Assembly: GCA_934162685.1 (NCBI GenBank)
Contig: CAKPJO010000001.1
Span: 96,602 to 138,726 of the forward strand
Reading direction: 5' to 3'
Source: an uncultured Bacilli bacterium
GTDB taxonomy: Bacteria; Bacillota_I; Bacilli_A; RFN20; CAG-826
DNA: 42,125 bases
Shown here one piece after another: positions 1 to 42,125 of this stretch. Positions within the stretch are counted from its first letter, which is position 1. Each line of letters begins with the position of its first letter. Both the position numbers and the translations under genes were made by a program. The notes under the pieces are model-generated. The model did not search any database, had not been told where the DNA came from, and saw only the letters and a program-made list of their open reading frames with translations.

Positions 1-282
1 TTTGTTTATAATACTTTGTGTATATATATTCTAGTATTATAATATTTAAAGTTATAATAAAAGTTTATATATACTAAGTTTTATAATAAAAAAAGAATAA
101 TACAAAGAGTATATATATAGTTAGGTATTTTATATTTGCGAAGCAAATAAAAATAAATACGGGAGCGCGGGCGTATATGCATGTGTAATATAAAATCAAG
201 GAAAACATATGTGTAAAAAATTTAAAGAAAAATCTTATTGTTTTTAAAAACTTTGCATATAATATATACAGTAGGTGATATA

Positions 283-1101
283 ATGATATTTAATTGGAAA
301 GAACATTGTCAAAAAGTTTTAAAAGATAAAGCATATGGAACATCTGATAGATGGGAAAGAAAAGAAGAGTATAAACAACAAATTGCATTATGCTGTTATC
401 TACACAAAGAACTTAAATTAAACAAAGTAAACACTTATAAAAAATGGATGAGCATTCCTAATAAGTTTAGCACTATGATTATGAATAGTGAATTAAGTGA
501 TAGAACCAAAGAATTAGAACTAAAAGAATATTTTGATAAAGTTTATGAAAAGTCTTTGAAATTTAAAATGAGAGACATTAATAAGCAATTAGAAATTTAT
601 CAAGAAGAAATAGATGCTATTAACAAACTTGAAGCAGATGAAACGTTTAGAAAATATATTTATATGCTTCTAGGAGTTTGCAAGTTCTATAACGCATATT
701 ACGGAAAGTGTTACTTAGATCATAAGTTAAGAGGTTATGCTTATGAATGTGTAAGTAACGGAAAGAAATATGGTGATTATGTTCAAACACTTGTTAACAC
801 AAATAGAAAATGTGGGCCAGTTATTATTTCTGCTAGAACTAAGATGAGAAACATTTCTAGTTTAAGTATATTAAAGACATTTGGAACTGTGACAAGAACA
901 TTCGTTACTCCTAATGATTTAATCAAATGGATTGATAAAGATATTCTAATAAGAAAAGCAATATGTCCTATATGTGGTCAAGAATATGAGGTTAATTCAA
1001 AGACTAAAAGAGATTGTTGTTTAGATTGTTGGAAAATAAAAGAGAAATTAAGAATTAAAGAATCTGTTGCTAGAAGTCGCAAGAAAAAAGAAGATGTGTA
1101 A
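283..1101 (+). CDS. hypothetical protein with C-terminal zinc ribbon and basic tail
   Basis: ORF 238..1101. The ATG at 283 follows AGGTGA, so I prefer it to the TTG at 238. C-terminus is CPICGQEYEV...CCLDCW followed by a K/R-rich tail. No family recognised. Confidence 0.55.
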   Translation: MIFNWKEHCQKVLKDKAYGTSDRWERKEEYKQQIALCCYLHKELKLNKVNTYKKWMSIPNKFSTMIMNSELSDRTKELELKEYFDKVYEKSLKFKMRDINKQLEIYQEEIDAINKLEADETFRKYIYMLLGVCKFYNAYYGKCYLDHKLRGYAYECVSNGKKYGDYVQTLVNTNRKCGPVIISARTKMRNISSLSILKTFGTVTRTFVTPNDLIKWIDKDILIRKAICPICGQEYEVNSKTKRDCCLDCWKIKEKLRIKESVARSRKKKEDV

Positions 1102-1136
1102 CGGGGAATATCCGTAAAAGTATATATGGAAAGAGA
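1097..1136 (+). repeat. copy 1 of a perfect 40-nt direct repeat (tgtaacggggaatatccgtaaaagtatatatggaaagaga)
   Basis: Character-for-character identical to 7991..8030, with weaker similarity (gagaaa-aaa-ag) for about 12 nt more. It overlaps the stop codon of the upstream ORF and lies 69 nt upstream of the 1205 start. Confidence 0.9.
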
Positions 1137-1204
1137 AGAGAAATAAAAGACGAGTTTTATTTAATTCTCTGGTTGCTAAAATAGCAGAAAAGGAGACCTA
1201 CCGA

Positions 1205-2449
1205 ATGACAAAAAAAGAATTTATAGAATATGTTGATGGTTTCGGAAAAGAAGCTGGAGAATTTACAGATGATGAATTATATCAAATTGGAGTAAAACAT
1301 AAAGAACTTCCTTTATCCGAAAAGAATTGGGACGAATTGGTTAAATTATTAGGCGTTGATAAAAAGGGTGAGGCTTTCAGAACTTGGATTAAAGCAAAAC
1401 AAAGAGAAGAAGGTACTTTACCAAAAAACGAAAAAATGATGTCTGATAGAATTATTGACGGAATGACATTTGCCGAATTTCAAGATGAGACAGATAGAAT
1501 CAAAAGGGAGCTTTACAAGCAACAAGTTAAAACAAGAGATACTTGGAATGCTTATCGCAGAGATATGAGAAGTGAAGCTCGTGAAGAAGTTTTAAAAGAT
1601 TTGATCACTGATGCGATTAAAAATATTAAACCAGAAAAGATGTTTACTATTCCTAATGAAATCAAAGAGAATTCAAATGGGGAAGCGGTACTATTGGTAT
1701 CTGATTGGCATATTGGTGTAACAGTTGATAATTTCTATAATAAGTTCAATCTTGAGATTGCAAAGCACCGTATTGCAAAATTAACACAAGACGCTATTAG
1801 ATATTGCAGACTTCACCAAGTTAAAAGATTATCTATTTTAAACTTAGGAGATTGTATTGCTGGAAACATTCATATTACAGGAAGATTAGAACAACAAATG
1901 GATGTTGTTGAACAAGTTATAGTAGCATCTGAGTTAATGGGTACTATGCTTCTTGAATTAAGAAAAGCTGCTCCTGAAATTATTTATTATAGTTGTCCTG
2001 GTAATCACGAAAGAATTACTGCTAATTTAAAAGAATCATTAGATTCGGAAAATTATTCTCGTATTATGGACTTCTATTTACGAGCAAGGTTAAAAGATTG
2101 CGGAATAGAAATGAGAGAAGATAATGTAAATCCAGAAATTGGTGTTATTCGTTTAATGAACGGAAAAGTTGGAGTATTCCAACATGGCCATCACGGAAGT
2201 TTTAATACAGTATTTCAAGATATGGTATGTTATTTGGGTGAAAAGATTGATTATGGCTTTGTTGGACACTTCCATAGTGAAAAATTAAAGACATTACACG
2301 ATTTCAAGTTATTTACAAATGCAAGTTTGGTTGGAATGGATGATTATGCTTTCCAAAAAAGATTATTTTCTAAGCCAGCACAATCATTGTTAGTATTTGA
2401 TGAAAATAATGTTATTAATCATAGTATTAACTTAGATATTCAAGATTAA
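1205..2449 (+). CDS. calcineurin-like metallophosphoesterase
   Basis: AAGGAG RBS. The ordered metallophosphoesterase motifs are visible: LLVSDWHIG (DxH), NLGDCIAG (GD), PGNHER (GNHE), QHGHHG, VGHFHS (GHxH). Confidence 0.7.
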   Translation: MTKKEFIEYVDGFGKEAGEFTDDELYQIGVKHKELPLSEKNWDELVKLLGVDKKGEAFRTWIKAKQREEGTLPKNEKMMSDRIIDGMTFAEFQDETDRIKRELYKQQVKTRDTWNAYRRDMRSEAREEVLKDLITDAIKNIKPEKMFTIPNEIKENSNGEAVLLVSDWHIGVTVDNFYNKFNLEIAKHRIAKLTQDAIRYCRLHQVKRLSILNLGDCIAGNIHITGRLEQQMDVVEQVIVASELMGTMLLELRKAAPEIIYYSCPGNHERITANLKESLDSENYSRIMDFYLRARLKDCGIEMREDNVNPEIGVIRLMNGKVGVFQHGHHGSFNTVFQDMVCYLGEKIDYGFVGHFHSEKLKTLHDFKLFTNASLVGMDDYAFQKRLFSKPAQSLLVFDENNVINHSINLDIQD

Positions 2450-2472
2450 AATATAAAGCGAGGCAAAAGGTT

Positions 2473-2802
2473 ATGATAAAAGAAAAATTAAGAAAAGCAA
2501 TTGAAGAAATGGCTATAGATAGTGAAGAAGAAGTTTTATTCTTAGATAATCCTTCTTTTGATAAATCTATCATCGGGATAACAAATGATTTTAGATTAAT
2601 TTACGATTTGGATAAAATGATTGAAGAATTAATGGAAGATGATCAAATTGATTATGAAGACGCAATTGACTTTATTGATCATAATACATTATTAGCCATT
2701 CCTTATTTTGGGGAACAAGCTCCTATTATAAAAATGAGTTTTGCACCCTATTATGATGAAGAAGAGGAGGACGATATGAATGGCAACAAAAAGAAAGACT
2801 AG
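2473..2802 (+). CDS. small acidic hypothetical protein
   Basis: 109-aa ORF with an RBS and an acidic C-terminus (YDEEEEDD). Its end overlaps the next gene, which suggests translational coupling. Confidence 0.5.
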   Translation: MIKEKLRKAIEEMAIDSEEEVLFLDNPSFDKSIIGITNDFRLIYDLDKMIEELMEDDQIDYEDAIDFIDHNTLLAIPYFGEQAPIIKMSFAPYYDEEEEDDMNGNKKKD

Positions 2803-3991
2803 TACTGCTGCTTCAAAAAAGAAATCCTCTACAACAACAAGTACAGGAACTGCAAAAATAAAACTAGATAAAGACGGCATAGATAGTTTTCCAGAACCTT
2901 CTTTAGGCGGTCCAGTAATCCCAAAAATAGGGATAGATTTAGAAAAATTCAAATGTGTTGTTCCTTCAGAATCATCAAGGCAGGAATTTATAAGATATCT
3001 TCATAATTATCCAGATGACAAAGAAAATTACGAAAAAGCAATGTTTGAATATTGCTTTTATCACAACGTATTCTTTGATAGTAGAGTACTAAAAGCAGTA
3101 TTAGGTAATAGAGAAGATGAAATTATGAATAAGTTGCCTGATATTTATACAGCTGTAATTAATCAGACTGATAGATACATTGGTTTAAATTTCTTCGGAC
3201 AATTAAAAATGGAAAATTTTGAAAAATTGTACAGTGAAGATTTAAGCTTATTAGCATTAACCGAAGAAGATAAGAAAAACAGACAACAAGTTATTGCCAT
3301 TATGGGTTACGATCCATTTAAAGATGCTCAAGATGACGATAGACCTCAACTGTATAGAGATCTTAACGGTTTACTTACAGAAGGTATGAGAAAAGATGTT
3401 GCTAAACAAAAAGCGGCTGTACAAGTCTGTCAAAACTATTGTACTTTGTCTAAATATCAAAAGAAAATTATGGACTTGATGAATAGTGAACAATTAGATG
3501 CTGAAACTCAAAAGAATATTGATAATCTTCAAAGTATGGTTGGTAAAATTCAACAAATTATTAATGGTACCACTAAAGAAAATGGTTTTACTTCAAGTAA
3601 GTCAATTGGTAATAACGGGAAGGGTATGTTATCAGATGTAATGAATCAAGTTGAAACAGATTTCATAGACGAAGGAATTACCAATTATTATGATATTGCC
3701 ACAAGTAAATCAATTGGTGAAGTGGCTAATATTAGTTGGAAGGCTATGTTAAATCAATTAAGATTAACTCAAACAGATTATGTTGATATATTATCTCAAC
3801 AAGCAGAGTTGGTACATAAAGCACAAGATCAAGCAAGAAAAGCCACTGAAGCATTACGCTTGGCGAAAGAAAAAATCACAAAACAAAGATTACTTGAAGA
3901 ATTGGCTGCAGACTATCGTAAAAAAGGTATTAGTGAAGAAGAAATTGATGAATTTATTAGCCGTGAATATAATTTATGGGATGGAAAATAA
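2780..3991 (+). CDS. hypothetical protein (position compatible with a packaging accessory or small terminase-like role, unproven)
   Basis: GAGGAGG RBS 10 nt upstream. K/S/T-rich N-terminus and a coiled-coil-like C-terminus. It is the last conserved-looking gene before the endonuclease insertion and the large terminase. Confidence 0.5.
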   Translation: MATKRKTSTAASKKKSSTTTSTGTAKIKLDKDGIDSFPEPSLGGPVIPKIGIDLEKFKCVVPSESSRQEFIRYLHNYPDDKENYEKAMFEYCFYHNVFFDSRVLKAVLGNREDEIMNKLPDIYTAVINQTDRYIGLNFFGQLKMENFEKLYSEDLSLLALTEEDKKNRQQVIAIMGYDPFKDAQDDDRPQLYRDLNGLLTEGMRKDVAKQKAAVQVCQNYCTLSKYQKKIMDLMNSEQLDAETQKNIDNLQSMVGKIQQIINGTTKENGFTSSKSIGNNGKGMLSDVMNQVETDFIDEGITNYYDIATSKSIGEVANISWKAMLNQLRLTQTDYVDILSQQAELVHKAQDQARKATEALRLAKEKITKQRLLEELAADYRKKGISEEEIDEFISREYNLWDGK

Positions 3992-3999
3992 AAAAATTC

Positions 4000-4027
4000 T
4001 TGACAAATTTAAATGTTAGTATATAAT
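4000..4027 (+). promoter_or_regulatory. sigma70/sigmaA-type consensus promoter (TTGACA-16 nt-TATAAT)
   Basis: TTGACA at 4000-4005 and TATAAT at 4022-4027. A 5' leader follows, with an 8-bp hairpin (GGGGCAAA/TTTGTCCC, 4065-4087) ahead of the 4118 start. Confidence 0.6.
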
Positions 4028-4117
4028 AATAGTGTGGAACAAAGTATATAGTAATACGATAAATGGGGCAAAAAACAAATTTGTCCCGATGCTCGCAAAA
4101 AGGAAGGTGGCGTAATT

Positions 4118-5935
4118 ATGAAATGTACAATGGAACAAAATATTTTATCAGGACGTTATCCTTCTAAGGAAAATATTTACGAAGATTACGTAAAAAACAA
4201 ATTGTCTAAAACAGAAGTTTGTTTAAAATATAATTTGAGTTCTACTACTTTTACTAGACTTATTAATTATTATGGAATTAGCAAAACAAATGATAAAAAA
4301 ATTATTTATCCTCCGAAAGAAAAATTTTATAATTTTTATATCGTTGAAAATCATAGTGTTGAAGAGACATTAAGAGAGTTTCCAGAATTTCATGAAAATA
4401 GAAGTAATATTACTAATTGTTGTAATTATTATGGAATTTGTAAAAATAATCAGCAAAGGTTATTGGTAAGGATGAAAGGTAGAAAAAAATGGCATCCTGT
4501 AATAACACGAGAAGATATTGAAAAACAATATTTGGAAAATAATTTTTCACAAAAGGATGTTGCTGATAATTTTAATATTTCTATTTCTGAATTAAATAAA
4601 TATTTAAGTTATTATAATATCATAAAGCCTTTAGATAAAATAATTAATCAAAGGAAAAAGACAAATTTACAAAAATTCGGATGCGAAGTTCCTATTCAAA
4701 ATAAAGAAATTTTAGGCAAAGTAAAAAAAACAAATTTACAAAAATATGGTTATGAATACGCTAGTCAAAGTCCTATAATACAAGAGAGAATTGCAGAATC
4801 TAATCTGAAAAAATTCGGGGCTGTTTCATATTTAATTTCAGAAGAAGGTAAAAAACATATTGCTGAGATTAATAAAGAAAAGTTTGGACACAAAGTATAT
4901 AATTTGAGTAATAGAGAACATCTTTTGTTAACAACACAGCAATTATTAGCGGATATAAATTCTTTTAAAAAATATTTATTAAATTTTGAACAAAAGTTGA
5001 ATAGAAAACCATATATTTATGAAATTGCAGAAGACTTAAAGTATGCATATACTTCTACTGTTCAATATATAAATCGTAATGGATTGAATGATTATGTTTC
5101 TCATCAATATTGTACTTCACAAGGTGAAAAAGAAATATGCACGTGGTTAGAACAAAATCAAATAAAATATCATTGTAATGTTAGAGATGTTTTACCAAGT
5201 GGATTAGAGTTGGATATTTATTGTCCTGATTATAAAATAGCAATAGAATATAATGGCACATATTGGCACAGTTCTGAATGTAAAAATATGACATACCATT
5301 ATAAAAAAAGTAAAGAAGCACAAAATTTGGGAATTCGATTAATTCATATTTATGAATACGAATGGAAAGATGAATTAATGCGTGAAAAAATTAAATCGAT
5401 TTTGAAAATGGCATTTGGAAAAGTTGATAATAAAATATTTGCTAGAAAATGCGATATTAAGCAAATTTCTGATAAAGAAGCAAAAGAACTAAACAATCAT
5501 TATCATTTGCAAAATCATCGTTGTGCGAAAGTAACATACGGTTTATATTATAATGATAAATTAATTCAAATTATGAGTTTTAGTTCTTCTAAATATAATC
5601 GTAATTTAAAATCTGATAAAGATTGGGAAATAATTCGTAGTTGTTCTGTTCCAGATGTTATGATTATTGGTGGAGTTAGTAAACTTATTAATCATTTTAT
5701 AAAAGATTATAATCCTGAGAATATCTTTACATATTGTGATTTTAATAAATTTGATGGACGTTCGTATGAAAAAGCTGGTATGCAATATATAGGAGATTCT
5801 CAACCAGATTTAAAATGGGTGATAAATGGAAAAGTTTATAATAGAAATCCTAGTAATCATAAAGAAATGAAAGCCGCAGCTGATTATTGTATTTATGGCG
5901 CTGGCTCTAAAAAATATTTATGGACAAGAAATTAA
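4118..5935 (+). CDS. free-standing homing-endonuclease-like protein (HTH repeats + PD-(D/E)XK Vsr/DUF559-like nuclease core + C-terminal Hef-like domain)
   Basis: Three N-terminal HTH-like repeats each end in NYYGI/SYYNI. Four repeats of about 25 aa follow (KKTNLQKFG / KKTNLQKYG / ESNLKKFG / INKEKFG). The nuclease core is GLELDIYCPDYKIAIEYNGTYWHS. The gene has its own promoter and sits directly upstream of the large terminase. Confidence 0.6.
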   Translation: MKCTMEQNILSGRYPSKENIYEDYVKNKLSKTEVCLKYNLSSTTFTRLINYYGISKTNDKKIIYPPKEKFYNFYIVENHSVEETLREFPEFHENRSNITNCCNYYGICKNNQQRLLVRMKGRKKWHPVITREDIEKQYLENNFSQKDVADNFNISISELNKYLSYYNIIKPLDKIINQRKKTNLQKFGCEVPIQNKEILGKVKKTNLQKYGYEYASQSPIIQERIAESNLKKFGAVSYLISEEGKKHIAEINKEKFGHKVYNLSNREHLLLTTQQLLADINSFKKYLLNFEQKLNRKPYIYEIAEDLKYAYTSTVQYINRNGLNDYVSHQYCTSQGEKEICTWLEQNQIKYHCNVRDVLPSGLELDIYCPDYKIAIEYNGTYWHSSECKNMTYHYKKSKEAQNLGIRLIHIYEYEWKDELMREKIKSILKMAFGKVDNKIFARKCDIKQISDKEAKELNNHYHLQNHRCAKVTYGLYYNDKLIQIMSFSSSKYNRNLKSDKDWEIIRSCSVPDVMIIGGVSKLINHFIKDYNPENIFTYCDFNKFDGRSYEKAGMQYIGDSQPDLKWVINGKVYNRNPSNHKEMKAAADYCIYGAGSKKYLWTRN

Positions 5936-5982
5936 TTCTTGTTCATTTTTTATATAGTCTGAAAGGAGAGTGAAAAGGCAAT

Positions 5983-7917
5983 ATGATAAGTGTATACGGT
6001 CAGAAAACGGATTGTGGCGTAACAATTCGTGAAGCTGAATCTATAAAAAGATATGTAGCATTAATTCAATGGGGTAGGAAAAATCCTGTTCAGTTTGTTG
6101 AAAAAATTTTGCAAATATCTTTGATTGATTATCAAAAATGGTTGATAGCTATGTCTTGGGATAAAGAATATGTTGTCTGGGCTTGTAGTCGAAATGCGGG
6201 TAAATCATTTTTGGTGAGTATTATTATGTTAGCAAGGTCTTTGTTATTTCCTAAAACAAAGATTCATATATTATCTGTTGCTGCAAAACAAGCAATGGAT
6301 ACTTTTAGTACAATGGAATCTATTGCTAAAAATCAAGTTAAAACTTTAATTAGTGATAACAGTGTCTTTAGAGATGAAATAGTAAAAATGAAATCTGATT
6401 CAGATGGATTCACACACGATGCTAAAAAAGGAAGTAATGTAACACTTTTAAACGGATCTTTCATTCAATCGGTTTCTGGTACAGCTAAAACTGTAAGAGG
6501 TAAGAGATCTAATCTAAATGTGTACGATGAGGCTGGCTTTATTTCCAAAGAATTTTTTGACGTTACCGAACCATTCTGTACTCAAAGTTCAGAGTTTAAA
6601 ACTGGTGCGAATTACGATCCAGAAGTGTATCCAAAGGAAATACCAAACCTAAGATTATATGTAGGATCAGCATCAGATACAAACTCATTGTTTTATGCAA
6701 AATATAAAGAAGGCGTGAAGCAAATGATAGCAGGTAATGATAAATATTTCGTTGCTGACTTGAATTGTGAAATGCCATTGCATCCAACAATGAATGGTAA
6801 ACCTTATGGTGCATTATTATCACAAGATGAAATTGACCGTAAGATGAGAGAAAATGAAATTATAGCATTAAGAGAATACTATAATATATTCGATAGATTT
6901 GATTTAGAAGATTCTGTTGTAACACGAAGTGATATAATGGATAATGAAAAGATATATTTACCATCTTGTACTTGGGGTGGTAAGAAACATAAATATGTAA
7001 TTGCATATGACCCTGCTGCAAAGAGCGATAATGCTCCTGTATTGGTTACGGATATTATAGAAAGGGAAGACGGTACCATTGGTGCAAGATTTGTACATAT
7101 GGAAAACTTAATTACAGTTTATGGCGATGGTTCTAAGAGACCTATGAAGATAGAAGATCAAGTACAAAGAATTAGAGAAATGATTTATGATTATAACGGA
7201 CGTGATAACACGGCTCCGTATGATAATATTATGTTCCTCCTTGATGCTGGTACAGGTGGAAACGCCCCCGCTATTGCTCAAATGTTGTGTAAAGAATGGA
7301 CAGATAAGACAGGAAAAGTACATCCTGGTTTATATGATGAAAATTCTAAAGACATGAAAAGATGGGCAGAAGCAAATCCTAAGGCAATCAAAGGAAGAAT
7401 GTGGTTAGTAGAACCAACAAAATACAGAAATATGATGTTTGATGCGACACATAGACTTGTGCAATCAGGAATTGTAGAATTTCCTCCTCAATGTCCTAAA
7501 TACGATACTTTAGTTCTTGAAGATGGGACCGAACGTAAGTTAAGTAAAACAGAAATGGCTTCATTGATTCAAATGGATTTAATGAAAGAAGAAATGGTAT
7601 ATATGACAAGATTTAAAACACCAAAAGGTGTTGTGACATATGGACTTCCTCCAGAAAAAGCAAGAAAGATGCACGATGATAGAAACTATGTTGCGGTTAT
7701 GACTTTACTTTATATAGATAAATTAAGAGCCGAAGGAGGATTAGGAGAACCTGCAGCTGTAGATTTTTCTGCGTTCTTTGAAGCTCCTAAAACTTATGAA
7801 CAAGTCAAGAAAGAATTGCCTGAAGCAGATAGTGGATGGACTAATATGATGGGAGGACGTTCTGGAAGGAGAATTAGTAATAATTCTCCTTTTAAAGGTA
7901 ATAATCCGTTTAGATAA
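5983..7917 (+). CDS. terL: terminase large subunit
   Basis: 644 aa. Walker A-like ACSRNAGKS and Walker B-like LNVYDEAGF, followed by a C-terminal nuclease-like region. It lies immediately upstream of the portal-sized gene. Confidence 0.85.
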   Translation: MISVYGQKTDCGVTIREAESIKRYVALIQWGRKNPVQFVEKILQISLIDYQKWLIAMSWDKEYVVWACSRNAGKSFLVSIIMLARSLLFPKTKIHILSVAAKQAMDTFSTMESIAKNQVKTLISDNSVFRDEIVKMKSDSDGFTHDAKKGSNVTLLNGSFIQSVSGTAKTVRGKRSNLNVYDEAGFISKEFFDVTEPFCTQSSEFKTGANYDPEVYPKEIPNLRLYVGSASDTNSLFYAKYKEGVKQMIAGNDKYFVADLNCEMPLHPTMNGKPYGALLSQDEIDRKMRENEIIALREYYNIFDRFDLEDSVVTRSDIMDNEKIYLPSCTWGGKKHKYVIAYDPAAKSDNAPVLVTDIIEREDGTIGARFVHMENLITVYGDGSKRPMKIEDQVQRIREMIYDYNGRDNTAPYDNIMFLLDAGTGGNAPAIAQMLCKEWTDKTGKVHPGLYDENSKDMKRWAEANPKAIKGRMWLVEPTKYRNMMFDATHRLVQSGIVEFPPQCPKYDTLVLEDGTERKLSKTEMASLIQMDLMKEEMVYMTRFKTPKGVVTYGLPPEKARKMHDDRNYVAVMTLLYIDKLRAEGGLGEPAAVDFSAFFEAPKTYEQVKKELPEADSGWTNMMGGRSGRRISNNSPFKGNNPFR

Positions 7918-7928
7918 AAAATACAAAA

Positions 7929-7985
7929 ATGTCGATTGTTAAATTTAGTCATTTTGAAAAAGTGGCTTACAATCGGCATTTTTTT
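7929..7985 (+). terminator. candidate rho-independent terminator (long hairpin + T-run)
   Basis: ATGTCGATTGT (7929-7939) pairs with ACAATCGGCAT (7969-7979) as 11 bp including one G.U, followed by a T-run at 7980-7985. The loop is unusually large (29 nt). Confidence 0.4.
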
Positions 7986-7990
7986 AATTA

Positions 7991-8030
7991 TGTAACGGGG
8001 AATATCCGTAAAAGTATATATGGAAAGAGA
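7991..8030 (+). repeat. copy 2 of the perfect 40-nt direct repeat
   Basis: Identical to 1097..1136. It lies just after the candidate terminator and 48 nt upstream of the 8078 start. Confidence 0.9.
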
Positions 8031-8077
8031 GAGAAAAAATAGAAATTTTTTCCTCGTTGTGAAAGGAGTTAAAAAGG

Positions 8078-8461
8078 ATGATTTGTTGTAAAATAATGAC
8101 AAATTATAGCGACAAAAATGCTCAGTTTTCTTTGTTGCTAAAAAAATTAGAAAAGCTAGGAGATATCTTATGTGCTAATGGAAGTTTATTCTTTAGTTCT
8201 GAAGATATATCAGTTACAAGTAAGACAATAAAGAGAGCGTTTAAAAGCAGTGGTTATAATGATTGTTATGTTATGGAATACACAAAAGAAAACGCTCCTC
8301 AAGAAGACGATGATACAAATAGATGGCTAAATGATCATTTAGTTCATAATTCGTTTAAAGAATATGAAAGAGTGAATCAAAAAGCATTAAAAGACATTAG
8401 TCAAAAATTAACAGAACTTGATAAGTTTGTAAATGAAATGTCTGAAAATCAAGCAAAATAA
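8078..8461 (+). CDS. hypothetical protein
   Basis: 127-aa ORF with an AAAGGAG RBS. No family recognised. Confidence 0.55.
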   Translation: MICCKIMTNYSDKNAQFSLLLKKLEKLGDILCANGSLFFSSEDISVTSKTIKRAFKSSGYNDCYVMEYTKENAPQEDDDTNRWLNDHLVHNSFKEYERVNQKALKDISQKLTELDKFVNEMSENQAK

Positions 8462-8481
8462 AAAAAGGAGGTCTTGACAGA

Positions 8482-10455
8482 ATGGCTGAAACAAAAAAGA
8501 AAAAAGTCGGTAGACCGAAGAAGTCTGAAGTTGCAAAAGAAGAAATTGTCAATGAAACTCCTCAAAGACTTGAAATGTCTGAAAGACAAGAAGAATATAC
8601 AGTTGAAAGTGTAGGCAAGCAGTGGGCACAAGTTTTCAATACTTTGTTTAATAAATATGAAAGTGACAATTCAAGTGACGGTAAAAATTCTATTTCTAAA
8701 ACAATGGCACAATGGAATAAATTAAATCCTTTCTTGCAAAATCAAAGAATTAAAAATTTATATACTCAAGCCGCCACATATAATAAGCAAGATATTGGAA
8801 GATTCTTACAATCTCCAGGAGAAAATGAGCAAGCATTAAGAGGTATTGCTTGGTCTAATAGTAGTAGTCAATCTATATATTATAATATATTAAGAAGATC
8901 ATGTGATATTCCACAATATAAATATTTTGTCATTCCAGAATATAGTGAAAACGAAAAATTTTATAACGTAGATTCTTTTAAACAAGAAGATGCCTTGGTA
9001 CATTCGTGGTTAGAGATGTTTAATATTCCTAACACGTTTAAAACAATGGCGTTACAAATTAAAAGAGAAGGAAAACAATCGTATTTATTAAGAAATAGTT
9101 TTGAAGGTGAAGGCAAGCAAAAGAAGCCTTGCTATTGTGCTCTTCAAAAAATGCCAAGTGACTGGATAAAAATAACAGGAATTGGACAATTAGGATACAC
9201 TATTTCTTTCAATATGTTATATTTCTTAAATATTGCAAATTATCCATCATTTTTTGGAGATTTTATAGAAAATGCGTGGAAAGATATGATGACTCAAGGT
9301 GTTATTACAACATCTAAAAACGATATAGGCAATATTATAAAATATGATTTTTGTCCAGAGAAAGCAATGGGATATAGTTTTAATTATAAAGGAACCACAT
9401 ATTCCAGCACTTTTGAAAGTAATAAAAAAGGCAGAGCACAAGAATATTTATTCTGGTTGAAAATGCCTTATGATATATGTTATACATTTGGAAGTGATAA
9501 TTCTACTCCTTGGGCAGCTCCAGATACAATGGGATTGCTTCAAAAGTTACAAGAATTATCAGACTATGGTACATTAGCAGGATTAATTGCTAGTACTCCG
9601 TTAACAGCAGTTTTAACAGGTGAAATAGAAACAGTTAATGACCCAAAGCCAGGCAAGAACGAAAGTGTTTATAGTCCTGAAGTTATTAAAGGTATGCAAG
9701 ACTTGTTTAATGCAGTTACAAGTACTAACGTAGAGGCGTGGATGTGGCCTGCTAAAAATATTAAATTGCAACAATTAAACGCTGATGTTAACTCAAGTGA
9801 TATTGTTACAAAAGCTACGCAAAACTTTGTTGTCACAGCTGGAGATTCTGGTTTAACTATTACAACAGATAAGCCAAATGTATCTCAGATTAAGACAGCA
9901 CAATTATTAGCAGCGTCTCAACAAAGATATGTTACATTACAATTTGAGCAAGTAATGAATTTTATTTTAAAATATAAATTAGGGTTCAAATACGAATGGA
10001 AGATTAAAATTTGGGGAGATATATTTTCTTTTGAAAGCGAAAAGAAATATTTAAAGGAATTAGTTTCTGGCGGCGCAATATTCTTATTGCCAAAACTTGC
10101 TTCTGCAGAAGATATAAGCTTAAGAGATGTTAAAGCAATGACCAGTTATATTAAGACTTTAGATTTCTATAAAAATTTTGCAACATTAACAATGGAGCGT
10201 AATAGTGAATTAACAAAAAAAGCATCTGATGTTAAAGCGGACGATGAAGCCAAGAAAACAGGACAAGTCGGAAGACCAGCATTAGATGAAGATGAAATTG
10301 AAAATGACGCAACAGCGGCAAGCAGACAAGACGGAACTAATACAGTAGAAAATAGAGACACAATGAGCAAAAAGTGTCCTATATGTGGTGCTGAATTAGA
10401 AGAAGGTCAAATTGTTTGTGAAGAATGTGCAGAATTGATTAAAGAACAAGAATAA
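8482..10455 (+). CDS. portal protein (with C-terminal zinc ribbon)
   Basis: 657 aa with an AAGGAGG RBS. Both the position after terL and the size are typical of portals. The C-terminus carries CPICGAELEEGQIVCEEC. The call rests on synteny and size, not on a recognised motif. Confidence 0.65.
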   Translation: MAETKKKKVGRPKKSEVAKEEIVNETPQRLEMSERQEEYTVESVGKQWAQVFNTLFNKYESDNSSDGKNSISKTMAQWNKLNPFLQNQRIKNLYTQAATYNKQDIGRFLQSPGENEQALRGIAWSNSSSQSIYYNILRRSCDIPQYKYFVIPEYSENEKFYNVDSFKQEDALVHSWLEMFNIPNTFKTMALQIKREGKQSYLLRNSFEGEGKQKKPCYCALQKMPSDWIKITGIGQLGYTISFNMLYFLNIANYPSFFGDFIENAWKDMMTQGVITTSKNDIGNIIKYDFCPEKAMGYSFNYKGTTYSSTFESNKKGRAQEYLFWLKMPYDICYTFGSDNSTPWAAPDTMGLLQKLQELSDYGTLAGLIASTPLTAVLTGEIETVNDPKPGKNESVYSPEVIKGMQDLFNAVTSTNVEAWMWPAKNIKLQQLNADVNSSDIVTKATQNFVVTAGDSGLTITTDKPNVSQIKTAQLLAASQQRYVTLQFEQVMNFILKYKLGFKYEWKIKIWGDIFSFESEKKYLKELVSGGAIFLLPKLASAEDISLRDVKAMTSYIKTLDFYKNFATLTMERNSELTKKASDVKADDEAKKTGQVGRPALDEDEIENDATAASRQDGTNTVENRDTMSKKCPICGAELEEGQIVCEECAELIKEQE

Positions 10456-10821
10456 CGGTAGTAGTAGAATAAAATAAGGGTTTTATTTAAAGTAAAAATA
10501 GAAAAGGTTCCTGGTGTTCGTAAGGACTCGTGCTCCTCTCGAGGAGGTACTATATGTGTAGTCGACAATATCCTGCGGGGTATCTGTCTGAAGGGCTTTT
10601 TAAAAAAGCCCGTATGAGCTTTTCTTTTTTACTTTTTTTAAAAAATATAGGTTAATAAGAGAAAGATTATTTAGGAGTGTGGACTCCGTAAGGTGTCGCT
10701 CCACTTTGTGGGCTCTAAAAGAGCTGTAGGGTGTTATTTGAGGATAACTAACTTAACACTTCTCTAAATCTTTCTCTTTTAATTATTGTTGTAAAATAAT
10801 AAAAAAGGAGAATGAACTTGT
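10456..10821 (+). ncRNA. ORF-free structured intergenic region, candidate small ncRNA(s) or regulatory leader
   Basis: 366 nt without an ORF. There are two related GUAA-capped hairpins (10513-10529 and 10681-10697), a GGGCTTTTT/AAAAAGCCC hairpin (10593-10611) followed by a T-rich tract, and two nested long-range helices (10657-67/10768-78 and 10673-80/10756-63). Confidence 0.4.
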
Positions 10822-11319
10822 ATGCTAATGGACAAAAGAACAGAAGAATCTTTGAATCGTTTACTTCAAGAGTTGTTTGATGGCAATGCAATTGTAGATA
10901 ATCTAGTATATAATTTAATTTATAATGGATATAATGAATTAGGTGAAGCTATTCATAAACCAGTTGCACACAAATTGCCAGAATGGGCTGATAGTATAAG
11001 TGATTTAATAGATCAAATGGGTGGTCGTTCTAAGAGATATGGTTTAGAAGACCATAAAGACGATATTAAAGAAGTAAAAGATGTTTTTAAAGAATTAAAT
11101 AATTATTTTTTAAGACTTCGTGAAATAGTAAATAAAATAATTGAAGATGTAGATATGGTAGGAGATGCTGAAGTTCGCATTTTCTTGGAGGATTTTTTAA
11201 ACAAAATGGTTATGCCATATGTTAGACAATCCGAAGAATGGGAAAAAGCTTCTGAAAGACTTAGTGCAGATACGTTTAATATTCATATTAAAGAATACAC
11301 TCATTATATAAAAGATTAA
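10822..11319 (+). CDS. hypothetical helical protein (weak Dps/ferritin-like pattern)
   Basis: 165 aa with an AAGGAG RBS. The segments LNRLLQELF..., ...SISDLIDQMGGRS... and ...DAEVRIFLEDFLNKM... follow the layout of Dps four-helix bundles. This is pattern-level only. Confidence 0.5.
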   Translation: MLMDKRTEESLNRLLQELFDGNAIVDNLVYNLIYNGYNELGEAIHKPVAHKLPEWADSISDLIDQMGGRSKRYGLEDHKDDIKEVKDVFKELNNYFLRLREIVNKIIEDVDMVGDAEVRIFLEDFLNKMVMPYVRQSEEWEKASERLSADTFNIHIKEYTHYIKD

Positions 11320-11334
11320 TGTAGGTGATTAAAT

Positions 11335-12174
11335 ATGATATGGTTAGATAGTATAGCAACTACAGAATGGGTGAAGTATGGAGTAGAGGGAGCAATATTT
11401 TTAATTGCTATTGCTATTCTTTCGGTTTTTACTTATCGTATAAAAAAACAAGTTGACGAAAATATAAAAAGAAGTGATGCTCAAGAAGCACGTGTAACAG
11501 AAAGACAAAGAGCAGTCGATGAACAATTGCAACAAATCATTGCACTTGTGAGCCACATTCAAGATGAAAGAAATGATAGAAGTCACAAAGCAAAAGAAGA
11601 AGAAAAAAGTCGAAAAATAGACAATTATATTGTAGATCAATTACAAGGATTATTGGTTGATTTACATTGTGCGAGAACATATTACGTTTGTTATCATAAT
11701 GGCTCTTGGAGTAATAACGGAATGAGTTTGCAAAAAATGTCAATTTCTGCGGAACGAACAAATTTAGCTGTTACAAGTATCACAAAAGAACTACAACAAA
11801 TGCCAAGGTCTTTTTTGATGTATTTTGATAAACAATTAGTTGAAAACAATAGAATTTTTTGTTCAGATGTTACAGATTTAGAGCAAAAAGATACAATGTC
11901 TTACAATTGGTTGCACAGTCATCAATGTACAAAAATAGCAATTGTTGGAATAAGAGACGAATATCATAAATATTTGATAGGATTTGTAGTGGCCGAATAT
12001 AGTGAGCAATATCCACCTTTGGCAGATATGAGTGATAAGAAAATCGAGTTGCAAGTTAGTAAAGCAGCCGAAAGAATGTCTGGAGCTTTACAGGTTGTTA
12101 AAAGAAAAGAAGAAAATCAAGAAAATACAGTAGAACAAGTAACAATACAAGGAGGCGAAGCAAATGACAAATAA
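11335..12174 (+). CDS. membrane-anchored hypothetical protein
   Basis: 279 aa. N-terminal hydrophobic helix (GVEGAIFLIAIAILSVFTY) followed by a charged coiled region. Confidence 0.55.
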   Translation: MIWLDSIATTEWVKYGVEGAIFLIAIAILSVFTYRIKKQVDENIKRSDAQEARVTERQRAVDEQLQQIIALVSHIQDERNDRSHKAKEEEKSRKIDNYIVDQLQGLLVDLHCARTYYVCYHNGSWSNNGMSLQKMSISAERTNLAVTSITKELQQMPRSFLMYFDKQLVENNRIFCSDVTDLEQKDTMSYNWLHSHQCTKIAIVGIRDEYHKYLIGFVVAEYSEQYPPLADMSDKKIELQVSKAAERMSGALQVVKRKEENQENTVEQVTIQGGEANDK

Positions 12175-13840
12175 TAGAAAATTATGTTTCGATATTAATA
12201 CAGATAACATAAAAATAAAAAAATTATTAAAACGTGATTTTTTAGAATTATCTATGAAGGTTATTAGTGATGCTAATCCAAATAATAATGGTTCATGGTT
12301 CACAGTAGAATCAATGCAAAAAGCTTTGCCAACATTTAAAAACAAACCAATTTTAGGTTATTTTAACAATGGTGATTTTGTAAGTCATAATGGCGAGTGG
12401 AAAAAAGACACAGAAACTAATATGGAATATTGGGACATTTTAGGGAATCAAGGTGAACGAATATTAGGTTTAATTAGATGTGAAGATGATGTTAAAATTG
12501 AAAAAAATTCAGAAGATGGACTTAACTGGATCACATTAACTTGTGCATTATGGGTACAATATTCATATAAGCAAGTAAAAAGATTATTAAAAGATGCATT
12601 GTCCGCCAAGAAAAATGGTGGCCCTACTAAAAATGTTTCGGTCGAGATTGATATTTTAGACGGAGAAGAATTAGAAAACGGAGTCTATAAAATCAAAGAA
12701 TTTAATTTAGTGGGTATTACTATATTAGGAAGCAGAAATGGAATAAAAGTACAACCAGGTATTGAAAACGCAGAATTGTCTGTGGTTGACATGATGGATA
12801 AAGAAATGTTCGATAAACAAGCTAACGCTATTAGAATGGCATATAGTAAGTTAGATGAAAACGAAAATACAGAAGAAAAAGGAGGCGAAACTTTAATGGA
12901 ATTAAAAGAAGAGAATTCTGAGATTCTTGCCGAAGAACAAAAAATAGAAACTCCTGTAGAAGAAGGAGCTTCGAAAGAAGCTTTTGAAGAAAAATCAGAA
13001 GACGATAAAAAAGAAAATAAAGAAGGTAAAGAAGAAGAACCTAAAAAATATGATGTAGAAGAAGATGTAGAAGAAGTTGAAGAGAGAGAGACATATAAAA
13101 TACCTGATTCAGGTATAAGAGATATGACTTGGTATTTACAAGATATAAATGGATCAATTGCTGGTTCAGAAGATTTTAAAAAATCTTTAGAGGAAGGATA
13201 TGTTGCTGTAGATCATAAAGATTTAGTATTAAAGATTTTAAATAGATATATTCTTATGATGAAAGCAATTCGGCAAGATTTAATTGCTGCAATTGCAGAA
13301 TTATCTGAAGAAAATTTAAAAGACGCATTAGAATTAGAAGATTCATTATCACAATATGAAGATTCAAAATGTTTATTGTCTCATTGTAAAGACTTAGAAG
13401 CAAATTGTAAAGAATTAGAAATGAGTTGTAAAGATTATGAAGGTAAATGTGGAGAATTAGAACAAGAATGTAAGACATTTAAAGAACGTTGTGAAAAAGC
13501 TGAATGTGCTAATAAAGAATATGAACATAAAGAATATATGAAAAATGTTAAAGAAATGTTATCACATGCTAGTTTAATAGATGAAGAAAGTAAAAAATCA
13601 TTATATGAAAAATGTGAAAATAGTGAAATTAACACATTAGATGATTTAAAGGTTCAAATAGGAATTGCAATGTTTAATGTTGCAAGTAAAAATCCTGTAG
13701 AACCTACTACAAAGGTTAATGCTACATTTGCTGCTCCTGTCGATAAGACTCCTAATATTGTCGTTGATTCAGCCGAAGGATCAAAGAAAAAAGGCAATAA
13801 GAACAGTTGGGATATTCTCGACGAGTATGCAGGAAAATAG
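12164..13840 (+). CDS. prohead protease/scaffolding-type protein (XkdF-like N-terminus, acidic and coiled-coil C-terminal half)
   Basis: 558 aa located between portal and capsid. The N-terminal domain resembles XkdF/DUF2213-type prohead proteins. An acidic low-complexity block follows, then a Cys-heptad coiled coil. The gene order mirrors lambda C/Nu3-D-E. Confidence 0.5.
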   Translation: MTNNRKLCFDINTDNIKIKKLLKRDFLELSMKVISDANPNNNGSWFTVESMQKALPTFKNKPILGYFNNGDFVSHNGEWKKDTETNMEYWDILGNQGERILGLIRCEDDVKIEKNSEDGLNWITLTCALWVQYSYKQVKRLLKDALSAKKNGGPTKNVSVEIDILDGEELENGVYKIKEFNLVGITILGSRNGIKVQPGIENAELSVVDMMDKEMFDKQANAIRMAYSKLDENENTEEKGGETLMELKEENSEILAEEQKIETPVEEGASKEAFEEKSEDDKKENKEGKEEEPKKYDVEEDVEEVEERETYKIPDSGIRDMTWYLQDINGSIAGSEDFKKSLEEGYVAVDHKDLVLKILNRYILMMKAIRQDLIAAIAELSEENLKDALELEDSLSQYEDSKCLLSHCKDLEANCKELEMSCKDYEGKCGELEQECKTFKERCEKAECANKEYEHKEYMKNVKEMLSHASLIDEESKKSLYEKCENSEINTLDDLKVQIGIAMFNVASKNPVEPTTKVNATFAAPVDKTPNIVVDSAEGSKKKGNKNSWDILDEYAGK

Positions 13841-13878
13841 TATTTATACATTAAAATTTAAAAGGAGATCACAAAAAT

Positions 13879-14430
13879 ATGAAAAATACATTTAAAGAAG
13901 GCAAGATGTTAAGCAATGTTGCTGATAGCTATCTTGCAAATGCAATTTTTAAAGCTGAAGATGCTGAAGCTCCAGTTATGGATGGTGCTTTAGTAGTTCT
14001 TGGTGATTTAATTAAAGATACAACTTATGCAGCTGACGGTGTTGAATATGATACATATGAAGCAAAAGCTCCAGAAGCAGCAGACAATGAAGTTGTAATT
14101 GTAGACTATGCTGGTATTTCTCAAGGAAACATTATGGGCAATGTTTACAAAATGGGAAGTAAATTATACGGATTAACAGCTCCAGCAGGAGAAATCGTAC
14201 GTGTTCGTAGATTAGCTTTACATGATAAATTCTGGTTAGGAGAAGGCAACTTTGAAGGTACTCCAGTTATTGGACAATATGCTATTGCTACTGCCAATAA
14301 AGTAACTCATACTCCAAATGCTGCAAAGCAAGACGGACAATACTGTGTTAAAATCATTGATTCTAAAGATTTCACAGTTGGTATGAAAAACAACGGAAAA
14401 CTTTACCTTTGTGAAGTTGTTGCTCTATAA
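13879..14430 (+). CDS. head decoration-like protein
   Basis: 183 aa, Ala/Gly/Val-rich and locally GC-richer, as expected for a highly expressed gene. It lies immediately upstream of the capsid gene, as lambda D does relative to E. Confidence 0.45.
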   Translation: MKNTFKEGKMLSNVADSYLANAIFKAEDAEAPVMDGALVVLGDLIKDTTYAADGVEYDTYEAKAPEAADNEVVIVDYAGISQGNIMGNVYKMGSKLYGLTAPAGEIVRVRRLALHDKFWLGEGNFEGTPVIGQYAIATANKVTHTPNAAKQDGQYCVKIIDSKDFTVGMKNNGKLYLCEVVAL

Positions 14431-14453
14431 TCAAAGGGGAGGAATTAGAAACT

Positions 14454-15542
14454 ATGAAAAGATATTTTGAATATAACAGAACAGCAGATGAAGTTTTCAA
14501 TGGCATCGTTGATTCCGCTCTTGAATTAGCTCGTGAATCTTACGAAGGTAAGAAATCATCTGATTATAAAGAAAAAAATAAAAAATTAGTTTTTGCTATG
14601 GGTCAAAAGATGGCAGAAGGTACAATGTATGCTGCTAAATATACAGCAGAAGGCAATGCAATGTACAAAGAACCAATGGTTAGAAAAAATACCTCTATTA
14701 GAGAAAATTTCGAAGCTATTTTAGCTCAAGTAGTTGGTGCGATCGTTCCAGAAGTTTTCAATGAAGAATTCTCTGATTTCATCGCAGAAACACACCAAGT
14801 TGGTTTTGGTGATACAGCAAGATTCAAAATTGAATCAAATGATTTATTCAAAGTAAATCGTAAGGCTGAAGGCGTTCGTAAAGGCGTTGATCAACCAATG
14901 TTCGATGATGAAATCACTGTAAATGCTTCTCCAATCGAAATTTCAACAGCAATCGACTGGTATCCATTTGCTGCTGGTGAATTCGATATGGGTAATTTTG
15001 GTGCTAAAATTGGTCGTTCTTTCGCAGCTTATATTTTCTTAAAAGTTGTTAAAGGTATGACACAAGCTGCTACTGAATTTGGTGCTGCTTACACAGTTAA
15101 TGGTGTTACTCCACAATTATTCGGTACATTAAGAGATAGAGTTCGTGCTGCTAACGGCGGAATGGAAGTTGTTGCTATTGGTACAGCTGTAGCTCTTGCT
15201 AGTGTTTCTTTACAAGGAAACTTCCAAGTTGAAATTGGTGAAGAAATGAATAAAGTTGGTTACTTAGATCAATATTTAGGTGTACCACTTATTGGATTAA
15301 AGAATGTTTTAGTTCCAGGAACAACAAACGGAAGTGCTACTTTAGCATTAGACGACAAGAAAATTTATTTAGTTCCAGTTGCAGGTTCTAGACCAGTTAA
15401 AGTTGTATTTGAAGGCAATGAAATTTCTATTTCATTTGATACTAAAGATACAGCTGACAGACGTATGGGTCTTACTGTAGAATTACGTGTTGGTATCGGC
15501 CTTGTTGCAGGTTCTAAATACGGTTTAATTAATCTTCAATAA
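14454..15542 (+). CDS. major capsid protein
   Basis: 362 aa with a GGGGAGG RBS and the composition of an abundant structural protein. A strong terminator follows. Position and size fit an E-like/HK97-fold major capsid protein. Confidence 0.7.
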   Translation: MKRYFEYNRTADEVFNGIVDSALELARESYEGKKSSDYKEKNKKLVFAMGQKMAEGTMYAAKYTAEGNAMYKEPMVRKNTSIRENFEAILAQVVGAIVPEVFNEEFSDFIAETHQVGFGDTARFKIESNDLFKVNRKAEGVRKGVDQPMFDDEITVNASPIEISTAIDWYPFAAGEFDMGNFGAKIGRSFAAYIFLKVVKGMTQAATEFGAAYTVNGVTPQLFGTLRDRVRAANGGMEVVAIGTAVALASVSLQGNFQVEIGEEMNKVGYLDQYLGVPLIGLKNVLVPGTTNGSATLALDDKKIYLVPVAGSRPVKVVFEGNEISISFDTKDTADRRMGLTVELRVGIGLVAGSKYGLINLQ

Positions 15543-15574
15543 TTAATTAAATAATAGAAATTTGTTTAAAGTAT

Positions 15575-15604
15575 AGGGGTTGCTTACGAGTAGCCCCTTC
15601 TTTT
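15575..15604 (+). terminator. rho-independent terminator after the capsid gene
   Basis: AGGGGTTGCT tacg AGTAGCCCCT forms a 10-bp stem (with G.U pairs), followed by TCTTTT. Confidence 0.7.
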
Positions 15605-15657
15605 AATTTAAAAAATAAGAACATCATAGTTCTTGAGGTAAAAGGAGAAATTTAAAA

Positions 15658-16329
15658 ATGACAGCTAAAAAAACTACTAATACTATAGAAGAAGAAGTAT
15701 CCGAAACAGTTGATAATTCGGTTGAACAAGAAAATAAAGCTTTAAAAGAAACTTTATCACAATATCAAAATATTATTACACAAATGCAATCCACTATTGC
15801 AAATTTACAAGGTATGATGAAAAATTCTGGACCAAGTATGAGTTCAGAGGTTACTTTAGTATATTTATCAGAATCATTAGGTGTTGTATCTATTGATGGT
15901 TTAACATTAAATTGTTCTAGATATGGTGAACAATTTCAAGTATCAAGAATTCAATTCGACCAAATTGTTGGTAAATATAGAAAATGGTTTGATGATGGCA
16001 TTTTAGCAGTTGGTGATAATTGTGTTGATGTTGCGGCAGCTAAAGACATTAAGACAGAATCTGAATATGTATTAAATGCAAAAATTTTAAATTCTATTGG
16101 CAAAATGACAGCGAGTGAATTATCAAAGTTGTGGGATAAATTAACTACACCAGAAGAGAGAAATAGTGTGGTTTTGCACGTAAAACACAAACTTATTGAA
16201 GGCGATCCAGTATATAAAGATAGAGAAAAAATAGATTTATTAAATAGATTAACTAATGGTGGTTTTACGAGAGAACAAATTGAATTATCAGGAATGAATA
16301 CAAAATATCAACCACAATCTCTTATTTAA
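15658..16329 (+). CDS. hypothetical virion-module protein
   Basis: 223 aa with an AAGGAG RBS. No family recognised. Confidence 0.55.
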   Translation: MTAKKTTNTIEEEVSETVDNSVEQENKALKETLSQYQNIITQMQSTIANLQGMMKNSGPSMSSEVTLVYLSESLGVVSIDGLTLNCSRYGEQFQVSRIQFDQIVGKYRKWFDDGILAVGDNCVDVAAAKDIKTESEYVLNAKILNSIGKMTASELSKLWDKLTTPEERNSVVLHVKHKLIEGDPVYKDREKIDLLNRLTNGGFTREQIELSGMNTKYQPQSLI

Positions 16330-16373
16330 TTGGAGATAGTTAATACGTTCTAAAAGTTAGGGAGGAATCAAAA

Positions 16374-17069
16374 ATGATTATTTTGTTTAGTGATATTATT
16401 AGTAAGGCGATTAATCTTTTTGATGATCCCGACATTAGATGGTTATATGCAAATGATCCAGCAGGATGTATGCAATTTATGAGACCTTATGTTTTAACAG
16501 CAAAAGATCTTTTTTCATATCCGACAGCGATAGCAGACCGTTTATCGGTTTATACTAGCGACGAAGGAAAAACAGAGGAAATTGATGGTGAAAACACAGA
16601 CACTTATGTGTTAAGTACCACTCCTACGGCGGATGCTGTATTTTCTTATAAAATAGGCAAAGAATTTGTTCAAGGAACATATGACCGTTCCACAAATTCT
16701 GTTACTTTTCCAAGAGAAATTGCAGAAAACGAAACCTGTACGGTTACTTGGTACTATGCTGGCGCTTTTACTGGTAATTTTGGTAATATGTTTAGAAGCG
16801 ATTTTCCAGTTGCTCCTATTATAGAAAAAATTAAAAACATATTAGTTTATGGAACATTATCAGCGTGGGGCGAAAATGAAAAAAACAGAGCATTAGAAAT
16901 CCGTAATCTGTTCTCGGATTCTGATTTAGGTTTTTATTCACCAGCGAGTTCGGCAAAAGCAAAAGTGGACTGGCATAATCAAATGAATCGTGATATGGAC
17001 ACCTTGGTTGTTGAATTGTCTTGGCGCTTTATGTCTACGCCACAAGGAGGTTCTCGTTTTGGAAAATAA
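16374..17069 (+). CDS. hypothetical head-tail connector-region protein
   Basis: 231 aa with a GGGAGG RBS. The assignment is positional only. Confidence 0.55.
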   Translation: MIILFSDIISKAINLFDDPDIRWLYANDPAGCMQFMRPYVLTAKDLFSYPTAIADRLSVYTSDEGKTEEIDGENTDTYVLSTTPTADAVFSYKIGKEFVQGTYDRSTNSVTFPREIAENETCTVTWYYAGAFTGNFGNMFRSDFPVAPIIEKIKNILVYGTLSAWGENEKNRALEIRNLFSDSDLGFYSPASSAKAKVDWHNQMNRDMDTLVVELSWRFMSTPQGGSRFGK

Positions 17070-17391
17070 TGAAAAAATAGACTCTATGTGCTTATCTTCT
17101 AAAGCGAAGAAAGAATGTTATATTAACATAAGAAGTCAAGTTATTAAATTATTATATATGATTGAAGATGAACAAAAAGGCATATGTGCCGCAGATTTGT
17201 GGTTTTATGGTTTTATGTTTGAATTGTTATCGGCAAATGATTTATGTGGCAACGAATTAACACGAGTTGTTGTGAAAATTCATGGTTTGTACGATAAAAA
17301 TAATTATAAAAATATGTCTCATTCTCAAATAAAAAAACAAATTATGGAATGTAAAGGCATTTTGGATCATTTAATTTCAGATATTAAATAG
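17059..17391 (+). CDS. hypothetical protein
   Basis: ORF 16990..17391. I prefer the TTG at 17059 because it lies 8 nt after AAGGAGG (17044-17050). An alternative ATG is at 17086. Confidence 0.45.
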   Translation: MENNEKIDSMCLSSKAKKECYINIRSQVIKLLYMIEDEQKGICAADLWFYGFMFELLSANDLCGNELTRVVVKIHGLYDKNNYKNMSHSQIKKQIMECKGILDHLISDIK

Positions 17392-17420
17392 CGTTATGTA
17401 GCGACAAGGAGGGTACAAAG

Positions 17421-18692
17421 ATGGCTAGAAAAGTTTCGAATATATCAAGTGCATCTACTCAACCTAATTTTTTGTTGTCCCAAACGCCAAAGAATTATGA
17501 TAAAAATAATTTTTATATAAAAGAATTACAAGATAAGGTGAATGCAGAATGGCCTTATCGTCCTAATAGAGTGGATGTTCAATATGAAGTCGACTGGGGA
17601 CAAAATAATTATGCAGATTTAGAAGTTATTGTTCAACAAGTTAAAACAGATAGAGGAACAGACGTTTCAAACGACTGTCGTAGATTTGTGTTTAAAGATA
17701 TTAGAGAAAAAAGATTTAATATTGGTAATAAATTCAAATTTTATCCTTTTTATACATCAGAAGATAATGATTACGAAACCTTTAAAGTGAAAAATAATAA
17801 AGGTAATTCAGATCCTCTATATGTCAGTGTTGAAAAATCAACTTATCCAATCACTAAAAAAATACCTTTTAAGGTTATTAGTGAGATTCAAAAAGATCAT
17901 CAAAATACGTGGTTGGTAACAAATTTTAATCAAATTAAAGTGACGAGTAGTGTAATCATAGAAAGATGTAATGGAACATTAGGTAGCGTTTATAGAGACG
18001 CCCAAGGTATTGCATATTATCACTATGAACCTGTTATTCAAGGAAGAGATTTGCAGTCGGTAAGTTTATACTATAACGAAACAGCCGTTTCTCCACAATC
18101 TGGATTAACAGTTATTGCTCAACATAATCAATATACAAAAACTTATCATGTGAACCAAAGATTTATTGTTGGATATGATAAAGTTTATAGAATTAAAGCG
18201 ATAAATAAATTTTATGGAAATACAACCAATGATCCTGAAAACATTGGGTTGATGAAAATATATTTAGAAGTAACAGAGACTTCGGAATATGATGATTTTA
18301 AAAGCAGAATTGCTTATCAAATGGAACCTTTTGTCCATATTGAAACAAAAAATCAAAAACAGTATGTTATTCGTTTCGAAGAACCTGCTCGCATAGAAGA
18401 TTCTCTTGGTACAGAGGTCGTCACTTTTGCTCCTGCTTTATATGATACTGAAGGAAATAAAGTGGAAAATGTACCTATTACAACAAATTGTTCTCTAATT
18501 GGATTACCAGAAGATGTTCCTTTTAATGTGTATGTAGATTTTAAACATTTAGAAGGTAATAAATTTTCGTTGCAGCGTAAAAGAATATATCTGAACGGTA
18601 ATTTGAAAGTGCAATGTGTTATTTACGCGGAAGACTCTCCAACAGGCAAGGAAATTTCTAGTGAATTTAGCTTAAATGTTGGTGGTATTTAA
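17421..18692 (+). CDS. hypothetical structural protein
   Basis: 423 aa with an AAGGAGGG RBS, located in the connector/tail module. Confidence 0.55.
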   Translation: MARKVSNISSASTQPNFLLSQTPKNYDKNNFYIKELQDKVNAEWPYRPNRVDVQYEVDWGQNNYADLEVIVQQVKTDRGTDVSNDCRRFVFKDIREKRFNIGNKFKFYPFYTSEDNDYETFKVKNNKGNSDPLYVSVEKSTYPITKKIPFKVISEIQKDHQNTWLVTNFNQIKVTSSVIIERCNGTLGSVYRDAQGIAYYHYEPVIQGRDLQSVSLYYNETAVSPQSGLTVIAQHNQYTKTYHVNQRFIVGYDKVYRIKAINKFYGNTTNDPENIGLMKIYLEVTETSEYDDFKSRIAYQMEPFVHIETKNQKQYVIRFEEPARIEDSLGTEVVTFAPALYDTEGNKVENVPITTNCSLIGLPEDVPFNVYVDFKHLEGNKFSLQRKRIYLNGNLKVQCVIYAEDSPTGKEISSEFSLNVGGI

Positions 18693-18707
18693 GAGAGGTA
18701 AAAGGAT

Positions 18708-19373
18708 ATGGAATATAGTCAATTTAATGAATTCAACAGGTTTCAAAACCTAGATGGAATCGAAGCTAAAATTGTAGAACATTTAGTTAATTCTACATCA
18801 AAATATGCTTCAATAATCTGGAAGCTGTTAAAATATAACGATTTAAACGCATTGAGTCGTCCAGATTTAACTATAGAAGAGAAAAAAGAACTTGTATGTT
18901 TCGATAATGGTTATGGAGATAAAAAAAGAATATTTTTCCAACCATTTGTAGATGATGCGTGGCAAGAACAATGCAGCTCATTGTATATTTATGTGGAACA
19001 AATAGTCCCACAAGACCAATGTAGAGCTACAATTGGCGTTACGATCGAGACAGTTGTTCATTCAAAAATAGCAGCAGTTAGAGGCGATGGAGATCCTTTT
19101 TTAAATAAGGACGCAAATCCAAACGATTCTGACAGTAAGGGAAATATTGTTGTTGCCTTCAAGAATCGGGCTACAGTATTGTTAAAATCTATTCTAGCTG
19201 AGTTAAACGGATTATATATAGATGGCATTGGTTATTTACAATTTAATCAAGCATTGAATGTAAAAAGTAAAACTGAAATGCCATTATTTAATAACAGGTC
19301 ATTTTACGGTCATGCAACAATGTTTGCCGTTAAAATGGGAAATGTGTCAGGTAGTAGCTCAATAGGATTCTAG
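18708..19373 (+). CDS. hypothetical structural-module protein
   Basis: 221-aa ORF with an RBS. Confidence 0.55.
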   Translation: MEYSQFNEFNRFQNLDGIEAKIVEHLVNSTSKYASIIWKLLKYNDLNALSRPDLTIEEKKELVCFDNGYGDKKRIFFQPFVDDAWQEQCSSLYIYVEQIVPQDQCRATIGVTIETVVHSKIAAVRGDGDPFLNKDANPNDSDSKGNIVVAFKNRATVLLKSILAELNGLYIDGIGYLQFNQALNVKSKTEMPLFNNRSFYGHATMFAVKMGNVSGSSSIGF

Positions 19374-19374
19374 T

Positions 19375-20367
19375 ATGGCAAATAGTGCTAATAATAGATA
19401 TCAAGGATTAGATCCTGATTTAGCTAAAGAATTAATTAGCTATGAACATTCTTATTTTAAAGAAGATAGACCGATACCTTTTTGTGGATTAAATATTTAT
19501 CCAGTTACAATGCACGAATATGAAAAATTTTTTATGTGTGTGGATTGTTTTACCTTGGATAAAAATGAAACGCCTCAAGGTATAAGAATGACAAATTTAG
19601 ATTATTTAATTTCTAAGACAGTTGAACATTCAGATTCAGGAAATGAATGGGCGTATAAATTTGATACTTTATTAGAAATGATATTTCATATTCAAAATGG
19701 TGTGAAATGCAGTAAATGCGGTGAAATCATACCATATAATAGTCAACATTTTAGAGACTATTTATTACAAATACAAAAATTACAATCTGATACAAATATG
19801 CTCGATAAAATAAAAAAACACGAAAGGGCTATTCCAGGATTATTTTGTCCTAAGTGTAACGCACCAGTTGAAGACGGCGTTATAAAAATGGAATTAGATA
19901 AAAAATCAAACCATTATATGTTAGTCATAGATGGGCATATTATATCAAGCAAAGATTTTAATAGACTACGTCGTATTGTTTTGTTCCAAAATATGCCAGA
20001 TTATTTTGATGATTCGTGGGTTGATAAAGGCTTGCGAGAAGATAGAAAAGCAAAAATGGCGTTAGAGCAAAAGAAAAACGAAAACTTAGAAGCTTCTACA
20101 GAGCGTAAGATTGTGTGTTTATCTATTGCCACAAATTATAAGTTTGAAGAAATTTATAATATGACAATTAGAAAATTTACAATTGCGTTAAGTGCTGTAG
20201 AAGATTTAATTAATTATAAAATTATGAAATCGGCGGCAATGAACGGATTCGTACAATTACCAAAAGATCAAAAGATTGAACACTGGATTTATAAAAAGAC
20301 AGGCGATATCTATGGTGATATGTATAAAGACGCTGCAGACGTTCACAACTCGATAAGTAATTTGTAA
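19375..20367 (+). CDS. hypothetical protein with two CxxC pairs (zinc ribbon)
   Basis: 330 aa, start coupled to the upstream stop. Carries CSKCGE ... CPKCNAP. Confidence 0.55.
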   Translation: MANSANNRYQGLDPDLAKELISYEHSYFKEDRPIPFCGLNIYPVTMHEYEKFFMCVDCFTLDKNETPQGIRMTNLDYLISKTVEHSDSGNEWAYKFDTLLEMIFHIQNGVKCSKCGEIIPYNSQHFRDYLLQIQKLQSDTNMLDKIKKHERAIPGLFCPKCNAPVEDGVIKMELDKKSNHYMLVIDGHIISSKDFNRLRRIVLFQNMPDYFDDSWVDKGLREDRKAKMALEQKKNENLEASTERKIVCLSIATNYKFEEIYNMTIRKFTIALSAVEDLINYKIMKSAAMNGFVQLPKDQKIEHWIYKKTGDIYGDMYKDAADVHNSISNL

Positions 20368-20406
20368 TACATAAAAATAAAAATTATATAAAGGAGAATA
20401 GAAAAT

Positions 20407-21423
20407 ATGAAAGGAAAATATTTTTTAGGAAGCGTTGGTACTGCTGAAGCATTCCGTATTGTTAATGGAAAACCTATTTTAGCATTCCGTTCAAAAACAT
20501 TAACTGATTCAGGTTTAAATATTTCTACAACTAAAGATGATATTCGTGCTGGTACAGGTGCTCCAATTCAATTTAGTTTCTATCATGATCCTAACATTGA
20601 AATCACTTTAACAGATGTTTTATTTGACGAAGCTTACGTTACAGCTCAATTAGGTGCTGAATTTAAAGTAGGCGGAATTGCGTATAAATCTGAAACAATT
20701 ACAGCAGGAGAAGCTGGTAAATTAACTCTTTCAGATGAACCTCAAGCTATGCCAATCGGTTGTGGTGAAAGTGCTAAATATGTTTGGTTTACTGAAGAAG
20801 GACAAGAAGACTGGAAGGTAGTTATCGCAGGAGATACTAAAGAAGTAGCAGATGCTTCAATCTTAGCTGGAAAGAAATACTGTGTTCGTTATTTATATCA
20901 AAATGATGCTGCTCACGTTGCAGAAATTACTTCTAATATGATTCCACAAGAATTACGTTTAATAATTACTGCTCCAATTTATGCAGGAGATGCTTGTTCT
21001 GCTTCAAATGGTAAGGCTGCTGGTACAATTACATTTGAAATTCCACGTTTTAAATTAGCTGGTACTCAAGATTTTGCATTTAATATGAGTTCTAATGCTA
21101 CAATGTCATTATCTGGTAATGTTTTAGCAAACGAATCTGGTTGTGATATTACAAGTAGCGATTTAATGAGAATTATTACTCAATATGAAAACGCTCAATG
21201 GTATGATGATTTAGTAGAATTAGTTGCTGATGAAGATTTTTTAAAAGCAGGAGACGTTCCACATATTTATGGGGTGTACAAAAATGGTAGTGTTTCATTA
21301 CTTGATAATGAAAAATTAACATTTGCCCCTGCTTTATCAGGCGAAGGCAAATGGGCTTCTGCTGGTGCAGAAAAAATCACAATCGAAGGTTCTACTATTT
21401 CTGATGATGTTACTATTGCTTAA
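20407..21423 (+). CDS. major tail (tube)-like protein
   Basis: 338 aa with an AAGGAG RBS and the Ala/Gly/Thr-rich composition of an abundant structural protein. It is the last large structural gene before the tape measure region. Confidence 0.5.
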   Translation: MKGKYFLGSVGTAEAFRIVNGKPILAFRSKTLTDSGLNISTTKDDIRAGTGAPIQFSFYHDPNIEITLTDVLFDEAYVTAQLGAEFKVGGIAYKSETITAGEAGKLTLSDEPQAMPIGCGESAKYVWFTEEGQEDWKVVIAGDTKEVADASILAGKKYCVRYLYQNDAAHVAEITSNMIPQELRLIITAPIYAGDACSASNGKAAGTITFEIPRFKLAGTQDFAFNMSSNATMSLSGNVLANESGCDITSSDLMRIITQYENAQWYDDLVELVADEDFLKAGDVPHIYGVYKNGSVSLLDNEKLTFAPALSGEGKWASAGAEKITIEGSTISDDVTIA

Positions 21424-21430
21424 TTAATTT

Positions 21431-21631
21431 ATGAAAATTAAAAGTTTTGGAACTAAAAAAAAGCCTTTTTGTAAATATTCTGTTGGAAATGGAGCACATT
21501 TTTATAAATGTTCTAAGTATGGTAAAGATAAATGTCCGTTTCAAAAATGGTGTGTTTTAATTAACGGCTATGATTTTTTAGCGCCAGAAGCAAAGCAAAA
21601 TTGTAAAGAATATGAAGAAGAAATTCGATAA
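21431..21631 (+). CDS. small Cys-rich hypothetical protein
   Basis: 66 aa with 6 Cys. No clear RBS, so its coding status is uncertain. Confidence 0.35.
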   Translation: MKIKSFGTKKKPFCKYSVGNGAHFYKCSKYGKDKCPFQKWCVLINGYDFLAPEAKQNCKEYEEEIR

Positions 21632-21636
21632 AGAGT

Positions 21637-21661
21637 AGAGAAGGAAACTTCTCTCTCTTTT
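21637..21661 (+). terminator. candidate terminator (GAAA-capped hairpin + T-rich tail)
   Basis: AGAGAAG gaaa CTTCTCT (21637-21654) followed by CTCTTTTG. Confidence 0.45.
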
Positions 21662-21735
21662 GTTATGAGGTATTTATTTTGTAGATACTTGATATCAGAA
21701 GAGAGAGAATATCTAATATAAAGGAGATGTTGAAG

Positions 21736-22203
21736 ATGAATATTATGATGTTAGCAAGTGCGTGGCCTTCAAATGTAGAAGGTTGGGTAACTTTAATTAC
21801 TTTAATTGTTGGTTTAATTGGTGCAATTGCTGCTTTAGTTCCAACTATTATTAAAATGGTTAAAGCATTAAGAGAATTAATTAAAAACAAACAATGGCAA
21901 AAAATTGTTGAATTAGCAATTAATGCAATGAAAGAAGCCGAAGGATTGTTCCAAGAAGGTACAGATAAATTGGAGTATGCAATGAAAACAGTTAAAGCAG
22001 CTTGCAAAGAATTAAATATTGAATTAGATGATCAATTAATAGCGAATTTAGAACAACACATTAGAGATTTAATTTCTTGGCATAATGATATGAATGATGC
22101 CGAAAAAGAAATTTCCGCACAAAAAGCAACTTCTAAAAAAGCTAAAAAACCTTCTAAAAGAGAATATTTAGTTCAAGAAAATATAGAAGACGTAAATAAG
22201 TAG
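21736..22203 (+). CDS. holin-like membrane protein (LL-H holin family-like)
   Basis: One N-terminal TM helix (WVTLITLIVGLIGAIAALVPTII) followed by a helical tail (AINAMKEAEGLFQEGTDKLEYAMKTVKAACKEL), resembling LL-H-type holins. The ATG at 21736 is better spaced from AAGGAG than the ATG at 21727. Confidence 0.5.
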   Translation: MNIMMLASAWPSNVEGWVTLITLIVGLIGAIAALVPTIIKMVKALRELIKNKQWQKIVELAINAMKEAEGLFQEGTDKLEYAMKTVKAACKELNIELDDQLIANLEQHIRDLISWHNDMNDAEKEISAQKATSKKAKKPSKREYLVQENIEDVNK

Positions 22204-22213
22204 AGGTTAAAAT

Positions 22214-22498
22214 ATGAATCAATCTACGGATATAATGTTAAGTCTTGTTAAAGATATTGTTCGTAGTGAATTAGATAAAAGAGATCAAGTAGTTATTTGT
22301 AAAGTTGTTGAAACTTATAAAGATGGCTACTATGATTTAACAGTTGTTCCAGATGAATCAAATAGAATTAAAAGAATGTATACAATAGCAAATTATTCTT
22401 TACAAACAGGGGATTATGTGTATTTGTATAAAGTTAAAAATAGCTTTCAAAACGCTTTCATAATAGGTCGTGTTGGTGGCTATCATGGGACAAAATAG
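22214..22498 (+). CDS. hypothetical protein
   Basis: 94-aa ORF followed by a terminator. Confidence 0.5.
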   Translation: MNQSTDIMLSLVKDIVRSELDKRDQVVICKVVETYKDGYYDLTVVPDESNRIKRMYTIANYSLQTGDYVYLYKVKNSFQNAFIIGRVGGYHGTK

Positions 22499-22500
22499 GA

Positions 22501-22526
22501 AGCTAGGTTAAATCCTAGCTTTTTTT
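22501..22526 (+). terminator. rho-independent terminator
   Basis: AGCTAGG ttaaat CCTAGCT followed by TTTTTT. Confidence 0.75.
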
Positions 22527-22549
22527 AACGCGAGGCACGAGGTATAAAA

Positions 22550-23221
22550 ATGCAAATAAAATACAAAAAATCATTGAAAGATTATAAATATTTAATAATG
22601 TTTGATTTAGCCAGTAAGGTAACAGGTGTTTGTTTATATGATTTAATTAATAATAAACCAATAAAAACTTATGTATTAAAAGTAAAAGGTATAAATACTT
22701 CACCAGTGATAGAATTATATGAAATTTTAGGTAATTTCTTTGAAGAAATCAATAAAAGTGGCCTTTTATTTGAAGATATATTGGTATCTTTTGAAGCAAT
22801 GCCTACTCAAATGCATTCTTCCTTTACAACTATTCAAACATTTTTAGCATTAGCTAAAGCACACGCGACTATTGATTTATTTTTATCAATTCACAATATT
22901 GATGTGTATGATGATGTCGGAGTTTATCCTGCTTCAACACACGCTTATTTTAAGAAAATAGTATCTTGTAATAAAGATGAGAAAATAACAAAAGAGTTAA
23001 TAAGAGATTATGTTGTTCAATCTTATCCACATTTAGAAATAACAACACTAGATGAATCAGACGCAGTGTTTTTGGCAAAAACATTTGTTGAAAGCAAATG
23101 GAATAAAGATTTAGATGAAAAAATTAAAGAATTAAAAAGACATAAAAAAACTTTAAAAGCAAATCACGCTATTTTAAAAGTTGAAGAAGAAATCAAACAA
23201 ATGCAAAATTACAAAAACTAA
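22550..23221 (+). CDS. RuvC-like Holliday junction resolvase
   Basis: The acidic catalytic pattern is in the expected order: MFDLASKVTGVCLYD (first Asp), VSFEAMP (Glu), LDESDAVFLAKTF (DxxDA). Confidence 0.6.
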   Translation: MQIKYKKSLKDYKYLIMFDLASKVTGVCLYDLINNKPIKTYVLKVKGINTSPVIELYEILGNFFEEINKSGLLFEDILVSFEAMPTQMHSSFTTIQTFLALAKAHATIDLFLSIHNIDVYDDVGVYPASTHAYFKKIVSCNKDEKITKELIRDYVVQSYPHLEITTLDESDAVFLAKTFVESKWNKDLDEKIKELKRHKKTLKANHAILKVEEEIKQMQNYKN

Positions 23222-23238
23222 CCAAAGGAGGTGTTCAT

Positions 23239-24258
23239 ATGGGTAAACGTAGTACTATATATAATGATAACTTAACTCAAGATTGGGATAACGTTTCTGA
23301 CAAGAATAAAAAACTTGTGAAAGAATTTATGCAATATTGTAAGAGCACTGATAAAAGTCCTATGACAATGAACCAATATGAACAATGGTTAAGAGTATTT
23401 TTTTGTTGGAATTATAAGGAAAACGGAGATAAGTTCTTTATTGATTTAAAGAAAAGAGATTTTGTTTATTATTTTGGTTATTTACGTGATTTAGGAATGA
23501 GTTCAAATAGAATTGCTTCTTTAAAATCGGCATTAAGTAGTTTATCTTCAGAAATAGAATTATTATGTGAAGATTTGTATCCAAACTTTAGAAATCAATT
23601 AAGAGGTTTAGAACCAGTTCATATTACGGCAGTAAGAGAAAAAACTGTAGTAAGTGGTGATAAATTAGAAGAAATGCTTAGCACTTTAGTAGAGAAAAAA
23701 GAATATCAATTAGCTTGTTATTTAGCTTTGGTATGTTCATCAGGAAGTAGAAAAGCAGAAATGTTACAAATGAAACCAGAATTCTTTGTTCCTGAAAATG
23801 TTCAATTTGAAGGATATATGTATTGTACTCCTAAAATTAGAGCAAAAGGAAGAGGAAAACAAGGGAAGATGATTAATAAATACGTCATTAAAGATGCTTT
23901 TGATCCATATTTTGAGTTATGGATGAAAGAAAGAGAAAAATTCGGCATCAAGTGTGATTCTTTATTTGTAACTAATGTAAATGGAGAATGGAAAAACGCA
24001 AATGTCTCCACAGCAAATCACTTTGCAAAACAAATATCAACAATGTTTAATATTGACTGGTATTCACACTCGGGCAGACATTACTTCTGTACATTATTAA
24101 AAAGTTTAGGATTATCAGACGATATTGTGAGAATAGTATTCTCTTGGGCAAGTGTTGATTTAGTGAGAGTTTATGATGATACTCCAGTATCAGATAAATT
24201 ATTTGAACATATGGTTGCTTTAGGTAAAAAAGCACAAAAAGATAGTGAAGAGAGGTAA
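23239..24258 (+). CDS. tyrosine recombinase / phage integrase family protein
   Basis: N-terminal SAM-like core-binding region. The catalytic pattern reads SSGSRKAEMLQM (Arg), HSGRHYFCT (HxxR), and W..VDLVRVY (Tyr). Confidence 0.7.
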   Translation: MGKRSTIYNDNLTQDWDNVSDKNKKLVKEFMQYCKSTDKSPMTMNQYEQWLRVFFCWNYKENGDKFFIDLKKRDFVYYFGYLRDLGMSSNRIASLKSALSSLSSEIELLCEDLYPNFRNQLRGLEPVHITAVREKTVVSGDKLEEMLSTLVEKKEYQLACYLALVCSSGSRKAEMLQMKPEFFVPENVQFEGYMYCTPKIRAKGRGKQGKMINKYVIKDAFDPYFELWMKEREKFGIKCDSLFVTNVNGEWKNANVSTANHFAKQISTMFNIDWYSHSGRHYFCTLLKSLGLSDDIVRIVFSWASVDLVRVYDDTPVSDKLFEHMVALGKKAQKDSEER

Positions 24259-24263
24259 AAGGA

Positions 24264-24923
24264 ATGGAAGAAAAAATTAAATTATCAGAAATCGTTTATC
24301 TTGGTTTACAATTAAGAAACGAGCCAAGTGAAGAGACTCTTAAAAGATTAAATGAAATTCTGAATGCATTACAAGTAGCTTCATATAAAAAAATGAGTGA
24401 TAAATATGTTGCTTTAATAGATGTTATTACAATGATGGCTTCTGATGAAGGAGGTTTATCTTTAGCTAATTTAACTGTCGATTTAGAATGTGCTAAAATA
24501 GAATATGGTTTATTACCGTACATTCTTAATTTGGAAGACGATATAAAAGGACAAGTTGATGTTGTAGTTTGTGATATTTTGTATGAATTAGGATTTATTG
24601 ACGCCATATTAGGACACGTTGAAACTGCAAGAGATTATGCAAGATTTGAACATATGGTAGACAATGCTTTGAATTTTTCTAATATAGATAAGATATTAAC
24701 ATTCTCTTCAAATTTTGATCCAGAAAATATTCAAAAATTTGTTGATACAGTTGCAGATTTAAAAGATCAATTAACAGGCGAAAAATTAAAACAAATGGCA
24801 GACATTTCTTTAGCAGGAAGTCCCGACTGGGAAGTATTCCAAAAAACGGTTGCAGAACAAATTGTTGAAAATATACTTGACAAAAGGTTAAACGACCTTA
24901 AAAATAAAGAAAATAAGTCATAG
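24264..24923 (+). CDS. hypothetical acidic protein
   Basis: 219-aa ORF with an RBS. Confidence 0.55.
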   Translation: MEEKIKLSEIVYLGLQLRNEPSEETLKRLNEILNALQVASYKKMSDKYVALIDVITMMASDEGGLSLANLTVDLECAKIEYGLLPYILNLEDDIKGQVDVVVCDILYELGFIDAILGHVETARDYARFEHMVDNALNFSNIDKILTFSSNFDPENIQKFVDTVADLKDQLTGEKLKQMADISLAGSPDWEVFQKTVAEQIVENILDKRLNDLKNKENKS

Positions 24924-24936
24924 AGGAGGCACTCTT

Positions 24937-25293
24937 ATGAGAGAATTACACGCAGATGTAGAAATTTGCAAGGATTATATTTTAATTAAAGATTCTTACA
25001 AAATTACAGATTCAGCTGATATGTATAGAGTATTAAGACATATTATGAATAATCCAGCTTATGATGAATTTGGTTATAAGCGCAAAATGAGTAACTATAT
25101 AGCAGAATGGAAAGTTCATAACTGGTGTTATAAATTAGGAATTCAAAGAGCTAGAACAGCAGATGTTAATTTAGATAGAGAATTTTCTAATTCAAAACTT
25201 CAAAAAATTGTTTATGATATTTTAGATGGATTTTGGAACTTTTATGATGAAATGTTAGCACAAGATCCAAAATATAATAAAAACAGAAAATAG
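24937..25293 (+). CDS. hypothetical protein
   Basis: 118 aa with a GAGGAGG RBS. Confidence 0.55.
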   Translation: MRELHADVEICKDYILIKDSYKITDSADMYRVLRHIMNNPAYDEFGYKRKMSNYIAEWKVHNWCYKLGIQRARTADVNLDREFSNSKLQKIVYDILDGFWNFYDEMLAQDPKYNKNRK

Positions 25294-25295
25294 TC

Positions 25296-25323
25296 TTGAC
25301 ATTTTTTTATATTTAGTTATACT
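25296..25323 (+). promoter_or_regulatory. sigma70/sigmaA-type consensus promoter (TTGACA-16 nt-TATACT) driving the RNA cassette
   Basis: TTGACA at 25296-25301 and TATACT at 25318-25323. The architecture matches the promoters at 4000 and 39961. Confidence 0.6.
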
Positions 25324-25329
25324 AAAATT

Positions 25330-26134
25330 GTAAATGATATTGATCCCACAACGCCTCTGACTTTCAAGCGCAACCCAGTGGGACTTTTATGGGCTTACTA
25401 GTTGTATTATCCGTACGGTAATGTCAGTGGAATTCTGACAAAGCTCTAATGTGGATTAGACGGGGCCACTATAAAGATATCCGTTGAGTAAGCTATTTTT
25501 AAGGATAGCAGGCGCACGACGATAGCGAGAGATATCGTAAGGTAGCAGGTCGAGTGTCGACACTGTTAGATTGCAAGTGAGTTGGCAAGTACAACAACAT
25601 GATTGAACGTGTTGTTAAGACACCTAGGTATGAAAGTAACTTGGTGTCTTGTAAAAATACATATGGCTATAGTATTTTAAAGTTTGTTGAGAAATACAAA
25701 TAGTTTTATTGATTAATGACCGCGGATCATAATCGATTGAAGCCATTTTTTCGGAAAGCAATGAATCGTTCAAGAAACTATTATCAAAGATTGTAGTTAT
25801 GTTCCTCTTGTCTTTCTATTTGGTTGTCCTCTGTGAGGGGACACGTGGTTATTGACTACCTAAAGTCAGTTGTAAAAGCATATTTCATTGGGAGATATGC
25901 AGAATTATTATTTAGTTTCTCAACGACGAATTTAATTATATCTTGCAAAATTAATTAAAAGAGTCCAAGATAAGGTTGAGGCTTTGCTAAAAATACAGTC
26001 TTGATAAAGTGGAGCTGGATGCATAAAATAGATAGATAAAAAGGTAACCAGAGCTATCAAAAACGGACAAAGAGAAACTTATTCGTTACGGTTTAGACAT
26101 TTCCCAGCGATATACGTAAAAAAATGTCTAGCAT
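25330..26134 (+). ncRNA. large (~800 nt) structured non-coding RNA, candidate GOLLD/ROOL-class giant phage RNA
   Basis: No ORF of 60 aa or more on either strand across 25294-26240 in an otherwise gap-free genome, and the region looks GC-richer than its flanks. Many perfect local helices are present, for example TCCCAC/GTGGGA (25344-49/25378-83), GTCAG/CTGAC, ACGATA/TATCGT, GTCGA/TCGAC, AAGACACC/GGTGTCTT, GCATAT/ATATGC, the nested pair CTCAAC...TATCTTG/CAAGATA...GTTGAG, and TAGACATTT/AAATGTCTA (26093-101/26122-30). A promoter lies upstream and a tRNA abuts the 3' end. Confidence 0.55.
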
Positions 26135-26209
26135 AGGGATGTAGCCAAATGGTAAGGCAACAGACTTTGACTCTGTCACGTGTTGGTTCGAACCCAGCCA
26201 TCCCTGCCA
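26135..26209 (+). tRNA. tRNA-Gln (anticodon UUG) with encoded CCA
   Basis: Hand-folded cloverleaf. Acceptor AGGGATG/CATCCCT, D arm GCC..GGC, anticodon stem ACAGA/TCTGT with loop CTTTGAC (anticodon TTG at 26167-69). T arm GTTGG-TTCGAAC-CCAGC, discriminator G, CCA at 26207-09. Confidence 0.85.
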
Positions 26210-26240
26210 AATTTAACAAATAAGAAAGGAAAGTGATATT

Positions 26241-26675
26241 ATGAAATCAAAAGAATTTAAGAGATTTTTGAAAGCAGAAAAGAAATATAAAAAAGCACTT
26301 ATTAAGTACATTAAGAAAGAGGAAAGTTCTTATGATTCTTATCAATTTCCTGCTATAATAATGATGATGCTTAAAAGAAGATTAGAGTACTATACACAAG
26401 GTGATAATGTGTGGCAATCAGAAGATAGTCAAAAATTAGTGATTAAATCACTAGAAAAAGCCGTATCATTAGGTGAATATGCTCTCGATGATTATAATTT
26501 TTATTATGAGGATGAAAAAGAATTCTTCAATAGAATGGATTATGAACCATTAGATTTTAAAGATTATCCTCATCATACAATAGAAGAAAAATATGAGATG
26601 TTTGAAAAAGAAAGAACAGCTTACAAGCAATGGTTTGCATACATTGCAGAACATTTTGATGAATGGTGGGATTAA
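26241..26675 (+). CDS. hypothetical protein, last gene of the RNA cassette
   Basis: 144 aa with an RBS (AAGGAAAG). No terminator separates it from the tRNA, and a strong terminator follows it. Confidence 0.55.
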   Translation: MKSKEFKRFLKAEKKYKKALIKYIKKEESSYDSYQFPAIIMMMLKRRLEYYTQGDNVWQSEDSQKLVIKSLEKAVSLGEYALDDYNFYYEDEKEFFNRMDYEPLDFKDYPHHTIEEKYEMFEKERTAYKQWFAYIAEHFDEWWD

Positions 26676-26707
26676 TAATCTTATCGTTCTGAACTATTAT
26701 ATATAGT

Positions 26708-26735
26708 AAGGTTGCTTTTATAGCAACCTTTTTTT
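26708..26735 (+). terminator. rho-independent terminator
   Basis: AAGGTTGC ttttata GCAACCTT followed by TTTTT. Confidence 0.75.
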
Positions 26736-26805
26736 ATGTTTAAAAAAACAATTAAATTAATAATAAAATGTCCCTTTTATTTCTTAGGGAGAAGGAGGAG
26801 TCTTT

Positions 26806-29800
26806 ATGGCTGAGAATTATACAGAAAGAGATATGTTTCCCACGGTACAGTCTGGTAAAAAATATAATATTCAAGGTGTTATTAGAGAAACTGAGAGGAT
26901 TATAGAGAATATAAATCAAACATTAGATTGGTTGAGTAGAGCAAAAGATCTTTCTGAAACAGTTTCTACAAAAAACGCTATTGAAGAGCAGCAAAAACAA
27001 CATGTTGCATTACATGAAGAAGTTGTGAAGTTTTTATCATTAATAAAGTCTCCAGCAGAAGAAAATATAAGAGATGAGTTCATTGCGGAAGCATATGATC
27101 AAATAGTTACGGATTTAACTAATGCTCAAAATAGTTTGAATAAATTTAGCAATAAATTCCCAACAGCAGATGCTATTGCAAAAGCAAATGAAACTAAAGC
27201 AGCTAAGAAAAAACAAGATAGTATTCAAAAAATGATTACGGGAATATTTGGTAATCAAAAAACATACAAATCTTTAACTACAAAAGATTTTGAATTCAGA
27301 TTGAAAAAATCAGGATATACCCAAGAAGATTTAAAAAATCTAAAAACAGATTTACGAGAGTTGATGAAAGGATTAGATAAGGACAGCGTAGATTATAAGC
27401 AATATCAGCAAATGATTAAAGGAATAGATAATTATAGCATTAAATTAAAAAGAACTTATACTCCAGAGGTATCACATAAACCAAAAGTCCAATATAAGTC
27501 TGGGGATGCGGCAAAGCGTTATAAAGAACTTGGTGATAATCTTAAAGAAAAACCAAAATCAGAGACAGTTAGGAATATCAGTAAATTATCTTCCTTTAGA
27601 GATAGAGCGGGTAAAACTTATGCTCCTGCACAAAAAAAAGATAAAGATTTAACCCGTAAATCAATTCCTTTTCAAACGGTAAAAAGAGATGTAAAAGCAA
27701 AAGACTTAGGTTCGAGACAATATAAATATTTTGAAATGGATCCTGCTGATCATTTTAGAGGAAAAGATTATAAGGTTTCTAAAAGGGAACAAAAAACTGA
27801 ATTAAAAGAATTAGAGGCTGAAACAGGTCAAACTCCATATGTTGTTTCAAATAGTCAAGTGGCTAGGATGTTCTTACCAACTATTCAAAATAAAAATGAA
27901 ACAAAATATAAGAATAGGTTAAAAGAAGCAGAAAAGAAATTAAAAGAAGCAGAAAAATTACAAGATGAAGATTTAATAGCCTTAAGAAAAAGAGAATATA
28001 TTAGAGTAAGGGGAGCAGGAGTTTCAGAAGGAAATCCTGGAGGTTATGGTACTGCTCAACACGCTCTTTCAGAAGCGTATGCCACAGCATCTTTAAATAG
28101 AAAAAATGCTTGGAATTTACAATTAAAAGATTTTAGAGATTTAGATAAATTAGTAGATGAAATGTCTAAAAATCCAATCAAATGGCTTGAAGAACACGGA
28201 GGATTAGATTCCGAGCTAGCCACTTTGTTTACTGTAAATGCAAAGGGACAAATTTTATTAAAAGATACAGCGGCAACAGATATTAAAACTTGGATTTCTG
28301 AAGAAAAAGGAATGAACATTCAAGATACAGAAGTAACCGCTTCAGGTATGTATAAAACAAAAGGCGGAGAATATTTATTAACTCCAGGTCAAAGTGATTT
28401 ATTAGTAGATGAGCGTGGCGAGCTTGTATATGTAGATACTAAATTCAGAAAAGAAACTGTTAGAACTTTAGAAGAATTTACACAAGCAATGGCTGCTATT
28501 TTTTCTTTAAACGCAAAATTAGAGGCAACAGGCGAAGATAGAAGAATAAAAAAAGTTAAATTCGCTCATGTTGAACCAGGTTCTGGTAAAGTTTCTTATA
28601 AAACTGTCGATGTTGGAGAATGGTCTATTAAAGAATATGCTTCTGTATTAGATATTGTGGGGCAGTTGAAATCTGGTAAAATAACACAAGGTCAAGCAAT
28701 AGCCATGCTTCCTCCACATGTTGCGGATATGTTTTGGGAGCAATTAGAGAACACATACGGTTATGGTCCTACTGCTAAAAAAGGGATGTATTTTATAGGC
28801 CCTGATGCTAGCGCAACTAATAAAGTCGTTAATAAAGAAATGGTGAAAAGAGGGACAAGAGATAAAACTTTAAATAGTCAAGGTTATCAATCTGTACTCA
28901 ATCGTTTTGGTGGTACTGCTGCTATTGAAAAAATGTCAGGTAAAGATTTTGCTGCAAAAGAGAGAATAGAATTTGTGCAAAAAGCTTTAGGAGATTCAGG
29001 TAAAGATATTATTGAAGCAATGAAAACTGGAGATAAAGATAAAGTTCTTCAAGCTTTGGAAGATTATGGGCAAAGACTTAAAGATAATATAACGCAAGTT
29101 ATTTCATATCAAGAATTTTATCGTCCTGCAAAAGGTGATCGTCCAGCAGGAACTACAACAAGAAATAAAATGGTTCAAGAGTGGGCCAGTGCAATGGCGG
29201 CAGGTGATGTCGACCAAGCTATGTCTATAGTTGAAGAATTTTCTGATATTATTAATTCGATAGAAGACCCAGAAGTTCGCAGACGAGTAGCTTATGGAAT
29301 GAGAGCACAAGGAAATAAAATGGTTCAAGAGGGAGATACCAGTGATAATGCAAATTTAATTCGTTTTGCTCAAGCATTAAACAAGAGGGGCAAAGTTAGT
29401 TTTGATTTTGGCGATGTGACTGAAAAGTCTTCTAGAGGAACTAAGCCTTATATTAGAAAAGAGCAACTGCAAGAAATATTAGATAATTTATTTTTATATT
29501 TAAGCGGAGAACCTTCCAGATTATCAGGGTTAAGTGATGCTCAAGCAAAAAAAATTCTGGAAATGTTGCCAGAGGATTTTTCATCTGATGCTGATTTAGA
29601 CGAAATATCTCCTGAATTGATGGAATATTTAGCAGAAAATGTTATTCCTTATTTAGAATCTAACGACCTTGGAGCTGTAAACATAAAAGATTCTACGGAA
29701 GTAGCGGCAGAAAAAGCAAAAATAATAGGATATGGTGACGATCCTGAAGAAAAAGTTGAAGATGAAACAATAACCGCTCAGAAAATTCGTAGTATGTTTA

Positions 29801-32505
29801 AATATAATATTGGCACAAAGACCTTAAGTGACAAAAATTTAATTAATGCAATTAAAGTTATAAATGACCGCGATGCAGACGAAGAGACAAAAAATGCAGC
29901 GTGGGCTGATTTATTTGGTTATATTCAATTTTTACGTCCAAAAGGACCAGAAAGCGCTAATGCTGAAAATTTATCAGATGACGCTAATAAAGCATTAGTG
30001 GAGGGCATTCAAGGATTTGAAAACAAAATTGGTTCTTTATCAGGCCTATCTGACAAAGAAAAACAAAGAGTTTTTAATATCTTAAGACGTTTAGTTGGCG
30101 TTGATCCTATTTCTTATGAAGATACTCCAGAAGATTTGGCAAGAGCTACATTTAGAATGGTTAGTGCTCCTTCAATGGTATATTCGGGACAAGAGACTTT
30201 AACTAAAGAACAAATAGGAGCTTCTAAATGGCAATCAGATTTTGGTACAGCATATAACCAATACGTTAAAAATGCAAAAGATATTGACCAGCAAGATACT
30301 TTTGACATAATTTATAATGTATTACAAGAATCAGGAATGTTAGATAAAGAGCAGAAAGATATTGTTGAGACATATGGTTATGATGCTTGGAATTTAATTA
30401 AAAGATTTAAAATTGCTCATGAATCTTTATCAAAAATGGATTCGAAGCAACAACAACAATTTAAAAATTTGTTTGGAGGAGTATATCAAACTTCTTTAAA
30501 CAAAGAAGATATAGATGATTTATCAGAATCTTTCTGGTATAAAGAAAGAGATGAATCAGGTCAAACATTAGCAGAATTTATGATTGCTACTGGTTTAGGT
30601 CCGACAGATGTTCGTTATGATGATAAAACAGGAAGGTTTGTAGCCTCGGCAAAAGCACCTGGTAATGAAGCAGATATTACTAAAATTGCTAATACTATGC
30701 AAGTTCCAGGAGCAGCTGAAAAAATTAAAAAAGCCAGAAAGGCCGCAAAAACAAATAAAGGTACAACATATAATTCTAATGCTCCACGACAAACTACAAA
30801 AAAACAAGGAAAGAAATATTGGGGAGAATCATTTGGCCAAAGGTATAATTATACAAAAGGGAATAAAAAAATTATAAAAGTCGATGTACCTGGTGCAAGT
30901 CATCCTTTATTATATAGCGGAGATGCTAACGAAGGAGACCTTGTAGAAGTTCCTTTTGGAAAAGGCACGGCTACTGGTACTGTTATTGGCGAGGCGACAC
31001 AAGATAATTTGTCAGATTTTTCAGCTAACGCTTCGGGTAAATATGAAATTAAGTCTATTTCTAAAATTTTACCTAAATCAGAAAATGCTGTAAAAACGGA
31101 TACAGATGTTAAAATTCCAAGTGGAGGTACTCCTGTTGCGGAGGATTCTTCAAAAGAAAGAAAAGAAGTAGAAGGTTCAAAAGAGCCAGCGACTTCTGGA
31201 ACGGTCACAGGCGATCAAAATATTACAATTAATGCTAAATTGGTTACATTGCAAAATCCAACAGGGCAAATAACTGTTAATGGCAATGTGGGATCTGGTT
31301 CATCTTCTTCAAAAACGTCTTATTCTAGCGGAAAAGATGATGATGATAAACAAAGTAAAACAGATAAACAAGAATTACGAGAATTAGAGGTTTTGTATAA
31401 ACAAAGAACTTCTTTAAGATATGATTTAGCAAAATACCAAAAGCGTTATAATTTAACAAGTCCTTTGAGCAGAGAGATTCCTTATCTTGAAGAATATATT
31501 ACTACTCAAAGTGCTGCACTGGAGGACGTTGAAGCAGAGCTTGCTGAAAGAATTAAATCTGGTGGCTTTGCAAAAGATATTATTGAAGATTTAAACAAAA
31601 AATATTCAGATAAAGATATTCGTAATCAATTATTAGTTGGAATGTCACATCAAGGTTCTCAAAATCTTTTCCAACAAATAGGAACATCTTTTAAAAATAT
31701 GTTAGAAAACTTCACTCAAATGGGTGCAGCTTATAAGATTATTGGTATGCTTCGTAATAGTATGAGTAAAATAGTTACCGCAGCTCAACAATTGGATAAA
31801 ACAATGGTTGATTTACGTATCGTAACTGGAAATACTAAAGAAGAAACTAATGAATTAATGAGCAGTTATTCAAAATTAGGTGGAGAATTATCGGCTACAA
31901 CCACTGAAGTTGCAAATGCAGCAAACAGTTGGTTAAGACAAGGTTATTCAATAGGAGAGGTTAATGATTTAATCTCCGCATCAATGCATTTAAGTAAATT
32001 AGGTATGATTGAATCTGGACAAGCAACAGAATACTTAACAAGTATGCTTAAAGGATTTAAGCTTGAAGCAAGTGATGCAATGGATGTTGTTTCTAAATTA
32101 ACTAAAGTTGATATGGAAGCGGCAACTTCAGCAGGTTCTATTGCGGAATCATTAAGACAATTTGCAACAACTGCTCAATTATCAGGTGTTGATATTGATC
32201 AAGCTATTGCAATGGCGACTACAATTATGGATGTTTCTCAAAAAGATGCATCTTCTGTAGGTCACGCCTTAAATACAATGATTGCTAGATACGGTAATGT
32301 TAAAGCTGGTGCTTATACAAGTACTAACTTAAGTGAAGAATCTAGTGATACAACAGAAAAATTAAATGATATTGAAAAAGTTTTAAATAAGATTGGTATT
32401 TCAATGAGAACAACATCATTAGAATTTAGAGATTTTGATGAAGTGTTGGAAGACGTTGCTGCTAAATGGCAAGATTTAGACAATGTCTCACAAAATGCGA
32501 TCGCT
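26806..32505 (+). CDS. tail tape measure protein, exon 1 (1900 codons)
   Basis: GAAGGAGG RBS. From about aa 1650 the TP901-type TMP core is recognisable (QQLDKTMVDLRIVTGNTKEE..ANSWLRQGYS..GHALNTMIARYG). The frame hits TAG at 32506-08 inside this core, and the core continues in another frame at 33203. Confidence 0.8.
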
Positions 32506-33202
32506 TAGAAATAGTTTTGTTATGAACTATTCTATGGGCGGGTTATATAGTAATATATAATATAAACCCTTTGTGATATGCTGGAAGTCCCTTAGAGCTT
32601 TTCTCGCTAACTGAATCCGTGAGGATGAGTCAGAAGTGAAGTAGAAAAGATTGGGTAATCAGCAGGCAGTTTAACTTTTTATAAAAATATATTGTGTATA
32701 ATTGAATAATAGATTATACTAGTATATAAGAAGTTTACGCCTCGACGGTCATCCAGGCATGGAGTAGGTGCAAGTGTACCGAAGCGCAAAGTCCCTATAT
32801 AATAAAATGTTTATTTTATATAGGCGAAAGATATGACCTACGCTTATGAGAAATCATAAGAGATAACGTAACGAGTTATCGCAATATAACGGACAGCTAT
32901 TGCTGGTAAAAAAGTCTTGTGCCAGAACATATAGTGATATATGGCCTCAGCTGAAAAAGAGGTAGAAGAAAACCATATCGGTGAAGGTCCTACAAAGGAT
33001 AATACCGAGGAAAGATTAAAATTGTTATAATTTTAAAATCCGTAGAGACTAAACGTTTTCTATCTTGAAAAAGATAAAGTTATAGTCCAATCTATACATA
33101 TAAATAAAAGTATAGAGTTAAAGAGAAATCTTTAACCGCCATTTATTATAAAATGGTAAAAAAGTCCTCTTTCACGTAGAGGATGAAAAGTAATACAAAT
33201 TG
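32506..33202 (+). ncRNA. group I self-splicing intron, ORF-less (697 nt)
   Basis: The 5' exon ends in U (32505). Exon UCGCU (32501-05) can pair with GGCGG (32537-41) as P1 with a U.G at the splice site, and there is a P1 extension hairpin at 32507-16/32525-33. The core has AGACUAAA (33046-53), a GAAA-capped P8-like hairpin (33061-76) and UAUAGUCC (33081-88), the same arrangement as the Tetrahymena P7/P8/P7' core. P9-like hairpins lie at 33092-115 and 33120-33 (GAAA loop). The only G that permits an open in-frame junction is 33202. Confidence 0.7.
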
Positions 33203-36200
33203 ACAAGACAACGTGAATCGTTCTTAGTTCTCATGGAGAACATGGACAAATATCACGATTTAATTAAAACTTCTGCAGAATCTAAAGGTACTGCGGAAGA
33301 AAAATACTTATCTTATACAGAACAATTAGAAGCAGCACAAAAGAGATTAAATGCTGCTTGGGAAGATATAGCATTAAATGCAGATGTTAATAGTTTCTTA
33401 ACTAAAATTACAGATGTTACTACATTTTTGGTCAAGCATTTACCGACCGTGTTAAAATTAGTAATGAGAACAGTTACAGCACTAAATGCTTATAAATTAC
33501 CTGCTTTATTCGAGTTACCAGAAAAAGTTCAAAAATTACAAGGATTTTTAGGAAAAACAGCAAGTAATATTGTATCGGGTTTTAAATCTTTTATAGACGA
33601 ACATGGAAACTTTAGTTTTGAAAACTTTAAAAATAAGGTAGGCAAAGACATTGATTCTAACTTAACAAAAATGGGAAAATATAGTTCTAAACCTGCTTCC
33701 ATATTGGGAAAATTACAAAATACCATTGTTACTAATATTAAAGCATTAAGAGACAATACCTCTGCAATTAAAGGTGAAACAACTCCTACAGGCATAGATG
33801 ATTTAACTAAAAACAAAATTGATCCTGATAAAGAACAATCTTCAACAGGAGCAGGAAATCTTTGGGCTGGCGCAGCACAATTTGGTTTAAATACTTTAGT
33901 ATCAGGAGCTACTGCTAGTACTATTGGAAGAAATAGAACAACAGGTGAAGACTATGAAATGTCAAATACAGCAGTATGGACTAACAGAATAGCTACAGGA
34001 TTGGCTGGTGGAATAGGTTCTATGATTAATCCTATTTTAGGTCCTATTTTTTCAACAGCTATGGATTTATTTATTTCTAAAGTAATTGGTCCTTTAATTG
34101 ATCGTGTTGATAATTTAATTAAGCATCAAATAGAAGTTGCCGAAAAGAATTTATCTTTGCTTTCTAAAATTGAAACTTCAACTTCTGAATTAGCAAAAAT
34201 TTCAAAAGAAAAAGACACTTATGAAAATTATCAAAAAATTCAAGAAGCATCAGCAGATATGTTAGATGTCTTAAAAGAAGATTCTGATTTATCAAATAGA
34301 TTATTACAAGTAATGTCAGAGCAAGGATACAATTATAAAGATATTTATGCTTTAATGAAAGATTGGAAAGAAGATTCAGATAGTCGTTCTGAAATTTCTA
34401 GACAATTAGATATTGCTACTAAGCAATTAGAATATGAAAATACGATTATTGCTAAACAAAAAGAATTAAGTGAGGCAGACACAATTATTTATCAAAAACA
34501 ATTGTCGTATAATAAAGAAACAGGTGGTTTTGAATATCTAGAAGACACCAACGGTATGGGTATTCAAGAATCTATAAACAATATTAAGTCGGCACTTAAA
34601 TTATTGTCTGATTATAATTATACTGATGAATATGGCCGCGATTACAAGAAGGTTGCAAACTCGCTAGAAGCTTTGTTACAAGAACAAGAATCAAAATTTG
34701 CTAAAATAAATGAAATATATGAGACTCTTAACAAAAATCTTACAGAACAAGCAATATTGGGGGCTAAAACAACTTCAGGAGCATATTTAACAGATTTGAG
34801 TGTTAATCAATTAAAAGATTTAGGTAAAGATGAGATTGTAGATATTGTAACTGAACAAATTCAATCATTAGGTGGATTTAAAGGTTATGATGCTTGGTCA
34901 AAAGAAGGACAAGATATTGTTGCAAGCGTAATTAAAGCTGATGAAAAACTTTATAAAATTTATTCTCAACAAGTTTATACTTTAGATGAAGCGGTTCGTA
35001 AAAACGATCCAGAATTATTAGTACAATTTGCTAATGCGATGGGTGTTACGGTTGATCAATTAGATAGATTGTCGAAAACAATGGGTACTTTAACTTTAGC
35101 AGATTTCTTAAAGACTCCTACTGAAGTTAGAAATTCATTCAATGAATTAAGTTCATTATTTACTTCTTTAGGTTCTTCTTCTGGATTAACAGCAGAGAAT
35201 TTAGAGAAAATTATTAGTGATTATCCTCAATTGCTTGGTGATTTAGGAGATACCCATAAATTAGCAACTGGCATTATTAAGAATATGAATGCCTATAAAG
35301 AATTATACAAAAACACTTTAGTAGATTCTTTATTGGATAATACCTCATATTTTGATTTATTGCAAGACAAATTAACAGAAGCAGGTGCTACCGCTAGTGT
35401 AGATGCTATTAAATCATTAGATGTAAAAACAATTCGTGAATTGATGCGCTCATTGGATAAAATTGACAAAGATGGTGCTATTAAAGCAGCAATAGATGAA
35501 TTATTCGATCAAGATATTACTGCTGATTTTGAAAAATCTTTATTAGAAACTGTTATTAATTATCAATCAAAAGCATACGATAAACAAATTAAAAATCTTG
35601 AAGAGCAAAAAACTGCTTTACAAGAAATTAATAATCAACGTGAATATGAAAACAAGTTAATTGAAGCTCGCAATAAGCTTGAAGATGCTCAAAAAGAGAA
35701 GAAAAAAATTTATAGAGCGGGTATAGGTTTTGTGTATGAATCTGACCAATCTGCTATTTTAGAGGCTCAAAAGAATCTTGAAGATGTAACTAATGAAAAG
35801 AAAATTAGTGAAATTCAAGCACAAATAGACCAGCTTACAGGCGAAAAAGAGCAATTAACTGAACTCCCTGATAAATTAGAGTTAGAAAATTTAAAGACTG
35901 TGTATGAGGCTTGGGCTGAAGAACTTAAAACAAGTAATGGTACTCAAGCTCAAATTTTAGAAAAAATCATTGAAGCATATAAAGGGTTAAATATCTCAAC
36001 TTCAGGAGAGGACGCTCAAAATAGAGTAAATGCGGCTGATAACAACACCCGCACAGGATTTACAAGTTCTTTAAAAGCTCTTAATGATGCAATATCTGCA
36101 CTTGGTAATGATACTAGTACAAGTGAATATGCAAAGTCTGAAAGTCAAATAAATACCGCAGCAGATAAATTGTTTACTGACATAGATACTTTTGTCTCAT

Positions 36201-36970
36201 CGGGTGGTTCTTTAGATTCCACTCCTGAAATTAAAGAATGGTACGAAGCACAAAAATCTGCTAGAAAAGGCTATGATAATTATAAATATATTGATAAATA
36301 TAATCCTATTGTAGAAATGGGAAATACTGGTAAAAAATATAAATTAAAAGGCGATTATCCTAGTTCTTCTTTGTCAAAAGATATCAGCAATCAAATTATT
36401 AGTCATGGTAAAAATTTCTTATATTATAAACCTAATGAAGGTCAATCTAAAATGGATTCTGATGATTTCATTGATAAATATGAAACATTAGAGAACGCAA
36501 TAAATGCTTTGCCTTCAGGAACATTTGTTGCAGACAGTCATAATAAAGATTGGGGAGTTATTTTAAAAGGAAATGATGCTCCAAATGGTGCTGGTATTTA
36601 TAAAGTTCAAAAAGCTGCTAAAGGTTCTTTAGGACTTAAAGGCGGCATGAGTTTAATTAACGAATTAGGAACAGAAGCTTTAGTTACGCCAGGTGGTACG
36701 ATTACATCGTTACCATCAGCAACAGGTGTTGTTCCAGCGGATATTACTAAAAATTTGTGGGCATTAGGCGAAGTGGCTCCTATGTTTGCAAAAGCTATGA
36801 AAACTGGCTTTAGTGATATTCAAGGATTTGGAACTCAAGACAAATCTGTGGACGAATCATTTAACGTCGGAACTGTTAATATGACAGTTAATGCAGATAA
36901 TACATTCGATGTTGACAAATGGGTAAATGAACTTAAAGTTAAAACCGCTTTAAGTCGAAATATCCGATAA
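33203..36970 (+). CDS. tail tape measure protein, exon 2 (1255 codons + stop)
   Basis: It continues the TMP core (TRQRESFLVLMENM...) and has no RBS or ATG of its own. It also has a long coiled-coil region, a Gly-rich hydrophobic segment (LAGGIGSMINPILGPIF) and a C-terminal module shared with ORF 41047. Confidence 0.8.
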   Translation, partial: TRQRESFLVLMENMDKYHDLIKTSAESKGTAEEKYLSYTEQLEAAQKRLNAAWEDIALNADVNSFLTKITDVTTFLVKHLPTVLKLVMRTVTALNAYKLPALFELPEKVQKLQGFLGKTASNIVSGFKSFIDEHGNFSFENFKNKVGKDIDSNLTKMGKYSSKPASILGKLQNTIVTNIKALRDNTSAIKGETTPTGIDDLTKNKIDPDKEQSSTGAGNLWAGAAQFGLNTLVSGATASTIGRNRTTGEDYEMSNTAVWTNRIATGLAGGIGSMINPILGPIFSTAMDLFISKVIGPLIDRVDNLIKHQIEVAEKNLSLLSKIETSTSELAKISKEKDTYENYQKIQEASADMLDVLKEDSDLSNRLLQVMSEQGYNYKDIYALMKDWKEDSDSRSEISRQLDIATKQLEYENTIIAKQKELSEADTIIYQKQLSYNKETGGFEYLEDTNGMGIQESINNIKSALKLLSDYNYTDEYGRDYKKVANSLEALLQEQESKFAKINEIYETLNKNLTEQAILGAKTTSGAYLTDLSVNQLKDLGKDEIVDIVTEQIQSLGGFKGYDAWSKEGQDIVASVIKADEKLYKIYSQQVYTLDEAVRKNDPELLVQFANAMGVTVDQLDRLSKTMGTLTLADFLKTPTEVRNSFNELSSLFTSLGSSSGLTAENLEKIISDYPQLLGDLGDTHKLATGIIKNMNAYKELYKNTLVDSLLDNTSYFDLLQDKLTEAGATASVDAIKSLDVKTIRELMRSLDKIDKDGAIKAAIDELFDQDITADFEKSLLETVINYQSKAYDKQIKNLEEQKTALQEINNQREYENKLIEARNKLEDAQKEKKKIYRAGIGFVYESDQSAILEAQKNLEDVTNEKKISEIQAQIDQLTGEKEQLTELPDKLELENLKTVYEAWAEELKTSNGTQAQILEKIIEAYKGLNISTSGEDAQNRVNAADNNTRTGFTSSLKALNDAISALGNDTSTSEYAKSESQINTAADKLFTDIDTFVSSGGSLDSTPEIKEWYEAQKSARKGYDNYKYIDKYNPIVEMGNTGKKYKLKGDYPSSSLSKDISNQIISHGKNFLYYKPNEGQSKMDSDDFIDKYETLENAINALPSGTFVADSHNKDWGVILKGNDAPNGAGIYKVQKAAKGSLGLKGGMSLINELGTEALVTPGGTITSLPSATGVVPADITKNLWALGEVAPMFAKAMKTGFSDIQGFGTQDKSVDESFNVGTVNMTVNADNTFDVDKWVNELKVKTALSRNIR

Positions 36971-37092
36971 TAAAAAATAATAGTTTGCAAGTAAGGGAAG
37001 GATAGATGATATAAAATTGTCATTTTATTTCTTCCTTTGCTGTGCAAGCATTTTTTAATAAAATTATTTTAAAAAAGGAGGTTTTGCAAACA

Positions 37093-38034
37093 ATGCCACA
37101 AAAATATATAAAAAGAAAAACAAAACCTGTAGCTACTTATGGAGAAACAGGCGAAGAAAATAAAATTCAATGGATAACTAAATCAGTAGGTACGTTTACT
37201 GGTGGTGGCGGTGGTGAAACAGGAACTGTTGACACTGAAATGAGTGACACCTCCACTAATGCCGTACAAAATAAAGTTATTAAAGAATATGTAGATACAG
37301 CAGATGAAAATTTATCAAAAGTTATGCCTACAGATATTAATGTAGATAGTAATGGTAAATTAATATTAGAACATGATGGGGTTGAAATTACAGGTCAAAA
37401 GAAATTAGTCGACTTCAATAGTAAGTTAGATAAATCCACTCTTAAAAAAGTAGCTTATGTGAATGATGTAGATGGTAACCCAGCAATGGTTGAATATTCA
37501 TTGTTACCAGGCAATTCTAATATAGCACAATTTGATACAGGCGGACACCTTTACACAGAATATCCTAGCATTGATACTCATGCAGCAAATAAAAAATATG
37601 TAGATGATGCTGTTTCGGGTATCTCTTTAGAAATAGATGTTATTAATATTGAATATAATCCTGATACATTGGCTCCAGTTGGAACTTATGATGTTTCTGT
37701 TTTTGAAACTGCTAAAAAGAGAACAACAAAAGTATTATTAACAGCAACAGGAGAATCTTATGGTATCTTATGCGATAAAACATTAGAGAACTTAGACGAA
37801 ACAGAGCCTAATTTAATGTTTGCTTCTGGATTAGATGAAGCACATAATTACTATGTTATTGATATGGATTTAAGAGACGGTTCTTTAATTATACAAATTT
37901 CTAAAGAACAAGGGCAAGCAGTATTAGAAAGTGGAATTAATATTAAGACAATTAACGGAGAACCAGTATTGGGTTCTGGTAACATTACAATCCCTACAGT
38001 ACAAATAGAAATATTAGAAGAAGGAGATAACTAA
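37093..38034 (+). CDS. tail fibre-like protein
   Basis: The ATG at 37093 follows AAGGAGG, so I prefer it to the GTG at 37042. A GGGGGE linker precedes the fibre-type motif TEMSDTSTNAVQNKVIKEYVD. Confidence 0.6.
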   Translation: MPQKYIKRKTKPVATYGETGEENKIQWITKSVGTFTGGGGGETGTVDTEMSDTSTNAVQNKVIKEYVDTADENLSKVMPTDINVDSNGKLILEHDGVEITGQKKLVDFNSKLDKSTLKKVAYVNDVDGNPAMVEYSLLPGNSNIAQFDTGGHLYTEYPSIDTHAANKKYVDDAVSGISLEIDVINIEYNPDTLAPVGTYDVSVFETAKKRTTKVLLTATGESYGILCDKTLENLDETEPNLMFASGLDEAHNYYVIDMDLRDGSLIIQISKEQGQAVLESGINIKTINGEPVLGSGNITIPTVQIEILEEGDN

Positions 38035-38035
38035 T

Positions 38036-39079
38036 ATGAGTATGTATGTTAAGAAAAAAGACGGCACTATTGTTGAAAGTCAATGTGAAACTGTTAAGGT
38101 TACTGAGAATACGTTAAAGAATTTGTTGGATACTACTAAACAGATGCATCATATCGTCGGGTATTCAGCTGTATTATCCAAGGCAATTGATGCTTCACAA
38201 CTATTGAAATTTTCTGATACAGAAAATGTGATTGATATGTCTTATGCTTTTGCAGGTGAGTTATCAAGTAACGACTATAAGTACTATCAGAATAGAATTA
38301 CACATATACCTTTATTAGATACACGTAATGTAACAAATATGGCATATATGTTTGCATTTGTACATTATGAAAATAATAAAGATGGGATTCCTTTATATGA
38401 TACATCAAAAGTTACCGATATGTCGCATCTATTTGAAGGATTTCAATATTTTGCTCTATCTTTTAATTACCCAAATTTTAATACATCAAATGTTACAAAC
38501 ATGGATTATATGTTTAGTGGATTATACTGGAAAGATAATGATAATGCAGAAAAAAAACAAGGCTTTATACTCCCTGATTCATTAGATACACATAATGTGA
38601 CAAGTATGAGCTGTATGTTTTCACCTCAAACAACTAAAGGTAGTATTAATGATGGTCCTTATCGAGTCCCTATGATGGATACATCAAATGTTACAATGAT
38701 GTATAGCATGTTCAATGGATGTTCAGTTTTAAAATCTATCCCCTTATATGATACATCAAAAGCTGAAAACATTTCATATATTTTTAATAAGTGTTCAAAA
38801 TTAACAGAAATTCCTGCATTAAATTTTTCAACTGCGAATTTCGGATATAATATATTTGGAGGTTGTTCGAATCTTGAAGAAATACATTGCACAGGATTAA
38901 AAATATCATTTGATATTCACTATTCAACTAAATTTACAGAATCAGCATTAGTAGAAATATTAAACAATTTAGGAACACCTACATCTTCACAAACATTAAC
39001 AATGGGGGCAACAAACTTGGCAAAATTAACTGATGAAGAAAAAGCAATAGCAACTGATAAAGGTTGGACTTTAAAATAA
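38036..39079 (+). CDS. BspA/DUF285-type leucine-rich-repeat protein (candidate receptor-binding protein)
   Basis: About 8 tandem units of the form (L/Y)DTSNVTNMxxMF..C..L..IP, for example LLDTRNVTNMAYMF, YDTSKVTDMSHLF, FNTSNVTNMDYMF, LDTHNVTSMSCMF, MDTSNVTMMYSMF, YDTSKAENISYIF. Confidence 0.7.
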   Translation: MSMYVKKKDGTIVESQCETVKVTENTLKNLLDTTKQMHHIVGYSAVLSKAIDASQLLKFSDTENVIDMSYAFAGELSSNDYKYYQNRITHIPLLDTRNVTNMAYMFAFVHYENNKDGIPLYDTSKVTDMSHLFEGFQYFALSFNYPNFNTSNVTNMDYMFSGLYWKDNDNAEKKQGFILPDSLDTHNVTSMSCMFSPQTTKGSINDGPYRVPMMDTSNVTMMYSMFNGCSVLKSIPLYDTSKAENISYIFNKCSKLTEIPALNFSTANFGYNIFGGCSNLEEIHCTGLKISFDIHYSTKFTESALVEILNNLGTPTSSQTLTMGATNLAKLTDEEKAIATDKGWTLK

Positions 39080-39094
39080 AGGAGATAAACAGAA

Positions 39095-39313
39095 ATGGAA
39101 TCAAGTACTATTAAAATTATTAAATTATCACCTGAAGAAGGAAAACACTTAAAAGATATAAGAACAGGTGATATAGCTGAAAAAGATGTCTATCTTGGTA
39201 AATTAGATTCAGTAGATAACTATGTAGAAGTTACTGAAGAAGAATATCAAGAATGGCTAGTAGCTAAAGAAAAAGAAGCAGAGGAGATGTCTCACGATGC
39301 AAACAATGAATAA
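39095..39313 (+). CDS. small acidic hypothetical protein
   Basis: 72 aa with an AAGGAG RBS. Confidence 0.5.
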   Translation: MESSTIKIIKLSPEEGKHLKDIRTGDIAEKDVYLGKLDSVDNYVEVTEEEYQEWLVAKEKEAEEMSHDANNE

Positions 39314-39782
39314 ACAAAAAGATGTATTTCTTACAAAAGCTCAGTTTGAAGCCAGAAAAACAGCAGGCACTTTAGAAGAAGGTATTATTTATCATATTAC
39401 AGATGTTAAATATGCTACACAAGCCGAAGTAGAAGCGGTTAAAAGTCTTGCGATGAATATTACAGCTCCTTCTGGTGCAACTGCTGGTAATCTAACAGAT
39501 GAACAGATGACAATCCTACAAGCAAGTGACAGTAATTTCATTATGTATGATCATGAAAAATATTATTTAGAAGATAAAGGACATATAGAAGGATATTTAA
39601 CATATACACATGCTGGTTACGAAAACAACCAAATGTGGTTAAAATCAATTACGGTTACTATCGCAACAAAAACATGGGTGTTAAATGTTGTGGGAGTCAA
39701 ACCTATTGTAGTATTAACACAAAGTGAATACGATGATTTAACGGTAAAAGATGCAAATACTCTTTATTATATTATAGGATAG
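39297..39782 (+). CDS. minor structural / fibre-associated protein
   Basis: 161 aa. The fibre-type motif LTxAQ(F/Y)Ex...GT...(I/L)YxI appears at both ends (FLTKAQFEARKTAGTLEEGIIYHITD and VLTQSEYDDLTVKDANTLYYIIG). Confidence 0.5.
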   Translation: MQTMNKQKDVFLTKAQFEARKTAGTLEEGIIYHITDVKYATQAEVEAVKSLAMNITAPSGATAGNLTDEQMTILQASDSNFIMYDHEKYYLEDKGHIEGYLTYTHAGYENNQMWLKSITVTIATKTWVLNVVGVKPIVVLTQSEYDDLTVKDANTLYYIIG

Positions 39783-39791
39783 GTGATAAAC

Positions 39792-39974
39792 ATGACAAAC
39801 AAAATTTGTTTAGGAACAAATATAGTTTCTCATATTTATTTAGGCACCACTGATGTTGATAAACATTATTTGGGCAGTAACTTAGTATATAGTAAAGCAG
39901 AAGTTGTAGAAAATACAGTTAAACAAGTTCGTAAAAATGCGCGAAAAGCTGCGTGTATAGTTGACAAAATTTGA
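39792..39974 (+). CDS. small hypothetical protein with YLG repeats
   Basis: The ATG at 39792 follows TAGGTGA. The sequence ICLGTNIVSHIYLGTTDVDKHYLGSNLVY repeats. The 3' end overlaps the next promoter. Confidence 0.45.
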   Translation: MTNKICLGTNIVSHIYLGTTDVDKHYLGSNLVYSKAEVVENTVKQVRKNARKAACIVDKI

Positions 39975-39988
39975 TATTTATATATAAT
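39961..39988 (+). promoter_or_regulatory. sigma70/sigmaA-type consensus promoter (TTGACA-16 nt-TATAAT)
   Basis: TTGACA at 39961-66 and TATAAT at 39983-88. Third member of the same promoter type. Confidence 0.6.
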
Positions 39989-40034
39989 ATAAATTGTATA
40001 TAGAAGAACAAGGAAATAAAAGGGTGATTTTATT

Positions 40035-40946
40035 ATGGAAATTAAAGAAGCAAAGCATTGCATTATTCGTGGAGATACATTATACGGTATTCTTTATGTA
40101 CCTGACAAAAATGGAATATTAATTATTCCAAATGGAATTAAAACTATTCGTATGAATGCAATATCAAAAAATAAAGATATTAAAACAGTTGTGTTACCAG
40201 ATGGTTTAGAAGTTATAGGATATGCTGCTTTTGCAGATTGTGTTAATTTAGAATCTATTAATATTCCTAAATCAGTTAAGGAAGTTCATAATGAAGCTTT
40301 TTCTAGATGTACGGCATTAAAAGAAGTTTCTTTTTGGAGTAACACTGGTTTTGGAAAGAATTGCTTTAGAGAATGTGCAGCTTTGTCTAAATTAATTTTA
40401 AATGAGTTTTCAATTGCTAAAGTCTTTTATTTTCCTGTATATAATCAATTTTTAATTAGCGTTCCTATTAAACATCAAATATCAAAAGATATTACTATTT
40501 ACGAAGGACATTTTACAGGGGAAGGATTTCCTGTTGAAATTAGAAAAAGCGCAAAGACTTATGTTGCAGCAGCTATAAAGAATGACAAAGAAGTATTCTG
40601 GTATGATTCTTCTATGAGAAGGGCTGTTGATGGTTGTGTGATAATATTAAAAGAAACAAATCCTTTAGAAATACTTGGTGTTGATATGATTACGGAAGAT
40701 ACTATTATTACCCCAGATCAATTTTCTTTAATTACAGGAATATGTTCAGCTGGTGTAGATTGGTGGTTACAAGAAGTAGGACATACTAGAGACACTAAGT
40801 TTAAAATGGGAGAGTTGTTAGAGTTATTACAAAAAACAACCAGACAAGGTTATAATAGATTGATTATTGCATTGTCTCAAGCTGATAAATATTCTAATTT
40901 ATTAGCAGCTGAGAATGGTGCTGCTATAGACGATAAGGGGGTATAG
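40035..40946 (+). CDS. leucine-rich-repeat (BspA-like LRR_5 type) protein, moron-like
   Basis: The N-terminal half has LRR units (IPNGIKTIRMNAISKNKDIKTVVLPDGLEVIGYAAFADCVNLESINIPKSVKEVHNEAFSRCTALKEVSF). The gene is bracketed by its own promoter and terminator. Confidence 0.6.
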   Translation: MEIKEAKHCIIRGDTLYGILYVPDKNGILIIPNGIKTIRMNAISKNKDIKTVVLPDGLEVIGYAAFADCVNLESINIPKSVKEVHNEAFSRCTALKEVSFWSNTGFGKNCFRECAALSKLILNEFSIAKVFYFPVYNQFLISVPIKHQISKDITIYEGHFTGEGFPVEIRKSAKTYVAAAIKNDKEVFWYDSSMRRAVDGCVIILKETNPLEILGVDMITEDTIITPDQFSLITGICSAGVDWWLQEVGHTRDTKFKMGELLELLQKTTRQGYNRLIIALSQADKYSNLLAAENGAAIDDKGV

Positions 40947-40970
40947 GGGAAACTCTATACCTTCTTTTTT
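40940..40970 (+). terminator. rho-independent terminator
   Basis: GGTATAG gggaaact CTATACC followed by TTCTTTTTT. Confidence 0.7.
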
Positions 40971-41046
40971 GTTTATAAATGCAAACTAGAATATAGTTTT
41001 TGTTTGTAAGCAAAAATATTATTTTATTAAAAGGAGGCTGTTAAGT

Positions 41047-42057
41047 ATGGCTAATGAAAATGTTATTCCAGCAGGATTGCCTGGATATGTAATGAGAAAA
41101 AGAATAGAAGATAAAGCAACTTTACATAAAGGCGGAATGTATGTTGGAACTGGGAAATATGAAACTATTACTGATAAAAAAGGTAATGAGTATAAAGTGT
41201 ATAAAACCGAAGAGCTTCCTGTAGGTAAAGAAGGACAAGTATTAATGTCTACTGTTGACGGTATTAAATGGGAAGATCCTCAAAAGATCAATTTTCGAAT
41301 TACCAGTGCCTCAAAATCTAAAGTAACCGCGACTTGTGATTTATATGTTGATAATTCAGCTCCAGAGCCTATAATATCATTACAAGAGCTTTTAAGAAGT
41401 GACTATAAAAATTTTGACCCGCATAATGTATATTTTACGATATATGATAATCAAAATCAAGAAATTATTGATTTAGGATTAGTTTTTATTCCGAGAACCT
41501 ATTATGTAAGACCATTTGTAGACCGTACAGAGTTATATTATACCATAGTATCTTCGGTGGTGAATGATATGTTTTTATCAATTAATGCAGAGAGAAAATC
41601 TTTACCAGATACTAATCCAATAGAATATTATTATCAATTTTCATTTTCACTTGGTATTTTTGATGATACTGGTAATGTAAATTTTATAAAAATTAGGCAA
41701 TTTGAAATGGGATCAATTGGTCAGTTTTATATTTTATCTGGTTCTAGTGCAGACGAGCAATTATATTCTAATATTGAAAAAGATTTAAAACAAGGTGCTG
41801 ATTTATTATATTATGCGCCTTATAGTAATGCTCAACAAACAATTACTAATCAAGATTTTAAAGATAAATATAATTCAAGTTTTAAATATTTAACGTCGCA
41901 GATATTAGAATCAGAAACTTTTTTAACTTCTAGTACAAAAACTTATCCTTTTGGCATTTTGCTAAAAGGAACTGATGCAATAGATAATGAAGGTATTTAT
42001 GATGTAACAGAGGCACCTGATTCTCGATATAACATATACTGGAAAAATATTCATTAA
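41047..42057 (+). CDS. tail fibre/spike-like protein
   Basis: AAGGAGG RBS. The N-terminus (LPGYVMRKRIEDKATLHKGGMYVGTG...GKEGQVLMSTVDGIKWEDP) is typical of fibre N-terminal anchors. The C-terminal module is shared with the TMP C-terminus. Confidence 0.55.
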   Translation: MANENVIPAGLPGYVMRKRIEDKATLHKGGMYVGTGKYETITDKKGNEYKVYKTEELPVGKEGQVLMSTVDGIKWEDPQKINFRITSASKSKVTATCDLYVDNSAPEPIISLQELLRSDYKNFDPHNVYFTIYDNQNQEIIDLGLVFIPRTYYVRPFVDRTELYYTIVSSVVNDMFLSINAERKSLPDTNPIEYYYQFSFSLGIFDDTGNVNFIKIRQFEMGSIGQFYILSGSSADEQLYSNIEKDLKQGADLLYYAPYSNAQQTITNQDFKDKYNSSFKYLTSQILESETFLTSSTKTYPFGILLKGTDAIDNEGIYDVTEAPDSRYNIYWKNIH

Positions 42058-42073
42058 AAAGGGAGGTATTTTT

Positions 42074-42125
42074 ATGAGTGTAATAGACAATGGATTACGT
42101 GCAGATATAATGCGCAAAAGAATGG
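42074..42125 (+). CDS. partial CDS (5' end only), probably a paralogous fibre-like protein
   Basis: GGGAGG RBS. MSVIDNGLRADIMRKRM resembles the N-terminus of ORF 41047 (PGYVMRKRI). The ORF runs off the window. Confidence 0.4.
   Translation, partial: MSVIDNGLRADIMRKRM

Follow-up and report, generated by a model that had tools for sequence, protein, structure and literature searches.

A large structured RNA directly upstream of tRNA genes in a gut phage, probably a new class akin to GOLLD and ROOL

The stretch of DNA described here, 42,125 nucleotides in length and referred to as the window, encodes a large structured non-coding RNA that is probably a new class akin to GOLLD and ROOL. On balance we favor, with reasonable rather than high confidence, a reading in which this is a new and stable RNA of a gut Bacillota-type tailed phage with a GOLLD/ROOL-like mode of action. 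Comparison of its variants demonstrates, at the level of the aligned sequences, a fold on the plus strand with hairpins kept by compensatory changes, a conserved strong promoter, and a modular build in which a 3' block always lies just before a tRNA gene. The sequence-only reading of this region had called a structured non-coding RNA in a phage, within a promoter-to-terminator unit that also holds a tRNA gene and a small open reading frame (ORF), and this was borne out. It had offered two identities for the RNA, a member of GOLLD or ROOL or a new analogue. The former was not upheld by the Rfam searches described below; the latter stands in that the RNA is GOLLD/ROOL-like in context and layout.

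The features of the cassette are listed in Table 1. The gap between long plus-strand ORFs, 947 nt, is indeed the largest in the window (the second largest is 691 nt), and no ORF of at least 60 residues is present on either strand from 25294 to 26240, the longest being 49 residues. With 11 matches out of 12, the promoter that had been pointed out ranks first among the sites of the region. All ten variants have it in the corresponding position, with a -35 element of TTGACA or TTGACT and a -10 element of TATACT, TATAAT, or TAAAAT, and the transcript is predicted to start near 25330. A putative promoter within the 3' block (TTGATA-17-TAAAAT, 26001-26029) was considered and dropped; its -35 element is gone in L025 and L028 (relatives are designated by L numbers). 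The G+C content is 0.38-0.41 at 25300-25750 versus 0.26-0.30 in the flanks, in keeping with the richer composition noted earlier. The RNA, previously given as one block of some 800 nt, has a length of about 805 nt in the window, the relatives ranging from 615 to 805 nt, and is better described as four modules, namely a 5' domain, a central region, a variable linker, and a 3' block. Promoter, RNA, tRNA gene, 144-residue ORF, and terminator follow one another in order, as the proposal of a single transcription unit would have it, the one blemish being a weak terminator-like hairpin within the RNA (25825-25843) that has a poor T-tail and belongs to an insert that the window shares with a single relative. 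Inspection of the sequences reveals no convincing terminator between the RNA and the downstream tRNA genes or ORF. In the three variants that were read past the end of their unit (L013, L025, and L028), a GC-stem hairpin and T-run were identified by eye after the last tRNA gene or ORF. The placement of the cassette between tail genes and the tape measure gene is correct on the downstream side, where the tape measure gene lies, but only roughly right on the upstream side, which is occupied by a holin-like gene, genes of no assigned kind, and a tyrosine recombinase gene; a YomU-like tail tube gene lies still further upstream in relatives.

Table 1 Features of the cassette (positions are those of the window)
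Feature	Positions	Strand	Description
Sigma-70-type promoter	25296..25323	+	TTGACA 25296-25301, spacer 16 nt, TATACT 25318-25323
Variable 5' hairpin	25344..25383	+	TCCCAC ... GTGGGA
Conserved 5' domain, ten helices	25386..25652	+	Covariance model R1 and covariation
Central region	25653..25746	+	Small hairpin, then helix ATGGCT/AGCCAT (25663-25668 with 25741-25746)
Variable linker	25747..25913	+	Length and content vary among variants
3' block	25914..26079	+	Closing helix AGTTTCTC/GAGAAACT (25914-25921 with 26072-26079)
Pre-tRNA hairpin	26085..26134	+	TAGACATTT/AAATGTCTA, 26094-26102 with 26122-26130
tRNA-Gln(UUG)	26135..26209	+	ARAGORN; Rfam tRNA model, 65.3 bits versus 29-bit cut-off
144-aa ORF	26241..26675	+	All-helical small protein, C-terminal WWD
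Intrinsic terminator	26708..26737	+	9-bp stem 26708-26730, then T-run

The signs that would speak against a non-coding interval, conserved small ORFs or a coding pattern of substitution, were looked for and not found. All six frames are interrupted by 13-25 stops each, the substitutions have no three-base periodicity (the codon phases are even, for example 30/25/24 against L013), and no conserved ORF emerged, the short ORFs being without start codons in the relatives. A minus-strand ORF of 42 residues over the 3' block (25932-26060) was dropped on the ground that its start codon varies.

Ten distinct variants of the RNA were recovered from gut metagenomes, and the neighbors of the cassette are phage genes. 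In one genome context the order is recombinase gene, 219-residue gene, 118-residue gene, cassette, and tape measure gene; in the other it is 323-residue gene, (119-residue gene), cassette, and 99-residue gene. One relative, L031, has an empty site. As read from these loci, the cassette is demonstrably an accessory, mosaic module, present in two contexts and missing from one relative. Segment identities among the variants are likewise mosaic: most variants are 85-99% identical, and the ranges are 85-99% for the 3' block and 69-99% for the 5' domain. The RNA family is rare. A BLAST search of GenBank phages (50,697 records) returned matches to the tRNA only, that of 72,556 plasmids returned none, a search with the L013 version returned none either, and megablast with the 12 kb surrounding the RNA gave zero matches. 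Pattern scans of IMG/VR yielded nothing or chance matches only, and neither a pattern scan of GTDB genomes nor protein-based locus searches of IMG/VR and GTDB retrieved anything. The large terminase subunit of the phage shares less than 31% identity with its counterparts in phages of Bacillus, Clostridium, and Thomasclavelia. A gene for a GIY-YIG endonuclease was observed in L001, and a truncated tRNA-like remnant in L005.

The RNA opens with a hairpin for which L005 and L010 carry another, shorter one (GCTAGAG...CTCTAGT) at the equivalent place, and L013 and L025 a longer unrelated sequence; as aligned, the difference among the variants is a stem swap. The 5' domain that follows is conserved, and covariance model R1, which describes it, matches all ten distinct variants with scores of 230-326 bits. 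Helix GGGCTT/AAGCTC (25391-25396 with 25441-25446) forms the base of a three-way junction, in which one arm is a hairpin with the palindrome CCGTACGG (25411-25418) at its tip. The abundance of helices that had been remarked upon is reflected in a folding z-score of -3.07 for the plus strand and -1.81 for the minus strand (20 shuffles each). Covariation was found as well: in the ten variants, which represent one narrow, recombining phage group, 16 of the 62 proposed pairs in the 5' domain show two-sided changes versus 3.6 ± 1.6 in shuffled alignments (0 of 500 shuffles reach the observed value), most of them contributed by three or four variants (L013, L023, L025, and L028). The structure was derived from and tested on the same set of sequences; a plain MAFFT alignment, not fitted to the structure, was tested in addition and points the same way. 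Slid partners give just 1-4 two-sided pairs, and 97.9% of the cells pair across the variants. Note that the pairs of the 5' domain include 30 G·U cells versus 4 A·C cells, and thus it is the plus strand that folds.

Nine variants possess the central region, which in L013 is replaced by an unrelated G+C-rich insert. Enclosed by helix ATGGCT/AGCCAT, which displays wobble-compatible changes only (in L015), are the hairpin GTTTGT/ACAAAT, which becomes GTTTGC/GCAAAT in L023, and a long irregular hairpin. The tip of the latter reads CCGCGG in the window (25720-25725) and CCGCGG, TCGCGA, or TCATGA among the variants. In the linker, a conserved hairpin has undergone the compensatory changes CTGATT/AATCAG to CTGGTT/AACCAG and TTGACT/AGTCAG, and some inserts are common to the window and L023 only, including the hairpin GTCCTC-TGTG-GAGGGGAC at 25825-25843. 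Together, the central and linker hairpins show two-sided changes in 7 of 42 pairs. In L013 the genes for tRNA-Gln, Met, Asp, and Glu are located between the 5' domain and the 3' block.

The 3' block has a mean column identity of 93% over the ten variants. Indeed, the window and L013 are 94% identical in this block and 70% identical in the 5' domain. Some of the high identity may stem from recent recombination. One compensatory change is seen in the closing helix, G-C to U-A in L013, along with a G·U pair in L015 and L022; covariation of the block overall is not significant, with 65 of 500 shuffles reaching the observed value. Two further helices in this module were dropped, CAAGA/TCTTG, which is disrupted in L013 and L025 with no compensating change, and the alternative GGTTGA/TAACC, in which the changes are one-sided only. 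No conserved complementary 6-mer was found that could pair the 5' domain with the 3' block, and the two may therefore be separate RNAs. The 9-bp helix that had been described as abutting the tRNA is confirmed and stops 4 nt short of it. The window, L015, and L022 carry this hairpin, and a compensated form, GGCAGTTT/AAACTGCT, is found in L013. At the same position L023 has a different hairpin, and L001, L005, L010, L025, and L028 have none.

The tRNA-Gln(UUG) gene is the first of the array and the sole one in the window, where glutamine is specified by 468 CAA codons versus 27 CAG codons. Across the variants the arrays comprise 1-6 tRNAs, and a tRNA-Gln follows every variant. The distance from the end of the 3' block to the next tRNA is 3-55 nt in all ten (that tRNA is tRNA-Thr in L013). 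The arrays of some relatives contain suppressor tRNAs for recoded stop codons. On the basis of this arrangement, the RNA would be the 5' portion of a precursor of the tRNA array, and the 5' end of the tRNA is predicted to be the RNase P cut that frees the upstream RNA. Cleavage at the first tRNA would thereby set the 3' end of the RNA, and in L013 would leave two separate pieces. The freed RNA would then accumulate as a stable species and act like GOLLD and ROOL. The last step, assembly into symmetric homo-oligomers through palindromic hairpin tips, is the most speculative. In the case of MALAT1, the 3' end of the RNA is set by RNase P at a downstream tRNA-like structure, mascRNA. The layout here is similar in that a structured RNA directly precedes a tRNA fold by which its 3' end would be set, but the downstream element is a real, and probably functional, tRNA in an array.

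The palindromes at three tips switch among the variants: GUAC/CUAG, CCGCGG/UCGCGA/UCAUGA, and UGCA/CGCG. For the GUAC tip the alignment to L013 and L025 is ambiguous, and the third tip reads UGUG in the window and L023. A template-switch mutation can create perfect DNA palindromes with no need for selection on the RNA. Palindromes as such are not enriched in the RNA: there are four of at least 8 nt versus 2.8 expected (P = 0.31), and a count as high occurs in 17% of equal-sized stretches of the window. By analogy, the palindrome-preserving changes at two or three tips would be the signature of intermolecular contact described for GOLLD and OLE. Such switching has been used as an argument for symmetric contacts in loop L9.3 of OLE and loop L21a of GOLLD (PMC12286853). 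As in OLE and the HIV-1 dimerization initiation site, the tips are self-complementary over 4-8 nt and vary while remaining self-complementary. They differ in that full closure of the stems leaves loops of 4 nt, little room for a kissing contact, and in that one tip of the window is not palindromic.

GOLLD is an RNA-only 14-mer cage with a disordered, tRNA-bearing linker inside (PMC12286853). ROOL (Rumen-Originating, Ornate, Large), an octameric cage as determined by cryo-EM (PMC12286853, PMC5737381), is about 581 nt long with six multi-stem junctions and three pseudoknots, and its possible co-transcription with tRNAs was remarked upon by its discoverers (PMC5737381). Like GOLLD, the RNA described here has a phage or prophage site beside tRNA islands, falls in a size range of several hundred to some 800 nt, contains a variable linker that sometimes holds tRNAs (here in L013), and carries loop palindromes that covary into other palindromes. 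It may also resemble GOLLD in being better conserved in its 3' than in its 5' part, although mosaic recombination could explain part of this contrast. With ROOL it shares an occurrence in phages or prophages of low-G+C bacteria, often by tRNAs, and an unconserved internal linker, and its 615-805 nt come near the roughly 600 nt of ROOL. The differences are equally clear. The conserved 3' block is only about 165 nt, much shorter than the 3' region of GOLLD; with the tools used, neither the helices nor the conserved sequences show any relationship; and the RNA is so far confined to one phage group from gut metagenomes. In place of the six junctions and three pseudoknots of ROOL there are about three junctions, supported or proposed, at GGGCTT/AAGCTC, at ATGGCT/AGCCAT, and at the closing helix of the 3' block. 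A candidate pseudoknot, CGGG/TCCG, has a single one-sided change among ten sequences, too few for judging tertiary pairs.

The Rfam 15 covariance models were run over the whole window at gathering thresholds and, in a permissive mode over stretches of 0.9-1.6 kb, on 25200-26800 and the L025 cassette at E ≤ 10 and on L013, L005, L001, and L010 at E ≤ 1. In these searches only the tRNA model matched the RNA or its variants; neither the GOLLD nor the ROOL model had a match in the window or in the relatives. Weak matches to snoRNA, rliB, and abiF models (E > 1), the last at the variable 5' hairpin with 20.1 bits and E = 1.7, were taken as chance. A sub-threshold match to a group I intron (Rfam Intron_gpI) was observed elsewhere in the window, at 32522-32860 within the split tape measure gene, with 33.4 bits versus a 50-bit cut-off. 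Intron_gpI is absent from 25200-26800 at E ≤ 10 and the interval interrupts no gene, so that an intron identity for the RNA was discarded.

That the RNA is a divergent GOLLD or ROOL member beyond the reach of the models would account for its phage site by tRNAs, its similar size range, its variable linker, and its conserved 3' part. We consider it very unlikely. The permissive mode was sensitive enough to catch the sub-threshold group I intron and found neither family in the window or in the five relatives, and the RNA is therefore taken to belong to neither; its fold is, moreover, mostly a series of hairpins, which sets it apart from the junctions and pseudoknots of ROOL. The alternative that comes closest to the favored reading, albeit still unlikely, is that the tRNA/ORF operon has here a long cis-acting leader, concerned with processing, stability, or attenuation and having no function as an independent stable RNA. 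It draws on the transcription unit common to the RNA and the tRNAs, with no convincing terminator between them, on the invariable position of the 3' block just 5' of a tRNA, and on the pre-tRNA hairpin in some variants. Yet the 615-805 nt and more than 15 conserved hairpins are far beyond known bacterial tRNA leaders, no terminator/antiterminator pair lies beside the tRNA, structure is kept at 70% identity, and both halves are kept in L013 despite the four tRNAs mid-way.

We regard as highly improbable that the interval is decaying sequence, such as tRNA, intron, or homing-endonuclease remnants without function, whose likeness among variants reflects recent ancestry. Gain and loss are frequent at this locus, as the coming and going of tRNAs, the GIY-YIG gene of L001, and the remnant in L005 attest, and most variants are closely similar. 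Decay is difficult to reconcile with helices held intact by compensatory changes at 70% identity, with hairpins replaced by hairpins in place, with the conserved promoter, and with the lack of any tRNA or intron model match on the RNA itself. It is scarcely credible that the hairpins act in DNA, as a replication origin, packaging site, or tyrosine-recombinase site, even with a tyrosine recombinase gene 1 kb upstream in the window-type phages and several perfect palindromes. The G·U pairs, which far outnumber A·C cells, would be mismatched on the opposite strand or in DNA; the element is preceded by a conserved promoter directed into it; and no repeat or iteron pattern was noticed in the alignments. 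In addition, the element persists in L013, L025, and L028, where the 0.6-4 kb recovered upstream contains no called recombinase gene. An attP or recombinase-site assignment was rejected on these two grounds, the strand-specific G·U pairs and the contexts without a recombinase gene.

The favored reading of a new GOLLD/ROOL-like RNA bears on a wider question. Few bacterial or phage RNAs are as large as GOLLD and ROOL, and the one consistent clue to them is the phage tRNA islands alongside. An unrelated RNA of equal context and layout, consisting of a promoter, a large modular fold, a linker able to hold tRNAs, and tRNAs directly downstream, would make that association a recurring solution rather than an accident of two families. 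A bolder extension, which we put forward tentatively and consider rather doubtful, is that this is a third independent class of giant phage RNAs of tRNA islands: a symmetric multimer free of protein, with the tips as two-fold contacts, the linker as the equivalent of the GOLLD linker, and a 3' end cut by RNase P. If so, unrelated phage lineages would have repeatedly evolved RNA-only assemblies tied to tRNA supply. The suppressor-tRNA arrays of the recoded relatives offer a new angle on the role of such RNAs during infection. The cassette, with its defined promoter and 3' end probably defined by RNase P, is a compact test system, for which nature provides a two-piece variant (L013) and a relative without the cassette (L031), and in which the loop palindromes can be mutated and restored.

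The 144-residue protein had been suggested as a dedicated partner of the RNA. The AlphaFold2 model has a mean pLDDT of 81, and Foldseek searches with it gave nothing significant in the PDB or BFVD. Neither the protein nor 30 members of its family match Pfam, PHROGs, NCBIfam, or PADLOC. Homologs of the protein (P0001-P0007) were identified, and an ORF of this type follows the RNA in nine of the ten variants and in both contexts. There are exceptions both ways, and these weaken the notion of dedication: L028/L029 carries the RNA and six tRNAs without such an ORF, and a homolog of 42% identity resides in another context with neither RNA nor tRNA. The family counts 86 representative clusters (E ≤ 0.001), a much wider spread than that recovered for the RNA. 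As judged from these occurrences, the protein is a frequent but non-obligate neighbor of the RNA.

The stretch between the stop codon of the 118-aa gene (25293) and the start of the 144-aa ORF (26241) is 947 nt long, more than any other gap separating long ORFs on the window's plus strand (the runner-up is 691 nt), and its longest ORF on either strand is 49 aa. The G+C content is 0.38-0.41 over 25300-25750 versus 0.26-0.30 in the flanks. Each component described in the sequence-only reading, namely the gap, promoter, G+C content, hairpin, tRNA, and terminator, was re-examined, and that description proved accurate.

Given that the RNA had no match in IMG/VR or GTDB genomes, relatives were reached in ENA and Logan assemblies via the proteins encoded next to it, together with one metagenome pattern scan. 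Ten distinct versions were obtained: the window, L001, L005, L010, L015, L022, L023, L025/26, L028/29, and L013/14 (L-numbers are loci from metagenome assemblies). The sample names suggest human gut cohorts. The large terminase subunit has only distant kin (less than 31% identity) among those of Bacillus, Clostridium, and Thomasclavelia siphophages. The element is modular, and its modules, defined from alignments of the variants, are listed with the other features in the table below.

Features of the window and of relative loci
Feature	Locus	Position	Remarks
Tyrosine recombinase gene (Phage_integrase family)	window	23239-24258	
118-aa gene	window	24937-25293	homologs in L025, L028, L031
(a) Promoter	window	25296-25323	plus strand; TTGACA-16-TATACT; 11/12 positions; top promoter-like site in region; conserved at start of element across variants
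(b) 5' hairpin			exchanged for unrelated hairpins among variants
(c) 5' domain	window	25386-25652	10/10 variants
(d) Central region	window	25653-25746	9 variants
(e) Linker	window	25747-25913	variable in length and content
Terminator-like hairpin	window	25825-25843	TGTCCTCTGTGAGGGGACA; weak T-tail
(f) 3' block	window	25914-26079	closing helix AGUUUCUC/GAGAAACU; near-invariant
(g) Pre-tRNA hairpin			optional
9-bp hairpin at gap end	window		stops 4 nt 5' of tRNA-Gln(UUG)
(h) tRNA-Gln(UUG)	window	26135-26209	
144-aa ORF	window	26241-26675	helical protein, C-terminal WWD
Intrinsic terminator	window	26708-26730	3' of 144-aa ORF; sole good one
ORF-free bases in tape measure gene	window	32506-33193	
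Group I intron model match	window	32522-32860	
Weaker second match	window	32902-33113	
GIY-YIG homing-endonuclease gene	L001	4236-4961	241 aa; also in L002
61-nt tRNA-like element	L005	4829-4889	42.9 bits
61-nt tRNA-like element	L010	810-870	36.8 bits
Recoding-related sites	L028	2007-2102, 2245-2613, 3609-3683	
Recoding-related site	L029		
Recoding-related site	L030	3855-3950	
Recoding-related site	L013	2407-2503	
Empty site	L031	474-670	

Adjacency to tRNA genes is obligatory, with a tRNA always located 3-55 nt 3' of the 3' block. The array consists of tRNA-Gln alone in the window, L001, and L022, Gln-His in L005, L010, L015, L023, and L025, Gln-Met-Asp-Glu-(CUA)-His in L028, and Gln-Ser-Ser-Met-Asp-His in L024. 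Next comes a 144-aa ORF homolog in 9/10 variants, sometimes one more tRNA, and a terminator at the end of the unit in the variants read through (L013, L025, and L028). In L013 the 5' domain is separated from the 3' block by four tRNAs (Gln, Met, Asp, and Glu), and the block is followed by tRNA-Thr; there, tRNA processing would necessarily part domain and block. The two may function as independent modules, since no conserved complementarity linking them was found. The terminator-like hairpin belongs to an insert common only to the window and L023, and could cause partial termination in the window variant.

Two further features were observed in relatives. The 61-nt element between tRNA-Gln and tRNA-His, which is matched by the Rfam tRNA model and receives no ARAGORN call, looks like a tRNA-Ser-type gene minus its anticodon arm. 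In two close relatives the GIY-YIG gene is inserted after tRNA-Gln, ahead of the 144-aa ORF; the window lacks it.

The element is not coding. Every frame contains 13-25 stops within the 805 nt, substitutions are spread evenly over the three codon phases, and the start codons of short ORFs are lost in relatives. Rather, it specifies a structured RNA. Relative to shuffles, folding was stronger for the plus strand (z = -3.07) than for the minus strand (z = -1.81). For the 5' domain, a ten-helix model was written from the sequences themselves; in a plain MAFFT alignment, both-side changes occur in 12/66 pairs versus 2.4 ± 1.4 in shuffles. When the ten variants were re-aligned to a covariance model built from this domain, 97.9% of the cells paired, and 16/62 pairs showed both-side changes versus 3.6 ± 1.6 (reached by 0/500 shuffles), a figure to be read with the caveats that this alignment is fitted to the model, that the structure was derived from the same sequences, and that the sequences are related. 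These changes are spread over 7/10 helices, and sliding the partners by 1-3 columns left only 1-4 such pairs. The central and linker hairpins display compensatory changes in 7/42 pairs; the 3' block, too conserved for the test, shows one, which is not significant. The paired columns hold 30 G.U cells versus 4 A.C cells, and thus a plus-strand RNA is indicated, whereas folding as DNA or as a minus-strand RNA is disfavoured.

With respect to known families, the RNA had been proposed to be GOLLD, ROOL, or a new analogue. Rfam 15 (4227 families, among them GOLLD, ROOL, OLE, raiA, HEARO, RNase P, and introns), applied to the whole window at gathering thresholds, yielded only the tRNA, as it did at E≤10 over 25200-26800; searches of four relatives and the L025 cassette had the same outcome. 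This permissive mode was sensitive enough to matter, for it recovered a group I intron elsewhere in the window at 33.4 bits (E = 1.4e-6), under the 50-bit cut-off. A BLAST search of phage (50,697 records) and plasmid (72,556) collections matched the tRNA only. Because the single sequence-and-structure test of membership gave no match, the RNA is not filed under GOLLD or ROOL, but it shares genomic context and layout with both, and in that respect the proposed analogy holds. We rate it as a new class, rare and covariation-supported, within a known kind of system.

Perfect palindromes cap three of the hairpins; these tips differ among variants yet stay palindromic. Tip 1 reads CC-GUAC-GG, UC-GUAC-GG, or ACU-GUAC-AGU, with A-CUAG-U aligned there in L025 and L013 (in L013 another hairpin is also possible at this place); tip 2 reads C-CGCG-G, U-CGCG-A, or U-CAUG-A; and tip 3 reads CCUU-UGCA-AAGG or CCUU-CGCG-AAGG, and UGUG in the window and L023. 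Adjacent loop bases are unable to pair within one chain. Palindromes are not enriched overall in the region, the argument is post hoc, and template-switch mutation may itself leave perfect palindromes in DNA. Kretsch et al. relied on precisely such palindrome-to-palindrome changes (GGCC becoming GAUC or AGCU) to argue that OLE and GOLLD make symmetric intermolecular contacts (PMC12286853). Self-assembly through the palindromic tips is a tentative proposal that we consider rather unlikely.

Most likely, the RNA would share a transcript with the tRNAs, be freed by RNase P cleavage at the first of them, and then persist as a stable RNA with a role tied to phage tRNA supply, as is suspected for GOLLD and ROOL. 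More speculatively, it could form a homo-oligomer through the palindromic tips, and the variable linker could play the part of GOLLD's disordered, sometimes tRNA-bearing linker.

The cassette is accessory and mobile. In the window and close relatives it follows the tyrosine recombinase, 219-aa, and 118-aa genes and precedes the tape measure gene. In L013, L025, and L028 it lies between a 323-aa gene, with or without a 118-aa homolog, and a 99-aa gene; none of the flanking genes as described for this second context occurs in the window. At the empty site in L031, a 118-aa homolog, a terminator, 195 nt, and the 99-aa gene are found, with no RNA (model scores ≤6 bits), tRNA, or 144-aa ORF. Recombination is frequent, as segment identities are incongruent: between L013 and L001 the tRNA-Gln shares 98.7% identity, whereas between L013 and the window the figures are 88% for tRNA-Gln and 94% for the 3' block. 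The 118-aa gene, present in both contexts and at the empty site, may mark the insertion point rather than belong to the cassette. The recombinase gene lies amid structural and lysis genes, between the holin-like and tape measure genes, an unusual position.

The 144-aa protein had been suggested as a dedicated partner of the RNA. It is indeed the usual neighbour, but it is missing in L028/29, a 42%-identical homolog resides among DNA-metabolism genes with neither RNA nor tRNA, and the wider family comprises 86 representative clusters at E≤0.001 (proteins P0014-P0097). No family, fold, or defence-system match was found for it (Pfam, PHROGs, NCBIfam, and PADLOC cover none of the family). The protein is a frequent passenger of the RNA and at most a candidate partner.

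The tape measure gene of the window is split into ORFs of 1900 and 1256 aa by ∼690 ORF-free bases, probably, judging from the model matches, a self-splicing intron; its product in L001 is a single chain of 3393 aa. A recoded stop codon appears to be used in some relatives. In the L028 homolog of the 118-aa gene, an in-frame TGA stands in place of the window's Trp codon TGG, and the translation of this homolog does not match the query. These relatives carry a 96-nt tRNA with anticodon UCA, as well as a CUA-anticodon tRNA in the array 3' of the RNA. Among the 33 long ORFs of the window, 0 end in TGA, 23 in TAA, and 10 in TAG.

Follow-up and report, generated by a model that had tools for sequence, protein, structure and literature searches.

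INTRODUCTION

Group I introns of tape measure protein (TMP) genes have been described before, and so have tandem introns with a tiny exon between them; the arrangement is rare. In prophages of the Bacillus cereus group, TMP introns occupy the sites IVS1 to IVS3 (Tourasse and Kolsto 2008, PMC2504315), and that report describes mostly ORF-less introns of IA type at several TMP sites, with presence or absence varying among related phages, related introns sitting at different sites with a re-tuned P1, and different introns sitting at one site. An earlier note on the DNA studied here had treated TMP as an unusual host of phage introns, a view that the 2008 description puts out of date. Among tandem arrangements, PMC10136302 cites introns I2 and I3 of Staphylococcus phage Twort orf142, a highly similar ORF-less IA2 pair around a 23-nt exon, and, in the 23S rRNA of Coxiella burnetii, a very short exon of 34 nt between two group I introns that differ in type. 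Fungal mitochondrial tandem group I modules likewise combine two introns of different types with a very short exon (∼18-nt spacer) (PMC12308204).

Here, we describe a TMP gene in a window of 42,125 nt (the whole stretch of DNA that was analyzed), in which a 697-nt gap very probably consists of two unrelated group I introns (A and B) with a 15-nt exon between them, and not of one intron. The locus resembles Twort orf142 in that two ORF-less group I introns lie in tandem around a very short exon within a protein-coding phage gene, and differs from orf142 in that its exon has 15 nt, its introns are unrelated, and its host gene encodes TMP; splicing here is predicted. It shares the Coxiella and fungal combination of two different intron types around a very short exon, but those cases sit in rRNA or organelle genes, whereas this pair lies in a gene for a phage structural protein. 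The 15-nt exon is shorter than those we found cited for tandem group I introns in a phage (Twort, 23 nt) and a bacterium (Coxiella, 34 nt). Unlike in the B. cereus-group prophages, the host is an uncultured phage of ∼139 kb with a predicted TMP of 3,160 amino acids, and co-occupation of two sites 15 nt apart is not described in PMC2504315.

RESULTS

The TMP gene is interrupted within its most conserved motif.

The upstream TMP open reading frame (26806 to 32508) comprises 1,900 codons and terminates at a TAG (32506-08; ...WQDLDNVSQNAIA*), with a Pfam PhageMin_Tail match to amino acids 1690 to 1899 (profile positions 6 to 195 of 201). The downstream part is read in another frame from 33203 (TRQRESFLVLMENM...), with an in-frame TAA at 33191-93, and inspection of the sequence at the start of exon 3 found neither a Shine-Dalgarno sequence nor an ATG. 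No plus-strand ORF of ≥40 amino acids is present between 32509 and 33199 in the ORF list, and no promoter-like or terminator-like plus-strand sites were seen in the 697-nt interval, both halves of which carry GNRA loops (first half, GUAA, GUGA, and GAAA; second half, GUGA, GAAA, and GAAA). Within the TP901-type TMP domain, the interruption hits the motif with the highest conservation (...Q.AIA|TAIAG|TRQRE.F..LMEN...).

Much of this had been read correctly in the earlier note: the stop in the TMP core, the resumption without ribosome-binding site or ATG, the missing ORF, and the GNRA-capped hairpins were all borne out, as were the pairing of exon UCGCU with GGCGG through a U.G pair and a P7/P8/P7' motif at 33046-33088. 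The outer boundaries that it placed, a 5' splice site after U32505 and a 3' splice site after G33202, are right. Its broader proposals, that ORF-less group I intron RNA interrupts the TMP gene and that the full-length protein would depend on splicing, are supported as well. The features of the locus are collected in Table 1.

TABLE 1 Coordinates of the TMP exons and of the predicted introns and their elements in the window
Feature	Position	Strand	Description
TMP exon 1	26806..32505	+	1,900 codons, ending ...AAT GCG ATC GCT (NAIA); from the ORF list
Intron A	32506..32892	+	387 nt; predicted ORF-less group I intron, IA2-like with putative P7.1/P7.2; terminal G32892
Intron A guide sequence	32537..32541	+	GGCGG; P1 with exon UCGCU (32501-05), 5/5 pairs
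93-nt block in intron A	32576..32668	+	J3/4, P4, P5 with extension, P4', P6 5' strand
Intron A P7 5' strand	32747..32752	+	GGUCAU; pairs with 32833-32838, 6/6
Intron A P7 3' strand	32833..32838	+	AUGACC; pairs with 32747-32752
Micro-exon	32893..32907	+	15 nt, ACAGCTATTGCTGGT = TAIAG, frame of exon 1, to which it is directly joined in sister phages
Intron B	32908..33202	+	295 nt; predicted ORF-less group I intron, compact core without P7.1/P7.2, P9.1-P9.3; terminal G33202
Intron B guide sequence	32914..32925	+	GUCUUGU (P10), then GCCAG (P1)
Intron B catalytic core	33047..33087	+	P7 GACUA 33047-51, P3' GUUUUC 33055-60, P8 33061-76, P7' UAGUC 33083-87
TMP exon 3	33203..36970	+	1,255 codons plus stop; first codons ACA AGA CAA CGT (TRQR...)

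A 15-nt micro-exon lies between two introns.

In the earlier note, the TMP core resumed only after 697 nt. We found 15 core bases, encoding TAIAG in the frame of exon 1, inside the interval. When the product of a single-intron splice was compared by tblastn with five intron-less phage TMPs, a gap of 4 to 5 residues appeared at or beside the junction in all five, and the TAIAG micro-exon fills this gap; the note had proposed such an alignment to confirm the junction residues. A 5-residue block of the form xxx[A/G]G is present at the site in 32/32 metagenomic homologs that span the junction. The mRNA junction expected in the note (...GCGATCGCT|ACAAGACAACG...) is that of the exon-skipped product and would delete TAIAG, a block found in every homolog examined; a one-intron model costs TMP five invariant residues.

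The boundaries are given by relatives that carry only one of the introns or neither. In the window, exon 1 ends with U32505, which marks the 5' splice site of intron A. In sister phages (∼90% identical), exon 1 runs straight on into ACAGCT..., and the sequence reads ...ATCGCTACAGCTATTGCTGGT|AAAAAAGTC..., with intron A absent and intron B kept; exactly 32506-32892 is missing from L008 to L015 and from L018 to L021. The phages of P0009 type (∼90% amino acid identity; 24 contigs read, with the 8 places shown being L008 to L015) have the sequence TCACAAAATGCAATCGCTACAGCTATTGCTGGT|AAAAAAGTCTTG..., without intron A and with a nearly identical intron B, and in the P0001/2/3-type homologs both introns are absent, so that empty insertion sites exist in relatives of the window phage. 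The bases flanking the insertion of intron A are unambiguous in the comparison with the sister phages, which set its omega-G, G32892, independently. Since these sister phages lack intron A and retain intron B, all four splice sites are fixed. From the sequence, the junctions expected in the mature mRNA are ...GCGATCGCT|ACAGCTATTGCTGGT|ACAAGACAACG....

The single ribozyme of the earlier note was thus assembled from parts of two: its P1 strand at 32537-41 belongs to intron A and its P7/P8/P7' motif at 33046-88 to intron B. Instead of one 697-nt intron, two independent, unrelated introns of 387 and 295 nt surround the micro-exon, and no sequence similarity was found between introns A and B. The micro-exon is invisible to ORF-based annotation and detectable only against intron-less homologs. 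Gene callers or RefSeq have split TMPs of this kind into two or three "genes" in the contig of the window, in the Clostridioides difficile phage AR1086-1, and in Clostridium botulinum phage-plasmids.

Both introns score below the Rfam gathering threshold.

A search with the group I intron model, proposed in the earlier note, succeeded in part. With the RF00028 gathering score of 50 bits, which is a classifier threshold and not a biochemical criterion, Rfam reported only a tRNA and zero group I introns for the whole window, and an E-value scan of the whole window gave zero intron matches, the speed filters dropping both cores. Both cores were recovered only by focused scans of sub-windows, as sub-threshold but full-length matches of 33 to 34 bits: intron A with 33.4 bits (E value of 1.7e-6; model positions 1 to 253; 32522-32860) and intron B with 34.1 bits (E value of 3.2e-7; model positions 1 to 253; 32898-33103). 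The relatives at site B in L010, L019, L023, L037, and L038 likewise fall below the gathering score, and relatives of intron A exceed it (AR1086-1 with 110.1 bits, intron D with 90.7 bits, and intron C with 61.6 bits).

Among 50,697 phage records, neither the locus nor 25 kb of the window had a near relative by Megablast, and in IMG/VR the TMP segment had no close relative and three DNA patterns remained unmatched. Pfam detected no homing endonuclease gene in the window, both introns of which are ORF-less.

Intron A resembles IA2 introns and has an atypical P7.

The helices P1 to P9.1 of intron A are fully paired (P3 7/7, P4 4/4, P5 3/3, P6 4/4, and P7 6/6, with all of P8 and P9 paired), the 5' splice site carries the wobble U32505.G32537, and the minimum free energy (MFE) fold has a z-score of −4.56. 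P3 to P7 pair column by column with those of the relatives that score above the gathering threshold. In these alignment columns, GGUCAU takes the place of the relatives' GACUAU; the two differ by three double compensatory changes, while the first pair is still G-C. This P7 is the putative guanosine-binding helix. The Rfam alignment had placed the P7 5' strand elsewhere (AGAUUA, at ∼32709); we rejected this placement, as GGUCAU forms all six pairs and aligns with the P7 of the relatives. Two short hairpins (32753-62 and 32767-80) are candidates for P7.1 and P7.2, and an insertion between P7 and P3' is likewise found in AR1086-1 and in introns C and D.

J8/7 of intron A has 8 nt, and no convincing P10 with the 3' exon was seen (2/7 positions pair). 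Many group I introns can do without P10. Because P7 departs from GACUA/UAGUC, J8/7 is 8 nt long, and P10 is not detectable, splicing of intron A may be reduced or protein assisted.

A known relative of intron A is the bona fide group I intron of Clostridioides phage AR1086-1 (OR397124.1; L006, 2986-3280), which lies in the same TMP motif, is 84% identical to intron A over 60 nt in P2 to P4, and has a similar IA2-like layout with putative P7.1/P7.2. It differs in its canonical P7 (GACUA/UAGUC), in being a single intron, which is unannotated in the record, and in its position inside an Ile codon (...AEAI^SGK...), with site A lying 8 nt upstream of it and site B 7 nt downstream. Intron A itself was found in this phage lineage only, and its covariation support comes from its relatives. 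A scan of JGI metagenomes with a 19-mer for further copies of intron A returned 12 loci (L025 to L036), all of them chance matches with which blastn finds nothing else in common; they were discarded as relatives.

Intron B is supported by covariation with its exons and within its core.

Intron B has a compact core: the sequence AGACUAAA, a GAAA-capped hairpin, and UAUAGUCC make up the core at 33046-33088, the strands of P8 are 33061-66 and 33071-76, J8/7 is near the consensus, and all of P1 to P9 is paired (MFE fold z-score of −6.52). Its P1 is formed by GCCAG and the last 5 nt of the micro-exon (CUGGU, 32903-07), with 5/5 pairs and the splice-site wobble U32907.G32921, and its P10 by GUCUUGU and ACAAGAC at the start of exon 3 (33203-09), with 7/7 pairs. 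L023 shows covariation with the exons for both helices (CGGGU/GCUCG for P1; GUGAGAC/GUCUCAU for P10), and P1 covaries in L037 and L038, too.

Across seven sequences, 77 pairs were compared, treating P3/P7 as a pseudoknot; 96.9% of cells were paired and 18 pairs had changed on both sides, with P3 and P7 invariant in 7/7. None of 500 shuffles matched the real covariation, and slid controls reached 35 to 45% pairing with 0 to 2 double-change pairs.

The same intron occupies this site in L008 to L021, L023, L024, L037, and L038. The insertion point (...AG|T.Q...) is shared with the C. botulinum phage-plasmids pRSJ2_2 and pNPD1_1 and with contigs L023 and L024, and the introns at site B there follow the same P1 logic (CAGGU/GCCUG) and have a similar 3' end. 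Some of the copies elsewhere contain an ORF (HNH-repeat ORFs in the more distant copies of L023 and L024; 306 amino acids in pNPD1_1), whereas the copy in the window has none. RefSeq annotates the TMP exons of the C. botulinum phage-plasmids as two separate genes.

Two self-splicing events would restore a 3,160-codon frame.

In the reading that we favor, the TMP gene and introns A and B would be transcribed as one RNA, in which each intron would form a complete ribozyme directed by a separate guide sequence. Each would excise itself via two guanosine-initiated transesterifications, and exon 1, the micro-exon, and exon 3 would be joined into a single 3,160-codon frame. The anatomy of the DNA, its folds and covariation, and the exact boundaries, which come from relatives with one intron or none, are observations; from these structures and from TMP being essential, we infer that both introns splice. 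Inclusion of the micro-exon is probably the main outcome over its skipping, since introns A and B are unlike each other and the P10 of intron B itself holds exon 3.

Removal of the 697 nt as one unit, as a composite intron or by constitutive exon skipping, would yield a TMP without TAIAG and would keep the reading frame, because the micro-exon has 15 nt. Tandem group I introns are documented to skip the exon between them in Twort orf142 (23-nt exon) and the Coxiella 23S rRNA (34-nt exon) (PMC10136302), and some fungal tandem modules are spliced as one unit (PMC12308204). We nevertheless consider this very unlikely here. None of the 32 homologs that span the site lacks the 5-residue block, nor does any of the five intron-less phage TMPs, and the sister phages with intron B alone treat the 15 nt as an ordinary exon. 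Each half of the interval has a complete core, a P1, and a terminal G of its own, and introns A and B are unrelated, whereas the near-identical Twort pair is thought to form a joint ribozyme. Moreover, the guide region of intron A offers no P10 for exon 3, which that of intron B binds at 7/7 positions. A skipped TMP isoform may still arise as a minor product.

An alternative is a locus that is not spliced at all, in which decayed introns or a spacer would separate two polypeptides of 1,900 and ∼1,245 amino acids, the second starting at ATG 33233 or TTG 33200. Gene callers and RefSeq do annotate such loci as separate genes, both introns lie under the Rfam gathering score, and the P7 of intron A is atypical. 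However, the break splits a conserved motif through which 32 homologs read without interruption, neither 33200 nor 33233 has a Shine-Dalgarno sequence ahead of it, and the micro-exon, which would be untranslated, shows codon-level conservation with the sister phages. P7 of intron A retains 6/6 pairs despite three double changes, and in intron B P1 and P10 track exon changes, along with the 18 compensatory pairs. Together, the paired changes, the conservation of the micro-exon, and the continuity of the motif indicate selection for a working ribozyme, and we regard two separate polypeptides as highly improbable.

A mis-joining of intron A during assembly, for example, via a 93-nt block identical in intron C of co-occurring sister phages (93/93), could be imagined for data that are all metagenomic, but it is extremely unlikely: the exact 1,900-amino-acid product of exon 1, ending at the intron A boundary, is present on at least four contigs; L022, from a contig of 139 kb, is identical to the window across 9,703 nt; the insertion is base exact with intact exon flanks and a matching guide sequence; and joining via the 93-nt block would not give the chimera a P1 and a P3 that fit the site. 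Readthrough of the TAG, suggested by a distant homolog (Phass-1) filed in a code-15 clade, was dismissed, as a TAA follows 15 codons on and ORFs of the window stop at TAG; translational bypass, inteins, and group II introns appear unlikely for inserts that are noncoding, 295 to 387 nt long, and folded into group I cores.

DISCUSSION

The 93-nt block is identical to that of intron C (L010), which occupies another TMP site in sister phages, and the flanks of the block are only ∼20 to 50% identical between introns A and C. Judged from this pattern, the block, which covers P4 to P6, could have been exchanged recently, as an entire ribozyme domain, between introns that diverge elsewhere. If true, such an exchange would speak for modular recombination of ribozymes that compete for a landing zone of ∼33 nt and four sites. 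A wider scenario, in which fractional skipping of the micro-exon or cross-folding of the ribozymes gives two TMP isoforms or a timed assembly and the P4-P6 domain swap has occurred as well, appears improbable as a whole. Were skipping or mutual folding to take place, two TMP isoforms, of which one would lack the invariant TAIAG, or a tail assembly timed by splicing, would follow.

As a compact natural system, the locus allows one to ask what the minimum exon between neighboring ribozymes is, how a conserved target is contested or shared among introns, and whether ribozyme domains recombine between introns. Two further candidates did not add to the sites in this motif: a supposed split site in P0041 (L039) is a mere frameshift in the contig, and the annotated TMP intron of Lactobacillus phage JCL1032 lies elsewhere in the gene (∼12.1 to 12.4 kb of the record), at neither site A nor site B. 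Across Firmicute phages, the ∼33 nt of the TMP motif hold at least four different insertion sites, and some of the introns in this stretch encode HNH or GIY-YIG endonucleases.

Two predicted group I introns flank a 15-nucleotide exon in the tape measure gene

The window corresponds to the structural module of a phage with AT-rich DNA (31% G+C), in which the tape measure protein (TMP) gene lies in two long frames. In the first open reading frame (ORF), residues 1690-1899 match the Pfam domain PhageMin_Tail (profile positions 6-195 of 201). Between the two TMP frames, no plus-strand ORF of ≥40 codons and no plus-strand promoter-like or terminator-like sites were found. The earlier note had read this gap as a single 697-nt group I intron with the junction NAIA/TRQRE; the sequence motifs that it quoted are all present where it placed them, but the single-intron reading is wrong, the gap consisting of intron A, a 15-nt micro-exon, and intron B.

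The product joined as NAIA/TRQRE was aligned to five intron-less TMPs (Bacillus phages Stahl and SPbeta, Psychrobacillus phage Perkons, Enterococcus phage VRE9_3, and gut phage Phass-1). Each alignment spanned the junction in one piece, and each also showed a gap of 4 to 5 residues at or beside it, where A..(V/I)(A/G)G precedes T.Q in the homologs. These residues are absent from the joined product because they are encoded within the supposed intron: nucleotides 32893-32907 read ACA GCT ATT GCT GGT in the frame of exon 1, with G32892 preceding and U32907 as the last base. When the three-exon junction was used as the query against 5.8 billion proteins, a five-residue xxx[A/G]G block was found in 32 of 32 homologs spanning the site, the closest being ...QNAIATAMAGTRQRESFLVLMENMDKY.... 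The homologs P0009 (90% identical; on at least 24 contigs) and P0021 terminate with ...NAIATAIAGKKVLCQNI and a stop, and KKVLCQNI-stop is the translation of 32908-32934, indicating that exon 1 there continues through the 15 nt directly into the second intron. The DNA of these sister phages (P0009-type loci L008-L015) reads TCACAAAATGCAATCGCTACAGCTATTGCTGGT/AAAAAAGTCTTG..., so that 32506-32892 is exactly absent and a near-identical copy of 32908-33202 is kept. Since the bases on the two sides of the insertion differ, all four splice sites are fixed.

Coding pieces and introns of the TMP gene in the window, and insertion sites in the TMP motif
Feature	Position	Strand	Remarks
First TMP ORF (exon 1 + stop)	26806-32508	+	1900 codons; ends ...WQDLDNVSQNAIA-TAG
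Exon 1 end	32505	+	Fixed by sister-phage DNA
Intron A	32506-32892	+	387 nt
Micro-exon	32893-32907	+	15 nt; TAIAG
Intron B	32908-33202	+	295 nt
Exon 3 start	33203	+	Fixed by sister-phage DNA
Second long TMP frame	open 33200-36970	+	From 33203 reads TRQRESFLVLMENM...
Site A	offset 0		Window
AR1086-1 site	+8 from site A, inside Ile codon		C. difficile phage AR1086-1
Site B	+15 from site A		Window, sister phages, L023/L024, C. botulinum phage-plasmids pRSJ2_2 and pNPD1_1
L040 site	about +32 from site A (about 17 nt past site B)		L040, GIY-YIG-like ORF

Structure and relatives of the two introns

Rfam scans of the whole window, at the gathering score (50 bits for RF00028) or by E value, detected neither intron; group I matches appeared in focused scans, as two separate full-length RF00028 alignments to 32522-32860 (33.4 bits, E = 1.7e-6; intron A) and 32898-33103 (34.1 bits, E = 3.2e-7; intron B). 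In thermodynamic folding, most of the helices appeared in each intron (z-scores of −4.56 for A and −6.52 for B). Both halves of the gap are, as judged from sequence, complete group I ribozymes, and they share no sequence similarity with each other.

Intron B has P1 (CUGGU/GCCAG, with the splice-site pair U32907.G32921), P10 (ACAAGAC/GUCUUGU, 7/7 pairs), and all of P2, P2.1, and P3-P9.3, including the P3/P7 pseudoknot (P7, GACUA/UAGUC). An alignment of seven versions, from the window, two sister lineages, and the more distant locus L023 minus its ORF, had 96.9% paired cells and both-sided changes in 18 of 77 pairs; this level was reached in 0 of 500 shuffles, and partner-slid controls gave 35 to 45% pairing with 0 to 2 both-sided-change pairs. 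P1 and P10 covary with the exons (CGGGU/GCUCG and GUGAGAC/GUCUCAU in L023), and P1 of the C. botulinum site-B copies (CAGGU/GCCUG) again tracks the exon.

In intron A, P1 (UCGCU/GGCGG) is extended by a hairpin, P2 is capped by a GUAA loop, and within P3-P6 both P5 and P6 have long extensions; P7 is separated from P3′ by two short hairpins, and P8, P9 (capped by GAAA), P9.1, and a final G complete the intron. Three homologs of this intron scored above the Rfam gathering score in local search: the AR1086-1 TMP intron (C. difficile phage; 110.1 bits), intron D of P0021-type phages (90.7 bits), and intron C of P0009-type phages (61.6 bits). In a MAFFT alignment, its P3-P7 occupy the same columns as those of the relatives and are paired throughout, with CUUUGUG/CGCAAAG in P3 versus CCACUUG/CAAGUGG in intron C and GGUCAU/AUGACC in P7 versus GACUAU/AUAGUC, the latter amounting to three consecutive double compensatory changes after a kept G-C pair. 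The Rfam placement of the P7 5′ strand is wrong, and this, together with the long P6 extension, explains the low Rfam score. Nucleotides 32576-32668 (P4, P5, and the P6 5′ strand) are identical in 93 of 93 positions to intron C (L010, ∼2716-2808), whereas the remainder is strongly diverged (flanks about 20 to 50% identical), and the two introns lie at different TMP sites in different phages. From these comparisons, intron A is a mosaic, and the 93-nt block looks like a domain-sized recombination tract.

Predicted splicing of the TMP transcript

We propose that the TMP gene would be transcribed into one RNA, from which introns A and B would each excise themselves independently, joining the exons as ...GCGAUCGCU/ACAGCUAUUGCUGGU/ACAAGACAACG.... 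The 15-nt exon would be long enough because its final five bases suffice for intron B, and intron A shows no need of a P10. We infer that splicing occurs, since compensatory change upholds the helices of each intron, tail assembly requires TMP, at least four contigs encode exactly the exon-1 protein, and no translation start signals lie upstream of exon 3. Inclusion of the micro-exon is expected to be the dominant outcome, as introns A and B are not related to each other, the 7-bp P10 of intron B holds exon 3, and no pairing of the intron A guide region with exon 3 is possible. Skipping of the micro-exon, which remains in frame and yields the junction predicted in the earlier note, may give a minor isoform without TAIAG. 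The TMP spliced with the micro-exon has 3160 residues, with similar totals in sister phages. Tail length usually amounts to about 0.15 nm per TMP residue; on this basis the tail would be unusually long, at roughly 470 nm.

The two-intron arrangement is real and clearly delimited in the sequence, and its kind is already known. PMC10136302 describes tandem group I introns around a 23-nt exon, with exon skipping, in Twort orf142 and around a 34-nt exon in Coxiella 23S rRNA, both longer than the exon here; tandem group I modules about 18 nt apart also occur in fungal mitochondria (PMC12308204). According to PMC2504315, TMP genes of B. cereus-group prophages carry group I introns (IA1/IA2) at three sites, with relatives at different sites having re-tuned P1 and one site hosting different introns. 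Lactobacillus phage JCL1032 also has a TMP intron, but at another position. In the literature searched, we found no report of tandem introns around a micro-exon in a TMP gene. Of specialist interest are the very short exon, the unrelated flanking ribozymes, the dense insertion sites in the motif, the re-coded P7 of intron A, and the 93-nt block that it shares with an intron located elsewhere in TMP. Annotation based on a one-intron model, or solely on ORF calls, yields the wrong protein.

Insertion sites in related TMP genes

Comparison with relatives marks the TMP motif as an intron hot spot, with four insertion points in about 33 nt. The 295-nt AR1086-1 intron (L006, OR397124.1 31576-31870) is unannotated and interrupts the Ile codon in ...AEAI^SGKNH..., the TMP there being given as two "hypothetical protein" coding sequences. 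In more distant TMPs, site-B introns carry HNH_repeat (PF18780) ORFs in the P6 loop (L023, 2878-3498, 206 aa; L024, 2197-3186, 329 aa), which are probably homing endonucleases. The C. botulinum plasmids L037 (NZ_CP013709.1) and L038 (NZ_CP013295.1) have TMP split at site B (...SLAG/KMCA-stop ... /THQRENFLVLM); RefSeq lists two genes, a 208-aa "tape measure protein" and an "NlpC/P60" or "transglycosylase" protein. In pNPD1_1, the intron copy contains a 306-aa ORF, and Rfam gave no match on L037 or L038 at E < 0.001. L040 (∼1665-2013) has an intron-like insert after ...TRQRE(V), with a typical AAUUGCUGGAAA P4 region and a GIY-YIG-like ORF (MSAGIYQIRN...YIGS); the contig stops within the insert. 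A further candidate, L039 (∼1975-1985; SRR19416393_10538), is a single-base frameshift, the motif going on in another frame.

Sister phages have extra TMP introns upstream in the same domain, namely group I introns C (L010 2632-2992; ...EYLT/SMLKGF..., about aa 1745) and D (L019 2686-2930; ...ANDWL/RQGY..., about aa 1710). The window has no intron at either site.

Other features of the window

Shortly before the TMP gene, among tail genes, lies a tRNA-Gln (anticodon UUG; 26135-26209, 65 bits). Interspersed with the structural genes are those for a tyrosine integrase (23239-24258; Phage_integrase, E = 1.2e-9), a holin (21727-22203; Holin_LLH), and a ferritin-like protein (10822-11319), and downstream of TMP lie those for a DUF285 protein (38036-39079) and a BspA-type LRR protein (40035-40946). 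The 33 large plus-strand ORFs stop with TAA (23) or TAG (10) and never with TGA, which neither terminates nor interrupts any called ORF. In the relative L016/L017, in-frame TGA occurs at positions that are Trp in homologs (...IVK(TGA)IAK..., ...IPS(TGA)LSL...; P0002, ...MPSWIST...), indicating that TGA is read there as Trp (code 4-like). Organisms with recoded TGA may be among the hosts of this phage group.
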